Positions 1 to 64,000 of a stretch of 64,000 nucleotides of DNA are shown piece by piece. Position numbers and translations under genes: made by a program. This DNA comes from Armatimonadota bacterium (GTDB taxonomy: Bacteria; Armatimonadota; SYMT01): NCBI GenBank assembly GCA_041690135.1, contig JAWLHY010000002.1, forward strand, positions 256,001 through 320,000. The letters run 5' to 3'. The stretch's first letter is position 1. Each line of letters starts with the position of its first letter. The notes below the pieces were generated by a model, which saw nothing but the letters and a program-made list of their open reading frames with translations, was not told where the DNA came from and searched no databases.

Positions 1-394
1 CCTGGTCCGTCGCCATCACGCCCGTGTGGACGTTGATCCTCACGAACCGGGCGCCGGTCGCCACCGCGATCCCCAGGGCCGACGGACCGTCGTTCCGGAG
101 CACGTTGATTCCGACCGGCAGCCGGGTGGCGCGGGTCACTTCGCGCACGCAGACCGCCATCGCCGCGACGGTCTCCGCGGGCACGCGTTCCGGGTAGAAC
201 GGCACGTCGTTATAGTTCTCCACCAGCACCCCGTCGAACCCGGCCGACTCGAGGGCCGCCGCGTCTTCCACCGCCCGTTCCACCACCGCCGCCAGGGAGC
301 CCTCCCAACCGGGAGATCCCGGCAGGGCGCGGAGGTGGATCATGCCGATTAGCGGCCGCGAGGGTGCAAAGATGGATTGGAGGGAGATGCGCAT
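1..394 (-). CDS. BtpA/SgcQ family protein (3' end outside window)
   Basis: Not in the ORF track. Manual translation MRISLQSIFAPSRPLIGMIHLRALPGSP...DGVLVENYNDVPF...VGINVLRND...FVRINVHTG shows the IGMxH, ENxxDxP and GINVLRN motifs. Confidence 0.85.
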   Translation of the reverse strand, partial: MRISLQSIFAPSRPLIGMIHLRALPGSPGWEGSLAAVVERAVEDAAALESAGFDGVLVENYNDVPFYPERVPAETVAAMAVCVREVTRATRLPVGINVLRNDGPSALGIAVATGARFVRINVHTGVMATDQ

Positions 395-405
395 CACGTA
401 AGAGG

Positions 406-864
406 TCAATCCTCATCCGGGAAGAGCGGCTCCGGGGTCCACTCGGTGGGGAGGCGGATCATGGCATCCTCGATCATCCAGGCATCCCAGCCGCGCGCCG
501 CCTGGCAAATGGCCCGCCAGTTGGAAGGGTGGGCGTTCGCTAGTTCCCAGGCCAGGGCCATCACGAACCGTTCCATCGGCAGCGCAGGGCCGCTGTCGCC
601 TCCCTCGTCCTCCTCCAGATCGAAGGGGGAGGCGGTGGAAGCGGGCATTAGCCGGGGGAACGTGATCGGCTCCAGCAGCGCCTCACCGGCGTGGGTCACC
701 TCGACTTCGTACAGGTCTTCTTCGTCCGGATCTCCTCCGGCTCGTTCATCAAAGAGACCCTCGGAAAGGAAAGTGGCCCGGATACTCAACAATCCGGGCA
801 CTTCCAGGTCCACGTCTTCGGCGTGGCTTGTCAGGATGGGGCGAGGGATCCTGGCCATGGTCAC
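406..864 (-). CDS. hypothetical acidic protein
   Basis: 152-aa ORF overlapping the lon stop codon; same-strand operon position; no family recognised. Confidence 0.65.
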
Positions 865-3272
865 GCAGTACCGGGGCTCGCGGAGGCGTAGGCCGGGCTG
901 GGCCGCGGGCTTTCCACCAGGGCCAATTGCAGCACCTGGTCCATGTGGTCCACGAAGTGGAACTCCAGGTCGTCCTGCACGTTCTGGGGGATCTCCTCCA
1001 GGTCGCGCTCGTTCTCGCGCGGCAGCAGCACCACCTTCATGCCGGCCCGGTGGGCGGCTAGGACCTTCTCCTTCACCCCGCCGATCGGGAGCACCTTGCC
1101 GCGCAGGGTGATCTCCCCCGTCATCGCCACGTCCTTGCGGATGGCGCGCCGGGTAACGGCGCTGGCGAGGGCGGTGGCCATGGTGATGCCCGCGGAAGGC
1201 CCATCCTTCGGCACGGCTCCCGCCGGCACGTGGATGTGGACTTCCATCCGGTCGAAGAAGTCATCCGGGAAGTTAAGCACGCGCGCCCGGGAGCGGACGT
1301 AACTGAGCGCCGCCATGGCGCTCTCCTTCATCACTTCGCCGAGTTGGCCGGTGAGGGTCAGCTTCAACTCGTGATGCTTCATCAGCGTGGCTTCCACGGA
1401 GACGATGTCGCCACCGAACTCGGTGTAGACGAGCCCGGTCGCCGCGCCGATCTCATCCATTTCTTCCGCGCGCCCGTAATGGTAGCGGCGCATCCCCAGG
1501 AACGGCTTGATGTCGTTTTCGGTGATCGTTACCTGGTCTGTCTTTCCGCTCGCGACCTCCTTGGCCACCTTGCGGCAAACCGTGGCGACCTCCCGCTCCA
1601 GGTTCCGGACACCGGCCTCGCGAGTGTATTCGCGGATGATCTTCATCAGGCCGTCGTCCGTGAAGACTAGGTGCTCCTCCGTGATGCCGTTCTCCTTGCG
1701 CTGCTTGGGCACGAGGAAGTCGCGGGCGATCGCCAGCTTCTCATCCTCCGTGTATCCGGGGAAGTGGATCACCTCCATCCGGTCTTTCAGCGCGGGCGGG
1801 ATGGGGTCCAGCAGGTTCGCCGTGGTGATGAACATCACGTTCGCCAGGTCGAACGGCACTTCCAGGTAGTGGTCGCTGAAAGCGTTGTTCTGCTCCGGGT
1901 CGAGCGCCTCGAGCAGGGCCGACGAAGGATCGCCGCGGAAGTCCATGCCGAGCTTGTCGATCTCATCGAGCATGAACACCGGATTGTTGGAACCCGTGGT
2001 CTTGATGCCCTGGATGATGCGACCCGGCATGGCGCCGATGTAGGTGCGCCGGTGGCCCCGGATCTCCGCCTCGTCGCGGACGCCGCCCAGGGAGACGCGG
2101 ATGAACTTGCGGCCCAGCGCCCGTGCGATGCTCTTCCCGATGGAGGTCTTGCCCACTCCGGGAGGGCCGGCGAAGCAGAGGATCGGGCCGCGCATCTCCT
2201 GGGTGAGCTTGCGCACCGCCAGGAACTCCAGGATGCGCTCCTTGACCTTGGCGAGACCGTAGTGATCCTGGTCGAGGACCTCCTGTGCCGTCGGAATGTC
2301 CAGGGTCTCTTCCGTCGAGGTGGTCCAGGGCAGGGCCGTGAGCCAGTCCAGGTAGGTGCGGACGACCACACCCTCCGGGGCCTGGAACGGCATCTTCTCC
2401 AGCCGGTCCAGCTCCTTGAGGGCGCGTTCCTCCACCTCTTCGGGCATTTTGGCGTTCTGGATCTTCTCCCGGTACTCGTCGATCTCCGAGCCCCGGTCGT
2501 CCCGCTCGCCCAACTCCTGCTGTATGGCCTTGAGCTGTTCCCGCAGGATGAACTCCCGCTGGGTGTCGCCCATTTCCTTTTCGACCTTGTTGCGGATGTT
2601 CCGCTGGATCTCGAGAACTTCCGTCTCCTTTTTCAGGATGAAGTTCAGCTTCTCCAGGCGGTCCCGCACGGAGATGGTCTCCAGCAGGTCCTGCATCCGC
2701 TCGACCTTGGGGCGCAGGTGGAGGTAGGGAATGATGGTGTCGGCGAGCCGCCCCGGGTCATCGATGTTGACGACCTGCACGAGCGCCTCCGGCGGAATAT
2801 CTTTTCCGAGCTCGACCACCTGCTGGAACTGGGTGATGACGCTGCGCATCAGCGCCTCGACCTCGGCGGAGCGTTCCTCCGCTTCTGGCAGGAGCTCGAT
2901 CCGCACGCGGAAGAAGGGGTCGGACTGGAGGTACTCTCGGATGCGGGCGCGGGCCTGGCCTTCCAGCATCACGCGCACGGTGCCGTCCGGAAGGTTGAGG
3001 ACCTGCATCACCTCGGCGACGGTCCCGACCTGGTAGATATCCTCAGAGGTCGGGTCGTCGATCGCCATCTGGCGCTGGGCCACCAGGAAGATGTAACGGT
3101 CATGCCCCCGAGCCTCTTCCAGCGCCCGGATCGACTTATCCCGCCCGACGAAGAGAGGGAAGATGTTGTGCGGGAAGTAGACCGGCTCCCGGATCGGCAG
3201 CAGGGGCAGAATCTCCGGCACAGCCGGGTCCACAGAAAGCAGGTCGTCATCAAGTTCGGTCACGTCGGTCAC
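861..3272 (-). CDS. lon: ATP-dependent Lon protease
   Basis: Lon N-domain, Walker [10 protein letters not shown], Walker B LDEIDK, catalytic PKDGPSAG. Confidence 0.98.
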
Positions 3273-3293
3273 TAAGGGTTCTCCCTGGAGCCG

Positions 3294-4556
3294 CTACGAA
3301 GCGTTCTTGAGCTGGTTCACGGTGATGATCGCCGGCTCGGCTTTATTGGTGATGGTCTCGCGGGTAATGACTACGCGCTTCACGTCGCGGCGGGACGGAA
3401 TTTCGAACATCAGGTCCTGCATCACTTCTTCGATGATGGACCGCAGGGCACGCGCGCCGGTGCCACGCTTCAGCGCCTCTTCGGCGATGGCGGCCAGGGC
3501 ATCCTCGGTGAACACCAGGTCCACGTTGCCGTCCATCGCGAAGAGCCGCTGGTACTGCTTCACCAGCGCGTTCTTCGGCTCGACAAGGATCCGGATCAAC
3601 GCTTCTTTGTCCAACTGATCCAGCGAGGTAATCACGGGCAAGCGGCCGATGAACTCGGGGATCAGGCCGAAGCGGACCAGGTCTTCCGGCAGCACCTGGC
3701 TGAGCAGGCTCTCCTCGTTTTCGTCCTTCTGGTGCGACACCCGGAAGCCGAGGGTCTGGCGGTTAAGCCGGGCTTCGATGACGGGCAGGAGGCCGTCGAA
3801 AGTGCCGCCGCAGATGAAGAGAATGTTGCTGGTATTGATCTGGACGTATTCCTGCTGCGGGTGCTTGCGGCCGCCCTGCGGCGGGACGTTCGCCACGGTG
3901 CCTTCGAGGATCTTCAGCAGCGCCTGCTGCACCCCTTCGCCGGAAACGTCACGCGTGATCGACGGATTGTCGCTCTTGCGGGAAATCTTGTCGATTTCGT
4001 CGATGTAGATGATGCCGCGCTCGGCATTCTGGATTGCCTGCTGTGGGTTGCTGCTCTCCGCGGCCTGGATGAGGCGGAGGAGGATGTTCTCCACGTCCTC
4101 ACCGACATAACCCGCCTCGGTCAGCGCCGTGGCGTCCACGATGGTGAACGGCACGTTCAGCATCCGCGCGAGGGTCTGCGCCAGGAGCGTCTTGCCCGAG
4201 CCGGTGGGGCCGATCAGCAGGATGTTGCTCTTGGCCAGCTCAACGTCCGACTGCGCGAAGTGCACCCGCTTGATGTGGTTGTAAACCGCTACGGACAGCG
4301 CCCGCTTCGCCCGTTCCTGACCGACGACGTAGAGGCCGAGTACCTTGTAGATATCCTTCGGTTTCGGCAGGGAGTCCGCGAACTGGTCGTAGTTGAGAGG
4401 GAACTCCTCCCCCTGGATCACGTCGTTGCAGAGGTCCACGCACTCGGCGCAGATGCCCCCGTGCAGCCCGAGGATGAGCTTGGAGACCTCCTCTCGCGAC
4501 TTGCCGCAAAGCACGCACCGGCGCATCTCATCCCGATCCAGATTAGTTCTTGCCAC
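3294..4556 (-). CDS. clpX: ATP-dependent Clp protease ATP-binding subunit ClpX
   Basis: N-terminal C4 zinc finger, [19 protein letters not shown] loop, LGF loop. Confidence 0.98.
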
Positions 4557-4821
4557 GCTAATAGTACTCCGAGGTAACTTGCTCTCCGCCGACCAGGAGG
4601 CGGTTTGATCCGGACCTTAACTCCCGCCTGACTCGATCCTGTTTTAGACCCTAACCTTCGCTGCTTTGGCCTCACCCACCTGCTTGCCACGTGCCGGTGC
4701 AGGAAGGGATGAGATGAAAACGGGCAAAAGGCCCACGCCGGAGCGCGGCTTTTTGCCTCCGTTCTTCCATTCTTCCCTTCCTGCGAACCCTGCACTCCCG
4801 AGGTGGAGCGGCGGAACTCGC

Positions 4822-5517
4822 CTACAACGAATCGGGAGCCGGTTGACTCTCGGTCTGCTGTTCGTGCTCGGCCCGGCTCATCACCCGGTCCACGATCCCA
4901 TAGCTCAGGGCCTCCGGCGCGGACATGAAGTAGTCGCGCTCCGTATCTCGCGTTACCTGCTCCACCGTCTTGCCGGTGTGCCGGGCCAGGATCTCGTTGA
5001 GGAGCGCCTTGTAGCGCAGGATCTCCCGCGCCCGGATCTCCACATCGGTTCCCTGCCCGAACGGAACGCCCGCACTGACCTGGTGAATCATTACCCGAGC
5101 GTGGGGGAGACAGTAACGCTTTCCTTTCGCGCCGGCCGCAAGTAGCAGCGCGCCCATCGAGGCAGCCATTCCCATGCAGATGGTGGAGACGTCCGGCTTG
5201 ATGAACTCCATCGTGTCGTACATCGCCAGCCCCGCGTCCACTGCCCCACCCGGGGAGTGGATGTAGAGCATGATGTCTCCATCCGGGTCTTCATATTCCA
5301 GGAAGAGCAGCTGTGCGATGATGAGGTCGGCCATCATATCGTGCACTTCGCCGCTCAGAAATACTATTCGGCTCTTTAGCAGGCGAGAATAGATGTCATA
5401 TGAGCGCTCGCCGCGAGCCGTTTGCTCGACCACAATCGGTACGAGGTGGTTCTTGGGGGTCCAGAGCTCAGGATGCTGGTTGGCCTGCTCCAGGACTCTC
5501 CAGTTGTGGCGGTTCAT
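4822..5517 (-). CDS. clpP: ATP-dependent Clp protease proteolytic subunit ClpP
   Basis: [20 protein letters not shown] (catalytic Ser), MIHQ. Start placed at ATG 5517 rather than the ORF-track start. Confidence 0.95.
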
Positions 5518-5763
5518 CGCTAGCCTTTCTGTGGTGTCCGCCCCGGCCGGTACTGCATGGGGCGAACAGGTCGAACACACTTTAACACAGTTTCGTGCGC
5601 CTGGAAAAAGGCGCAAAAAAACGGGACGACGGCCCGGTTCATTGCCCGAGCCGCTAACCTCTGCCCGCCTGTTCTACCCACACCCGCGCCGGAAATCGCC
5701 TATAAATCCGCAGGCTACCGGTGCCACAGGGCGCTGTAAGCCCGGGATGTTGCAAAACTTGCA

Positions 5764-5800
5764 AAACCGGGGTGTCTCGTAGAACGAGACACCCCGGTTT
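5764..5800 (-). terminator. 17-bp perfect hairpin downstream of tig (terminator or REP-like)
   Basis: AAACCGGGGTGTCTCGT-AGA-ACGAGACACCCCGGTTT, followed by T-runs on the minus strand. Confidence 0.65.
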
Positions 5801-5827
5801 GCGGTGAGAATGGAAGAACTGGGGAAT

Positions 5828-5930
5828 GGGTGAATGGGCGACGCAATGAAGCGAGGAGGAATGGGAGAGTGAGAGCCGCTTGCGTTTCGGCATCTTCCCT
5901 TCTCCCATTCCTCCTCACTCCCATTCACCC
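5828..5930. repeat. purine/pyrimidine-rich inverted repeat element
   Basis: GAGGAGGAATGGGAGA (5853-5868) / TCTCCCATTCCTCCTC (5901-5916), plus outer GGGTGAATGGG / CCCATTCACCC. Confidence 0.6.
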
Positions 5931-5961
5931 TCTGGCAGAACGGACCGGCCGAGGCGCCAGA

Positions 5962-7272
5962 CTAGGCTTCGGTTTCCTGGATCTCCGCCTGGGAGCGCAG
6001 CAACTGGCCCACCTTGCGGAAGAAGATCTGCGTTTGCAGGTTATCCAGCTCCCCGTTATCCGCCAGCGTCCGGCGCATCTGGGCCGGCTTGACGCCCTCG
6101 GCCTCGGCGCGGAGATTGATCTCCTGCTCCACATCTTCCAGGTTCACCCGCACGTTGTTCTGGTGCCCGAACTCGATCAGCACCAGCGACTCGGTCAGCG
6201 TGTCGCGGGCCTGCGCCTGGAGGGCGTTCTCCAGGGCGGCGAGATCGGTCTTCTGGGATTCCAGGTAATCCTCCAGCGTGGCGCCCTGGTGCTCCAGATT
6301 ATGGACCAGGCGCTTCAAGCGCTCGGAGGCTTCGCGCGTCACCATCTCGTCGGGGAACTCCACCGAGGAGCGGCGTACGAGCTCGTGCACCAGGTCGTGC
6401 TCCATTTCGCTGTCGGCCTGGGCTTCCGCCTGCGCTTCGAGGATCTCCCGGAGCCGCGCGCGGAGAGCCTCCGCCGTGTCCAGGCCCAGGCGCTGGGCAA
6501 ACTCGTCGTTCACTTCCGGCAGAGTACGCCGCAGCACCTCGAAGACCTTCACCGAAACGGACGCGGTCTGCCCCCGCTTCTCCTCGTCCTCATAGTCCTC
6601 CGGATAGGTGAACTCGAACGTCTTCTCTTCTTCGGCCTTCAGCCCGAGGATCCCCTGGTCGAACTCCGCCAGGTTGGCGCCGACCTGCAGGATCAACGGC
6701 TCCTCTTCCGAGGCGTCGACGAGCGCTTCGTCGCCAACGGTGATCTTCAGCGCGGCCCGGATGCGGTCTCCCTCGGCGACGGGTTCTTCCGTGGCTTCAA
6801 ACGTGGCGCCACGCTCCCGGATGCGGGTGAGCTCCGTTTCCACGTCTTCATCGGTGATCTTCACCACGACGCGCTTGGCGCTCAGGCCCTCGGTATTACC
6901 GAGCGTGATCTTGGGCTCCAGGGCGAGCGTGGCCTTGAAGGTAACGCCCTTCTGAAGGTCGAGCTCTTCCTCACCGAGATCGATCTGGGGCTCGGCGTAG
7001 CGGTAAGGCTCCACTCCGGTCTGCTTTAGGGCATCCCGGTAGGCGTTGGTAAGGACCTCCTCCATCGCGAGGTCCCGGACGCGGCCTTCGTCGATGTACC
7101 GCTTCACCAGGTGGCGGGGCGCCTTCCCCGGACGGAAGCCCGGCACGGCGGTCCGCTTCGCGAAACGGTTGAACACCGTCTCCATGGCGCGGTTCACGTC
7201 TTCCGGCGGCACCTCGATGGTGAGAGCGACCCGGCACGGCTCCAGTTGCTCCTGTTGCACTTGCACTGGCAT
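5962..7272 (-). CDS. tig: trigger factor
   Basis: Ribosome-binding GFRPGKAP motif, FKBP-like domain, tig-clpP-clpX-lon synteny. Confidence 0.97.
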   Translation of the reverse strand: MPVQVQQEQLEPCRVALTIEVPPEDVNRAMETVFNRFAKRTAVPGFRPGKAPRHLVKRYIDEGRVRDLAMEEVLTNAYRDALKQTGVEPYRYAEPQIDLGEEELDLQKGVTFKATLALEPKITLGNTEGLSAKRVVVKITDEDVETELTRIRERGATFEATEEPVAEGDRIRAALKITVGDEALVDASEEEPLILQVGANLAEFDQGILGLKAEEEKTFEFTYPEDYEDEEKRGQTASVSVKVFEVLRRTLPEVNDEFAQRLGLDTAEALRARLREILEAQAEAQADSEMEHDLVHELVRRSSVEFPDEMVTREASERLKRLVHNLEHQGATLEDYLESQKTDLAALENALQAQARDTLTESLVLIEFGHQNNVRVNLEDVEQEINLRAEAEGVKPAQMRRTLADNGELDNLQTQIFFRKVGQLLRSQAEIQETEA

Positions 7273-7464
7273 CGGATCTGTTCCTGTGGGTTAGGGGCGC
7301 TGTGCACTTGGACCCGGTCCGGCCACACATAAGAACACCCCGCCGACCCCGGAGGGCACGACGAGGCGATAGTCAGGCCGGCGAGTGCAATTAAGCACGG
7401 CGCCTATGACGATACTCGGGCGATGAACCATCGCGGAGGCGTACCTGCCGCTCGGATCCGCCGA

Positions 7465-7536
<72 letters not shown>

Positions 7537-7573
7537 GTATTCCATCCATTCGACTGCTAGCCAGGACTAACAG

Positions 7574-7655
7574 TGGGCGAGGTGGGACTTGAACCCACAC
7601 GGTTTGCACCACTAGATCCTAAGTCTAGCGCGTCTGCCAATTCCGCCACTCACCC
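7574..7655 (-). tRNA. tRNA-Leu(TAG)
   Basis: GGGTGAGTGGCGGAATTGGCAGACGCGCTAGACTTAGGATCTAG...GGTTCAAGTCC; long variable arm. Confidence 0.96.
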
Positions 7656-7677
7656 GAAGGCCCGGATCGACTGACGA

Positions 7678-7750
<73 letters not shown>

Positions 7751-7826
7751 GGATCGGGAGGTTTCCGGTTTCGGCCTCCCACACCCGCGCTCTGCAGGTA
7801 TCCAGCCGTCTTTCCCGACGGGCAGG

Positions 7827-7855
7827 AGTATAGCACAGGCGCCGAGGGGGTGCAA
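7827..7855 (-). promoter_or_regulatory. sigma70-type promoter of the tRNA cluster
   Basis: TTGCAC-N17-TATACT with an extended -10 TG. Confidence 0.75.
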
Positions 7856-8170
7856 TACCCGATTTTCAGATCATTTCGAGCCACAGCGAGCGGGGCCGTG
7901 TGGGGAAGAAAAGGGGGGCCTGGAGGGGATGCCCAGGCCCCCGATACAGTCAACCGTCGCTGCTTGACCGCGCCGCGTCGGGCCCGGTCGTGGACCTATT
8001 CGACGGGAAGGGCACGGGACTAAAGTGTCGATTGCGGGTGGTTTTTCGGGGCGCGACAGGGGGTGTGGGCGGGTTGTATCGTGGTGCAGTACGGGATCTG
8101 CGACAGGGTGTCGAACCCGGTTGGGGTTCGCGGCAGCGGTTCGCGATGCAGTACGGGTGCGGAGGCAGGG

Positions 8171-8321
8171 TCCTGGTCGGGGACGGCGACGCCGACCCTA
8201 CGGTGTGCATTACGGCTACCGGGGTGCAGTACGGGTGCATGGACAAGGACCAGGTTGGGGACGGCGGCGGGGTGTTACTGCTTTGTCCCCTACCGGCTAC
8301 CGAGGCGGGCGAGACGCCCGC
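8171..8321. repeat. REP-like palindromes
   Basis: TCCTGGTCGGGGACGGCGACGCCGACCCTAC (near-copy at 56576-56605) and GCGGGCG-AGA-CGCCCGC (relatives at about 61059 and 62643). Confidence 0.55.
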
Positions 8322-8573
8322 GCCACTGCTGCCGGCTGAGGAGGTGCGGTACCGGTACGGAGGCAGTATCCTTGGCGGCGGTGGCGGGTGAAGGGCCTGC
8401 CTTGGTAGGGGAGGGGTTGTGGGGACGGGGGGGCCGGAAAATTTTGCGGTGACACGCTTTCAGGCGGGGCGTAAGAGGGAGTGGCACAGTTATGTCCTAT
8501 GCGCCGAATCGAAAATAGCAATGATCCGGTGCGCCGCCTGGGACTTCACTCTCCAGAACAAAGAGGAGACGAC

Positions 8574-8879
8574 ATGAGGCACATCCTGCTGACCCTGGCC
8601 GCCGGCCTGCTGGCCGTTTCCGCCTATGCCGCGAATGTCAAGTCCGGGCTCGAGCCCGGCAAGCGCGTGGGCGCTTTCGGCGTGGTGGATGTTTCCGGTC
8701 CCAACAAGGGCACCCAGTTCTGCTACCGCTGCAAGTTCGGCAACGCGCCGGTGGTGGCTGCCTTCATCAAGAGCGGCGCCAAGAAAACGGGCGAAGTGGT
8801 GGCCCAGTTCCCGGCCCGCAAGAACCCCGCGGATGCCGACGTGGCCGAGGTGATCGAGCGGGAGCTGGCGGCGAAGTAA
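8574..8879 (+). CDS. small secreted protein, possibly chimeric or truncated
   Basis: RBS GAGGAG, signal peptide MRHILLTLAAGLLAVSAYA, CYRC motif. Confidence 0.7.
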   Translation: MRHILLTLAAGLLAVSAYAANVKSGLEPGKRVGAFGVVDVSGPNKGTQFCYRCKFGNAPVVAAFIKSGAKKTGEVVAQFPARKNPADADVAEVIERELAAK

Positions 8880-8888
8880 GGAGATGGG

Positions 8889-9509
8889 GTGTCGGTCCTC
8901 CTGACACAATTTGCCGGGTATGAGGACGACCTGGTCCGGCTGCTGGAGACCCTGGTACGGACGGAAGAGATTACGGACACTCTCCCCTGGAGCACGGAGC
9001 TCTCCCCGCCGGACCGGGCGCGTCTGCGTCACGATCTCGCCCTGCTGCTGGCGGAGCCGGAGACGACGGGCGAACTGCTGGACTGGAGCGAGGTGGAGGA
9101 CGTCCTCGCGGAGTTTGCCGGCCTGGCGGGCTGGGACGGCCCACTCCTGGGTTCGGCGCCCCAACTATCCGCGGAGCCGGTTTACCGGATCGAGGTCCGA
9201 CGCCAGGACCTGCGACTCCTGGAGCGCGCCTCCCCCGCCGTCCGCCAGGTGGCCCAGGAGGTGCTCTCGCGCTTCCTGCCGCTCCATCCCACCGCGGGGG
9301 ACCGTCTCACCCGGGGGCAGTTCAAGCGGCTTCCGGACCGCGGTCTCTGGCAGATCGACCTCCCGGATGGATACCGGCTCCGGTTCTTCCTCGATGAGGG
9401 GGCGCGCACCGTGCACGTGGTCTACCTCGGACCCCACCCGGAGGGGGAAGTCCGGGGACGGGAGGAGCGGGTGAGGGCGGCGGTCAATCGGGTGCGCTGC
9501 GGGGGGTGA
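8889..9509 (+). CDS. putative antitoxin-like/RelE-ParE-like fusion protein
   Basis: RBS AAGGAGA and GTG start. The C-terminal half (YRIEV...FKRL...WQIDLPDGYRLRFFLDEGARTVHVVYLGPH) follows the RelE-fold pattern; the N-terminal half is acidic and helical. Confidence 0.65.
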   Translation: MSVLLTQFAGYEDDLVRLLETLVRTEEITDTLPWSTELSPPDRARLRHDLALLLAEPETTGELLDWSEVEDVLAEFAGLAGWDGPLLGSAPQLSAEPVYRIEVRRQDLRLLERASPAVRQVAQEVLSRFLPLHPTAGDRLTRGQFKRLPDRGLWQIDLPDGYRLRFFLDEGARTVHVVYLGPHPEGEVRGREERVRAAVNRVRCGG

Positions 9510-9651
9510 ACTCCGGGAGCCGTTCGTAAGGGGTGTGTGGAAGTAGCAGAGCGGGTACGGTTCGGCTCGCAGAGGAAGACAAACCGGGTTTCCCTTCGCG
9601 GGGTGCGGGGAAAGGACGAGTATTCTCGTTCTCGTGAAGCAGGTTCCTCGC

Positions 9652-9837
9652 ATGTCCCAGGCTCGCACTGCCCCTCGTGTCCCGGCGCAGACCGGAAATA
9701 ACAGCACGCTTTGGCCCTTCGTCAAATCCGGGGTCGCCTTCGTGGGTCGGGTCCTGTTCTATGCCGTGATCCTCACCCTGTCGTTCTGGGTTCTGGAAGC
9801 CCACATCAACGAGGCCTTCCTGTACGAAGGCTTCTAG
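9652..9837 (+). CDS. small single-pass membrane protein, DltX-like
   Basis: FVGRVLFYAVILTLSFW...AFLYEGF resembles the DltX pattern (F.G..LFY...L......FIYNEF). Confidence 0.5.
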   Translation: MSQARTAPRVPAQTGNNSTLWPFVKSGVAFVGRVLFYAVILTLSFWVLEAHINEAFLYEGF

Positions 9838-9920
9838 GCTGTGACTCTCGTCACTTCGCGGCCGTCCGTGCAGAGATCCCCCGGATAACATCTGTTCAGC
9901 GAGGTTTCCTCGCTAACTCG

Positions 9921-10046
9921 ACGCCTAATCCCACCAGGGAACGGGGGACCCAACCCCAGGGGCTAAGGACGCTTTCCTCCGCTTCCGCCGGAGGCCGTTC
10001 CGGGTGACTCTTCCTACCCGCGCCCGTCAGCTAACCTCGTCGGCGT
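9921..10046 (+). ncRNA. cyclic di-AMP (ydaO/yuaA) riboswitch
   Basis: P1 ACGCC/GGCGT encloses AATCC...GGAACGGGGGACCCA...GGGGCTAA...CCCGCGCCCGTCAGCTAACCTCGT, the hallmark ydaO motifs. Confidence 0.88.
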
Positions 10047-10135
10047 GGTGTGAAGAGATCGCAGGTGCGCGCCGTGGTTTCCGGAACCCCAAGAGGCTCC
10101 GGTAGGTTTCCGGCGCCTGCCCCGCGCGCTTTCCC

Positions 10136-10165
10136 GCCACGCGTTCCGCGTGGCTTTTGTGTTTT
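10136..10165 (+). terminator. intrinsic terminator (riboswitch expression platform)
   Basis: GCCACGCG-TTC-CGCGTGGC followed by TTTTGTGTTTT, between the aptamer and the KamA-family start. Confidence 0.8.
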
Positions 10166-10215
10166 CTGCAGCGCGTGCGGCAGCCTGCCCTGCCTGGCTG
10201 ATGAAAGGAACATGC

Positions 10216-11448
10216 ATGTTTAATGCTACCGAACCGGCTTCCCCCGGGTTGGTGCCGCTCCAGTCCCTGCTTCCCGCGCCCGCGTCCCCCCTCGACGGGG
10301 AGAGCGCCGTTCGCGCTTCGGTCCGCACTTCCGCTACGGTCAAGAACCGCTCCGCCATCCGCAAGGTCCGCTACATCCGCAGCGTGGACCAGATCGAGAA
10401 GATCTCGGAAGCCGATCGCGAGCTGTTGCGCGAGGTGAGCAAGAAGTATGCCTTCCGCGCCAACGATTACTACCTCAGCCTGATCGACTGGTCCGATCCC
10501 CAGGACCCGATCCGTCAGCTCATCATCCCGCGCCGGGAGGAGCTGAGCGACTGGGGCCGCCTCGACGCGTCCAACGAGGCGGCCGTTACCGTGGCCCGGG
10601 GCGTGCAGCACAAGTACCCGCACACGGTCCTGCTGCTTTGCAACGAAACCTGCGGCGCCTACTGCCGGTACTGCTTCCGCAAGCGGCTCTTCATGAACGA
10701 CAACGAGGAGGTGTCGCTCGACGTCTCGGCGGGGATCCGCTACATCGCCGCGAACCCGCAGGTGACCAACGTTCTGCTCACCGGCGGGGACCCGCTCATT
10801 CTGGCGACCCGCCGCCTCACGGAGATTCTCCGGGCGCTGCGGGAAATTCCGCACGTTCAGATCATCCGGATCGGCACCAAGATGCCGGCGTTCAACCCGT
10901 GGCGGGTGCTGGACGATCCGGACCTGCTGAACGCGGTCGAGACTTACTCCACCACGGAGAAGCGGATCTACGTCATGGCGCACTTCGACCACCCGCGGGA
11001 GTTGACCGAGCCCGCGGTGGAGGGCATCGCCGCGCTCCTCCGGGCGGGCGCCATCTGCGTGAACCAGTGCCCGCTCATCCGCGGCGTGAACGACGATGCC
11101 GAAGTACTGGCCGCGATGTTCCGGAAGCTCTCCTTCATCGGCTGCCCGCAGTATTACCTGTTCCAGGGGCGGCCGACGGCGGGAAATGAGCCGTACGAAC
11201 TGCCGATCGCGCGGGGCTACGCGCTGTTCGAGGCGGCCAAGAAGCAGGTCTCCGGACTGGCGAAGCGGGCGCGTTACTGCATGTCTCACGAGAGCGGCAA
11301 GATCGAGATCGTCGGGATGGACGCCCGCCACTTCTACCTGCGTTACCACCGGGCGAAGAACCCGGCGGACGAAGGCCGGTTTATGGTCTTCCAGCGGGAC
11401 GACGAGGCGTACTGGCTCGACGATCTGAAGCCGGTGGAGGTGAACTGA
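10216..11448 (+). CDS. KamA-family radical SAM amino acid 2,3-aminomutase
   Basis: HKYPHTVLL, CGAYCRYCFRKR (CxxxCxxC), LLTGGDP, HFDHPRE, NQCPLIRGVND, VSGLA; RBS GAAAGGA. Confidence 0.9.
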   Translation: MFNATEPASPGLVPLQSLLPAPASPLDGESAVRASVRTSATVKNRSAIRKVRYIRSVDQIEKISEADRELLREVSKKYAFRANDYYLSLIDWSDPQDPIRQLIIPRREELSDWGRLDASNEAAVTVARGVQHKYPHTVLLLCNETCGAYCRYCFRKRLFMNDNEEVSLDVSAGIRYIAANPQVTNVLLTGGDPLILATRRLTEILRALREIPHVQIIRIGTKMPAFNPWRVLDDPDLLNAVETYSTTEKRIYVMAHFDHPRELTEPAVEGIAALLRAGAICVNQCPLIRGVNDDAEVLAAMFRKLSFIGCPQYYLFQGRPTAGNEPYELPIARGYALFEAAKKQVSGLAKRARYCMSHESGKIEIVGMDARHFYLRYHRAKNPADEGRFMVFQRDDEAYWLDDLKPVEVN

Positions 11449-11451
11449 CGC

Positions 11452-12651
11452 ATGCAGAGCCACGAGCGCATCTCGGCGAAGCTGGAGAAGTTCCGCCCCT
11501 CGCTCACCCTGGCGCTCAAACAACTGGTCGAGGACCGGAAGGCCGCGGGCCTTCCGGTCTACGACTTCGGGCTGGGCGAAACGAAGGGCGAGCTGGACGA
11601 CGATATCCGGGAGGCGGGCATCCGGGCCTTCCGGGACGGCGACACGATGTACGCCAACCCGGGCGGCATTCCCGAGCTGCGCGAAGCGATTCTGGAGTGG
11701 TTGGGGCTGCAAGGCCAGTACGACCCGGAGTGCGTGGTGGTGACGGCCGGGGCGAAGCAGAGCCTGTTCAACGTTTTCCTGGCGCTCTGCAACCCGGCGG
11801 ACGGGGTACTCTTCGATGCCGCCCCGTGGGTGAGTTACCAGCCCCTGGCGGTCGCCGCCTACGCGTTCCCCGTGATGGCGCTGCCGTTCTACTCCGAGTG
11901 GCTCAAGGTCACGCCGGAGGATCTGGAGCGCAACTTCAGCACCCGGCCGCTCAAGCTGTTTCTGCTGAACAACCCCTGTAACCCCACCGCCCAGCTTTAC
12001 GACGCGGACGAACTGGAAGCGCTGCTGAGGGTCTGCGTGAAACATCGGGTCTATTTCGTCCTCGACCGCCTCTACTGGCGGATCCTGTTCGACGGGCGCG
12101 AGTACCCCGAGCCGCGGATAGATGAAGAAACGAAACCGTGGCTGATCCAGGTAGACGGGCTCTCCAAGAACTGGCGGCGCACCGGCGGCCTGCGTGTCGG
12201 CTGGTCCGTGGCGCCGCCGGACGTGGCGCGGGCCATGACCAACCTCCAGAGCCACTATACGGCGGGTCCGGCGGTGCCCACCCAGTATGCCGCCCTGGCC
12301 GCCATCAGCGGGGAGTACAACGACAGCCTCGTGCGGGAGCTGGAGGCGAAGCGCAACCTGCTGCAGGAGCACGCGCAGGGACTCCCCGGCGTGCAGGTGT
12401 GGCCCACGCCGGCGACCTTCTACTCCTTCTGGAACGTGCGGTCGCTGGTCGGCTGCCGGACCCCGGATGGGGAGCTGCTGCGGACCTCCGATGACATCGC
12501 CTCCTATCTTTGCCGGAGTGAGGGGGTGGTGACCGCGAGTGGCGGGGCCTTCCTGCAGGACGGTTATCTCCGGCTGAGTTTCGCGACCAGCGACGAACAG
12601 ATCATCGGCGGCATGGAGGCGGCGCGGAAAGCGCTGGCGGCACTCACCTGA
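11452..12651 (+). CDS. PLP-dependent class I/II aminotransferase (AspC-like)
   Basis: GAKQSL, NNPCNPT, DGLSKNWRRTGGLRVGW (PLP lysine), YLRLSFA. Confidence 0.9.
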   Translation: MQSHERISAKLEKFRPSLTLALKQLVEDRKAAGLPVYDFGLGETKGELDDDIREAGIRAFRDGDTMYANPGGIPELREAILEWLGLQGQYDPECVVVTAGAKQSLFNVFLALCNPADGVLFDAAPWVSYQPLAVAAYAFPVMALPFYSEWLKVTPEDLERNFSTRPLKLFLLNNPCNPTAQLYDADELEALLRVCVKHRVYFVLDRLYWRILFDGREYPEPRIDEETKPWLIQVDGLSKNWRRTGGLRVGWSVAPPDVARAMTNLQSHYTAGPAVPTQYAALAAISGEYNDSLVRELEAKRNLLQEHAQGLPGVQVWPTPATFYSFWNVRSLVGCRTPDGELLRTSDDIASYLCRSEGVVTASGGAFLQDGYLRLSFATSDEQIIGGMEAARKALAALT

Positions 12652-13910
12652 TGAACACACGCAGTAGTCATCGCCTGCTAATCGGCATCGTGGCCGCCAT
12701 TGCGCTGGCCTTCCTGGGGATCACCCTGTTCGGCCCGCGGATGGCCGCCTTCGCCTGGATGGGGACCCTTTTCCTGAAGGCCCTGAAGATGCTGATCATC
12801 CCACTCGTGGTGTCTTCGATGGTGGTCGGTATCACCTCGCTTGGCGACGTCCGCCGCCTCGGGCGGGTGGGGCTGTTGACGCTGGGGTACTACACGGCGA
12901 CCACGGGAATCGCGGTGGGTCTTGGCATCCTGTTCGTGAACCTGATCCGCCCGGGGGCCGGCATGCCGCTGGATAACCTGGTGGTTCCGGAGCGGGTTGA
13001 GGGCAAGGAGGTGTTGGGCGCGCAGGACCTGATCCTCTCCTTCGTGTCGGACAACATCGTGAAGTCGATGGCGGAGATGGACGTCCTGCCGGTAATCGTC
13101 TTTTCGCTCCTCCTCGGCGGCATCCTGACGACGATGGAAGAGCGCGGGCGGCCGGTCATCGCCTTTTTCGAGGCCCTGAACGAGGCGGTGATGAAGATGG
13201 TCCACTTGCTGATGTACCTGGTGCCGTTCGGGGTGTTCGGGCTGGTGGCGGGGCGCTTCGCGGACACCGGGGATCTCCTGCGGGCCGCGACCGCACTGGG
13301 GAAATACATGGGCACCGTCCTCGCGGGGCTGGCGGTCCATGGCCTGGTGGTCCTCCCGCTCCTTCTGTGGCTTTTTGGTCGCCGGAGCCCGCTGCGCTAC
13401 CTGGGGAACATGGGCGCGGCTCTGCTGACCGCGTTCTCCACCGCTTCCTCTTCGGCTACCCTCCCGCTGACGATCCAGTGCGCGGAGGAGAAGAACGGGG
13501 TGTCGAAGCGGTCCGCCTACTTCGTGCTGCCGCTGGGCGCGACCGTGAATATGGACGGGACTGCCCTTTACGAGGCGGTCGCCGCCATCTTCATCGCGCA
13601 GGCGGTCGGCATGACGCTGGGGATGGAGCAGCAGGTGATCATCTTCCTCACTGCCACGCTCGCGGCCATCGGCGCGGCGGGCATACCCGAGGCCGGCCTG
13701 GTGACGATGGTGATTGTACTACGGGCCGTCGGCCTCCCGCTGGAGGGGATCGGCCTGATCCTGGCCGTGGACTGGCTGCTCGATCGCTTCCGCACCACCA
13801 TCAACGTTTGGGGCGATGCGGTCGGGGCCGCAATCGTGGACCGGGTAGCAACGGACGGCAAATGGATGCCGGCGGCCGCCCCGGAAGTGAAACCGGTGCA
13901 CTCCGGGTAG
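12651..13910 (+). CDS. dicarboxylate/amino acid:cation symporter (DAACS, GltP-like)
   Basis: AFSTASSSATLP, GATVNMDGT, AAGIP, DRFRT motifs; many transmembrane helices; TGATG coupling to the upstream gene. Confidence 0.95.
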   Translation: MNTRSSHRLLIGIVAAIALAFLGITLFGPRMAAFAWMGTLFLKALKMLIIPLVVSSMVVGITSLGDVRRLGRVGLLTLGYYTATTGIAVGLGILFVNLIRPGAGMPLDNLVVPERVEGKEVLGAQDLILSFVSDNIVKSMAEMDVLPVIVFSLLLGGILTTMEERGRPVIAFFEALNEAVMKMVHLLMYLVPFGVFGLVAGRFADTGDLLRAATALGKYMGTVLAGLAVHGLVVLPLLLWLFGRRSPLRYLGNMGAALLTAFSTASSSATLPLTIQCAEEKNGVSKRSAYFVLPLGATVNMDGTALYEAVAAIFIAQAVGMTLGMEQQVIIFLTATLAAIGAAGIPEAGLVTMVIVLRAVGLPLEGIGLILAVDWLLDRFRTTINVWGDAVGAAIVDRVATDGKWMPAAAPEVKPVHSG

Positions 13911-14005
13911 TGCCTACCGCATAGGAGCTTACAAGACCTATTTTCTATCCCATGGCGCAGCGGCCAATTGGGGCCGTATTCGCCGCATTTGAAAGGAGCA
14001 GACCC

Positions 14006-14566
14006 ATAGCACGCTTCAAGAGAAGCTATCAGAGACTCCCCCAGGACCTGGGGCCGCGCAGAAACTACCGCATCCGCATTCCCGCGGTGCGCGTGATCGA
14101 CGCCGAGGGCAACCAGCTCGGCGTAATGGAGACCCGGGAAGCGCTCCAACTGGCGCAGCAGGCCGGGCTCGACCTGGTGGAAGTGGCTCCCCAAGCCCAG
14201 CCGCCCGTGTGTCGCATCCTCGACTACGGCAAACACACCTACGAGCAGGCGAAGCGCCAGCGGGAGGCGCGCCGCCAGCAGCAGGAGAGCGGCACGGTCC
14301 GCAGCGGCGGCATCAAAGGGGTCCGGATCCGCTTTGGCACGGATAGCGGAGACCTGGATTACCGCGTCAAAGACGCCCGGCGTTTCCTGGAAGAGGGCAA
14401 CAAGGTGGAGGTGACCCTCCTCTTCCGCGGGAGGGAGCGCACCCATCCCGAAATCGCGGAAGCCCAGTTGAGCCGCATCTCCGAGGCGCTGGTCGACATC
14501 GCCATGGTGGAGCAGACGCCTCGCGTTGACGGTCGCCGCATGACCATGCTCCTCGCACCGCGCTAG
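14006..14566 (+). CDS. infC: translation initiation factor IF-3 (non-canonical ATA start)
   Basis: VRVID...GLDLVEVAP...PPVCRILDYGK, FRGRE; RBS GAAAGGAG precedes an in-frame ATA at 14006. Confidence 0.93.
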   Translation: MARFKRSYQRLPQDLGPRRNYRIRIPAVRVIDAEGNQLGVMETREALQLAQQAGLDLVEVAPQAQPPVCRILDYGKHTYEQAKRQREARRQQQESGTVRSGGIKGVRIRFGTDSGDLDYRVKDARRFLEEGNKVEVTLLFRGRERTHPEIAEAQLSRISEALVDIAMVEQTPRVDGRRMTMLLAPR

Positions 14567-17370
14567 GGACTTACCCGTAGGACGACGATGGCGATGTCGT
14601 CCGCGGGATGGCCGTGCTGGAACTCCAGCACGGCCCGCTCGATGCGCCGGACGATTTCCTGGGCATCGCAGCCGGCGCACTCACGGACGAGGGCCTCCAG
14701 GCGCTCCTCGCCAAAGAGTTTGCCGCCGGTCCGCGCTTCGGTGACCCCGTCCGTATAGAAGATCACTGCGTCCCCAGCGGACAACTCCACGGCCCGGTCC
14801 TTCAGCTCGATTGCCGGCTGGAGACCCAGCATGAAACCCGGTTGATCCAGCCGCTCGAACGATCCGTTGCGCCGGAGGACCAGGGGGGGAAGATGTCCGG
14901 CCGAGGAGAACCGCAGCCGGGCCTTCCTTTGCAGCGGCGTGAACCGCGCGCAGAGGGCTGTGGAGTAGTATTCGCCGGCAATCTGGTCCATGATCATCGC
15001 ATTTGCTTGGGCGAGGATCTGGGCCGGCCACCGTAAACGCACTGCCAGGGCGCGTATCGTGTGCCGGATCAGGGACGTGATGGTGGCGGCCGAGGGACCC
15101 TTTCCGGTAACGTCCCCGATGACGACGGTCCAACTCCCGCCGGGAGTCTCGAACAGGTCGTAGAAGTCGCCCCCCACCTCGATCCCTTCTCCCGCCGCGC
15201 GGTAGGCGGCGGCGACCTCCAGGCCGGGGATCTGGGGAAGCGTGGGCGGGAGCAGGTTCTGCTGCAGGGTACGGGCGATCTCCTGTTGGACCCGGTACAG
15301 ACGCGCGTTGTCGAGCGCCAGGGCCGCCGTCCGGGCCAGTTCCTCGGCGACCTCCAGGTCGTCCCGGCTGAAGGGACGCTCCGGGGTCGTGCGGACGAAG
15401 GTGATCGCGCCCAGCACCCGATCGCGCGCCATCAACGGGGCGCACATCAGGGCCTGCGGGTGCAACTCTTGCAGCATCAGCAGTTCGGCCGGGTAACGCG
15501 CCTGGAGAATGGAGGCCAGGCGCGCGGGATCGGCAAAGAGCGCGGGCCGTCCGGAGGGAGCCTCGCCTGCCATATCGATCAGGCCACGGTGCTCCGTGGG
15601 GTAGTGGACTTCCTCCACTGCCACGACTCCCGATTCGGCGTCGGCCAGCCGAGCACAGAGGCGGCGGATGGAATGATCCGGCTCCAGCACGTCGACGACA
15701 CAGTGGTCACCCAGTAGAGGGACGGCCAGGCGGGCCATCCTCTCGACCGTGCTCCGGTAATCGAGCGACGAGGAGAGCACCCGGCCGGTCCTCAGGAGAA
15801 ACAGCAGGCGATCCCGCGCCGCCGCCATCTCCTCCCGGGCCGCACGTTCCCGTTCCAACAGGGCGGCATTCTCCGCCTCTCGCCGTTTTCGCTCGGTGAT
15901 GTCGCGCGCGATGCCGAAGATGCCGGTGACTCGTCCCTCGATCTGGATCGGTACGGTGGTGACCTCTAGCTCGACCCGTTGCCCGGAAGCATTGATGATC
16001 GCCGCATCCCGAGACACAGTCGCCCCGTTCAAGGTGAGCAGGAACCCTTCTTCAGCCAGGTCCAGGCGATCGGGTGGAACCAGCTCCGAAAAGAAGCGCC
16101 CGAGCAGCTCCTCTCGGCAAAAACCCGAGATCCGTTCGCCAGCCGGATTGCAGTCCACCAGCCGGCCCTCGGGATCCAGGGTGAATACGGCGTCGGTGTT
16201 CAGGTCGATCAGGCAGCGGAGCCGTTGCTCGTTTTCCTGAATCTGCTGTTCCCAGCGCTTCCGGTCGGTAATATCGGTGACGACGGCGCAGGCCGCGGCG
16301 AGCTTCCCGCTCTCATCCAGGACCGGGCGCGCGGAAAGGATGCCCCACCCTTCCGAACCGTCGGGGCGATGAAAGCGGAAATCGCGGTGATCGCCATCGC
16401 CTCGACGCAAATGCTCCAGCAGGCCTTCGAGCTCCGCGCGGTCCTCGGTCGGGAGCAACTCCAGTACCGGACGGCCCAGTATCTCTTCGCGGGCCCAGCC
16501 GAGCATCTGGGCGAGCCTGGGGTTGAGATAATCGCTGCGGCCCTCCGCGTCCAGGCTCCAGAGGCCCTCCTGCGCCAGTTCCGCGATGCGGCGGAACCGC
16601 TCCTCGCTGGCGCGCAGCGCCTCCTCGGAACGTTTACGAGGCGTGATCTCCAGCGAGATACCCAGGACGCGTCCGCCACCCGGTCTCCCGGTCGGCTGAA
16701 TCTGCAGCAGATCCCACCACCACTGGATCTCCCCCTCGGGCAGGTGAACAGGATACTCGATGTGTCGCCACCGGTCGTGACCGTTGGCCGCCGGCCGTAT
16801 TGCGGTGAGGAGGCGCGGTCGGTCTTCCTCGGGAATGCCGTGGAAAAACGGGTGCGGTTGCCGGAAGCAGCGGCGGGCAGTACCGAAAATCCGGTCGGCT
16901 AGGGGACAGGACTGGTGGACCATGCTGGCGGCGCGCCCCCCTTCCCAGAGGACGAGGCTAGGCGCATTCTCCGGAATGCCGGGTGCCGGTGCCTGGGCCG
17001 GAGAAGGATCGGGGTCCCGCAGGGCGCGCAGCGCGGCCTCACGGGTGGTAAACAGGGGCAGGCCTTGTTCCCAGCGGAGGAGCTCCAACGGACGGCAGAC
17101 CCAGCGGTTGCCGCCGGTAACCACCCCCCATGGCACGCCCTCCGCCGTCGCCTCGTGGTGGAGCCGGAGGAGGAGCCGGGCACCGCGACCATCGAGGAAC
17201 GTGATGCGGCTCAAATCGACCAGCACCACCGGCGGTCGCGACTCGAGCACCGTCCTCCAGCGGGAATGTACCTGTGACACCCGGCTGAGATCGAGATCTC
17301 CGATCAACACCAACCCGACGTAGCCAACCGCGCGCACCACGTCCAGATGGAACACATCGCCCTCCCGCAT
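14563..17370 (-). CDS. STAS-PAS-PAS-GAF-SpoIIE (RsbU-like PP2C) phosphatase
   Basis: N-terminal STAS, PAS/PAC repeats (DITERKR), GAF (ALALDNARLY), VGGDFYD, GDVTGKG, YTDGVTE, DDIA. Start uncertain. Confidence 0.9.
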   Translation of the reverse strand: MREGDVFHLDVVRAVGYVGLVLIGDLDLSRVSQVHSRWRTVLESRPPVVLVDLSRITFLDGRGARLLLRLHHEATAEGVPWGVVTGGNRWVCRPLELLRWEQGLPLFTTREAALRALRDPDPSPAQAPAPGIPENAPSLVLWEGGRAASMVHQSCPLADRIFGTARRCFRQPHPFFHGIPEEDRPRLLTAIRPAANGHDRWRHIEYPVHLPEGEIQWWWDLLQIQPTGRPGGGRVLGISLEITPRKRSEEALRASEERFRRIAELAQEGLWSLDAEGRSDYLNPRLAQMLGWAREEILGRPVLELLPTEDRAELEGLLEHLRRGDGDHRDFRFHRPDGSEGWGILSARPVLDESGKLAAACAVVTDITDRKRWEQQIQENEQRLRCLIDLNTDAVFTLDPEGRLVDCNPAGERISGFCREELLGRFFSELVPPDRLDLAEEGFLLTLNGATVSRDAAIINASGQRVELEVTTVPIQIEGRVTGIFGIARDITERKRREAENAALLERERAAREEMAAARDRLLFLLRTGRVLSSSLDYRSTVERMARLAVPLLGDHCVVDVLEPDHSIRRLCARLADAESGVVAVEEVHYPTEHRGLIDMAGEAPSGRPALFADPARLASILQARYPAELLMLQELHPQALMCAPLMARDRVLGAITFVRTTPERPFSRDDLEVAEELARTAALALDNARLYRVQQEIARTLQQNLLPPTLPQIPGLEVAAAYRAAGEGIEVGGDFYDLFETPGGSWTVVIGDVTGKGPSAATITSLIRHTIRALAVRLRWPAQILAQANAMIMDQIAGEYYSTALCARFTPLQRKARLRFSSAGHLPPLVLRRNGSFERLDQPGFMLGLQPAIELKDRAVELSAGDAVIFYTDGVTEARTGGKLFGEERLEALVRECAGCDAQEIVRRIERAVLEFQHGHPADDIAIVVLRVSP

Positions 17371-17906
17371 ACCCTGGAGCAACAGCCGCCAACTCCCCGA
17401 GGCCGGAGCCAAGCGGGGTTTTGCACGAAATGCGCCGCACTTCCCCTCCGGAACTTCCGGAACACAGGGTCGATCCTTCCGCACCTCGTGGTGTGCGGAG
17501 AGATCTGTCGGCCATGTTCGATTTCGTGTGGATCCAAACCGGGAGCCGGGTCCCGGAAGTTGGTGCCGCGCACTGTGGCGCGGCTAGCCGTCGTTGCGGC
17601 CTTGTTGTTGTCCGTCGCGGGGTGGTGTTGATTTGGGTGCTCTTGCCTCCTGCCGCTCACGGCAAGACGGCAACAGCCCCTTGGTTGGTCAGACGCGGAC
17701 TATACCCTGAATGGGTCGCAGGCGCCCGACATGTTAAGACTACAATATGTAAGAGGGAACGTCCATCTTAGCTCCATTCTGAGTTCGGGCTTCCCTGCAT
17801 GTACAGTAACTGGCCGTTCAATCCGGGCGGGGTGAGCGGTAACTATAGAGTTACCCACGCCCGATGCGGATAAACTCGGGAGTCGCGGAGATTCCGGCGA
17901 GGGAAC

Positions 17907-20705
17907 TCAGGTGTTGAACCGGAGGGCCACCACCGCCAGATCGTCGGCCGGTTGACCGTGCTGGAACTCCACAACCACTCGCCGGATGCGGTCGACGATC
18001 TCGGCCGCGGAACATCCGGCGCATTCGCGCACGAGTTCCGCCAGCCGTTCCTCGCCGAATAACCGTCCGGCGATCCGGGCCTCCGTGACCCCGTCCGTGT
18101 AAAGAACCAGCGTATCCCCAGGCTCTAATTCCAGCCGCCGCTCCGAAAGCGTGATTTCCGGAAGGCCTCCCAGGAGTATCCCTTCGAGATCGATCCGTTC
18201 TACCCGGCCATCGTGCCGGAGGACCAAGGGAGGCACGTGACCCGCAGAGGCCAGCCGGAGCCGAGCGCGCCCCCCCATGGAGCGGAACTGTACGAACAGG
18301 GCGGTGCTGAAGCATTCATCCGTAACCTGGTCCTGGATGGCCACGTTCGTCCGCTCCAGGATTCGGTGCGGACGTCGGGCGTGCATCGCCACGGCCCGCA
18401 GCGTGTGACGAAGCAGGGAAGTAGTGGAAGCGGCCCGGGGTCCCTTACCGGTAACGTCGCCGATGACCACGGCCCATGCACCACCCGGCATTTCGAAGAG
18501 GTCGTAAAAGTCGCCGCCGACCTCCGTGCCCAGGCTCACCGCTTGATAAGACGCCGCCACTTCGAACCCTGCGATTTCCGGCAGGCGTGGTGGGAGCAGG
18601 CTCTCCTGAAGCGTGCGGCAGATCTCGCGCTGGGCGGTGAAGAGACGTGCGTTCGTCAATGCCAGGGAGACGCTGCGGGCCAGTTCTTCGCCCAGCGCAC
18701 GGTCTTCGGCCGAGAAGGGCCGGTCCGGTCCCGTGCGGACCAGGGTTAAGGCCCCGAACACCTCACTGCCGGCGGCCAGCGGGAGGCAAAGCAGTGCACT
18801 CGGCAATGGTTCCCCGTTGCAGCCCGCCTCATCCGCAACAGAGAGACCTTCCGCTCCGGAAGGGGCGTATTCGGCGATGGCCTGTCCCGTCCGCAGGACT
18901 TCTTCCAGAGGTCCGGGAGGACGAGCATCGGGGGGGAAGGGCCATCGGGTATGAAGGGCTGCGGCAAGGGTGCTTCCGGTCGGAGCGACAGACCATCGGC
19001 GAAAGCAGCCGTCGGTATCCCACCCGTCGATGACGCAGTAATCCGCCAGTTTCGGAACCGGCAATTGCGAAGCGTGTTGCGCGGCGCTCTCGAAGTCGAG
19101 CGTTAGAGACAACATCCGGCTGCACTGTGTGAGGAAATGGAGCCGTTGCTCTGCCGCCTCCGCGAGGCGGCGTGCTTCGTGCTCGCGGGCCAGCAACACC
19201 CGGCACTCCACCTCCGCGCGTTTGCGGGCGGTGACGTCCCTGGCAACGCCGAAGATGCCGGTGACTTGCCCCTCCACGATGGCGGGGACGGTGGTGATTT
19301 CGAGCTGGATGGGGAAGCCGCGTGCGTGGAGGATCGCGATCTCTCCCGGCGCCGATCTCCCGTTCAACGCCGCTTCCAGCAAGTGGAAGCCCTCCGCCCT
19401 CTCCTCCGGGCTTAGCAGTTCCGCGAAGTGCTTGCCCAGCAGGTCCTCCCGACGGTAGCCGGAGAGCTGCTCCGTGGCCCGGTTGCATTCGACCAGGCAA
19501 CCCTGCAGGTCGAGCTGGAACACGGCATCGCCGTTGTATTCCACCAGCGAGCGCAGCAGTTGCTCGCGACCCCGGATTCGCTCCTCTTCGGCTTTGCGAT
19601 CGGTGACATCGATAGCCACCACGCAGGCACGGGTGATTCTCCCAGTGTCATCGGTCAAAGGACGCGTGTCCACGCTACTCCAGCGAGGAGGGCCGTAGGA
19701 ACTCCGGAACCGCAAATCGTAGTGAGCGCCCTCTCCATGCCGGAGAGCCCGCAGAAGCTCCCTGACTGCCGGATGGTCCTCCGGATCGACCAGGTCCAGG
19801 AGCGAACGGCCGATGATCTCCTCGCACGGCAATCCCAGCATCTGACTCATCCGGCGGTTGGCGTACTCGCATCGACCGTGGGTGTCCATACTCCAGACCG
19901 CCTCCTGTGCCAGGTCCACCAGCGTGCGGAAGTGCTGCTCGCCCACGCGCAGTCGCTCTTCCTGGGCCTTGCGCTCGCTGACCTCATAGGTGAAGACCCG
20001 CAGAGAAGTACGCCGGCGGCCGCGAGGGGGCGAGAGATAGAGATCACACAGCCAAACGGTGCTCCCGCTCGGATCCGTTACGCGATACTCCAGACCGTCT
20101 CGTGGATGCGGCCGCCGCTGCGGATCGCACGCCGCGAGTACCCTGGCCCGGTCCTCCTCCAGGATGCAAGTGAGGAGTGGGTGGGGTGCGTCGAACCGAG
20201 AGCCCGCAGTGGACCCCAGCAGGGAATCGACCAGCGACGAACGCTTCCCGAGTCGAGAACGCCGGCCGTCGGTCCGCCAGACAAAGAGGCCCTGTGCGGA
20301 AAAGTCTTGTGGGGTGGAAGCGGCCAGGACCGACATAGAGAGTGATTCCGCCGGGCTCCAGCGCCCCGGGAGGGAATTGAGGGCCGCGGTGCGACTGGTG
20401 TAGAGGGGTAGCCCGTCGATCCAGCGAAGTAACGTGAGCGGTCGCTCCACCCAACGGTTGCCTCCTGTGAGGATGGACAGCGGGATTGATTTCGAGACGG
20501 CCTCCCGGTAGCACTGTAGAAGAAAGCGTGCTCCCCGCCCGTCCAGAAAGGTGACCCGGCGCAGGTTAAGGAGAACCCCCATAGGCGGGTTGTTCAGGAC
20601 TTCATCCCAGTGGCCGCGGGCTTGGGGCTCGGTGCTTGCATCCAGATCCCCCGCGAAGATCACCTCGACGAGGCCCCGCAAGCGGGCTTTCTCCACCTCA
20701 AGCAT
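17907..20705 (-). CDS. STAS-PAS-PAS-GAF-SpoIIE phosphatase (tandem paralog)
   Basis: Same architecture and motifs as the 14563-17370 gene; RBS GAAGGGAAGGA. Confidence 0.9.
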   Translation of the reverse strand: MLEVEKARLRGLVEVIFAGDLDASTEPQARGHWDEVLNNPPMGVLLNLRRVTFLDGRGARFLLQCYREAVSKSIPLSILTGGNRWVERPLTLLRWIDGLPLYTSRTAALNSLPGRWSPAESLSMSVLAASTPQDFSAQGLFVWRTDGRRSRLGKRSSLVDSLLGSTAGSRFDAPHPLLTCILEEDRARVLAACDPQRRPHPRDGLEYRVTDPSGSTVWLCDLYLSPPRGRRRTSLRVFTYEVSERKAQEERLRVGEQHFRTLVDLAQEAVWSMDTHGRCEYANRRMSQMLGLPCEEIIGRSLLDLVDPEDHPAVRELLRALRHGEGAHYDLRFRSSYGPPRWSSVDTRPLTDDTGRITRACVVAIDVTDRKAEEERIRGREQLLRSLVEYNGDAVFQLDLQGCLVECNRATEQLSGYRREDLLGKHFAELLSPEERAEGFHLLEAALNGRSAPGEIAILHARGFPIQLEITTVPAIVEGQVTGIFGVARDVTARKRAEVECRVLLAREHEARRLAEAAEQRLHFLTQCSRMLSLTLDFESAAQHASQLPVPKLADYCVIDGWDTDGCFRRWSVAPTGSTLAAALHTRWPFPPDARPPGPLEEVLRTGQAIAEYAPSGAEGLSVADEAGCNGEPLPSALLCLPLAAGSEVFGALTLVRTGPDRPFSAEDRALGEELARSVSLALTNARLFTAQREICRTLQESLLPPRLPEIAGFEVAASYQAVSLGTEVGGDFYDLFEMPGGAWAVVIGDVTGKGPRAASTTSLLRHTLRAVAMHARRPHRILERTNVAIQDQVTDECFSTALFVQFRSMGGRARLRLASAGHVPPLVLRHDGRVERIDLEGILLGGLPEITLSERRLELEPGDTLVLYTDGVTEARIAGRLFGEERLAELVRECAGCSAAEIVDRIRRVVVEFQHGQPADDLAVVALRFNT

Positions 20706-21009
20706 GGTGAGAGTCCTTCCCTTCGGACCTGCTCAAAGACTAAGATTTGGTAAAGCTGAGATAAAGATGGCGTAAAGAAGACGCTCATCGGGTAAAACCA
20801 TCCGGCGTCCACCAGGCGGTCACGGGGTTGCTCGTTAGTGTGATGAGTAACTGTTCGGCCTGGAATCCTGTCGCAAGTGGAGTGTGCCTGGCAAAGGGAG
20901 TATGCGGAAACGAGGACGCCAGGGAACCTTTTGCCATCGTATCGGGTCGTGAAGAGTGAGCCCTCTGTAACAGGGATGGCTCGCTGGAAAGGGGAGCACA
21001 CTCCTACCA

Positions 21010-21426
21010 ATGATTACCTGCAAATCGTTCGCATTCACGGTCCGTGGCGATGTGAGTCAGATATCCGGTGCTCGAGGTAAGTTGCTTGGCCGCCTGGCTT
21101 CGAGTTCCCTCACAGCCCAGCAGGCTGACGACCTGGTCAGCGCCGTCTCGGAACTTCTGGCCCTGGTGTTTGCCGCACCCGAGGGTCGACCTGCGGAGAT
21201 TGCTATCAACGGAGTGGAACTGGGCTCTCTCGTGCGGGTGACGGTCAGCTGGTTGGACGCACCTCTTTCCCCGGGCTCACCGGACCCTTCTCCCTTCGCC
21301 ACGGCCGAAGCCACGCACCGCTTCCTGTCGGAAACCTACGTCGATCGGTGGAGTTACACGCAGGATCAGGGCCGTTCCCAGGTCATTCTGGAAAAGTACC
21401 CGGTACCTGACATGTGCCAGCGCTAA
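21010..21426 (+). CDS. degenerate RsbW/SpoIIAB-like anti-sigma factor
   Basis: ADDLVSAVSELL helix, VRVTVSW, YVDRWSY...VILEK match the HATPase_c_2 layout; the N-box Asn and GxG box are absent. Confidence 0.55.
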   Translation: MITCKSFAFTVRGDVSQISGARGKLLGRLASSSLTAQQADDLVSAVSELLALVFAAPEGRPAEIAINGVELGSLVRVTVSWLDAPLSPGSPDPSPFATAEATHRFLSETYVDRWSYTQDQGRSQVILEKYPVPDMCQR

Positions 21427-21933
21427 AGGTCTCTTGACCTGTGACGTCCCTGCCGGGTTCGGGTTCAAAAATATTCTGAGGCCTTCGGGTGCGCTCTCGT
21501 CCACCGATAATGGCAGCTGATTTGTGCGTGTTCATACAACATTAGTACGAGCGGGCGAGCCTTCGGGTAGGAAACAGATTGGCTTGGAAACTGCCGTTGG
21601 GAGGTTGCTACTCCCAGCCCCGAGGGGCCGACGGTATCTCTCGGGGCCGCCAGGCCCTACACCATAAGTGTCAATTTGTGGCAGGTACGATCTTCCCCCT
21701 CGCCGCTTGCCGGAAACCGGATTCCTGCTGGGTCCGGGCGATCAGACAGGGTGGGATGGCGGTGGTATTGGAAGGGGAATACAGTAAGGTGTTGTCGGAA
21801 GTCGCTCCACACGATGCCACCAATCCGACTCCCCTCCAATGGCATCACGTGAGTGCAGGATCCGGAGTGAAAGCTATGCCCCTCTCAGTGGGAAGCGGAC
21901 CGGTGGTAGACTGAAAAACGCCGCAAAGGCTCA

Positions 21934-22089
21934 ATGACCGAGGAAGAGTACCAGGAGTTGCTCCAGCGGTCGGTTGAGCTTGAGGAATGGAATGCCCCCC
22001 GCCTGGGCTTTCTCGTTCAATTCACCGCGCGAGGCATCGCAGCCGCCAAGGAGTTTGCCAGGGCCGAGGATGCGATCCGCGAGGCCTGA
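21934..22089 (+). pseudogene. possible gene remnant (51 aa)
   Basis: MTEEEYQELLQRSVELEEWNAPRLGFLVQ resembles the C-terminus of small helical antitoxin-like proteins; no clear RBS. Confidence 0.3.
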
Positions 22090-22384
22090 AGAGTAGGGAA
22101 TGGGATGCCATTCCGTCGTCGGTGAAGCAGAGCCCATACGTCAAGCCGAACCGGTCCAGAACCTTTGTTGCCACGAGTTTGCAGAACGGGATCAGTTCCA
22201 GTCCGGCGGAACGCTGCGGCCCTAACTTCGCCGGGAGTATGAGACGTCCTCTACCGCTACCACCTGCCCAACGTTGTCGAATTGGCTCAGGTCCGGCCCC
22301 TCCCCCGGATGTGTCCCGCCGTAGCAGCGGTCCGATCTTCCCCCACCGGAAACACCCGCCATGGCTGGGTCTCGGAAAGGTCCC

Positions 22385-24511
22385 ATGTACGATAGCTCGT
22401 TCTTGCCCAGGGCGCTCCTGGAGTTTGTCGTCCTCTCCGATACGCACTACGTGAGCCGGCCGGGCACGGCCACGACGGAGTTCCCTTCTCGATTGAAGCA
22501 GTCCGGAAGGGCCGAGGCGGCGTTCCGGTTCGCGCGGGCGCTCGACCCGGCGTTTATCATCCACCTCGGGGATCTCGTCCAGGAATACCCGGAGTCGCCC
22601 GGGTTTCCGCAAGCAATCCGCCTCGCCCAGGAGCAGATGGAGCGGTGCGGCGTGCACCCATTCCTGGTGGCGGGCAACCACGACGTGGGGGATAAACCCG
22701 ACCCCACCATGCCGACGGAACCGGTGACGCCGGAGAGCCTGACCGCCTATCACGCCCGGTTCGGCCGGTCCTGGTACAGCTTCGAGCGGGCCGGCTGCCG
22801 GTTCGTCATTCTCAACTCACAGATCTTCAACACCGGGCTGCCGGAGGCGCGGGAGCAGTGGGACTGGCTGGAAGCGGAGTTGACGGAGCACGCGGGCCGA
22901 CGGATCTTCCTGTTCCTCCACATGCCGCCCTACCTGGTGGCGCCCTCGGAGCCGGCCCTTGGCCACTACGATCTTCTCGACGATCCGGACCGAAGTCGGC
23001 TGCTGGAGCTGCTCCGGCGATACCCGGTCGAAATTATGGCCGCGGGTCACGTGCACTTCGCGTTCTACGACCGGCTGGGCGCCACCCGCTACCTGGTGGC
23101 CGCCTCCCCCGCGTTTACCCGCCCTGGCTTCCCCCACCTTTTCACGGCCGCCCCGCCGCCCGAGAGAGGCCGGGACGACAGCCCCAAACTGGGTTTCTAC
23201 CTGTTCCGCGTGCTGGAGGACCGGACCGACATTCACTTCCTGCGCACGGGAGGGGAGGAATGGGGAGTGGAGGGTGGAGAGGCGACGGTGGAGGGTGGAG
23301 GGGAGTTGGAGGGTGGAGAGTGGAGGGGGAAGCGGACGCCGGCGATGGGTGTTTCTACAGAACTCCGGCGGGTAGTGACGCGGGTCCCCGCCGGGCTGCC
23401 TTCTTCCTCGCTGGGCGTGACGCTGCGGGCTCCGCTGGCGAACCTGGTGGAGATCCCGGCGGCGTGGCCCGCCATCGTCCGCGAAAGGGCCCGGAACGAT
23501 TACCCGCTGCTGGCATGCCTGGAGATGGGTGTGGGGCAGATCCGCTTTCCGTGGACGGACCTGGACGACCCGTTCCAGCGCGAGCGGCTGCGGATCCTGC
23601 GCCAGGAGAGTGTTCGCCTGGTACCGACCTGGTTCGGCCGGGACCTGGGTGAGTTAATCCCGTACCTTGAGCGTCACGCGGGGGCTGTGGATGGTCTGGA
23701 GATTCAAATTGCCGCACCCTCGGGTCGTGCTCTCCCGGACGCGTCCACGCTTGAGGAACTCCAGCGACTGCGCGACCGGAGCGAGGTTCCGCTTTGCCTG
23801 AGCTGCGTGGCCCCGCGGGAGACGATTGCGGGGAAACAGCACCCGCGGACCCGGATTGGTTTCACAACGGAAGAACTGGGGCTGCTTTGCGGGCTGTTGG
23901 CGGACAGCGGTTGGGCACGGGTGCTCTGCCGGGTGGCGGCGGATGTGGCTCCTTGGGACGAAATGGCTCACGTGCGGCAGGCGCCGGCAACGCCGTTTCG
24001 GGTCGACAGGCGAGTCGAGCTGGCCACCGAAGACGACTTTCTCCACGCGAACCGCGTGGCGGAAGCGCTGTTTGCCGCCGCCCTTTCGCCCGGCACCCGG
24101 GTGTACCTGGACCCGCTCGTCGATCTGGATCGTACCATGGATGCCTGCCATGGCCTGCTCGACCCGCTCTGCAATCCGCGCCCCGCTTTCCACGTCGCGC
24201 GCATGCTGACCACCCTCCTTCACGACCTTCCCGCGCCCCGCACCCACGCTGTAGTGCGGACCACCGAGGACCTCCGCATCCTGGAGATCGGTCTGGCGAC
24301 CGGCGCACGCCTTCTGGTCCTGCCCCAGCACCCGGACGTGGCCGCGCGGTCCGTCCTGGAGACCCTTCCCGAACTCGAGCGCGGCACACTGCGAACCTTC
24401 CACCTGACAGAGGGCACGGTAGTGGACGGCTTCGCAGTTTCGGATGCTGAAGAGCGTCTCATGAGCCCCCTTCTGGTCGAAACGAAATGTCAAACCGCAA
24501 AGGCGGAGTGA
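22385..24511 (+). CDS. calcineurin-like metallophosphoesterase with a large C-terminal domain
   Basis: SDTH, HLGDLV, AGNHD, FLH, AGHVH motifs; RBS GAAAGG. Confidence 0.85.
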   Translation: MYDSSFLPRALLEFVVLSDTHYVSRPGTATTEFPSRLKQSGRAEAAFRFARALDPAFIIHLGDLVQEYPESPGFPQAIRLAQEQMERCGVHPFLVAGNHDVGDKPDPTMPTEPVTPESLTAYHARFGRSWYSFERAGCRFVILNSQIFNTGLPEAREQWDWLEAELTEHAGRRIFLFLHMPPYLVAPSEPALGHYDLLDDPDRSRLLELLRRYPVEIMAAGHVHFAFYDRLGATRYLVAASPAFTRPGFPHLFTAAPPPERGRDDSPKLGFYLFRVLEDRTDIHFLRTGGEEWGVEGGEATVEGGGELEGGEWRGKRTPAMGVSTELRRVVTRVPAGLPSSSLGVTLRAPLANLVEIPAAWPAIVRERARNDYPLLACLEMGVGQIRFPWTDLDDPFQRERLRILRQESVRLVPTWFGRDLGELIPYLERHAGAVDGLEIQIAAPSGRALPDASTLEELQRLRDRSEVPLCLSCVAPRETIAGKQHPRTRIGFTTEELGLLCGLLADSGWARVLCRVAADVAPWDEMAHVRQAPATPFRVDRRVELATEDDFLHANRVAEALFAAALSPGTRVYLDPLVDLDRTMDACHGLLDPLCNPRPAFHVARMLTTLLHDLPAPRTHAVVRTTEDLRILEIGLATGARLLVLPQHPDVAARSVLETLPELERGTLRTFHLTEGTVVDGFAVSDAEERLMSPLLVETKCQTAKAE

Positions 24512-24569
24512 GGATTGAGGAACGGCATCCGCGGATAACAAGCGATAGGAAAACGGGCCTGGAATAGGG

Positions 24570-25673
24570 ATGGGGGATACGGAGATGCGGATGCGCACGG
24601 GACAGGTAGTGCTGGGACTACTGGCAGTGGCGGCGGTGGGGACGGCCGGATCGCTGCCTCGACAGGCAGAGGCGCGCGGAGCCCAGGCCGAGGCTCCGGC
24701 GAAGAAGAAGACCGTCATCACGCTTGACGATCTGGCTCGCCAGGTAGAGAGCGACGGCCTCAAGGGCACGATGCACGGCGCTCGCCACCCGCTGGGCACG
24801 TACGTTTTCACCTGGTACCACCCGGAGGACTTCTTCCAGAGCCGGCAGTTCTCCCTGGCGCCGGGAAGCGAAGAGGTCGCACGCCAACTGTCCACCCTGG
24901 ACCGGCACCAGCAGGTGACCCTGCGCGGCCGGTTTCTTCGCAACGGCGCCGCGCAGCCGCACATCCGGGTCGAAACCCTCACCCCCGGTCCCAAGTGGGA
25001 TCCCGGCGTGAAAGTCTCGCCCCCGCCTGCTCCGGTGGGCAACCTGCGCGAAACGCTGCCCCGTGAGGGCCGCATCCATGCGATGGTCCACGCCCTGGAA
25101 GAGACCGGCGACGTGCTGGTCATCGAGTACCAGGAAGCCGTGCTCCCGGTGCGGGTGCCCCAGAACGCCGCGCTGCGGAAGGCGGTGGGGAACCTCTACC
25201 GGGGGGACCGGATCGAGATCGCCTACCGGGTTGCGGAGTTTCCGAGGCGCCCCATGCACCTGGAGCTTCTCCCCACCACGGAGGGGGAGCGCTCTGCCCT
25301 GGTGGTCACCGACCGCATCGCCGCCCAGCATGAGAAGCAGCGGACGGTGGAAGGTCAGCTCGTCCTCTTCCCGAAGAGCCCGGTTCTCAGCCGCTCCCTG
25401 TGGGGCGTGGAGGAGAAAGGCCCCGATGGCCTGCACCGCTACTTCACCATCTTCAACTTCGAGGACCTGAAAGACCAGGGCAAGATCGATACGCTGCTCG
25501 ATGGCGCCTGGAAGGGCACGCCGGAGGGCGTGATCGACGGGCGCAACAAGTATATTCACACCGCCGTGCGAGTGCGGGTGAGCGGCCTGGCCAGCAACCC
25601 CGCGAAGAACCAGGCTAACCCGACCCTGATCACCGACTCGACGCGGGTCACCGTGTTGCCTGCGGCGGATTAG
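24570..25673 (+). CDS. secreted hypothetical protein
   Basis: Signal peptide ending AEA; beta-rich repeats reminiscent of OB folds. Confidence 0.75.
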   Translation: MGDTEMRMRTGQVVLGLLAVAAVGTAGSLPRQAEARGAQAEAPAKKKTVITLDDLARQVESDGLKGTMHGARHPLGTYVFTWYHPEDFFQSRQFSLAPGSEEVARQLSTLDRHQQVTLRGRFLRNGAAQPHIRVETLTPGPKWDPGVKVSPPPAPVGNLRETLPREGRIHAMVHALEETGDVLVIEYQEAVLPVRVPQNAALRKAVGNLYRGDRIEIAYRVAEFPRRPMHLELLPTTEGERSALVVTDRIAAQHEKQRTVEGQLVLFPKSPVLSRSLWGVEEKGPDGLHRYFTIFNFEDLKDQGKIDTLLDGAWKGTPEGVIDGRNKYIHTAVRVRVSGLASNPAKNQANPTLITDSTRVTVLPAAD

Positions 25674-26159
25674 TCTCTTATCAGTGCACCTCTGCGCAAA
25701 ACATACAGTGGGTGTCGTTTGGGAAAGCTAGCGCGCGTCATTGCGAGCCCCGACCGGACCGCCGCTAGGCACGCCTGCGGTGCTTTTGTGTGGGTCGCTT
25801 TCACGTGCGAGGTCCGTCCTCTGCGGGGCGTGGCAATCCCCCTGGTGACCGCAGCGGGGCTTGACTCCCGTCCGTCACCCTCCGGCCCACAAGTTCCGCA
25901 GCGAATTCTGCAAAGCGGGCGAACAGGGCGAAGGTGGCGGCGCGGAGAGCAGGGGGATTGCCGCAGTCGCTAAGGCTCCTTCAATGATGTCCTCTCCGTT
26001 GTACATACGTATCTCTGACGATGCCTCTCCAACGGAACCGTACTCGGAGCATCCCCGCGCTCCATTCCAACGACAACATCGCCCGGCAGATGACGTCTAC
26101 ATGGGAGGTCTAACATTCCGGAAGTCTCCCCCCTCCGGATCCGTCTGTCGGGAACCTCG

Positions 26160-28019
26160 ATGCGCGAACGCCTGCCGTACCACTACCTCGCCCTTTCCGT
26201 CGTCAGCCTGCTCCTTCCGCCCGCTCATCTGGCCCACGCCCAGGCCAGTACGACTGCCGCCCCGTCTCCCGCGGCGACCGCGGCACTGCCGGACCTGAGT
26301 GGGTTTCGGACCGTGGACACGGCGCTCCAGACGCAGATCCGGCCGGCGGCAAATGGGCGTACCATGCCCGGTTACCTGGGCGTGCAGGTGGAAGCAGACG
26401 CCAAAGGTCGGATGGTGGTGACCGAGGTAGCGGACAACTCCCCGGCGGCGGGCGCCGGTCTTCAACCGGGCGACCTGCTGTTGAAGGTCGCCAACCAGGA
26501 GTTCCCCACGGTGGGGGCCTTTCGGGACTGGCTCCGCTCCCGCTCGCCCGGAGAGTCCCTGGCGTTGCTGGTCCAGCGCGGAAAGAAGAAGCTGAACCTT
26601 ACGGCGGCGCTGGTGCCCGTGAGCCGTCCCCGGAGCCCCCAGCGGGCGATCCTGGGGATCCAGGTGGAGGACGAAACGGACGGGCAGGGCGCGGCGATCC
26701 GCCGGGTGACGCCGAACTCCCCTGCGGCCGGTGCCGGGATCCGGCCGGGCGACCGGATCCTGAAGCTGGACGGAGCCGCGCTCCCGGACGGCAACCGCCT
26801 GATCGATGCCCTTTCGGAGCGGCAGCCGGGCGAGACGGTGAGCCTGTGGCTGAAGCGAGAAGACCGGGAGATGGAGCTCAAGGTCCGGCTTTCCGCCGCG
26901 CCGGAGTTCGAGGCCGGGGAGCGGGAGCTGCCGCTGTTCCGGAAAGAAGTCTACCGGCTGGCAGTGATCCCTATCGCCTATCCGGACACGGAGCCGAACA
27001 GCACCATCGCGCTGAAGGACTGGGAAGAGGCGCTGTTCAGCCAGGGAACCTACGCGAACCGCAGCAGTGCTACCGGGCAGCCAGTGTTCGGCAGCCTGAA
27101 CGACTACTACCGGGAGCAATCGAACGGCAAGCTCCGGGTCGAGGGAAAGGTGTTCGATTGGGTCCGCGTGAGCAAGAACCGCGATGCCTACGCGCAGGAC
27201 ACCGGCCGGCGCAGCCGCGGAGCCCTCTTCGGGGAGGCGCTGGATCTGCTGCTGGCCCAGGACCCCAACGCGCTGGTGGGGTACGACGGCCTCTTCTTCC
27301 TCTATGCGGGCGACCGGTTCCGCACCTCACGCGGCGGGCTCTACTGGCCGCACCGGTCCACCGTCTCGCACCGGGGCCGGAGCTGGCCCTACTTCATCGT
27401 CCCCGAGGGCGGGCGGCGCATGACCGATATCAGCGTCATCTGCCATGAATTCGGTCACCTGCTGGGCCTGCCGGACCTCTACGCCCGCCCGGAGAACCCC
27501 GGCTCGGAGGGGCTGGGCGCCTGGTGCGCTATGTCCAACCAGGCGGGCAACGGTCGCCCGCAGCACATGAGCGCCTGGTGCAAGGAACAGCTCGGCTGGT
27601 TGAAGCCGGCGGTGATCGATCCTACCGTCAAGCAAAAGCTGATCCTGGGGCCGGTCAACGGCTCCGGCAAGGAGTGCTACAAGGTGCTGGTCCGCCCGGA
27701 CGGCAGCGAGTACCTGCTGCTGGAGAACCGCCGCAAGACCGGCTTCGACGCCAGCCTTCCGGGAGAGGGTCTGCTGATATGGCGGGTGGTGGTGCGCCGG
27801 CCGGTGCTGGAGGAGTCGCACGGGGTGGACGGCCCCGCCGGTCCGCGGATGTATCTCGGCGCCGTTCCCTACCCCAGCAGCGCCAACGATGCCTACACTC
27901 CGTACACCCTCCCCTCCAGCCGCTCGCAGCTCGGCGGCGGGCTGCCGGTCCACATCACAAACATCCGGCAGCTTCCGGACGGGCGGATTTCGTTTTACCT
28001 GGGGTACGAGTTCGACTAG
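26160..28019 (+). CDS. M6 (immune inhibitor A) family metalloprotease with two PDZ domains
   Basis: Signal peptide, two PDZ domains (YLGV/ILGI...SPAAGAG), SLNDYYREQS, HEFGHLLGLPDLY, Met-turn WCAMS. Confidence 0.92.
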   Translation: MRERLPYHYLALSVVSLLLPPAHLAHAQASTTAAPSPAATAALPDLSGFRTVDTALQTQIRPAANGRTMPGYLGVQVEADAKGRMVVTEVADNSPAAGAGLQPGDLLLKVANQEFPTVGAFRDWLRSRSPGESLALLVQRGKKKLNLTAALVPVSRPRSPQRAILGIQVEDETDGQGAAIRRVTPNSPAAGAGIRPGDRILKLDGAALPDGNRLIDALSERQPGETVSLWLKREDREMELKVRLSAAPEFEAGERELPLFRKEVYRLAVIPIAYPDTEPNSTIALKDWEEALFSQGTYANRSSATGQPVFGSLNDYYREQSNGKLRVEGKVFDWVRVSKNRDAYAQDTGRRSRGALFGEALDLLLAQDPNALVGYDGLFFLYAGDRFRTSRGGLYWPHRSTVSHRGRSWPYFIVPEGGRRMTDISVICHEFGHLLGLPDLYARPENPGSEGLGAWCAMSNQAGNGRPQHMSAWCKEQLGWLKPAVIDPTVKQKLILGPVNGSGKECYKVLVRPDGSEYLLLENRRKTGFDASLPGEGLLIWRVVVRRPVLEESHGVDGPAGPRMYLGAVPYPSSANDAYTPYTLPSSRSQLGGGLPVHITNIRQLPDGRISFYLGYEFD

Positions 28020-28103
28020 GAGGGTACGGTTGCTTCCGCGGTTGCGCGTCCTGCATCCCTCCTCGTACAATAAGGATAGGCGCGAAACGCCGGGAGGAAG
28101 TTA

Positions 28104-28808
28104 ATGATGGCCATCGCACCCCCCATAACGCAACCATCCCCGTCCGCGATCCCGCCGCTGGAGAACGGCGACCACCTTACCCGCGACGAGTTCGAGCGCC
28201 GGTACCAGGCGATGCCGGGGGTCAAGAAGGCGGAGCTCCTGGAAGGAATCGTCTACATGCCATCTCCCGTCCACTTCCGGGGGCACTCCCGGCCACATCA
28301 GGATATCAACGCCTGGATCGCAGTTTACCGGGCGGCAACTCCCGGATTACTGAGCGGAACGGACGGATCCGTGCGGCTGGACGTGGATAACGAGCCGCAG
28401 CCCGACGTGTTCCTGTTTCTTCCCAAATCGGCAGGAGGCCGGGCCGAGGTCGATGCGGACGACTACGTGGCCGGCGCCCCCGAACTGGTGGTGGAGGTGG
28501 CGGCGAGCACCACCAGCCGGGATCTCCACGTGAAGCGGCACGTTTACCGCCGGAACGGGGTGCGCGAGTATCTGGTGTGGCGCGTGCGCGAGCAGGCCGT
28601 GGACTGGCTGGTGCTGCGGGGCGGCGAGTTCGTCCCGATGGATCCAGGACCGGACGGCATCCACCGCAGCGAAGTCTTTCCGGGTCTCTGGCTCGACACT
28701 GCGGCCCTGCTCCAGGGGGACCTTGCCGGGGTGCTCCGCGTGCTGCACCAGGGTCTCGCCTCTCCCGAGCATGCGGATTTCGCCGCGCGGCTTGCTGCCA
28801 CGGAATAG
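28104..28808 (+). CDS. Uma2 family endonuclease (DUF820)
   Basis: LENGDHLTRDEFERRY, EPQPD, PELVVEVA, YRRNGVREYLVW. Confidence 0.93.
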   Translation: MMAIAPPITQPSPSAIPPLENGDHLTRDEFERRYQAMPGVKKAELLEGIVYMPSPVHFRGHSRPHQDINAWIAVYRAATPGLLSGTDGSVRLDVDNEPQPDVFLFLPKSAGGRAEVDADDYVAGAPELVVEVAASTTSRDLHVKRHVYRRNGVREYLVWRVREQAVDWLVLRGGEFVPMDPGPDGIHRSEVFPGLWLDTAALLQGDLAGVLRVLHQGLASPEHADFAARLAATE

Positions 28809-28823
28809 GCCAACCCTTTGTGC

Positions 28824-29300
28824 CTACCGCCGCTCGCGCCGCTCGCGGCGAGCCCGGACCAGTCCCGCCAGCACCACTTCGGCCCGCTCCCTGGTCCCGT
28901 AGCACTCCACCAGCGACTGGACCATCTCCGGGTGCGGTAGGACACAGGCACGACACGCCAGAAGGGTACGGAAGGCCTCTTCCAGCCCGGCGCCCTCTTC
29001 GTGCAAGTAGGCGGCCAGTACGGTGGGTGAGCGGCTCATTCCGCGCCCGCAGGTAACGAGCACCTTCCGCCCCCGGGCCCGCTGTTCCCGGATCAAGGCG
29101 GCGCCGCGGCGCAGGATCTCGCTCGCGACCGGTTTGCCGTCATCGAACGGCAGGTGGAGGACCTCCGCGCAGTCGGGAACCGGCGGGTTCTCCGCGTCCG
29201 GCCAGTAGATCTGCAGCACGGCTTCGATTCCCGCCTCCGGGAAGGAAGCCGGCCAATCGCCTACCCCCGCCAGGGCGAGGTCGTCGGTGATCCAGTCCAT
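28824..29300 (-). CDS. dual-specificity protein phosphatase family
   Basis: CX5R loop VTCGRGMSRS and an upstream acid loop FDDG. Confidence 0.85.
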   Translation of the reverse strand: MDWITDDLALAGVGDWPASFPEAGIEAVLQIYWPDAENPPVPDCAEVLHLPFDDGKPVASEILRRGAALIREQRARGRKVLVTCGRGMSRSPTVLAAYLHEEGAGLEEAFRTLLACRACVLPHPEMVQSLVECYGTRERAEVVLAGLVRARRERRERR

Positions 29301-29431
29301 GGTTTACTCCTGGGGCGGCAGGTCCGGGGCGCGGGTGCGGGCAACGTTCAGATGGCCCGGTTCATGATAAACCCACCGGCCCCATCCGGCATCCAGCGGG
29401 AATCGTGTTGCGTAGCGAGGGAGATGCGAGA

Positions 29432-30193
29432 ATGCCAGAACGGGAAAAGCCGATCCGGGATATCCGCTTCTTCGAGCGGGCCGCGGACGGTTCGCAGGAC
29501 GGAGAATTGTTGTCGGACTACTTAGGGAAGGTCTATCCGCTGGTGGAGCCTCGCGAAGCCGTGGCGCTGGGGGTCCGCTACGCTCTGCGGCTGGCCGAGC
29601 GCGGGTTCCGCACCCGGGGCTACGATCATCTCTACGTGGCCCTCTCTCCCACGCTGCCCGCGGGGGAAGTGCGGGCTGCCGTCGAGCGGATCGAGCCCTG
29701 GATGCAGATCGTGGAGGTGGGGGTCCCGCTGGATACCTGGCCACGGGAGACGGTCGAGGCGCAGGACCGGTGCCTCCTGCGGGCGGCCACCCTGGCGCTG
29801 GAGCATTTGTCCGCGCTCCAGGAGTGCGATGCCGGCGTGCTTCCGGAGGTGGAAGCGGAACTGGCGGAACGGGGGACGGCCGTGGAGATTACCCGCCTTG
29901 TCAAGGAGACGGCCGCAGGCACGCTTCGGGTCACCTACCAGGTGCTGCCCTACGGAACGCCGAGCCCGGTGTTCGTGGAGTACCACGAGCACGCCACCGG
30001 CCGGAGCGGAAAAGTCGAGGCGATGCGGGTGCAGGATTCCGAGGACGTCTTCCCCCTCATCGCGACCGCCGGCATCTCGCGGGGGATGGTCACCCTGAAG
30101 CCCCGCGCCTCCTTCCGCGCGAACCTCACCACCCGCAACTACAAGACCCCGATCCAGATACCCCTCTCGCGGGTGCTGGGTGATCCGGCCTGA
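29432..30193 (+). CDS. hypothetical protein
   Basis: ORF with RBS GAGGGAG and typical codon usage; no family assigned. Confidence 0.65.
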   Translation: MPEREKPIRDIRFFERAADGSQDGELLSDYLGKVYPLVEPREAVALGVRYALRLAERGFRTRGYDHLYVALSPTLPAGEVRAAVERIEPWMQIVEVGVPLDTWPRETVEAQDRCLLRAATLALEHLSALQECDAGVLPEVEAELAERGTAVEITRLVKETAAGTLRVTYQVLPYGTPSPVFVEYHEHATGRSGKVEAMRVQDSEDVFPLIATAGISRGMVTLKPRASFRANLTTRNYKTPIQIPLSRVLGDPA

Positions 30194-30210
30194 AGGGCGG
30201 CGCTTACAGA

Positions 30211-30780
30211 ATGACCGAACGAGAGAAGATGCTGGCGGGGGAGTTGTACCTCGCCTCCGACCCGGAGTTGGTCGCGGCGCTCAAGCGGGCTCGCCGCCTC
30301 TCCCGCCTGTACAACGCCACCACGGAAGAGGAACCGGAGCGCCGGGTGGAGATCCTGCGGGAGTTGCTCGGCGCGGCCCACGCGGACACAGTCATCGAGC
30401 CGCCGTTCCACTGCGACTACGGGTCGCACATCTATCTGGGACGGAAGTTCTTCGCCAATTTCGGGCTGATCGTTCTGGACTGCGCCGAGGTGCGGATCGG
30501 GGACCAGGTGATGCTGGGTCCCTCCGTTCAGATCTACACCGCCACCCACCCCGTGGATGCCGCCACGCGCTGCGCCGGCCCGGAGCTGGCCCGCCCAATC
30601 ACCATCGGGAACCGCGTGTGGATCGGCGGCGGCTCGATCCTCTGCCCCGGCGTCACCATCGGGGAGAACACCACCATCGGAGCCGGAAGCGTGGTGACCC
30701 GGGACATCCCGGCGAACGTGGTCGCCGCCGGGAATCCCTGCCGGGTCCTCCGCGAGCTTTCGCCTCCCGCGGGAGGCTGA
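30211..30780 (+). CDS. maa: sugar (maltose) O-acetyltransferase
   Basis: MTEREKMLAGELY, PPFHCDYG, hexapeptide repeats, GNPCRV. Confidence 0.9.
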   Translation: MTEREKMLAGELYLASDPELVAALKRARRLSRLYNATTEEEPERRVEILRELLGAAHADTVIEPPFHCDYGSHIYLGRKFFANFGLIVLDCAEVRIGDQVMLGPSVQIYTATHPVDAATRCAGPELARPITIGNRVWIGGGSILCPGVTIGENTTIGAGSVVTRDIPANVVAAGNPCRVLRELSPPAGG

Positions 30781-30790
30781 CCTGGGGACA

Positions 30791-32047
30791 CTATTTCCCC
30801 GGAGACGTAACGGAGAACCCCTTCTCCACGATGTTGGTGCCCAGGGTCGACTCCCGCGCCGAGCCGAGTGCCGCGGCGGGCACCCGCTCCGGCGCCTTCC
30901 AGCTCAGGTCCGTCATCACGTTCCCGTCCACCAGCACCCGCCGGCACTCTCCTTCGGTGACCACGGCATGCCGGCTCAGGCCGCTGAAGCTGTTGCCGGT
31001 CACCACCACATCGGCGGTGTTCTGCAGCACGATGCCGGTCGCCGGATCCTGGATCACGGTCTTCCCGCCCACGTAGCTGTTGCAGAAGTTATTCCCGGTG
31101 ATGGTGATACGCCCGCTCTGGGAGCCGACCGCCACGGCCCGGGAGGCGACCAGCGGAAAGGTGTTGGCGGAGATGGCGCAGCCCCACGCATCGCGGAGAT
31201 CGATCCCGGCGGCGTTGTGGGCGATCACGTTGGCGCTGATGGTGTCGCCGTAGCAGTCGCGGTCCAGGATGATCGCGGTCCCTTTGCACTCCTCGATCAT
31301 ATTCCCGGAGAGCACCGAGCCGTAGGTGTTCTCGATGACGATGCCGTGGCGCAGGTGGTCGTCGACGTTGTTGCCGTTCATGCAGAGGTTGAAGCTGTCG
31401 ATGCAGCGGACCGCATCCTGGTTCTCCTCGAACTGGTTGGCATTCACCACGATATCGTGGTTCCGCAGGATGTTCAGCCCCGCCTGACCGTTGTAGGTGA
31501 GGATGGAGTCGGAGACCCGCGGGTCTTCCAGGCAGTCCACCAGGTTGATCCCGTGGCCGCCGTTGTGGTCCACCGCCACGTTGTGGATCAGCAGCTCGTT
31601 GGCGGCCTCGGCCAGGATGCCGTCCCCGCTCTTCGGATTGCCGCTGACCCGGAAGTCTGCGAGCTGCACCCGCCAGATCCGCGCCCGCGCGTTCTCGGCC
31701 CGGGTTGCCGGCCGGATTACCAGGGCGGGCTGCCCGTCCTCCGACTTGTTGACGAGGTGCGTTGCCGCGCCCGACCCTTCGATGCGCGTATTCTCGCGGG
31801 TTAATACCAGGGGTCGAGTCAGCTCATACTGGCCTGGTGGGATCCGCACCACGCCGCCCGCCGTGGGCACGGCATCCAGGGCCGCCTGCAGCGTGGGGTA
31901 CCGCGCCGCATCGATGGTAACCGCCTTCGCGCTCTCCTGCGCCTGCGCCGACGGCACCGCTCCACCTCCCCGCAGCGACCCGGCCGCAAATGCCAGTGCA
32001 GCGATCGCCACCACTCCGAACCGGGACCATCCTTCCGGAACCCTCAT
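30791..32047 (-). CDS. secreted right-handed parallel beta-helix protein
   Basis: Signal peptide, YPTLQAALDA, many I.GN.F/PbH1-type repeats. Confidence 0.85.
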   Translation of the reverse strand: MRVPEGWSRFGVVAIAALAFAAGSLRGGGAVPSAQAQESAKAVTIDAARYPTLQAALDAVPTAGGVVRIPPGQYELTRPLVLTRENTRIEGSGAATHLVNKSEDGQPALVIRPATRAENARARIWRVQLADFRVSGNPKSGDGILAEAANELLIHNVAVDHNGGHGINLVDCLEDPRVSDSILTYNGQAGLNILRNHDIVVNANQFEENQDAVRCIDSFNLCMNGNNVDDHLRHGIVIENTYGSVLSGNMIEECKGTAIILDRDCYGDTISANVIAHNAAGIDLRDAWGCAISANTFPLVASRAVAVGSQSGRITITGNNFCNSYVGGKTVIQDPATGIVLQNTADVVVTGNSFSGLSRHAVVTEGECRRVLVDGNVMTDLSWKAPERVPAAALGSARESTLGTNIVEKGFSVTSPGK

Positions 32048-32149
32048 CTCCTCTGCCTCCCTTGCTGGGGCACGCCAGCCGTGCCCCCCTACTGGTAGGC
32101 TGTTTTTCACCGGTGGGGAGAAGTCCTGGGTCGGAGTGGGAGCTCCGGA

Positions 32150-32863
32150 TCAGTCTTCTTCGATCGTGAAGCGGTGCAGAATACCCTGGGGGTTCTGCTG
32201 GGCGAGGCTGTCGAGACGAAATGCTTTGACATGGCCGTCGCAGAACAGGATGCAGCAGCGCTCGTTGTGGCGTTCGACCAGTGCCGTGCTGCCCAGGCCG
32301 GCGAGGGTTCGCGGACGAGTGCTGGTCAGGACCGGGGTAACGCTCCGGTTCGGCCACTCGATTTCGTGCTGGATGCCGTTTCCGTCCCCTACCAGCAGCG
32401 TATCCGCTGGCACCGTCACGGCCGCCAGCGACACGTTGTAGGGCGGGGTGGCGGTGGGGTCCGCCCAGTAGGCGGAGTTCCAGGCATAACTGCCGTAGTT
32501 CCGGTCGTCGCGGGACCGATAACGGCCGCCGGGCGGAAACCCCTGACTCGGACAGTTGAAAACCGCCTCGTTCTTCACATACGGCAGGATGGCGTCCATC
32601 CACTTGTAATTGATGGCCGCGTTGGACCCGCTGTTGTCCACGCCGAACCAGCTCCGGGGGAGCATCTCGTCGTAGTTCTCCGTGTACATCAGGATCGCGG
32701 CCCCGATATGCCGCAGGTTGCTCCGGCAGGTGGTCGCCCGGGCTGCCTCGCGGGTCCGGGCAAAGACCGGGAAGAGGAGCCCGGCGAGAACGGCGATGAT
32801 CGCGATCACCACCAGTAACTCGATCAGGGTGAACGCCCGACGCGGATTGACTGAAGAGCCCAT
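32150..32863 (-). CDS. prepilin-type N-terminal cleavage/methylation protein (DUF1559, H-X9-DG)
   Basis: AFTLIELLVVIAII, C.SNLR.IG.A..MY, RHNERCCILFCDGHVK. Confidence 0.92.
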   Translation of the reverse strand: MGSSVNPRRAFTLIELLVVIAIIAVLAGLLFPVFARTREAARATTCRSNLRHIGAAILMYTENYDEMLPRSWFGVDNSGSNAAINYKWMDAILPYVKNEAVFNCPSQGFPPGGRYRSRDDRNYGSYAWNSAYWADPTATPPYNVSLAAVTVPADTLLVGDGNGIQHEIEWPNRSVTPVLTSTRPRTLAGLGSTALVERHNERCCILFCDGHVKAFRLDSLAQQNPQGILHRFTIEED

Positions 32864-32954
32864 GGCAAGAGTCCTGTCTGCGATGCTTCCGAAGGCCGCC
32901 GATCACGCAGCTTCCTGGAAGTAACGCAGCAGAGCGCCGGAAGGGTACGCCAGC

Positions 32955-33884
32955 CTACTTCAGTCGGCGCTGGAGCCACTCGATCATTCGCGCCTTATAG
33001 CCCTGGAAGCGAGGCTCCTTCTCCCAGTTGATCACGCCGTGGATGCCGTCTTCCACCGTGATCAGGTCGCAGGGGACGCCCGCCTTCCGAAACAGCTCCA
33101 TCCCCAGGGGCGACTGCGCGTAGGGCACGGCCTCGTCTTTGGTGCCGTGGATGAAGAGGAAGGGCGCCGACTTCGCGTGGATGTACCGGTCCGGAGAGGC
33201 CTCTCGGATCCGCGCCACCCCGGGCTCGTCCAGCGCCTCGATCCGGAACACACCCTTCAGCCGCTCGGGCAGCGGGCCGCCCGGCGTGAGGCGGAGAGTC
33301 TCCATCAGGTTGATGGGACCGTAGAACGACACCACGGCCGCCACCTGCGACGGCGGACGGTTGCGCGCGCCGACCAGGTTGACGAGGTGCGCGCCGGCCG
33401 ACTCGCCCATCAAGGCGATCTGCTTCGGCTTGACGCGGTACTCCTTGGCGTTCCGCCGCACGAAGGCGAGCGCTCGTTCCACGTCTTCCACCGCCGCGGT
33501 GTAGGGGAACCGGGGCGCCAGCCGGTAGTCGATGGTGAACCAGGCGAACCCTGTCCGGTCCAGCGGCTCGAACAGGGGCCGGAGGAAGCTCGCGGTCTTG
33601 TCGCCGCCGGTCCAGCCGCCGCCGTGGACCAGGATCACCGCGGGGAAGGGTCCCTTACCGGGGGGAATATGGGCATCGAGCTTGAGCGACACCGGCCCGG
33701 TGGCGAACTCCACGTTTTCGATGACGGTGTAGCCCCCGCCCGTGGCACTCTCCACGGTACCCGTCGGGGCGGCAGTCACCGGCAGTAGCCAGGCGGCGGC
33801 CAGGAGTATCCCAGCCGGCAGCAGCCCCATCACGGTCGGACGGGTGCGCCCGCGAGCGAATGGACGACGCGACATCACGCTCAC
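32955..33884 (-). CDS. alpha/beta hydrolase (esterase/lipase)
   Basis: HGGGW, GESAG nucleophile elbow, HGTKD, C-terminal His. Confidence 0.9.
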   Translation of the reverse strand: MSVMSRRPFARGRTRPTVMGLLPAGILLAAAWLLPVTAAPTGTVESATGGGYTVIENVEFATGPVSLKLDAHIPPGKGPFPAVILVHGGGWTGGDKTASFLRPLFEPLDRTGFAWFTIDYRLAPRFPYTAAVEDVERALAFVRRNAKEYRVKPKQIALMGESAGAHLVNLVGARNRPPSQVAAVVSFYGPINLMETLRLTPGGPLPERLKGVFRIEALDEPGVARIREASPDRYIHAKSAPFLFIHGTKDEAVPYAQSPLGMELFRKAGVPCDLITVEDGIHGVINWEKEPRFQGYKARMIEWLQRRLK

Positions 33885-33893
33885 TCTCTCAAG

Positions 33894-34739
33894 TTACCGG
33901 CCGAGGCCTGGCAGGTCCGTCCACGATTCTACCTGGTTGACGAGTCGCAGCCACTCCTCCACCTGAGCCAGGTTCTCTTCGCTCTCGATGCGGCGGTGGA
34001 TCGCCGGATCCGGCTCTCCCAGCCGGGGTACACCGACGAGCAGCAGTGCTCGCACCGTTCCGGTCAGTTGACCTTCTTCAAGAATCGCTTGGTAAGTATC
34101 TGACTCTCGCATAGCAGGGATCCCCCTGAACAATTGTGCCACTCTTTCCCGCGGATGACGCAGGCCCATTAAGACGAAGGTATCCGTCCAGAAATCCTTT
34201 CTCTCTTCGGGTGAAGCCTCGGCCACCAGGCGTGTTTCTATCTTACGTAATACCTCGGTAAGCCGCCCGGTAGCCTCATCTGTGATCGGTGCCAAAGGCA
34301 GTGTAGCCAATGACCCGGACAGGACGTCGTCCAACCGCAGAGACCAGGCACGCAGCACATGATACTGAAGCATGTGCACATGCCCGCTCTCAGGGACTAC
34401 GACGCGATACTCGCCAGTGAGGCTGGAGTGGTCCGCTTCCGGGCGCAAGACGACCAGCACGGAGTCCACCGGCAGCGCATGGCGCCGGTGGTGGATGCCG
34501 TTGTAGTTCATGGCTCGGGCCAGGATGCTCGGGTCCCAGGATGCGAACGCCTCGAAGTGGACGACAAACGGGTCTGCGCGCTCCAGCAACACGACTTTAT
34601 CGGCTGCGCCGGAGACGGTGGAGATATCGGCATCCACCAGGGTCGGGCGTCCCGCAATCGGTCCCAGGGCGAGACGAACCCAACCCGCCGGATCTCGTTC
34701 CAGCAGGTCTTTGAAGACCGAGTCGAACGGCTTGGACAA
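33894..34739 (-). CDS. Rpn/YhgA-like PD-(D/E)XK protein
   Basis: PFDSVFKDLLE, ADKV...HFE, LPLAP, MRESDTYQAILEEG. Confidence 0.75.
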   Translation of the reverse strand: MSKPFDSVFKDLLERDPAGWVRLALGPIAGRPTLVDADISTVSGAADKVVLLERADPFVVHFEAFASWDPSILARAMNYNGIHHRRHALPVDSVLVVLRPEADHSSLTGEYRVVVPESGHVHMLQYHVLRAWSLRLDDVLSGSLATLPLAPITDEATGRLTEVLRKIETRLVAEASPEERKDFWTDTFVLMGLRHPRERVAQLFRGIPAMRESDTYQAILEEGQLTGTVRALLLVGVPRLGEPDPAIHRRIESEENLAQVEEWLRLVNQVESWTDLPGLGR

Positions 34740-34752
34740 CCTGGATTCTCCG

Positions 34753-36102
34753 CTACACCAGCCCGGTGAGGGTTCCTCTGGCGTCCTGGAACTTTTCGGT
34801 TTCCACGCCCATCTTCTGGATCACCGTGAGGAGCACGTTGGAGAGCGGTGGGTGTTTTTCGGGGTCGTGGGCGAGGTGCCGGCCGTGCTTCAGACCCCAG
34901 GCGGCGCCTCCCGCTACCAGCAGCGGCAGGTTCCGGGGGGAGTGGTCCCCGCGCTCGCCGCTGTTCATCCCGGAGCCGTACACGACCATGGTGTGGTCCA
35001 GCATGGTGCGGCCGCCCTCTTCCGTGGACCGCAGGAACGTCAGGAACCGGGCCAGGCGCTCGATGTGGAAGCGGTCGATGGCGGCGAGCTTCCGGAGCAT
35101 GCCGGCGTCTCCGCCGTGGTGGGAGAGCTCATGGTGGTTCTCACCGCCCCCGCCGAAGCCGCCCGCTTCGCGGGACCACTCGAAGGTGATGACTCGGGTG
35201 GTATCGGTGAGGAAGGCGAGGTAGGAAAGCTCCAGCATTACGTCCAGCCACATGGGGCGGTCGTGAGCGTTGCCGGGCTGGCTGTTCAACTGGAGGCCGG
35301 CGGCGGAGACCTTCGGCTTCGGGACGTCGATCCACGCGACCTGCCGCTGCACCCGCAGCTCCGTCTCGCGCACGGAGGCGAGGTATTCCGCCAGCTTCGC
35401 CTGATCCGCTTTGCCGAGCTTGTTCTCCAGCGCTTTCGCCTCCGCCAGCACGTCGTCCAGGATGCTCCGCTTCTCGGCGTAGCGCCGGAGGGCGGCCTCG
35501 CGGGAAGCGGCGTCGTCCGGGACGAACAGCCGCTCGAACAGGCGCTGCGGGTTGTTCTCGCAGGGCAGCGGAGTGCCGTTCCGGTCGAAGGCGAGGGTGT
35601 GGCTGTGGAGTGCGCTGCCGGTGCCGGACATGTCGCCCAGCTCCAGCGAGGGGAAGCGGGTCTGCGCGCCGACCTTGTCCGCGATCACCTGGTCGGCGGA
35701 GATGGTGTTGGTGTAGTCCTTGCCGGGCACCGCGCGCAGGTTGGCGCCGGTGAGCCAGGTGTCCGCGCCGGAGTGGCCGCCGGTCGCGTTCGGGTGCCCG
35801 AGCCCGCTCAGCACGCTGAAGGCGGCCCGGTATGGGGTGAGAGGCTGCAGGGTGGGGGAGAGCGCGTAGCCCGCCCCCTGCGCGGCCGGCACCCACTCCT
35901 TGATGTTCACGCCGTTCGGCACGTAGCAGAAGATGACGCGCGGCACGGGCTTCGCGCCGGACTTCGCCAGCGGCTTGAAGGTCGAGGGCGCCCCGTAGGT
36001 GGCGGGCGGCAGCATCGCCTCCAGGAGCGGCAGCGCGAGCGCCGCGCCGGCGCCGCGGAGCATGGTGCGCCGGGAGAGGGGCCGGCAGTTGATCCGATGC
36101 AT
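34753..36102 (-). CDS. DUF1552 domain protein
   Basis: Tat-like SRRTMLRGAGAALALPLLEAM, YVPNG, TRFPSLEL, HHELSHH, H...NLP; RBS AAGGAG. Confidence 0.92.
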   Translation of the reverse strand: MHRINCRPLSRRTMLRGAGAALALPLLEAMLPPATYGAPSTFKPLAKSGAKPVPRVIFCYVPNGVNIKEWVPAAQGAGYALSPTLQPLTPYRAAFSVLSGLGHPNATGGHSGADTWLTGANLRAVPGKDYTNTISADQVIADKVGAQTRFPSLELGDMSGTGSALHSHTLAFDRNGTPLPCENNPQRLFERLFVPDDAASREAALRRYAEKRSILDDVLAEAKALENKLGKADQAKLAEYLASVRETELRVQRQVAWIDVPKPKVSAAGLQLNSQPGNAHDRPMWLDVMLELSYLAFLTDTTRVITFEWSREAGGFGGGGENHHELSHHGGDAGMLRKLAAIDRFHIERLARFLTFLRSTEEGGRTMLDHTMVVYGSGMNSGERGDHSPRNLPLLVAGGAAWGLKHGRHLAHDPEKHPPLSNVLLTVIQKMGVETEKFQDARGTLTGLV

Positions 36103-36115
36103 GTCCGGGATCTCC

Positions 36116-38833
36116 TTACTGGGTCGTGAACGGCTCCGAGGTGACGATGGCGGCAATCAGGGACCGGAGCGTGTAGCGGCTGCGCTTCATCCGGTCGACG
36201 TAACCACGGACCGCCGGCCGGTCGGAGAAGCCGAGCTCCCGTCCCAGGGCGTAGGTGGTGAGCTGCGAGGCCAGCGTGTCCAGGAAGCGGTCTTCCTGCT
36301 TCAGGAGCTGGGCCTGAAGCCCTTCGACCCCCTGGATCACCGTGCCGTCCGGCATCTTCGCGGAGGCGTCGATCAGCGGGTCGTTGGCCTCGATGCGCCC
36401 CTGGTAGCCGTGACCCTCGCGGTCGCGCCATTCCCCGGCCGCGTTGAAGTTCTCCAGCGCGAAGCCGAGCGGGTCGATCTTGTCGTGGCACCGCGCGCAG
36501 GCCGGGGCTTCGCGGTGGATCTGCAGGCGCTGGCGGACCGTCGCCTTATCGATCCCCGGCACCTTCGCCGCGATCTCGCCCACGTTCGCCACCGGCAGGC
36601 CGGGGTCGCTTCCCAGCAGCGTCCGCAGGATCCACACGCCGCGGGTCACGGGAGAGGTCCGCGTGCCGTTGGAGGTGATGCTGTGGATGGAAGCCTGGGT
36701 CACCAGCCCGCCGCGGTGCGAGCCGGGCGGCGCGGGCACCCGGCGGATGGCATCGCCCTTCACTCCGGGAATACCGTAGAAGCGGGCCAGGCGCTCGTTG
36801 ATGGTGACGAAGTCGCTCTTGATCAGGCTGCGCGCGTTGAGGTCGTGGCGCAGGATCTCGGCGAAGAAACCTTCCGTCTCCCGCACTATCGAAATCTCCA
36901 GGTGGCGGTCGTACTCCGGGTAGAGGTTCTTCGCGGGCGGGTTCGCCCCCACCTTCCGCAGCCCGAGCCACTGCCCGGCGAAGTTCTTCACGAACGCCTC
37001 GCTCTTGGGGTCGGCGAGCATGCGGTCCACCTGCTGCGCCAGCACGGCCGGTTTTGCCAGGTCTCCGCTCGCGGCAAGGCGGAAGAGGGTGTCGTCCGGC
37101 ATCGACGACCAGAGGAAGTAGGAGAGGCGAGAGGCTAGCTCATACGGGTTCAGCCGGCGGGGCTTCGCAGCGGGCGGCTCCGGCTCCACCAGGAACAGGA
37201 AGTGGGGCGAGGCGAGCACCGCCGCCAGGGGAGTTTTGATTGCCTCCACGAACGAGGGCTTCATGGAGCGGACGCGGGTGAAGAGGGCGACCTTCGCCTC
37301 CACCTCGGCGGGTTGCACGGGGCGCCGGTAGGCCCGGGTCATGAACTGTGTGAGAACCGCCCGGGCGCGGGCGGTCTCGTCCTTTGCGGTCGCCGGCGCT
37401 TCCCCCAGCACCTTCCGGTGGCTGGCGGGCGGCCAGGCGGGATGGATCGGGCCCTCCAGTTCCAGCCAGTCGACCAGCAGGGCGGGGCGCGCGAAGGCAT
37501 CGTGGCCCTGCATCCAGAAGTTCTCCAGGACCCGCGGCACCTCGTAGGCGTAATCGAACTCCAGCCCCGCCTTCAGGGGCGTAAACCGCGCGCGGATCTC
37601 GTAGACCTTCGGTGCGTTCTCCGGGGCGTCGATGTCCATCTCCGCGATGACCCGGGGGGCACTGCCGAGGTGCTGGGTCACCTTCACCCGCGGCGGACCG
37701 TAGTCGTACATCCGGTGCGTGGCGAAGTGCTGGAGGTCTCGCTCGAACTGGCGCTCGTGGTAGACCTTACCGGCCGGGTTCTCCGCCAGTTGCTTCTCCA
37801 GCCGCTGGGTCAGGATCCGGCGGGCCGAGGCCACCACGTCGGCGCGTCCCGGCACCCGGCCGGCGGCGCGAAACCGGACGATGTACTCCCCTTCCACGGG
37901 CACGCGGAAGTCGCGGAACCCGATCCCCTTGTCCCACGACTCGTGGTGGACCACCGTAAAGCCGTTCTCGGTGGGGTTGTTGCCGTCGTTGAGCAGGATG
38001 TTGTGCCCATCCCGCCGCACCCGCAGGCGGTCCATCCCCATCGTGTTCTCTTCCGGCTCGAAGTGCCACTTGAAGCCCGCGGGTTGGGGCCCCTCCACCA
38101 GGGCGCGGTCCAGGATCTTCCGCGCGGCCGCGTAGTACAACTCCAGTTGGAGCGGGGAGAGGGTGAGCGCCTGGCCGATGTTGTCGAACCCGCCGGCCGG
38201 GGGATCCTCGGGAAAATCGTCTGCCGGTTGGAAGTCGACGCCCACCAGGTCCCGGATCGTGTGGTTGTACTCCGCCCGGTTGAGGCGGCGCAGCACCACC
38301 CGGGTCGAGCGCTTCGCGATTTCTGCCCGCGCCAGCTCCGCCCGCACCCGCTCCACGAAGGTGCCCGCCGCCTCCGCGGAAGGCTGCTTCTCACCGGTGG
38401 GCGGCATCTGCCCGTTGTTGACCGCCGCGACGACCTCCGCCCACTTCGCGTGGATGCCGGGGTCGGCGAAATCCGCCGCCAGGGTATCGAGCCGCAGCTT
38501 GGCAAATTGCTTTTCCGGCCCGTGGCACCGGATGCAGTGCTCCTTCAGGAACGGTTGCACCGACGGTGTAAACGTGGCGGTGCTGACCGCCGCGGACTTG
38601 ACCGGTGTGTTGGACTTCCCTGTCGCTGGCGGCTTCTGGGCCGCGGTTGCCTTCTTCGGCGCCTGGTACATGGCGCAGGCCGGCAGCACTGCCAGCAAAA
38701 AAGCGCCCACAGCCAGCACCCCGCCGGGGGACCTACCGTGCCTCGGAGAGTCGCGCCGGGCCTGAAAGGGAAGCTCGTTCCGAAGATCCGAACGTCGTGG
38801 GAAGGTTTGCTGCGGTCGGTTTGAAAGAGGCAT
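36116..38833 (-). CDS. DUF1592/DUF1588/DUF1587 planctomycete-type cytochrome c protein
   Basis: CIRCH and CARCH heme motifs, RRLNRAEY, ELASRLSYFLWSSMPD, TSPVTRG. Start uncertain. Confidence 0.9.
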   Translation of the reverse strand: MPLSNRPQQTFPRRSDLRNELPFQARRDSPRHGRSPGGVLAVGAFLLAVLPACAMYQAPKKATAAQKPPATGKSNTPVKSAAVSTATFTPSVQPFLKEHCIRCHGPEKQFAKLRLDTLAADFADPGIHAKWAEVVAAVNNGQMPPTGEKQPSAEAAGTFVERVRAELARAEIAKRSTRVVLRRLNRAEYNHTIRDLVGVDFQPADDFPEDPPAGGFDNIGQALTLSPLQLELYYAAARKILDRALVEGPQPAGFKWHFEPEENTMGMDRLRVRRDGHNILLNDGNNPTENGFTVVHHESWDKGIGFRDFRVPVEGEYIVRFRAAGRVPGRADVVASARRILTQRLEKQLAENPAGKVYHERQFERDLQHFATHRMYDYGPPRVKVTQHLGSAPRVIAEMDIDAPENAPKVYEIRARFTPLKAGLEFDYAYEVPRVLENFWMQGHDAFARPALLVDWLELEGPIHPAWPPASHRKVLGEAPATAKDETARARAVLTQFMTRAYRRPVQPAEVEAKVALFTRVRSMKPSFVEAIKTPLAAVLASPHFLFLVEPEPPAAKPRRLNPYELASRLSYFLWSSMPDDTLFRLAASGDLAKPAVLAQQVDRMLADPKSEAFVKNFAGQWLGLRKVGANPPAKNLYPEYDRHLEISIVRETEGFFAEILRHDLNARSLIKSDFVTINERLARFYGIPGVKGDAIRRVPAPPGSHRGGLVTQASIHSITSNGTRTSPVTRGVWILRTLLGSDPGLPVANVGEIAAKVPGIDKATVRQRLQIHREAPACARCHDKIDPLGFALENFNAAGEWRDREGHGYQGRIEANDPLIDASAKMPDGTVIQGVEGLQAQLLKQEDRFLDTLASQLTTYALGRELGFSDRPAVRGYVDRMKRSRYTLRSLIAAIVTSEPFTTQ

Positions 38834-39050
38834 CGATGCGGGTCGGTTCCGGTGAGACCGGCGCGGAACCGCTTTCTCCACGCCCAACGACCCGGACGAG
38901 CCCGTCCCTGGCAACCTCGGAACCTGTCTCACAAGCGACTTTCTACGGGCGGGGGAGGGGGTCCTCCCTACAAGACATTGCCACCGGGCTGCGGTATAAG
39001 TATTGTCCGGTGTGATCCTCGGCACTCTCAACGGCAGACATCCCCTTCTC

Positions 39051-41015
39051 ATGGTCGAAGAACGCGTCCTGGTGATGGCCCCAGAAGGGGACGTGGAGTT
39101 GTGCCGGACCCTGCTCGCCCCGACGGGCGCGACCGTGGAGTGGTGCGAGGATCTGCCGCACTTATGCCGGCTGCTACAGGCGCCGGTAGGTGTTGTGGTG
39201 CTCGGTGAGGCAGCCCTGGCATCTCCGGAGATCGATACGTTGGTGGCGATCCTGGAGAGCCAGCCCGCCTGGTCGGAGTTGCCGGTACTGGTGCTGGCGG
39301 ACGAGGTTTCGCCGGCGGTCGGTGAAGTTTCCTACCCGGTGGAGCGCCTGGGGAACGTCACCTGGATCGAGCGTCCCCTGCGCCCTTCCACGCTCGGTAC
39401 CGCCTTACGGGTTGCCCTCCGGTCCCGGCGCCGTCAGTACCAGATCCGGGCGCACCTCTCGGAACGCGCAGCCGCCGAACGGGCCCTGCGCGAGAGCGAG
39501 GAGCGGTTCCGGATTGCACTGGAAGCCGGGCGCCTGGGCTCCTGGCAGCACGACCTCCGCACCGATGAGCTCACTGCTTCGGATCTTCTCCGGGCTCACT
39601 TCGGGCGTGCGCCGGGCGCGCCGCTGACACACGACGAGGTCCTCGCCGCCGTGCATCCGGAGGACCGCGAGTGTGCGAAGGAGACCATTCGCCAGGCGAT
39701 CCGGGCAGGTGAACCCTACGTACTGGAGTACCGCGTGGTCTGGCCCGACGGTTCGGTCCACTGGCTCATGGTTCGTGGGCGCGCCAGTTACACGGATGTG
39801 GGAGTGCCGATAACCACCTTCGGCGTGACCCTCGACGTTACCGAACGAAAGGACGCCGAGACACGGCGGGTGGAAGTGGAGGAGCGGTTACGCCAGGATG
39901 CCCGCAGCAAGGATGAGTTCCTTGCGATGCTGGCTCACGAGCTGCGCAACCCCCTCGCCCCATTGGCGAACGCCATCGAGATCATGCGGGCGCGTCCCGG
40001 ACGCGAGAAGGGAGAGCGAGCCCGGCACTTGGCGGAGCGCCAGTTGCGCCATCTCCGGCGCCTGGTGGACGATCTCCTGGATGTTTCCCGGATCAACAGC
40101 GGAAAGATCACGCTCAAGCGGCAGCGGGTGGACCTGGTGGTGGCCGTGGAGAACGCGCTGGAAGCGGCCGGTGTCTTCATCGAGGAGTCCGGGCATCAGC
40201 TCGAGGCTTCGCTCCCTCCGGAACCCGTCTATGCGGACGTGGATCCGGTACGCCTGGAGCAGGTGGTGAGCAATCTCCTCCACAACGCAGCCAAGTACAC
40301 GGAGCGCGGCGGGCGCATCCGGGTGGCGTTGGAAGTGGCCGGCGATACCTCTCGCCTCCGGGTCCAGGATACCGGCATCGGGATCTCGCCCGAGCTGCTG
40401 AGCCGCGTGTTCGAACTCTTCATCCAGGGGGAGCGCGGGCTCGATCGCTCCCAGGGTGGGCTGGGGCTGGGGCTGACGCTGGTCCGCAATCTCGTGCATC
40501 TCCATGGGGGCACAGTGGAGGCCTACAGCGAGGGCAGTGGCCGGGGCAGTGAGTTCGTGGTGACGCTCCCGTTGGCGGCCACGCTGGAAAACCTGCCCCC
40601 CTCGAACCTACCCCCCACTCCCTCCGTAGCTCGGGACCAGTACGGCAACAGCTCCCTGCGGCTCCTCGTGGTGGACGACAACCGCGATTCCGCCGACACC
40701 CTCTCGGAGTTGGCGCAGCTTTGGGGCTACGAGGTGGAAACCGCCTACGACGGCCCTACTGCCCTGGAACGGGCGGGGGAGTGGGTGCCGGATTTTCTGC
40801 TTCTGGACATCGGGATGCCCGGCCTGGATGGCTACGAGTTGGCGCGCCGGCTGCGGCAGGATCCGCGCTTCACCCAGGTCATGTTGGTGGCCCTCACCGG
40901 CTACGGTCGCGAAGAAGACGTGGCCCGGTCCCGGGCCGCCGGTTTCGACCACCATCTCGTCAAGCCGGTAGACGTTGAAGAGCTGGAAAGGCTGCTCCGT
41001 GGAAGAGAGGGCTGA
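39051..41015 (+). CDS. hybrid PAS sensor histidine kinase/response regulator
   Basis: FLAMLAHELRNPL, NLLHNAAKYT, DTGIG, GGLGLGL, C-terminal receiver (VVDDN, DIGMP, KP). Confidence 0.95.
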   Translation: MVEERVLVMAPEGDVELCRTLLAPTGATVEWCEDLPHLCRLLQAPVGVVVLGEAALASPEIDTLVAILESQPAWSELPVLVLADEVSPAVGEVSYPVERLGNVTWIERPLRPSTLGTALRVALRSRRRQYQIRAHLSERAAAERALRESEERFRIALEAGRLGSWQHDLRTDELTASDLLRAHFGRAPGAPLTHDEVLAAVHPEDRECAKETIRQAIRAGEPYVLEYRVVWPDGSVHWLMVRGRASYTDVGVPITTFGVTLDVTERKDAETRRVEVEERLRQDARSKDEFLAMLAHELRNPLAPLANAIEIMRARPGREKGERARHLAERQLRHLRRLVDDLLDVSRINSGKITLKRQRVDLVVAVENALEAAGVFIEESGHQLEASLPPEPVYADVDPVRLEQVVSNLLHNAAKYTERGGRIRVALEVAGDTSRLRVQDTGIGISPELLSRVFELFIQGERGLDRSQGGLGLGLTLVRNLVHLHGGTVEAYSEGSGRGSEFVVTLPLAATLENLPPSNLPPTPSVARDQYGNSSLRLLVVDDNRDSADTLSELAQLWGYEVETAYDGPTALERAGEWVPDFLLLDIGMPGLDGYELARRLRQDPRFTQVMLVALTGYGREEDVARSRAAGFDHHLVKPVDVEELERLLRGREG

Positions 41016-41089
41016 ACCGGGGAATCTTCCCCATCGCGCAGCACCCTTTCGCCTCTTGCGCGCGGTGAGTGGCGAATAGGTGAGCCGCC

Positions 41090-41251
41090 TTACCTTGGAG
41101 GGCGGCACCGTTCCCTCGCTCCACTCCTCCAGCAGGCCTCGACCAGGGAAGTGAGAAGCGTGCCGAGCAAGGTGAACAGGAGCGAGAACGCCTCGAAAAT
41201 CGCGAGGAAGAGATAGACGCACAGCTCTGCCAGCAGGAGCAGCAGTTCCAC
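41090..41251 (-). CDS. small membrane protein (53 aa)
   Basis: Below the ORF-track cutoff. RBS GGGAGA, GTG start, MELLLLLAELCVYLFLAIFEAFSLLFTLLGTLL... Confidence 0.45.
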   Translation of the reverse strand: MELLLLLAELCVYLFLAIFEAFSLLFTLLGTLLTSLVEACWRSGARERCRPPR

Positions 41252-41312
41252 GAAGTCTTCTCCCGTAGCCGGAAGGGAAGGCTCTCCGCACCGGCCGGCA
41301 GCCCCGGTCGGG

Positions 41313-41792
41313 TTACTTGATGCGGATCTCGCCGATGCGGGTCCCTTCGGGCAAGTTCTTCACCTGTTGGTGGACCTGCCCCAGCACGGAAAAGTGCACC
41401 TGGATATCCGTGGGCACTAGGTTGTCGCCCGAGTACTCCCCGCCGAGCGCGGGCGGGTGCTGGAAGCTGTAGATCTGACCGGGCGCCAGTGTTTTCCCGG
41501 AGGCACGCAAGTTCAGGATCAGTGACGGCACGAAGGAATCCATCACGAATTCCCGGTCGCCCAGCAGCGCTCGGAACTCGTCCACGGAGTCGGCGACTTT
41601 CTCCAGCGCACCGCCGCCCACGTCCAGCAGGTGAACGGTTCCGTCCTCCGTATCCTGGAGGTAGGCGTCACCCAGGGCCGAAAGCAGGATCGGCTGTTTT
41701 GCGGAACCGATGAGCCAGTGCCAATCGGTAAGGAGCGCTTCCCGGTCGAGATGCTGGAAGTTGACCGTGAGGTCGTTCATGGTGATCGGCAT
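41313..41792 (-). CDS. DUF1851/Tdi1-like immunity-type protein
   Basis: W.WL, SALGD.Y, L..GQIYSF..P..LGGEY..DNL pattern; RBS AAGGAGG. Confidence 0.7.
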   Translation of the reverse strand: MPITMNDLTVNFQHLDREALLTDWHWLIGSAKQPILLSALGDAYLQDTEDGTVHLLDVGGGALEKVADSVDEFRALLGDREFVMDSFVPSLILNLRASGKTLAPGQIYSFQHPPALGGEYSGDNLVPTDIQVHFSVLGQVHQQVKNLPEGTRIGEIRIK

Positions 41793-41929
41793 GGAAAGCC
41801 TCCTTCTGTGCCGGCTGCGACCGGCCATCGTTCGCCGCAGCGGGCAACTCCCCGCATGGTAGTGAACGATCATTCCATCTTTCGGCCCGGCGACGGGGAA
41901 CTCCTCTCTCGGCAAACCTCCTCCGGGGG

Positions 41930-42149
41930 AGTGGCTGACGCTGGACGCCGGTGTCACTTACCACCCGTGCCTTCAGAGTACAGCCTGCCTGGGGATCACC
42001 GCGACCACCAACGGACGCGCCGACCTCATAGCGAAATGGCCAATGTCGTATTCGCGGACGGGCACGTGAAGGCCGTCAAGCGGGACTCCCTCACTGCCGT
42101 CAACCAGGGGAACAATCTCCTCCCGTGGGGTTACACCATCGTCCCCTAG
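41930..42149 (+). pseudogene. 3' remnant of an H-X9-DG (DUF1559-type) gene
   Basis: PHSEMANVVFADGHVKAVK motif with no prepilin N-terminus; apparent frameshift just upstream. Confidence 0.6.
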
Positions 42150-42336
42150 GAAACGGATCCCCTTTCGGACAATCATCGCCAACTGCCCGTCACCTTCGCA
42201 AGGAGTGACGGGCTTCTTCATGGGCTAACCTCTACCTGGCGACTCACCGCACTGGCTCCCGACCCTCGCGGCGGTCCCCGAGCGGAATGACCAGCACCCG
42301 CAAGGCCGGCTGCTCACGGTAGAGGACTCGCGACTC

Positions 42337-43113
42337 ATGTCCCTTAGGTTCCATGCGGCGATCGCCGAACTGCTGGGCATCGTCCCCGTGCCCGCCCCCG
42401 AAAGAATGGCCGCCCTCGAGCAGCGCGAAACGGTGTGTAAAACCCGTTTCCCCGCGTCCGTCCGGGAGTGGCTTTCGCTACCGGGTGTCGAGAGCATCTT
42501 TCATGACCGGAGCAACGACGACCACCTCGAACCGGTGGACGCCCTGGGTGATCCGGGGGAGACGGCCCAGGGCTGGCTCCGCGTGGCCAAAGAGAACCAG
42601 TGGGTGGTGGCCTGGTACGTGCGGCTCGATGAAGGAGAGGACCCGCCCGTCTACCACAACAACGACGAGTGGAATGAAGACCTGGCGCTTACGGACTGGC
42701 AAGAGACTTCCCCCTCCTTCAGCGCCTTCATCTTCGATATGTTGGCCGACGACTGCTTCGGCCGGGGTTGCTCCGGTCTGCTCCTGTCGGCGGTGGATCG
42801 GCTTCCCGGCCCGGAGGAGTTGAAAGCTCTGGAGAGCTGGTTCCGCAAAGGCCCCGTTACGTGCACTCCCGACTACAGCGTGTACCGCTTTGCCGACGCG
42901 CAGACGCTGGTCACGATCGAAGCCGGTTCCGCGTTCGAATTGCCGCCGGGAAAGGCGAAGTGGCGTCTTCGCACGGCTGATGCGGAGGCGCTCTTCAGTG
43001 CCGGCCGGAAGCTGCGGGGTCTCGGGACGATGGCCGAAACGCTGAGCGCGCAGGACTGCACCCCGGAAGCCAGGGGGTGGTGCGACTGGGTCCTGGAGCG
43101 ATTGCGGCAATAG
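42337..43113 (+). CDS. SMI1/KNR4 (SUKH)-like protein
   Basis: LEQRE...FPASVREW and ENQWVVAWYVRLDEGEDPPVY...SFSAFI; RBS GAGGA. Confidence 0.7.
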   Translation: MSLRFHAAIAELLGIVPVPAPERMAALEQRETVCKTRFPASVREWLSLPGVESIFHDRSNDDHLEPVDALGDPGETAQGWLRVAKENQWVVAWYVRLDEGEDPPVYHNNDEWNEDLALTDWQETSPSFSAFIFDMLADDCFGRGCSGLLLSAVDRLPGPEELKALESWFRKGPVTCTPDYSVYRFADAQTLVTIEAGSAFELPPGKAKWRLRTADAEALFSAGRKLRGLGTMAETLSAQDCTPEARGWCDWVLERLRQ

Positions 43114-43141
43114 CCATCCAGGCGCCCACTGGAAAAACTGG

Positions 43142-43171
43142 TTGACGGAGGTTCACGGGGTGAGGTATTCT
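43142..43171 (+). promoter_or_regulatory. sigma70-type promoter of the Y RNA/Ro60 locus
   Basis: TTGACG-N18-TATTCT in an AT-rich patch. Confidence 0.6.
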
Positions 43172-43267
43172 AAAATCTTCCGCTCCGAAAGGACGAGACT
43201 GGGCTGGTGAAAGCCCGGTGGGCGGGAGGTCGGTTCGCCGCCGTTAAGGACGGCTCCGGCTCGATAC

Positions 43268-43428
43268 GCTGAACGTAGCTCAACGGGAAGAGTCCTGCGC
43301 CTTTGCAAAAGACCCCTTCCCCTCGGCGCCCCTTGCCCGGTAACGGGCCGTAGTCAGAGGGTTATCTACACTGAGCCCATCGCTAAAGGCTCGCGAGGAG
43401 ATGCAGGTTCGAATCCTGCCGTTCAGCA
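43268..43428 (+). ncRNA. tRNA-like Y RNA (YrlA-like, circularly permuted)
   Basis: Acceptor GCTGAACG/CGTTCAGC, D arm TAGCTCAACGGGAAGAGT, T arm GCAGG-TTCGAAT-CCTGC; internal CTTGCCCG-GTAA-CGGGCCGTAG...GGGTTATC Ro-binding-like stem. Confidence 0.75.
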
Positions 43429-43440
43429 TCGTCGGAATCA

Positions 43441-43510
43441 GGAAGCGGGCCGGAGCGCCTGGGTTATCGAGCAGACGATCAACCCCCAGACGCACCACTT
43501 GCCTGCTTCC
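43441..43510 (+). ncRNA. Y RNA (compact, YrlB/metazoan-like)
   Basis: Terminal stem GGAAGCGGGC/GCCTGCTTCC, bulged CGGAG, GGGTTATC, 3' CACTTG; 23 nt upstream of the Ro60 start codon. Confidence 0.8.
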
Positions 43511-43533
43511 CCTTTCCTTTCGGAGTGGTGGCC

Positions 43534-45189
43534 ATGAGCTATCTGCAGAACGTTCTCTCCACCCGGCAAACGCCGCAGTCCGCCCCGATTCCCGGCACCG
43601 ACCAGGTTCCCAACAGCGCGGGCGGTTTTGCGTGGGCCGTCGACGACTGGACCCGGCTTGACCGCTTTCTGATCCTTGGTAGTGAAGGCGGCTCCTACTA
43701 CGCCGGCGAGCAGAAGCTGACGCTGGAGAACGCGGCTACCGTCAAACGCTGCGTGGAACTCGACGGCGAGCGGGCGGTCCGCCGCATCGTGGAGATCAGT
43801 GACGCCGGGCGCGCTCCCAGGAACGATCCCGCGATCTTTGCGCTGGCGGTGGCGTCGGCCTGGGGGGAAGCCTCCGCGCGGTCCGCGGCCTTCCGTGCCC
43901 TTCCCCGGGTTTGCCGGACCGGCACGCACCTGTTTCACTTCGCCGGTTACGTAGAGGGGATGCGGGGCTGGGGACGGGGCCTCCGCACGGCGGTGGCTTC
44001 CTGGTACTCGGAGCGGCCGGCGCGGGATCTCGCCTACCAGGCGGTGAAATACGGGCAGCGGGATGGCTGGAGCCATCGCGACCTGCTGCGGCTGGCGCAC
44101 CCGAAGGCGGAGCCCGATTCCGCGCACAACGCCCTCTACCGCTGGATCGTGAAGGGCTGGGAGGGCGTTGATGAGGAGCCCCATCCGGACCCGGACCTGC
44201 GCCTCATCTGGGCCTGCGAGCGGGTGAAGCGCGTCGGGACCCGCGAGGAGGTGGCGGCGCTGGTTGCCGAGTACGGCGTGCCGCGGGAGGCGGTACCCAC
44301 CTACTGGTTGGGGCAGGCGGTCGTGTGGGAGGCGCTCCTCCAGGGGATGCCGATGACGGCTCTCATCCGGAACCTGGCCACCCTCACCCGGGTGGGCCTG
44401 CTCACCCCGCACGCCGACGCCACCCGCCGGGTGGTGGCGCAGTTGACGGATGGAGAGCGACTCCGCCGGGCGCGGGTTCATCCCATCCAGGTGCTCTCGG
44501 CGCTCCGCACTTACGCCCAGGGGCACGGTGAGCGGGGCAATCACCAATGGGCGCCGGTGGCCCAGGTGGTGGATGCTCTCGACGCGGCCTTCTACACCGG
44601 TTTCGGCAACGTCTCGCCCACCGGCAAGCGTTGGATGCTGGCCCTGGATGTTTCCGGGTCGATGGCGTGCGGCCTGATCGCGGGGGTTCCCGGCCTCACA
44701 CCGCGGATCGCTTCCGCGGCAATGGCCCTCATCACGGCGGCGGTGGAACCGAATCATAGCCTGGTTGCCTTCACCGCGGGGCAAGGTGGTTACGGCGGAC
44801 AGTGGGGCGGCGGAGTCTCCGGCCTCACGCCCCTGGCCCTATCCCCCCGACAGCGGTTGGACGATGTGGTCAAGACGGTCGCCGCCCTTCCCATGGGCGG
44901 GACCGACTGCTCGCTGCCGATGCTCCACGCTACGAAGCACCGGATCCCCGTCGACTGCTTTGTGATTTACACGGACAGCGAGACGTGGCACGGGCAGATC
45001 CACCCCGCCCAGGCGCTCCGGGAGTACCGGGGCCGGATGGGCATTCCGGCCCGCCTGGTCGTCTGTGGGATGCTCTCCAACGGCTTCACCATCGCCGACC
45101 CGGACGATGCCGGCATGCTCGACGTCGTCGGCTTCGACACCGCCACCCCCAACCTGATCAGCGATTTCGCCGTGGGCAACGGCGCGTAA
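43534..45189 (+). CDS. rsr: Ro60 / TROVE domain RNA-binding protein with vWA domain
   Basis: QVPNSAGGF, RLDRFLILGSEGGSYY, KYGQRDGWSHRDLLRLAHP, MPMTALIRNL, MIDAS DVSGSM, GGTDC, YTDSET, GMLDVVGFD. Confidence 0.96.
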   Translation: MSYLQNVLSTRQTPQSAPIPGTDQVPNSAGGFAWAVDDWTRLDRFLILGSEGGSYYAGEQKLTLENAATVKRCVELDGERAVRRIVEISDAGRAPRNDPAIFALAVASAWGEASARSAAFRALPRVCRTGTHLFHFAGYVEGMRGWGRGLRTAVASWYSERPARDLAYQAVKYGQRDGWSHRDLLRLAHPKAEPDSAHNALYRWIVKGWEGVDEEPHPDPDLRLIWACERVKRVGTREEVAALVAEYGVPREAVPTYWLGQAVVWEALLQGMPMTALIRNLATLTRVGLLTPHADATRRVVAQLTDGERLRRARVHPIQVLSALRTYAQGHGERGNHQWAPVAQVVDALDAAFYTGFGNVSPTGKRWMLALDVSGSMACGLIAGVPGLTPRIASAAMALITAAVEPNHSLVAFTAGQGGYGGQWGGGVSGLTPLALSPRQRLDDVVKTVAALPMGGTDCSLPMLHATKHRIPVDCFVIYTDSETWHGQIHPAQALREYRGRMGIPARLVVCGMLSNGFTIADPDDAGMLDVVGFDTATPNLISDFAVGNGA

Positions 45190-45193
45190 ATTA

Positions 45194-45236
45194 GAACAAA
45201 AGTTTTATGACGACGCCGGAAGTACTGCGGTATTAT
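45194..45236 (+). promoter_or_regulatory. putative promoter with a LexA-box-like site upstream of the retron
   Basis: GAACAAAAGTTT (GAAC-N4-GTTY) at 45194-45205; ATGACG-N18-TATTAT immediately before the a1 repeat. Confidence 0.4.
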
Positions 45237-45238
45237 GT

Positions 45239-45503
45239 CGGTGGAAAGGGCAGTCTGGGGAGCGGGTTGTTGCTAGCATTCCGCCTGCGGCGTTTCGCCG
45301 TGGCTGCAGTGAAGCTCGCTTCACAGCACCGGCCACCGATGCCACTCAGCTCGGCAATAGGGGTACCCCTCTTATTCGCTGCGCTGGGGCGACGTGGTCC
45401 ACTACGAATAAGAGGGGTACCCCTACCGCCGAGCCTACAGTGATCGGTCCCGGTCCTCGGTGGGTAAGTAGCACTCTTCCGCTCTCCAGGCGCCTTTCCA
45501 CCG
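45239..45503 (+). ncRNA. retron msr-msd non-coding RNA
   Basis: a1/a2 repeats CGGTGGAAAGG..CTGGGGAGCGG / CCGCTCTCCAG..CCTTTCCACCG; inner TGCTA/TAGCA with candidate branching G45276; two short msr hairpins; msd hairpin with a 21-bp perfect core. Confidence 0.85.
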
Positions 45504-45532
45504 TTTTCGACGCGCCCGCGAGGAGTGCCGGA

Positions 45533-48500
45533 ATGACGCCTTCCGATGGAGCCAGGGCCCGGAGCCTGCTGCCCCAGGCCGGGAACGAGGACGAGGAGTT
45601 TCTCCTCCGGTTCGCGCGGGAGGCGCCGGCCCTTTACGGTACCTGGCGCTACCTGAAAGGCCTGTATAAGGATGCCGAGGCGGCGGCTTCCCCGGCGGTG
45701 CTCGGCGTGCTCATCGGTCGACTGGACACCCTGGACCCTCTGGGCCTCCGAGCAGAGACAATCGGCAACGGTCCGGACCTTTCCGGCGCGCTGGCGGTTT
45801 CGGTGGAGCCTCCGCTGGCCTGCGTCACCCTCTGGTCCGGCTTCGTGCTCCTGGACCTTTCGGACCCCGCGGCGCCCCGGCAGGTGTGCCGGGAGAATGC
45901 GGGCCGGACGAAACGCGCGGTCCTGGCGGGCGGCCGAGCCTACGTGGAACTGGAGGGAGAGAGGAACGCCGCGGACCGCATCCTGATCTTCGACCTCTCC
46001 AACCCGCGGCGGCCGGTGGATATCGGCGCCGTGGAGGTGCGGGGGGTCCGCGGGATGGCGGTGGTGGGGCAGCACCTCATCCTGGCCGAGGGCGTGGGGG
46101 CGGAGCGGGGTCGCCTGCGGGTGTTCGACGTGGCGGATCCCGGCCGGCCGGAACCGGTGGCGAACCTGGCGCTCCGCGACGTCTCTGGGATGGCGGTGTC
46201 CCACCGCCGGGCGTACGTGGCGAGCGGCGCCGGCCAGAGCCGTGCTCCCGGCCTGCACGTGGTCGACCTTTCCGATCCGCGGCAGCCCACGGTGCTCGGG
46301 TTCTTCCCGGTCAGCGCTGCGGGTGTGGTGGTGGACGACACGTACCTGGAAATCCAGCGGCGCGGCCGGACCCTGTGGGTCCTCGATCCCTCGGTGCCGC
46401 CGCCGGCAGCCGCGCAGCCTCCCGCGCCCAACCCGGCGGAAGCCCGGCCCGGACTGTTGCAACGGGTGACCAATCTGTTCCAGCGGCCCTCCGCCGAGCG
46501 AGCGGCAGAGGGGGCGTCTTCCCTGGCCCATGGCGTGTACGAGCGCGGGAACGACGGACGGATCCAGAGTGCGGCGGTCCACCGGGGTCACCTCTACCTG
46601 GCCCAACAGTGGGGCGGCCTGGAGGTCGTTTCTCTCGCGGAGCCGGGCGTGCCCAGGCGGGTGGGAGAAGTTTCCACCGGGAATTCGCCGTTTCTGGCGG
46701 TTTCGGGTGACCTGCTGTTCGCGTTTCCCCAGTATGGGCAATGGATGGTTTTCGACGTCTCCACGCCCGCGCACCCCGCGCAGCTCGGCCTGCCTCCGAG
46801 CTCGCGGACCGTGGGGTACATGAAGCGCCGTGCTCGCCGCTTCCTGCGCACGCTGGAGGCGCCGGAGCGTTTCGTGGAGACGGCCTACCATGCCCTGCTG
46901 GAAGCGGGCCGCGGCCGGAAGGAGCTCGACCTGGAGCAGCAGTGGGTCTCGGTCGACCTGCTCTACGGCCGGTCCGGACGGTACGTGCAAACCCGTCACG
47001 GGCGGGGGCCTTACGTGGCCCGGCAACCGGAGCTTCGGTCGCTGCGCCGAACCCGCGAGGAGCGCCGGCCCGAGGCGTGGGACCAGCGGCCGAACCTGGC
47101 GTGTGCCCTGTTCGCCGAGCCGGATCTGCCCTGGCAGGTCCACGAGTGCATGCTCAAGATCTTGCAGGCCAACCGCGAGCCCGTGCCGGCGCTCGGCCCG
47201 GGGCTGCGCCTGCGGTTCCTGCGCAGTGGGTCTCCCCTGCTGATCTTGCTGGCCGCCCGCGAGGTCGCTGGCGAGATCGAGGCCGGGACGAAGCTCGACG
47301 GCGAGCCGTCGGCCCGTGCGTACTTCTACGCGAACGCCACCCGTCGGAAGCAGATCGCGTCCCGGCTGGCCGCCCGCTCCGGATCTCCGGGTTGGGCCCG
47401 CCCCTTTGCCGCCACCCTGTTGGAGCTGATCGTCGCGGCGTTGGAGAGCGGAGGCATCTCCCGGCGCGTCGTGAGCGCGGCCGGTCTGCTCACCCGGAGC
47501 TTCTCGCCGTTCATCCCCGGAGAACGCCTTCTGCCCCTGGCGGTTCGGATGGTGGAATCGGGCCGGCCGGAGTTGCTCGAGCTCGTGCTGGCGGGGTTCC
47601 GCGGCGCCACGCTCAAGTCCCTTCCGGAATGGCTCGCGCTGTGGGGACAACTGCCCGAAGAGGCCCGGGAGCGAGCCTGGGGGGCGCTAGAATCCGGAAT
47701 GCGGCGGACCCGCATCACCTATGCGGCGGCGCTCGAACTGGTAACGGCGGAATCGGAGGCGGTCCGCGAAGGGGGCTGGCGCGTGCTGCAACTGCTCTCG
47801 CCGGAGCCGAAGCTGCTGAGTGCGCTCTGGGAGCAACTGCTCTCCACCACCGAGGAGACCCCGGCACTGCGCACGGCCGTCGGTTCCGCCGCGGCGCTCG
47901 CGTTGCTGGCGCGATCGGGATTGAGCCCGGACCGGCTGACCGAGCGGCTCACCGCGATCCCTTCCCTGGCGGGACTGCTGTCGCCGGAGACGATGGAGGT
48001 CGTCGCCGGATCGGTGCCGGTCGAGGGGCTCCTGTCGCTCGTCGCGGCTATCCCGGAGGCGCGCTGGACCGTGCTGCGCGGCGCGGTCCTGGAAGGCTTG
48101 CGGCAGTCCGGCCGGCTCGGCGCGTTCTGGAAGGTCGTGCCCTCGGCGCTGGGCGACCCCGTCTTGCAGCAGCGATTGCTGGAGGATCCTGCCGTCGTCG
48201 CCTCGCTGCTGACCGTGGAAGACCCGGCGGTGCTGGAGATCCCCGATCCGCCGTTTGAGGACCTGCTCTACCAGTGGGCGATTTCCCACGCCGGTCTGCT
48301 TCCCCGCGGCTCCTCGGGATTGTTGACCGCGGCCACTCACCCCCTGCCCCGGGTGCGCGATTGGGCCCTGGAGCGGGTGCGGGCCGAGGGGATGGACGTG
48401 CCCTTCGCTCTCCGCCTGCTGGAATCGACCGTTCCCGCCTCCATGGCGGTGGCGCAGGAGTTCTTCACCGCCGCCGCACCCGGCAGCCTGGATGAGATGA

Positions 48501-48934
48501 CCTACGCCCTGGCCTTGAGCGATAGCCCGGAGAGCGCGGTCCGCGCGGTGGGGCGGCAGTTCATCCACGACCGGTGGAGCACCCTGCCGCACTCCGACCT
48601 GCTGCGGGCCCTCTCGGAGCATGGGGACGCGGAGATGAACCGCTTCCTGGCGGACCTCCTTCTGCAAGAGGCGGACGAAGCCGTGGAGCGGTCATCGGAG
48701 GTCCGTGACTTCGAGCGCGGCGTGCTCCGTGCCCGCAACCGCGGGCGGCGCGCCAAGGAACGGGTGAAAGCCCGCCTCTCGCACACGGAGACGCCGGATG
48801 TCTCCCTCCTGCTGAGCCTCGCCCGCAGTGGAACCCCACGCGACGCCGAGTGGGCGATGAGCGAGTTGGGTCGCCTGGCGGCCTCCGGGGTCGCCGTGGA
48901 GGGGGTCAGCGTGGAAGGAGTGGCCGGGGTTTGA
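45533..48934 (+). CDS. retron-associated LVIVD beta-propeller + ARM/HEAT-like helical protein
   Basis: RBS AGGAG. Repeated (L/I).V.D(L/V)SDP..P motifs, followed by a long Leu/Ala/Arg-rich helical region. Confidence 0.8.
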   Translation: MTPSDGARARSLLPQAGNEDEEFLLRFAREAPALYGTWRYLKGLYKDAEAAASPAVLGVLIGRLDTLDPLGLRAETIGNGPDLSGALAVSVEPPLACVTLWSGFVLLDLSDPAAPRQVCRENAGRTKRAVLAGGRAYVELEGERNAADRILIFDLSNPRRPVDIGAVEVRGVRGMAVVGQHLILAEGVGAERGRLRVFDVADPGRPEPVANLALRDVSGMAVSHRRAYVASGAGQSRAPGLHVVDLSDPRQPTVLGFFPVSAAGVVVDDTYLEIQRRGRTLWVLDPSVPPPAAAQPPAPNPAEARPGLLQRVTNLFQRPSAERAAEGASSLAHGVYERGNDGRIQSAAVHRGHLYLAQQWGGLEVVSLAEPGVPRRVGEVSTGNSPFLAVSGDLLFAFPQYGQWMVFDVSTPAHPAQLGLPPSSRTVGYMKRRARRFLRTLEAPERFVETAYHALLEAGRGRKELDLEQQWVSVDLLYGRSGRYVQTRHGRGPYVARQPELRSLRRTREERRPEAWDQRPNLACALFAEPDLPWQVHECMLKILQANREPVPALGPGLRLRFLRSGSPLLILLAAREVAGEIEAGTKLDGEPSARAYFYANATRRKQIASRLAARSGSPGWARPFAATLLELIVAALESGGISRRVVSAAGLLTRSFSPFIPGERLLPLAVRMVESGRPELLELVLAGFRGATLKSLPEWLALWGQLPEEARERAWGALESGMRRTRITYAAALELVTAESEAVREGGWRVLQLLSPEPKLLSALWEQLLSTTEETPALRTAVGSAAALALLARSGLSPDRLTERLTAIPSLAGLLSPETMEVVAGSVPVEGLLSLVAAIPEARWTVLRGAVLEGLRQSGRLGAFWKVVPSALGDPVLQQRLLEDPAVVASLLTVEDPAVLEIPDPPFEDLLYQWAISHAGLLPRGSSGLLTAATHPLPRVRDWALERVRAEGMDVPFALRLLESTVPASMAVAQEFFTAAAPGSLDEMTYALALSDSPESAVRAVGRQFIHDRWSTLPHSDLLRALSEHGDAEMNRFLADLLLQEADEAVERSSEVRDFERGVLRARNRGRRAKERVKARLSHTETPDVSLLLSLARSGTPRDAEWAMSELGRLAASGVAVEGVSVEGVAGV

Positions 48935-49011
48935 GAGTTGAAGGCGAGTGTGAGGGGTAGGGGGACGAGTAGGAGTAAGAGTAAGAGTAGAAATCGGTTG
49001 GTACGGGATCA

Positions 49012-49151
49012 CGGGCAGTTGCACTGCCCGCGAAATACTTCGTCCCGCAGTTGCACTGCGGAAGCCTATGGTTTCGCAGTCGTTTCGGATCACCCAGATC
49101 GCCAATGCTGGTGCCAGGGCGGGGGCAGCGCAGTGCAACTGCGCACGAAGT
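49012..49151. repeat. REP/REPIN-like cluster of three GCAGT(T)GCA(A)CTGC palindromes
   Basis: Copies at 49012-49030, 49045-49061 and 49128-49144. The last two, with flanking ACTTCGT/ACGAAGT, form an inverted pair. A GAGTAA microrepeat lies upstream. Confidence 0.65.
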
Positions 49152-49251
49152 GTGACGGCTGCAGTCCAATCCATACGGACACATGTGCTGCAGCCGATCA
49201 GCCTGGCTTCCGCGGTTCGAAATACGCATCACGAATCACGCATCAAGACCT

Positions 49252-51186
49252 ATGCAGTTCACCCAATCCTATTCTCATCCGAGTACGGCCAGTATGGGGC
49301 CGGAGGGGCTCCGGCTGGACGTGGCCGCGGAGCAGCACCGGCCGCCGGTGTTCTTGCAGGCGATGGTGCGGGAGAGCCTCTCCTACGCCCGGCTGATGCT
49401 GGCGCTCTACCAGGTGGTGCAGGGGGATCTGCGCTCGAAGACGCGGGATCACAGCGCCTACCAGGAGTGGGTGCAGCAGCGTTATTTGGACGAGCTCTCG
49501 CCGCAACTGGCGGCCAACCGCGCGCGGATTCCGGGCCTGCTGCAGCAGCGGGACGAGTTGAGCGGCCGGATCTCGGAGCTGCATAAGGAAATCCGCGAGC
49601 TGGAGAAGCGGACCTCCGGCGCGGAGTTCCACAGCGCGAAACAGAGGTACTTCAACTGGCTGTGGAAGCACGACAAGGATGCCTGGTGGGTACTCGATCC
49701 CGTGGTGAGCGTCCATCCGGATGCCCTCATCTTCGAAGTCTTCTCCCAGGATGAATCGAGTTATGGCCGGGTCACGGTCCCCTCGGACCGGCTGGACGTG
49801 CTGGGGAACGTCGCCTACGGGACCACCAATATCGACTTCAGCCGCGCGCTGGCCCGCGAGATGGAGCGGGTGCGGAACTACCGTCCCGCCTGGCTCCAGA
49901 TCGGCGCGGAAGGCGTGACGATGGCCACTGGTGCCGGGGAAGCGGTGGAGAAGAAGATCGATCTGCCCCCGTCCTGGGTGCGCGGCTTCCTGCAGGTCCA
50001 GTCCGCGGCGGCGTTCGGCACCGTCGATCTGACGCTCAGCGCGGAGACGGTCGCCGAAGTGCTCTCCCTGCTGCGCCGGCAACGCGAGGAGGGCAGCCCG
50101 CGCTCCCTCCGGTTCCGTCTCGCCCCCGGCGAGTTGCCGGTCCTGATCGTGGAGCCGTGGAACGTCGAAATCCGGGAGTCGCAGCATGTGTATCGCGGCG
50201 ACCACCGGGGCGAAATCCGGCTGTGGGGGCGCCGGCGCCTGGCGGTCCTGGAGAATGTCCTGCCGCATGCCGAGGCGGTGCAGGTGCGACTGCTGGGCAC
50301 CGGGATGCCCTCCTATTGGAGCCTGCACCTGGGCAGCCACCGGTTCGACCTGGGTCTTTCCGGCTGGACCCGCAACGATTGGGCCAGGGCGGCCCGGTTC
50401 GATCTGCTGGCCTCCACCGGCGCCGTTTCGGAGCGGGATTTTGGAATTGCGGCCGCGAAACTGGAGGAGCGCCTGCGCCTGACCCCGGAGGAGCTGGCTA
50501 CGGTGGGCGGTCTCCCGCAGTCGGCCGCTGCCGCGGCCCTCCAGCAGCTCTGCGCGCGCGGGCAGGCGATGTTCGACCCCACCACGGGCGCCTACCGCTG
50601 GCGACCCTTGTTCGCCCACCCGGTGGAGCTGGAAAGCGACGAGGATAAGCGCCTGGCTTACGCGCGCCGCGTGCTGGAAGGCAACCGGGTGAAGTGGACC
50701 GGTAAGCCGGAAACAGTGCAGGACCGGGTGCGCCACACCGCCACCGTGCGCGGCGAGCGGGGCGAGAAGAACTTCCGGGTGATCCTGGAGCTGGACGCGG
50801 ACGGCCGGGTGCAGTACGCCGAGTGCACCTGTAGCTGGCACCGGCGGGAAAAGCTGCGCAAGGGCCCCTGCGGGCACATCCTGGCGGCCACGGCCCTGGC
50901 TTCCCAACTGGTGGAAGCAGGCACCGGAGGGCCGATCAACGCCCCCGATCCGCAGCGCTTCGCCGGCAAGACCTTTGTATTTACCGGGGCCCTCACCCGC
51001 TTCACCCGGGAAGAGGCGCACGCCATGGTGGAACAGGCCGGCGGAAAGCCCGGCAGCGACGTCAGCCGGAACACGGATTACCTGGTGGCGGGAGAGCGCG
51101 CCGGCTCCAAGCTCACCCGCGCCCGTTCCCTGAACATCCCGGTGCTGACGGAAGAAGAGTTCTTGAACATGCTTCAAGGGCGGTAG
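49252..51186 (+). CDS. retron-associated SWIM zinc-finger protein with C-terminal BRCT domain
   Basis: LDPVVSVHPD..FEVFSQDESSYG, EKKIDLPPSWVRGFLQVQSA, SWIM CTC...GPCGH, BRCT GKTFVFTGAL...TDYLVAGERAGSKL. Confidence 0.88.
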   Translation: MQFTQSYSHPSTASMGPEGLRLDVAAEQHRPPVFLQAMVRESLSYARLMLALYQVVQGDLRSKTRDHSAYQEWVQQRYLDELSPQLAANRARIPGLLQQRDELSGRISELHKEIRELEKRTSGAEFHSAKQRYFNWLWKHDKDAWWVLDPVVSVHPDALIFEVFSQDESSYGRVTVPSDRLDVLGNVAYGTTNIDFSRALAREMERVRNYRPAWLQIGAEGVTMATGAGEAVEKKIDLPPSWVRGFLQVQSAAAFGTVDLTLSAETVAEVLSLLRRQREEGSPRSLRFRLAPGELPVLIVEPWNVEIRESQHVYRGDHRGEIRLWGRRRLAVLENVLPHAEAVQVRLLGTGMPSYWSLHLGSHRFDLGLSGWTRNDWARAARFDLLASTGAVSERDFGIAAAKLEERLRLTPEELATVGGLPQSAAAAALQQLCARGQAMFDPTTGAYRWRPLFAHPVELESDEDKRLAYARRVLEGNRVKWTGKPETVQDRVRHTATVRGERGEKNFRVILELDADGRVQYAECTCSWHRREKLRKGPCGHILAATALASQLVEAGTGGPINAPDPQRFAGKTFVFTGALTRFTREEAHAMVEQAGGKPGSDVSRNTDYLVAGERAGSKLTRARSLNIPVLTEEEFLNMLQGR

Positions 51187-51193
51187 AAATCCG

Positions 51194-52621
51194 ATGTTAA
51201 CTCCTACACGACAGGATAGAGCCTACTGGCGGGAGCGGGTCCGGGAGATCGGGCTCACCGGGGTGATCCGGGAGGAGATGACCCGGCTGGGGTTCTGGCC
51301 GCCGAACGAGGAAGTGGGGCGGCAGGCTGCGGAGGCGATGGCGGAGCTGCGGGTGCGGTACCGCGATCTGGCGGAACTCCGGGAACAGCTACAGCGTCTC
51401 GAGCAGGAGTTGGGGGATGCCCAGAACATCGCCGCGATGATCGCCGAGATTCGCAAGCGGCGGATTGAGCGGGTGCGCGCGCAGCGGGAAGTCCGCCGGG
51501 AGCAGCGCGCCCGGGAGCGCGAGGAGCGGCGACGGCAGGATGAAGAATGGCGCCGGACCACCTTGCCGTTCCTGGGTCGCGGCGTCTCCGGCGGGTTGAT
51601 CTACACCGGTGGTGACCCGGTGCGGCTGGAGTCGCTGGGCCTGCCGGTCGTGGAGACGGCGGTGGATCTGGCGGCGGCGATGGAGATCCCGGTGGAGGAG
51701 CTGACCTGGCTCACCTATCACCGGGGCGCGGCCCGCACGGACCACTACCATCGCTTTACGATCCCGAAGCGGCATGGGGGTGTAAGGGTCATCTCCTCGC
51801 CCAAGCGGAACCTGCGCGCCGCCCAGCGCTGGATCCTGGCCTCCATCCTGGCGGAGCAGGAGGTCCATCCCGCGGCGATGGCGTTCCGCCCGAAACGCTC
51901 CATCGTCGATAACGCGGTGGCGCATGCGGGCCGGGCGGTGGTCGTACGCGTGGACCTGAAGGACTTCTTTCCCTCCATCACCTTCCGGCGGGTCAAGGGG
52001 CTGTACGAGTCGTTCGGCTACAACGAGGGGATCTCGACCCTCCTGGCGCTCCTCTCCACGGAGCCGCCCCGCGTGGCTCTGATGGTGGACGGCCAGCGCC
52101 GTTTCGTCAGTCTCGGGGATCGCCAGCTACCCCAGGGCGCCTGTACGTCCCCCGCCATCACGAACCTGCTTTGCCGGAAGCTGGACCGTCGCCTGGAGCG
52201 CGCCGCATCCGCGTTCGGGTTTACCTACACCCGCTATGCCGACGACCTGGTCTTCTCTCACGACCGGGAGGAGGCGCCGGTGGGAGCCATGCTGACCCTG
52301 GCGCGCTCCATCCTGTCCGACGAGGGCTTCACCGTCAACGAGGAGAAGACCGCGGTGATGCGGCCCCAGCACCGGCAGGTAGTGACCGGGATTGTCGTGA
52401 ACGGCGAGCCGGCCCGGGTCTCCCGGCGGGACCTGCGCCGGTTCCGGGCTTTCCTGCACCACTGCGAAACCGAGGGCTTCGCAGTGATGTCGCAGCGTCT
52501 CGGCCGGGATGCCCGCGCCTACGCGGCCGGCTATCTCTCCTTCATCCACATGGTCAACCCGGAACAGGAAGAGCGGATCCGCGCGCGGCATCCCTGGCTC
52601 TCACGCTGGGGTGAGGCGTAA
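51194..52621 (+). CDS. retron-type reverse transcriptase (type XIII / Mx162-like)
   Basis: IPKRHGG.R, region X NAVAH, DLKDFFPSI, LPQGACTSP, YTRYADD, region Y VTG; N-terminal EEM.RLGFWP coiled-coil extension. Confidence 0.93.
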   Translation: MLTPTRQDRAYWRERVREIGLTGVIREEMTRLGFWPPNEEVGRQAAEAMAELRVRYRDLAELREQLQRLEQELGDAQNIAAMIAEIRKRRIERVRAQREVRREQRAREREERRRQDEEWRRTTLPFLGRGVSGGLIYTGGDPVRLESLGLPVVETAVDLAAAMEIPVEELTWLTYHRGAARTDHYHRFTIPKRHGGVRVISSPKRNLRAAQRWILASILAEQEVHPAAMAFRPKRSIVDNAVAHAGRAVVVRVDLKDFFPSITFRRVKGLYESFGYNEGISTLLALLSTEPPRVALMVDGQRRFVSLGDRQLPQGACTSPAITNLLCRKLDRRLERAASAFGFTYTRYADDLVFSHDREEAPVGAMLTLARSILSDEGFTVNEEKTAVMRPQHRQVVTGIVVNGEPARVSRRDLRRFRAFLHHCETEGFAVMSQRLGRDARAYAAGYLSFIHMVNPEQEERIRARHPWLSRWGEA

Positions 52622-52657
52622 GGGCCGATCCTTCGGTTCTCGGGGCGTATTCAGAGT

Positions 52658-53428
52658 TTACGGGGTGACCAGCCGGCCCACGACCAGCGACTTCTGGGTT
52701 TGATCGTACATCGTGGAGCCGTTGTCCGTGCTCCAGCAGTGGCCCACCACCTGGTCGTCCGCCGCATCGGCAAAGATCAGCATCTTGCCCTTGCCCACCC
52801 CCTCGTCAGGACCGCCGGCATCGGGGCGGGTCACGCGGGTGTCCTGCAGGTCGTGGGCATCGCTGCTGCTGTCGATCACCGTGACCGCGTACTTCCGGAT
52901 GCCGTTCGCTTCCGACAGGAGCACGGGGCTACCGGCCACCATCGCCATGTGTCCCGTGTTGCTCGTCTGGACCGTCAGGTTCTTGATGGCGATGAAGTCG
53001 CCCGCGGTCCACTGGCTCACCTTGCCCAGCGTCACGAAGTGCAGGTGCTTGTGCGCCAGCTTGCTGGTGCAGGTCTGGGCTCCCAGGAACCAGTCGTGGT
53101 AGGTCTTGGCAAACGGGCTCTTGGAGCCGATGCAGCGGTAGAAATCGGAGTCGGTATGGCCGTAGCTGTGCTGGATGAGCCGGGTGATGAACTGGCCGCA
53201 CACCGTGTTGTTGGAGGGGGTTACCCCGCTTCCAGGCCACACCACCGTGCTGCTGGTGTTGTAATCGTTGTTCGCCGCCTGGATGCTGATGACCAGCCGC
53301 TCCGCCTGCGTTGCGTGGAAGGGCGTGACGGAGGCGAACCCGCGGACCGCACCCGAGAGGGCGGCCGCGACCGTGGCGGCGACCAGGGCGCCGCGGAAAA
53401 CCTGCTTCTGGGTGGTGTTGGCGTTCAT
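52658..53428 (-). CDS. secreted protein, possible NlpC/P60-like (papain fold) amidase
   Basis: Signal peptide; CGQF...GDFIA...GHMAMV...VIDSS ordering of Cys/His/Asp; RBS GGAGGGAG. Confidence 0.55.
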   Translation of the reverse strand: MNANTTQKQVFRGALVAATVAAALSGAVRGFASVTPFHATQAERLVISIQAANNDYNTSSTVVWPGSGVTPSNNTVCGQFITRLIQHSYGHTDSDFYRCIGSKSPFAKTYHDWFLGAQTCTSKLAHKHLHFVTLGKVSQWTAGDFIAIKNLTVQTSNTGHMAMVAGSPVLLSEANGIRKYAVTVIDSSSDAHDLQDTRVTRPDAGGPDEGVGKGKMLIFADAADDQVVGHCWSTDNGSTMYDQTQKSLVVGRLVTP

Positions 53429-53717
53429 GTTCTTGCTACTCCCTCCGGCCTTCTTTTGGAGCCGGCTGCGTTCCGGTTGACTGTAGTTCTTGCGGCCGGG
53501 GCCTCGCTCTAGCCAGGTAGAGTATGAACGACGGCGGGGATTTGGCTTGTGAAACGGGTCACGAGGAGAGGGTGAGTTGTTCCGGCGGTGATCGAGTGTC
53601 ACGGTAGCCGGAGTTCCGGGTACTCTCAAGAAAGGGGTCCCTTTCGGACAGGATCCGGGGGCCACGGGTGGAGAGCTGCGGCGCGACGGCACAACGGCGC
53701 CAGGGATGGGAGGCGCA

Positions 53718-54713
53718 ATGCAGGGACAAACGGAGCGAACGGGACGGATCTTGCTCACCGGGGCGACCGGATTTGTCGGCCGCCGGCTCTGGGGGGTGCT
53801 GACGCGGGCGGGGCACGAAGTCGTTTGCCTCACCCGTCGCGTGGAGACAGCGCGCGCGAAGTGGCCGGAGCGGACCTGGGTGCAGGGCGATGCCGCCGAC
53901 GAGGAGGACCTGGTCCGGGCGATGGAGGGCTGCACGGCCGCGTACTACCTGATGCACGGCATGGCCGAGCACGTCGCGGACTTCCGCCGCCTGGAACGGG
54001 AGACGGCGGAGCGGTTCAACCGGGCGGGAGAACGGGCGGGGCTCCAACGGACGGTCTACCTGGGCGGGTTCGCTCCCCAGGGCCCGCCCACGGAGCACCT
54101 GGCCAGCCGCCTGGAGGTGGGAGAGGTGCTCCGCAGCGGCCCGGTGCCCACCATCGAGCTGCGTGCCAGCATGATCGTGGGGCACGGCAGCCTTTCATGG
54201 TTGATGGTTCGCGACCTCGCCGCGCGCCTGCCCTGCATGGTCCTGCCGAAGTGGCTCGAATCCCGCACCCAGCCCGTGGCGGTCGATGACGTGCTGCAGG
54301 CACTGGTGCGCGCCCTCTCGCTGGATGCCGGCGGCAACCCTTCCTTCGACCTCCCGGGGCCGGAGATCCTTTCCGGGCGGGAGATCCTAGAGCGAACCGC
54401 GCAGGTGATGGGCCTTCCGCCCCCATTCATGGTCCAGGTGCCGGTGCTCTCGCCCTGGCTCTCGTCCCACTGGGTCCACTTCGTCACCCGCGCCGAGTGG
54501 GCGGTCGCCCGAGAAGTGGTGATCGGCATGGCCCACGACTTCCTGGCCCGCGACGGCCGGTTCTGGGACCTGGCGGGCATTCGTCCCATGGCGTTCGAAC
54601 AGGCGGCGAAGATCGCGCTGGCCGAAGAAGCGCAGGAAGGGACGATATCCGGCTTCTGGGGATCGGTTGAGCGAGGCCTCCGAAGGCATGCCGTACGCGC
54701 CACGGTCCCTTAG
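53718..54713 (+). CDS. NAD(P)-binding atypical SDR (YbjT-like)
   Basis: TGATGFVG, YYLMHGM, HLASRLEVG, TQPVAVDDV. Confidence 0.88.
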   Translation: MQGQTERTGRILLTGATGFVGRRLWGVLTRAGHEVVCLTRRVETARAKWPERTWVQGDAADEEDLVRAMEGCTAAYYLMHGMAEHVADFRRLERETAERFNRAGERAGLQRTVYLGGFAPQGPPTEHLASRLEVGEVLRSGPVPTIELRASMIVGHGSLSWLMVRDLAARLPCMVLPKWLESRTQPVAVDDVLQALVRALSLDAGGNPSFDLPGPEILSGREILERTAQVMGLPPPFMVQVPVLSPWLSSHWVHFVTRAEWAVAREVVIGMAHDFLARDGRFWDLAGIRPMAFEQAAKIALAEEAQEGTISGFWGSVERGLRRHAVRATVP

Positions 54714-54830
54714 TTCTTTTTGAAGGTGAACCACTGGATCGGCCGGCACCGGTATCGCGGACCCCGGGAGCCGGAAGAGAAGTAAGCCGGATAGGGGTGA
54801 GTAGGAAAGAAAAGAAACCGACGAGTGCCG

Positions 54831-55100
54831 TTACTCGGCGCTCAAAATCGAAGGGTGGCCCGGCGCGGTCCTGGGGGGAATGGCGCTCGGGTCGGGATGG
54901 TGGACCGGAGACAGTGCCCCACTGGCCATACCCACGGCCAATCCCAGGCCGATGCACGCCAGGCGCGCCAGCAGGCGGAGGCGAGCGGGAATGATTACCG
55001 GCTCAAACGCGTCTTCCCGCAGTCCTGTGATGCCCCGAAATCGTACCGGGGCTATCCGGCTGCGGCCCCACAACCTCGGCTTCGTGCTATCCAGGTCCAC
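54831..55100 (-). CDS. possible small membrane protein
   Basis: 89-aa ORF with one hydrophobic stretch; weak support. Confidence 0.3.
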   Translation of the reverse strand: MDLDSTKPRLWGRSRIAPVRFRGITGLREDAFEPVIIPARLRLLARLACIGLGLAVGMASGALSPVHHPDPSAIPPRTAPGHPSILSAE

Positions 55101-55215
55101 GCTTCCGTCCCCACTGGTCTGCCGCTCACGCCTGCTGAATCTCTCGGCAAGCTGATTTTGCCCGTCTCCCCATAACCGCAGGTGAACGAAGCCCTAAAGC
55201 GGCATTAAATGCGCT

Positions 55216-56448
55216 TCAGTAGTGGATTTCCAGCAGGCAGATCTCGGGCGGACAGAAGAAGCGCACCTGGGGGGCGAGGTTCCGCTCCATGCCGATGCCG
55301 CGGGACACGTGGAGCGGGATGTCGCCGAAGAGGTGGAGACCCCCCGCGTACTTTCGCGGCAGGCGGCTGAACGTGATGGGGGCGCCGTAGCCTGGAATCA
55401 CCACCTGCCCGCCATGAGTGTGCCCGGCGAGGGCGAGGTTGATACGCGGCGCTTCCAGCAGGTGCTGGACGTATTCCGGCGCGTGTCCGAGGGCGATGCG
55501 GTAATCGCTCCCGCCCGCCCGGTCCAGCAGATCCCGCAGGAGGTCCGGCGCGGGCTTTCGGCTGGTGCGGACGTCGAGGCCGACCAGGTCAAGTGACCGC
55601 CCACCCGGGAGGAGTACGGTCACGGTTTCGTTACTCAGGCAGCGGACGTTCGTGCCGGCGAAGAGGGCGGTCCACCCGTCGTGCTCCACGTCCCCTTCGA
55701 CCGCATAGACCCCCAGAGGTGCCTCCAGGGGTTCCGATTTCAGGAACTCCCGCAGGTCAGCCGCCGCCTGGTCGCGGGTGGGGCGGTAGCGGGACTGGAC
55801 GTAGTCGCCGGTGAATACGATCAGGTCCGGGCGCAGCGCATTCGCCGTCCGGAGCGCCCGCCGCTCGTAATCGCGGATGGCGTGGGTCTGCAGGTCGGCG
55901 AGGTGCAGCAGGCGCAGGGTGCCCGCGGGCGCCCTCCCCTGTGTGAGGTCGAGCGTGTGCCGGCGGACCTGCAGAGCGTACGGCTCCCGGTGGTACGCCT
56001 GCACGTAGACCCCGACGAGGAGTGCCGCCGCGGCGAACAGGAACCCGCCCCGGCGCCGATCGGAGCGACCACCGCTGCTCCGGGCGGCCCGCACGTGGAG
56101 GAGACCCACGAGGAACAGCAATAACGGCAGCTCTCCGAACAGGATCTGCGCCGCCAGCCGCAGCAGCGCGAAGGGCTTCTGGTCGGTCACCACCAGCACC
56201 ACTGCCCCTGCGAGGCTGGAGAAGGCGAAGACGACTCCATCCGCCAGGACGTAGATCAACCAGAGCCACAACGGTCCCGGAGCCGTAACGGGCGCTTCCG
56301 AGCTGGCTCCCCCGGGGGCCAGGAGAGGGGAAGTGGGGGTGCGGGCGGGTGTCCTTGCCAGGCGGTGGCGCCATCGTACCCCGATCCAGGCACACGCCGC
56401 CAGCACCAGAACATGGGCCGCGGCCATCGCCAGCGGGAAACTCAGCAT
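55216..56448 (-). CDS. membrane-bound metallophosphoesterase (YkuE-like)
   Basis: N-terminal TM helices; ADLQ, TGDY, EGDVE (in place of GNH), GH.P, AGHTHGGQV, VSRGIG, PPEI. Confidence 0.85.
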   Translation of the reverse strand: MLSFPLAMAAAHVLVLAACAWIGVRWRHRLARTPARTPTSPLLAPGGASSEAPVTAPGPLWLWLIYVLADGVVFAFSSLAGAVVLVVTDQKPFALLRLAAQILFGELPLLLFLVGLLHVRAARSSGGRSDRRRGGFLFAAAALLVGVYVQAYHREPYALQVRRHTLDLTQGRAPAGTLRLLHLADLQTHAIRDYERRALRTANALRPDLIVFTGDYVQSRYRPTRDQAAADLREFLKSEPLEAPLGVYAVEGDVEHDGWTALFAGTNVRCLSNETVTVLLPGGRSLDLVGLDVRTSRKPAPDLLRDLLDRAGGSDYRIALGHAPEYVQHLLEAPRINLALAGHTHGGQVVIPGYGAPITFSRLPRKYAGGLHLFGDIPLHVSRGIGMERNLAPQVRFFCPPEICLLEIHY

Positions 56449-56763
56449 CGGGGATGATTCTACGCTGTTGCGGTTTCGCCAAACCGGACCGGTCTTGGAT
56501 CTCGATTGCCTTTATCCGGCAGAACGGGTGCGAGCCCAAAGCCGACCGTGGTGCACTCCGTGTGCGATGGCAAGATCCTGGTCGGGGACTGCGACCTGAC
56601 CCTACCAACGGGCATTGCAAATACGGTGGTCAAACCGTTGCCGGGATAGCTACTCCGTTCCCGTCCAGATACTCTTAACGGTGGGACAGGGGAGAGCTGC
56701 CGAAGCCGGCACCCTCCCCTGTCTTCAGGTCCCGACCCTGAGCGGTCGAGATTTGGAACGGCA

Positions 56764-57795
56764 CTACCGCAGGCCCATCAGATGCTTGACGATCAGCAGC
56801 TCCAGGGCTTCGTAGTCGCGGGAGTCGCGTAGGGCCTGGACTTCCGCCGGGTCGACCTTGCGGACCACCTCCACGAGTTGCAGGAAGATCTCCTTGCTGT
56901 TCTCCAGGTGGCGCCAGGCCAGCTCGAACGGCTGGGTGCGCATCGCCTTTACGTCAAGACCGATCCACTCGCCGTTCTTGCCGTAGCCGGCCTGCTCCAG
57001 CACCCATACCTGGTTGAAGGCACGGCGCAGGTCCACGGTGCCGAACGCCTTATCCTGGTCGTACTTCAGGCCGTTCTGGTCGTTCAGGTGCACGCTCCAG
57101 AGCTTGTCGTGCCACAGGGCGTAGGCCATTTCATCGCTGGGGTCCAGGCCGAGCAGGATGGCGTGGGCGCTCTCGATCAGGATACCGCTGCGGCTGGGAT
57201 CGACCGTTTTGTAGCAGAGCGCCAGGAAGTGACCGGTGCTCGGCATGTACATCAGGTCCATCGGCTCGTTCGGCTTCATCTCGCCCAGGATCCGGATGTC
57301 GCGGTCGTACTCCAGCAGCGCGTTGGCGTACTCCAGCATGTAGCTGAAGCTGTCCTGCGCGTTCTTCGACTCACGGATGTAGGTCCCTTCCCGCGCCGGC
57401 CACCACACGATGTCGCGGGTGCCGATCATCCGGGCAATGTCGATGGCCCGCTTCGAGCGGTCGATGGCGTACTGCCGCTCTTCCTTGCGGTTGGAAGTGA
57501 CCGGACCGTCCACGGTGCGGGGGTCTTCCCACAGCCGGGGCGCGATGAACTCCGCGACCAGACCGCGGTCGTCCAGCATCTTCTTAACCTCCGCCACCGC
57601 CTTCTCCATCTGGTCGGCGGGCAGGTCGGCGGGGATGACGTCGTCGTCGTGGAACTGGATGCCCTGGAAGCCGAGCTTGACGGCGATGTCGAGCTTTTCG
57701 GCGAACTCGCGGCTCGGGCGGACGGTCGGCCCGAACGGGTCGGCGCCTTCATGAATATTCCAGGGACCGAAGGAAAACCGGTACTGGGTTGCCAT
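56764..57795 (-). CDS. xylA: xylose isomerase (short class I-like)
   Basis: FSFGPW, DPFG, FHDDD, EMKPNEP, ESAH, HLNDQNGLKYDQD. Confidence 0.85.
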   Translation of the reverse strand: MATQYRFSFGPWNIHEGADPFGPTVRPSREFAEKLDIAVKLGFQGIQFHDDDVIPADLPADQMEKAVAEVKKMLDDRGLVAEFIAPRLWEDPRTVDGPVTSNRKEERQYAIDRSKRAIDIARMIGTRDIVWWPAREGTYIRESKNAQDSFSYMLEYANALLEYDRDIRILGEMKPNEPMDLMYMPSTGHFLALCYKTVDPSRSGILIESAHAILLGLDPSDEMAYALWHDKLWSVHLNDQNGLKYDQDKAFGTVDLRRAFNQVWVLEQAGYGKNGEWIGLDVKAMRTQPFELAWRHLENSKEIFLQLVEVVRKVDPAEVQALRDSRDYEALELLIVKHLMGLR

Positions 57796-57936
57796 AGGGG
57801 AGATGCTCCTGTCGAATACGGGAGGGCGCGGCCGGTGGAACGCAACAGCGTTCAGCACGCCCCATCGTGGTTAGCCGTGGAAGGGAGGGTTCCCTGCGTG
57901 GTGTGCGGGCGACCTTCTCTGGGGAATGACCCCGCC

Positions 57937-58719
57937 TTACTTGCGAAGACCGCGATCCCGGAGGAGGGCATCGGCCCATTGGGCCTCCTCGGGCGGGAGT
58001 GGCGGCTCCGGGTTCTTCGTGTAGTCTACCGAGAGATCGTACGAACCCCGGTCGTAGCACGTAGCGAGAGCCTGTCCCAAATGCAAAACTACATCCTCGT
58101 CGTCCGGCCTCACCGGAATCCGGAAGTTCGGGATCGGATCGCGAACCCCAAAGCGCACAACTTGAAATCGCTGTGTCCTCGCCCGGTGGATGCAGATGCG
58201 ATAGTCCGAGGGTGCAAGCAGCTCCTTCGGTACGGCGACGGTGTGGCGGCCGCCGCGTAGCAGGTCGATTTCGACAAGATGGGTCTCACTGACGAGGATC
58301 TCGCGCTGCTTCTCGCGGTACTCGCGATAACCAGTTCCCGTTTTGTTCCAGGGACTGAGCAACTCCAGAATGGTGACGACGGCATGCCCCGTGGTTTCCC
58401 GGATGGTGATGTACCGGTGGGGCACGGTCAGGTCCGGCACCACAATTTCCTCCGGGGCGGCGATATCCACATCGGGATCCGCGACCGCGAGGCGGCCGCC
58501 AGTGGCTCCGGGACGGGTTGCTTCGTAAACCCGCACGTCGGGCCGAATGCTCTCGCCGAGTGGGCCCAGAACTACCCGCTCTTCGGCGCGCGCGACGTAC
58601 CGGGGATAGAGCTGCGGTTGCAGGTCATCGCAGATACGGATCAGCAAGTTGGTGTGAACACCCTGCCAGAAGTGAGGATCTTCCAGGTAGGGGTCCATTC
58701 CGGGGAAAGGGCTGGGCAT
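57937..58719 (-). CDS. DUF4058 family protein
   Basis: MPSPFPGMDPYLE, PDV, ELLSP.NK, HLVEIDLLRGG. Confidence 0.92.
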   Translation of the reverse strand: MPSPFPGMDPYLEDPHFWQGVHTNLLIRICDDLQPQLYPRYVARAEERVVLGPLGESIRPDVRVYEATRPGATGGRLAVADPDVDIAAPEEIVVPDLTVPHRYITIRETTGHAVVTILELLSPWNKTGTGYREYREKQREILVSETHLVEIDLLRGGRHTVAVPKELLAPSDYRICIHRARTQRFQVVRFGVRDPIPNFRIPVRPDDEDVVLHLGQALATCYDRGSYDLSVDYTKNPEPPLPPEEAQWADALLRDRGLRK

Positions 58720-58775
58720 CGACGTCTCCGTATCCAGTGCAGCTTTACTGATGGTACCGCGGGCCGGGATACGGG

Positions 58776-59516
58776 TCAAGGATACCGGAAGCGACCGGTG
58801 ATCTTCACATGGGGCAGCAGGTCTTCCTGGGTGGCCTGACCCGCGTTGTGGATGATCAGCGGCCGGCCCTCGCGGGTGCGGACGTTGGACACCACGCCGC
58901 AGTGCCCCAGCCCGTTGGAGAGGTCGCAATAGACCAGGTCGCCGGGCTTCCAGGTGGCCGCGGCTTCTCCCTCCCATTCCAGCGGCAGCGCCTTGCCGAA
59001 GCGACGGAGAAAGGTCATGTGGTTGGGCGTGCGGCGGTGGTCGATGTTGCGGTCCGGCCGGCGGAGGCCGTACTTCTTCGGGTAGAGCCGGAAGTTGCGG
59101 CGCATGTCTTCGTGGATCAGCTTCTGCAGGTCGTAATCGGCATGCCGGAGGGCCCGGACCACCACGTCCGTGCAGGCGCCCCGGTCCGCGGGGACGTCGC
59201 CGCCGGGGTATTCCAGGCTCACATAGGAGGCATCGTAGGTGACCCCGCGCCGCACCTCCAGCTTGGCGCCGTTCACGATCTTCTCGGCGGCCGTCGTGGG
59301 GTTCGTGATCAGCGCCAGGGGATCCGGACCGAAGCCGAGGCGCGGCCACGACGGCGGGGGATTTGCGGGCGTATCCGTCTGCGTCCGGGGAGAGCACCCC
59401 GCCAGGTGCAGCAAAAGGAGCAGCGGAAGCAGGCGCCTTCGCGGGATCCGGTTGAGCCGTCCGGCGGCCGGTGGGAGGGAGTTCCTGGTGTTGGAAGGCT
59501 GGGAGGGATGCAGCAT
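58776..59516 (-). CDS. DUF1287 (YijF-like) lipoprotein
   Basis: Lipobox LAGC; YDASY..LEYPGGDVP...GACTDVVVRA, NIDHRR, HNAG. Confidence 0.9.
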   Translation of the reverse strand: MLHPSQPSNTRNSLPPAAGRLNRIPRRRLLPLLLLLHLAGCSPRTQTDTPANPPPSWPRLGFGPDPLALITNPTTAAEKIVNGAKLEVRRGVTYDASYVSLEYPGGDVPADRGACTDVVVRALRHADYDLQKLIHEDMRRNFRLYPKKYGLRRPDRNIDHRRTPNHMTFLRRFGKALPLEWEGEAAATWKPGDLVYCDLSNGLGHCGVVSNVRTREGRPLIIHNAGQATQEDLLPHVKITGRFRYP

Positions 59517-59619
59517 CAGCCGGATTGGGAATCGACGGTCGAACCCCTGCTTACGCTGGGGCTGGCCTGGTGGTTACACCTTCCAACGCTGAGAGTGACG
59601 AAGACGGTACGGTCTGCGC

Positions 59620-60969
59620 TCACCAGAGATTCTTCCCAGCCACGAGGTCTCCGAGGCTGTTCCGGGTGAGTGCGTAGGGAACGCCGCCGGGTTTCCGGGC
59701 GCGCATCCGGCTGGTGGCCGGGAGCCCACCGTTGTCCTGGCAGTCCGGACCTACGCTGTACAGCACGAAGTCCGCGCCCCGGCGCCGGTAACGGCACGGT
59801 TTTCCCGGCGCGAACGGATCAGCCGGGACGCGGGTCAGGTAGCGTGGAACAAGCTCTTCCAGCTTATCCGGATAGCGCCCGTGCTCCGTGCGGTACGCGT
59901 GGAGAGCGTGCCCCAGACGGACCAGATGGTTTTGGGCCTCTGTTTTGAGTGCCGCAAACCAACCCGGGTTCGGTGATGGGATCAGTTGCTCCGTCAGTGG
60001 ATCAGCCGGAGCCGGAAACGTGTTGCTTCCCCACCGAATGCGCTTTGCCAGTTCAATTGCCTGATCCATGGCGGTGGTGTAGTCGTTCAGGACCTGGGCT
60101 TTACCGCGGGTCTGTATCTGGTAGACAAGCAGCCACTGACCGCCGGTCTGCGGCCAGTGGGTTACGGAGCGAATGGCGTGCTCCTGAAGAGTGCCGCGCC
60201 ACTTCCGATTTTGCAACTTCACCAGAAGCCAGGACTGCCCCGCTTGCTTGTCCCATTCGAGGGCCTGCCAGAAGGGGATCTGCTCCTCGCAAAGGCGTTC
60301 GATCCGGTAACCCGCGGCGCGCGCCTGTTCCGGGGTGAGGTTCGGCAGGTACTTCCAGAGGAGCGCTCGCGCAGCGGCCTGGTCCTGCGCTCCGTACAGC
60401 AATCCGATCAGGGCATTGCCACGCGGTACCCGCACCCCCATCTCGAGGGCTTCGAGGGAAGACGACACGGCGCCTTTCCAGTTGCGCCTGGCGGCATGGA
60501 CCTCGGCTTCCAGGCGGAGCAACCGGGAAAGCTCGCGGAACTGTCGCAGGTAATCAAAGTCGGGATCCTGTCCTGTGGTAAACGGGGCGTGGTATCCGTG
60601 TCGCAACCCTTCGCGCGTTAACCCAAGGACGGCATGCTGTGCGCGGAGAAGCGCTTCCTTCTCCGCCAGGGTGAGTTTCACCGAAGGGTCGGAGGTGGAC
60701 GAGGGGTAGAGCCCATCCGGCACCGCAGCCGTGATTCGCCGCCGGTCGTCCGAGGTCAGCCGGCCCGCCGCCTCCAGCCAGAAATCGTGCGCGTTCGGGT
60801 TGGGCAGGCTGGGGGTGGCGGCCCGCAGCGTAGGCGGGGCATCCAGCCAGCTCCGCCAGAGCGTGAAGAGAACCAGGCAAGTGAAGAAGGAAAGCAGGAG
60901 CGCGTAGGCTACCACCTGACGCGAGCTCCTTCGCTTTCCGGAAGATTGAAGGGTATCCATTGTTGTCAT
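59620..60969 (-). CDS. membrane-anchored helical protein with GspG-like C-terminal motif (paralog 1)
   Basis: N-terminal TM, PNPNA motif, L..Y...HG.YP..L..LVP.YL...P.DPF...YSVGPD. Confidence 0.75.
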   Translation of the reverse strand: MTTMDTLQSSGKRRSSRQVVAYALLLSFFTCLVLFTLWRSWLDAPPTLRAATPSLPNPNAHDFWLEAAGRLTSDDRRRITAAVPDGLYPSSTSDPSVKLTLAEKEALLRAQHAVLGLTREGLRHGYHAPFTTGQDPDFDYLRQFRELSRLLRLEAEVHAARRNWKGAVSSSLEALEMGVRVPRGNALIGLLYGAQDQAAARALLWKYLPNLTPEQARAAGYRIERLCEEQIPFWQALEWDKQAGQSWLLVKLQNRKWRGTLQEHAIRSVTHWPQTGGQWLLVYQIQTRGKAQVLNDYTTAMDQAIELAKRIRWGSNTFPAPADPLTEQLIPSPNPGWFAALKTEAQNHLVRLGHALHAYRTEHGRYPDKLEELVPRYLTRVPADPFAPGKPCRYRRRGADFVLYSVGPDCQDNGGLPATSRMRARKPGGVPYALTRNSLGDLVAGKNLW

Positions 60970-61011
60970 TGCCTGCTGTAGGAGGTGCCGAAGGCTGAAG
61001 GATGAAAACTG

Positions 61012-61086
61012 AGCACCCGAACACCTGACTACCCGAACACCTGACTACCTGACGACCGGCGGACGGGACGTCCGCGCCCCTTTGGC
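61012..61086. repeat. ACACCTGA/CTACCTGA microrepeat plus REP-like hairpin, duplicated at about 62575-62670
   Basis: Short tandem 8-9-mers followed by GCGGACG-GGA-CGTCCGC, downstream of both paralog 2 and paralog 3. Confidence 0.7.
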
Positions 61087-62430
61087 CTACAGCACATTTA
61101 CCCCCGCCACGATGTCTCCAGTGCTGTCCGCCACCACCATGTGCCGGACGGCGGGGTCGGCGCTGGCGCGTTTGCCCCGGACGGGGCGCCCGCCGTCGTC
61201 GGCGGCATCGGGGCCGATGCTGTAGAGGAGCGGACGTCCGCGTTCGACGCGGTACCGGACCCTGCCATCCGGCGCGAACGCGTCTTCCGGAAGCGCCTTC
61301 AGGTAGTGGGGTACCAGTGCCGAAAGAGCGCGGGGCGGCTGTCCCTGCTCGGCCTGATAGGCCCGGAGGGCGAGGGACAGCAGCAGGAGGTCGTTGAGCA
61401 CTTCGCTCTTGGTCATGGTGAACTGAACCCGTTCATATCTGGGTACGACCATCCGCACCAGAGCGTTTGCCGGAAGGGGCACGGGAGCGGAACGCTTTGC
61501 ATACGGCGCTCGGGCGTGCGCGATGGAACGGTCCATGTACGCCGAAAACTCGTTGACCAGGGTGCCTTTACTGGTCGTGACCAGGTGCGCCAGGGTGGTT
61601 GGGTTCCTGGGGGCTATCGGTTGGCCTGCGTCAATCATCGCCTTCGTGTAGCGTTCCTGCCAGTCCGGGCAGCGCATGATTTCCAGCAGGCCGGTCAGGG
61701 TGGCCCACTTCTCTTCTTCTAGAGTGCGCCAGTAGGGAAAACGCTCCTTTCGGATGCGCTCCAGGCGTTGAACCGCGGTATGAGCTTCCGAACCGGAGAG
61801 ATGCTCGGCAATCTCCCAGGAATCTTTCCTGGCGATTGTCTGGATGGCAGCACCGACGAGGGCGCTAATGAGGGTGTTGCCCTCTGCAGCCCTGGCGCCC
61901 ATCTGGATACTGTCCAGGCTGCTCTCCATTGCGCCCGCCCAGTTGCCCCGCGCCGCCCGCACCTGTTCTTCCAGCCGCAGAACCAGCGAGAGTTCGCGGA
62001 AGCGGGCAAGGTGGGGATAAATGCGGGGGAATGAACGTGCAGGGGGCTCTCCGTAAGAGTGTTCGAGGCCCGCTCGTAGGCGTGCGAGTGCGGGCGCATA
62101 CTGACGAACCAGTTCCGCGCGCATTGCCTCCGATGTCTGCTTCGCCTGGCGCGGGTTGTATGTAGGGACTTTCAGGTTCGCCCAGAGAGCGTCCGCCACA
62201 GCTTGCGATCGGCCTGCCGGCATCTGTTCCGTGGCGGACCGGAAGTCGTCGAACGCATTCGGGCTGGGTAGCGTGCGCCGAGGGATGCTTACGGTTGGCG
62301 TGGCGTCCCGCCAGTGGATGCCCAGCGTCAAGCCCCCCAACAGGGTCAAAATGGTCACCGGGATAATCGCCTCTGCTCGTTGTGAGCCTATCCGGTGCTC
62401 TTCGGTGTGCAGGGTATCCGTGGCTGCCAT
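61087..62430 (-). CDS. membrane-anchored helical protein (paralog 2)
   Basis: RBS GAGGAGGAGG; same motifs as paralog 1. Confidence 0.8.
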   Translation of the reverse strand: MAATDTLHTEEHRIGSQRAEAIIPVTILTLLGGLTLGIHWRDATPTVSIPRRTLPSPNAFDDFRSATEQMPAGRSQAVADALWANLKVPTYNPRQAKQTSEAMRAELVRQYAPALARLRAGLEHSYGEPPARSFPRIYPHLARFRELSLVLRLEEQVRAARGNWAGAMESSLDSIQMGARAAEGNTLISALVGAAIQTIARKDSWEIAEHLSGSEAHTAVQRLERIRKERFPYWRTLEEEKWATLTGLLEIMRCPDWQERYTKAMIDAGQPIAPRNPTTLAHLVTTSKGTLVNEFSAYMDRSIAHARAPYAKRSAPVPLPANALVRMVVPRYERVQFTMTKSEVLNDLLLLSLALRAYQAEQGQPPRALSALVPHYLKALPEDAFAPDGRVRYRVERGRPLLYSIGPDAADDGGRPVRGKRASADPAVRHMVVADSTGDIVAGVNVL

Positions 62431-62670
62431 CCACCTCCTCCTCGCAAAGGACACGGAAGAGACGGCAAAATCCTTACTCCCGTTACGCGAGGCCTTTCAA
62501 CACCACCGGGTGCACGTCACAAGCCCCCAGTACCGCCATCCGAGGAGCCTTCATACAGCCAGCAACCCTCCGCATGCCCGAACACCTGGTGACCGCATGC
62601 CCGAACACCAGAACACCTGACTACCTGAACACCTGACGACCGGCGGACGGGACGTCCGCGCTCCTTTGGC

Positions 62671-64000
62671 CTACTGGATATTCACCCCCGCCACGATGTC
62701 TCCGGTGCTGTCCGCCTCCACCATGTGCCGGACGGCGGGGTCGGCGCTGGTGCGTTTGCCCCGGACGGGGCGCCCGCCGTCGTCGGTGGCATCGGGGCCG
62801 ATGCTGTAGAGGAGCGGACGTCCGCGTTCGACCCGGTACCGGAACTTGCCATCGGGCGCGAACGGGTCCTCCGGCAGCGCCTTCAGGTAGCGGGGCACCA
62901 ATGCCGAGAGGGCGCGGGGCGGCTGTCCCTGCTCGGCCTGATAGGCGCGCAGGGCGAGGGAGAGCAGCAGCAGGTCGTTGAGCACCTCGCTTTTCACCGA
63001 GGCGAAGTGGGCCTGCTCGAACACCGGAACGATCACGCTGACCAGGGAATTTGTGGGAAGCGCTATCGGCGCCGGTCGCGCGGCATACGGTACTTTGGCG
63101 CGGCTAATGGACCGGTCCATATAGTTCGAATACTCGTTGACCAGGGTGCTCTTGCTGGTGGCCATCAGGCGGAGCATGAGGCCCCAGTCCGCCGTTGTGC
63201 CCGGTCCCATGGCCAGCAGGTACTGCCGGTACCAATCCGGCCGGCGCATGATCTCCAGCAATCCGGCCTGTACCATCCACTTCTCTTCCTCGAGCGTGCG
63301 CCAGTAGGGAAAACGTTCTTCCCGTATCCGCGCGAGCCGTTGGATGGCGGCGCGCGCTTCCGGTCCGGAAAGGTGTCCTGCGATCTCCCAGGTATCCTTC
63401 CGGCCGATGGATTGGATGGCGATACCCACCAGCTGGCCGATCATTACGCCGCCATGGGGGATTTTCGCACCGAGGTGGAGGTTGTCCAGGCTGCTCTCCA
63501 TGGCGCCCGACCAATCTCCCTGCCTGGCCCGCACCTGTCCTTCCAGGCGCAGGACCCGGGCGAGGTCGCGAAACTGGGCGAAGTGGGGGTAAGTGTGGGT
63601 GAATGACCGCGCGGGAGGCTCCAGGTAGGGGTGATCCAGGCCCTTGCGAAGTTGCTCGAGCGCAGGGACGTATTGGCGGACCAGCTCCGCGCGTTCCGCC
63701 TCGGAGGGCTTCTTCTCCCGCGGCTTGTACGAGGGAATCTTGAGGTTGGCCCAAAGTGCGTCCGCCGCGGCCTTTGTTTGGCCCGCCGGGATTTTCTCCG
63801 TGGCGGCCTGGAAATCGTCGAAGGCGTTCGGGCTGGGAAGAGTGGGCTGGGGAATCGTCACCACCGGAGTGACGTTCAAGAAATGGACCCCAAGCATCAG
63901 AACCAGCACCAGAACGAGGCCGCAGGCTCCTAGCGCCAGGCCCAGCGCTCGTTTTGAGCCTCCCCGCTTCCCCTCTGGGTGCAGGCCATCCGATACCCCC
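62671..64000 (-). CDS. membrane-anchored helical protein (paralog 3, 5' end outside window)
   Basis: Frame is open to the window end; 3' region is nearly identical to paralog 2. Confidence 0.8.
   Translation of the reverse strand, partial: GVSDGLHPEGKRGGSKRALGLALGACGLVLVLVLMLGVHFLNVTPVVTIPQPTLPSPNAFDDFQAATEKIPAGQTKAAADALWANLKIPSYKPREKKPSEAERAELVRQYVPALEQLRKGLDHPYLEPPARSFTHTYPHFAQFRDLARVLRLEGQVRARQGDWSGAMESSLDNLHLGAKIPHGGVMIGQLVGIAIQSIGRKDTWEIAGHLSGPEARAAIQRLARIREERFPYWRTLEEEKWMVQAGLLEIMRRPDWYRQYLLAMGPGTTADWGLMLRLMATSKSTLVNEYSNYMDRSISRAKVPYAARPAPIALPTNSLVSVIVPVFEQAHFASVKSEVLNDLLLLSLALRAYQAEQGQPPRALSALVPRYLKALPEDPFAPDGKFRYRVERGRPLLYSIGPDATDDGGRPVRGKRTSADPAVRHMVEADSTGDIVAGVNIQ

Follow-up and report, generated by a model that had tools for sequence, protein, structure and literature searches.

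A probable msr-msd RNA gene of a type XIII retron at the head of its ARM-SWIM-RT gene set in an Armatimonadota bacterium

In this study, we analysed a 64,000-nt stretch of an Armatimonadota genome (contig JAWLHY010000002.1, positions 256,001 to 320,000; hereafter the window) and found, by comparison of sequences, that the element at 45239-45503 is very probably the msr-msd noncoding RNA (ncRNA) gene of a type XIII retron, whose ARM/WGR, SWIM-BRCT, and reverse transcriptase (RT) genes lie on the same strand. A preliminary description of this DNA had already proposed a retron msr-msd RNA here, and the proposal is borne out by homology over all 206 model positions to Myxococcota RNAs located 5′ of the RT, by covariation, by an invariant G, and by type XIII protein profiles. 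The tie to experimentally validated retrons runs through these Myxococcota homologues and the protein profiles, Mx162 being likened by description.

Results

The element and its predicted fold

The minimum free energy (MFE) of 45230-45510 was −160.5 kcal/mol, compared with −108.4 ± 5.3 kcal/mol in 200 dinucleotide shuffles, none of which folded as well (z = −9.83). The MFE structure is closed by an inverted repeat whose a1 arm (45239-45266) forms 26 pairs with the a2 arm (45478-45503); a repeat finder gave the same arms, and the a1/a2 duplex has an energy of −48.5 kcal/mol (z = −5.6 against shuffles). Inside it, TGCTA (45271-45275) pairs with TAGCA (45469-45473), leaving unpaired the predicted branching (priming) G at 45276 in the context CTAGC. 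The msr region (45280-45330) folds into two hairpins, at 45287-45301 (GCGGCG-TTT-CGCCGT) and 45302-45330, the latter with the core GTGAAG-CTCG-CTTCAC at 45309-45324. The msd region, the predicted template, occupies 45331-45468, with G45468 as the predicted first templating base, and forms a long stem of 45335-45378 with 45405-45448, the 44-nt arms of which are 82% complementary according to the repeat finder, contain a perfect 21-bp core (45358-45378 with 45405-45425), and enclose an apical loop at 45379-45404. All of these parts are read on the plus strand. The inverted repeats, the inner pair that leaves G45276 in a TAGC context, the two hairpins, and the long msd stem had each been pointed out in the preliminary description, and all reappeared in the MFE structure at the places stated.

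The element thus combines the traits of a retron msr-msd RNA, namely a1/a2 repeats, a priming G in TAGC, and msr hairpins followed by a long msd stem; by the definition in the main text of Mestre et al. (2020; PMC7736814), a retron ncRNA has between one and three msr hairpins, and a long msd stem-loop comes after them. It starts 50 nt after the stop codon of a Ro60 gene and ends 30 nt before the start codon of the ARM gene, and a covariance model built from its homologues (R1, see below) found it as a single copy both in the window and in the whole 9.1-Mb genome. No Rfam family matched the element at its gathering score or at E ≤ 10. When the element was compared by blastn with collections of phages and plasmids, nothing matched at E ≤ 0.01, and there is no sign that the msd stem is a copy of a known phage or plasmid sequence. 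Elsewhere, the window contains a c-di-AMP riboswitch (78.6 bits; 9912-10059, plus strand) and three tRNA genes (7465-7750, minus strand).

The retron protein genes

Three plus-strand genes make up the protein part of the retron. The ARM/HEAT and WGR accessory gene (45533-48934; 1133 aa) matched the PADLOC profiles WGR_XIII (7.8e-26) and HEAT-ARM_XIII (3.9e-12); GAGGAG lies 8 nt before its ATG, and the start is backed by a tblastn alignment from residue 1 in locus L004. The SWIM effector gene (49183-51186; 667 aa; SWIM_XIII, 6.8e-171) encodes a CxCx12CxH motif (CTC-x12-CGH, residues 548-565) and a C-terminal BRCT domain (6.5e-13, residues 592-663) that resembles the BRCT domains of NAD-dependent DNA ligase and RFC1. 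Armatimonadota homologues of the SWIM protein align to its end (about residue 665), while those of other phyla stop at about residues 568-584. The RT gene (51194-52621; 475 aa; 7e-156) has RT_XIII (clade 10) as its best PADLOC profile, with 517.9 bits against 318.1 for the next, and its product carries NAVAH at 240, YADD at 348, and VTG at 397 behind a charged N-terminal extension of roughly 140 aa. The ARM/WGR, SWIM, and RT genes match the type XIII gene set as defined in Table 1 of Mestre et al. (2020; PMC7736814). Among solved structures, type XIII proteins are absent save for distant relatives of the RT, the closest chain being the Ec86 RT (6.3e-46), and the SWIM protein matched only through its BRCT domain.

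The RT gene begins 7 nt after the SWIM gene, which ends at 51186, exactly the spacing that had been noted before, and 36 nt separate the RT from the next open reading frame (ORF), on the other strand. The distance from the end of the RNA, as matched by the model, to the RT is 5720 nt. The ARM-SWIM gap of the window (48935-49182) holds three copies of the REP/MITE-like sequence GCAGTTGCACTGC, two direct and one inverted (49015-49027, 49047-49059, and 49130-49142); this motif occurs 78 times in the genome, compared with once for its reversed control, and often in a 2+1 or 2+2 layout. In most relatives the ARM and SWIM genes, taken as longest ORFs, overlap or are separated by at most a few tens of nucleotides.

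Homologous RNAs and their position

A scan with the SWIM protein, taking one genome per species, returned 80 loci, of which 28 (L001-L028) matched the SWIM core and the other 52 the BRCT domain only. According to tblastn, ARM-SWIM-RT is kept in 10 of them, eight titled as Armatimonadota families (L001-L007 and L028), one from Actinomycetota (L008), and one from Verrucomicrobia (L009), and SWIM-RT is kept in 15 Thermoactinomycetaceae and two Myxococcota loci; L027 is a fragment. Folding of the 500 nt before each ARM gene revealed the same architecture, with common sequence blocks. From 12 trimmed homologue copies, without a1/a2, we built the covariance model R1 (206 positions, 63 pairs). Applied to the window and the 28 loci, R1 gave 32 full-length matches in 26 of the 28 loci, plus that of the window itself; the match in L008 is cut by the contig start, L027, with a contig that starts within the ARM gene, gave none, and four weak matches (E 0.0017-0.59) were disregarded. 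A covariance model from the regions upstream of homologous ARM genes had been proposed as a check on the reading of the element, and this match rate, together with heavy covariation, speaks in its favour.

The order ncRNA-ARM-SWIM-RT was found in all 24 non-myxobacterial loci that could be judged, with 4196-7270 nt from the end of the RNA to the RT, the RNA lying ahead of an ARM-like gene in Armatimonadota, Verrucomicrobia, and Thermoactinomycetaceae. The two Myxococcota loci have the RNA between SWIM and RT, 62 and 104 nt before the RT, which corresponds to the classical position immediately 5′ of the RT that the preliminary description had cited for Mx162. Taken together, the 24 operon-head loci and the two RT-adjacent loci therefore show one RNA family in both positions, and by R1 the window's element is homologous to RNAs beside type XIII RTs in Firmicutes as well as Myxococcota loci. 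The layout upstream of ARM is the norm for type XIII outside the myxobacteria and not an oddity. Of 151 sampled genomes of the window's phylum, 18 gave an R1 match, including the window's own, against none of the six from the window's family; 17 of the 18 ncRNA loci in those other genomes of the phylum have an ARM homologue just downstream, the exception being L099.

Covariation and key bases

In A1, a MAFFT alignment of 12 copies, RNAalifold predicted 63 pairs, and compensatory change was seen at 34 of these. A larger alignment, A3, holds 53 R1 matches from 44 sources searched; it leaves out L008 and L027 (no full match), L081 (the window's own genome), L082 (bit score equal to that of L006 and taken as the same sequence), and L100-L103 (overlapping L093, L094, L097, and L096). 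In A3, 91.9% of the cells are standard pairs, compared with 32.4-47.7% when the partners are slid by one to three columns. A3 was fitted to the model structure, which favours pairing; the unfitted A1 gives the same picture. Both sides have changed in 57 of the 63 pairs of A3. None of 500 shuffles reached its percentage paired, its number of pairs changed, its number of cells changed, or its covariation score; for the number of further pair types, 479 of the 500 equalled the alignment, and this measure is therefore uninformative. Both-side changes affect 5 of the 5 pairs of consensus helix 1, the inner stem (92% of cells paired), 8 of the 9 pairs of msr hairpin 1 (94%), and all 29 pairs of the msd stem (helices 7-9).

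The branch G column is G in all 53 copies, with a preceding A in 41 and a following C in 50, and the column of 45468, just 5′ of the 3′ side of the inner stem, is G in 52 of 53. The published text on retron priming describes a G in a conserved AGC, mostly TAGC and in Mx162 CAGC (PMC6868368), and a second source, as far as its text was available, gives the G as often preceded by TTA and the first reverse-transcribed base as mostly G (10.1101/2024.01.25.577267); the predicted branch G and first template base of the element fit both published rules. Compared with the 52 other copies, the msr of the window reaches 73-81% identity to the 15 that resemble it most. Two observations concern the apical loop of the msd (45379-45404): CGCTG.G and a CA within it are invariant in 12 of 12 A1 copies while the surrounding stem varies freely, and its GCTGAG is complementary to an invariant CTCAGC at the base of the msd stem (45344-45350 in the window).

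Ends of the element

A promoter-like site on the plus strand, ATGACG-18 nt-TATTAT (45207-45236), ends 3 nt before a1 and is the sole sigma-70-like match in 45000-45700 (one found, 0.1 expected); relatives carry TATAAT or TATACT about 7-12 nt before their own a1. Directly after a2 comes a TTTT run (45504-45507, plus strand), a possible partial terminator, and a standard terminator scan after the a2 of the window found none. A run of at least four T lies 9-55 nt past the model match in 23 of 35 Armatimonadota and Verrucomicrobia copies, compared with a share of 0.17 for random 47-mers.

The closing repeats of the relatives keep their pairing without conserving their sequence: in Armatimonadota, Verrucomicrobia, and Myxococcota copies a1/a2 mostly comprise 15-34 pairs and have no sequence in common. 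In Thermoactinomycetaceae (L010-L024) they are short, about 6-10 bp, and judged by eye are followed in most of the 16 copies by a GC-rich hairpin with a T-run; because of this canonical terminator, the RNA there is its own transcription unit, and at some of these loci it lies 0.8-3 kb away from the ARM-like gene.

Six loci (L001, L002, L003, L004, L006, and L007) carry, some 100 nt before the −10 box of the ncRNA, the palindrome TCTCA-N5-TGAGA, in most cases extended to TTCTCA...TGAGAA, placed after the terminator of the upstream gene. It may be a regulator site, and it is absent from the window.

Tandem ncRNA genes

Several loci carry more than one copy of the RNA: L005 and L028 have three each, and L016, L093, L094, L096, and L097 have two. 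The arrays, which lie at 5539-6331 of L005, 5595-6430 of L028, and 6518-7097 of L016, each stand before one ARM-SWIM-RT set. Within arrays the msr regions are 76-100% identical, but the msd stems only 17-65%, close to random identity. The two copies of L016 (6470-6790 and 6845-7165) are identical over the roughly 300 nt that align before the similarity breaks down, except at three single positions not belonging to the stem and in one block of the stem itself; in this block both arms differ with pairing kept in each copy, as judged by eye. The first copies of L005 and L028 have stems that are 96% identical and msr regions that are 84% identical. This pattern suggests that msd stems are kept or exchanged as units and that they matter for function. 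Rice and Lampson reportedly described msd stems as hypervariable in myxobacteria in 1995. A literature search on tandem retron ncRNA genes found no retron paper with the phrases used.

A Ro60 gene and a Y-RNA-like element upstream

The gene immediately upstream of the element encodes Ro60 (43525-45189, plus strand; TROVE 3.7e-48, vWA_Ro60 3e-62). Ahead of it, a Y-RNA-like element at 43441-43509 (plus strand) scored 36.5 bits (E 3.3e-5) with RF01656 (sbRNA), the gathering score being 38; its fold has a z of −3.3 and it carries a GGGUUAUC...CACC-ACUUG helix. One to two such elements are also found upstream of Ro60 in three relatives of the same family (L105, L106, and L107), and L105 and L106 have matches to the tRNA model, 106-135 nt long, upstream of Ro60. 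From these sequence features, 43441-43509 and the Ro60 gene look like a bacterial Ro60/Y RNA module.

Discussion

Our analysis would assign a function to a 265-nt intergenic element and would make complete the annotated parts of a type XIII retron from a phylum that has received little study; the loci closest to it carry Armatimonadota titles. By the model of retron action that we propose, transcription would start just before a1, from the TATTAT box, and the RNA would close through a1/a2. The RT would be translated from the distal part of this transcript or of one that reads through, and would act in trans, binding the msr hairpins, after which the 2′-OH of G45276 would prime DNA synthesis at the template base G45468. 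Copying of the msd stem back to about 45330-45345 would yield an msDNA that is branched and roughly 125-140 nt long. Some transcripts may terminate at the T-run that follows a2, leaving the ncRNA in excess of the mRNA. By analogy with other retrons, the RT-msDNA complex might hold or inform the ARM/WGR and SWIM proteins in phage defence; in the literature searched, as far as its text was accessible, we found none establishing a defence role for type XIII.

The closeness of the element to the ARM gene, whose start codon follows after 30 nt, and the T-run behind the closing stem would also suit an attenuator or structured 5′ leader whose only role is to control the ARM-SWIM-RT operon in cis, without ever being reverse transcribed. 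We regard this as very unlikely, given that the same RNA stands between SWIM and RT in Myxococcota, that in Thermoactinomycetaceae it has a terminator of its own and can be 0.8-3 kb from the ARM gene, that it occurs in tandem arrays, and that an invariant G in an AGC context and a variable stem that keeps its pairs are retron traits. There is next to no probability that the element is an inverted repeat arisen by chance in GC-rich DNA, or one of the REP/MITE type: the genome does contain dispersed palindromic repeats, one family of them in the ARM-SWIM gap, but the fold of the element (z = −9.8), its conservation with compensatory change across four phyla, and its fixed place relative to the retron genes all contradict this origin. 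A REP/MITE or other dispersed repeat is excluded because the genome contains the element only once.

The genes of Y RNAs usually neighbour rsr, and a long 5′/3′ stem closes these RNAs. The element, beginning 50 nt after the Ro60 stop codon, might accordingly be taken for the Y RNA partner of this protein, an assignment to which we give hardly any credence. None of the 28 SWIM loci has a Ro60 match, yet 26 have the RNA; a separate Y-RNA-like element already lies upstream of Ro60; and no Y RNA or sbRNA match was found at 45239-45503 at E ≤ 10. Conversely, the three family relatives with Ro60 show no ncRNA match, R1 being found in 0 of 6 genomes of the family, and since these Ro60-bearing relatives lack a match to the ncRNA or to R1, the ncRNA is not the partner of Ro60. 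The adjacency of the two looks incidental, and a retron msr-msd RNA remains by far the best reading of the element.

The position of this msr-msd RNA bears on how such genes are searched for. The preliminary description had held that the order ncRNA-ARM-SWIM-RT would escape searches limited to the flanks of the RT. This is correct for one census, in which, as its available text states, the prediction of ncRNAs by folding was confined to 500 bp around the RT (10.1101/2024.01.25.577267), so that the window's element would be missed; the rarity that the claim implied is overstated, given the 24 of 24 non-myxobacterial loci with this order. A 2026 survey, according to the part of its text at hand, searched the published type XIII models within ±10 kb of RTs (PMC13712802). 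For type XIII retrons, the place to look for the template RNA is in front of the first accessory gene, at a distance of several kilobases from the RT, and it will escape pipelines whose folding covers just a few hundred bases on the flanks of the RT. From the tested covariance model and the 53 aligned copies one can read the branch G, the first base of the template, and the variable stem, as expression or re-engineering of these retrons requires.

The tandem arrays raise a further idea, which we put forward tentatively and consider rather doubtful, that the type XIII ncRNA gene stands on its own, acts in trans, and can be multiplied, and that its msd stem is a swappable specificity cassette. 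Were it so, one RT would produce several msDNAs, each perhaps sensing a different trigger, and the single copy of the window would be the simplest state.

Type XIII ncRNA classes named Firmicutes, Ne144, Mx162, and Mx65 have been published (Mestre et al., 2020; PMC7736814), and the main text of that paper names no Armatimonadota or Verrucomicrobia ncRNA class. In terms of this published text, the window's element belongs to a known retron type in a phylum not named for a type XIII ncRNA class. Within the passages of the literature that were accessible, there is no statement on the place of the type XIII ncRNA relative to ARM and SWIM, which Figure 5 or the supplements of PMC7736814 may show. 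The 'XIII Firmicutes' model presumably describes the RNAs of the Thermoactinomycetaceae, found by R1 in 15 of 15 loci; like the window's element, these head the order ncRNA-ARM-SWIM-RT, and they differ from it by their a1/a2 of about 6-10 bp and their own terminator.

Retron-Mxa1 (Mx162), Mx65, Sa163, and Ne144 are of the same type as the window's retron by their RT, SWIM, and ARM/WGR profiles (PMC7736814, Table 1). As described in the available text of PMC6868368, the myxobacterial type XIII retrons have, like that of the window, an RT with a long N-terminal extension, long a1/a2, and a branch G in AGC, and the RNA is of similar size in both, about 240-265 nt, the primary transcript of Mx162 measuring 241 nt; the branch context is TAGC in the window and CAGC in Mx162, for which the likeness is one of description. 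The Mx162 type, however, has its RNA between SWIM and RT, while that of the window precedes both ARM and SWIM at a distance of 5.7 kb from the RT, and the SWIM protein of the window has an extra BRCT domain in comparison with myxobacterial type XIII. An msr-msd separated from its RT by ORFs has been described, in the text seen of the two sources, for Retron-Eco3 (Ec73), Retron-Sen2 (St85), and Retron-Vch2 (Vc81) (PMC6868368; PMC11701397); these retrons resemble that of the window in having accessory ORFs in this place, but they belong to another retron type and have one short intervening ORF, whereas two genes totalling 5.4 kb intervene in the window. Retron-Eco1 (Ec86), whose RT comes nearest in sequence among the solved structures (E 6.3e-46), is of type II-A3, with an RT that lacks the N-terminal extension and with an effector and an ncRNA other than those of the window.
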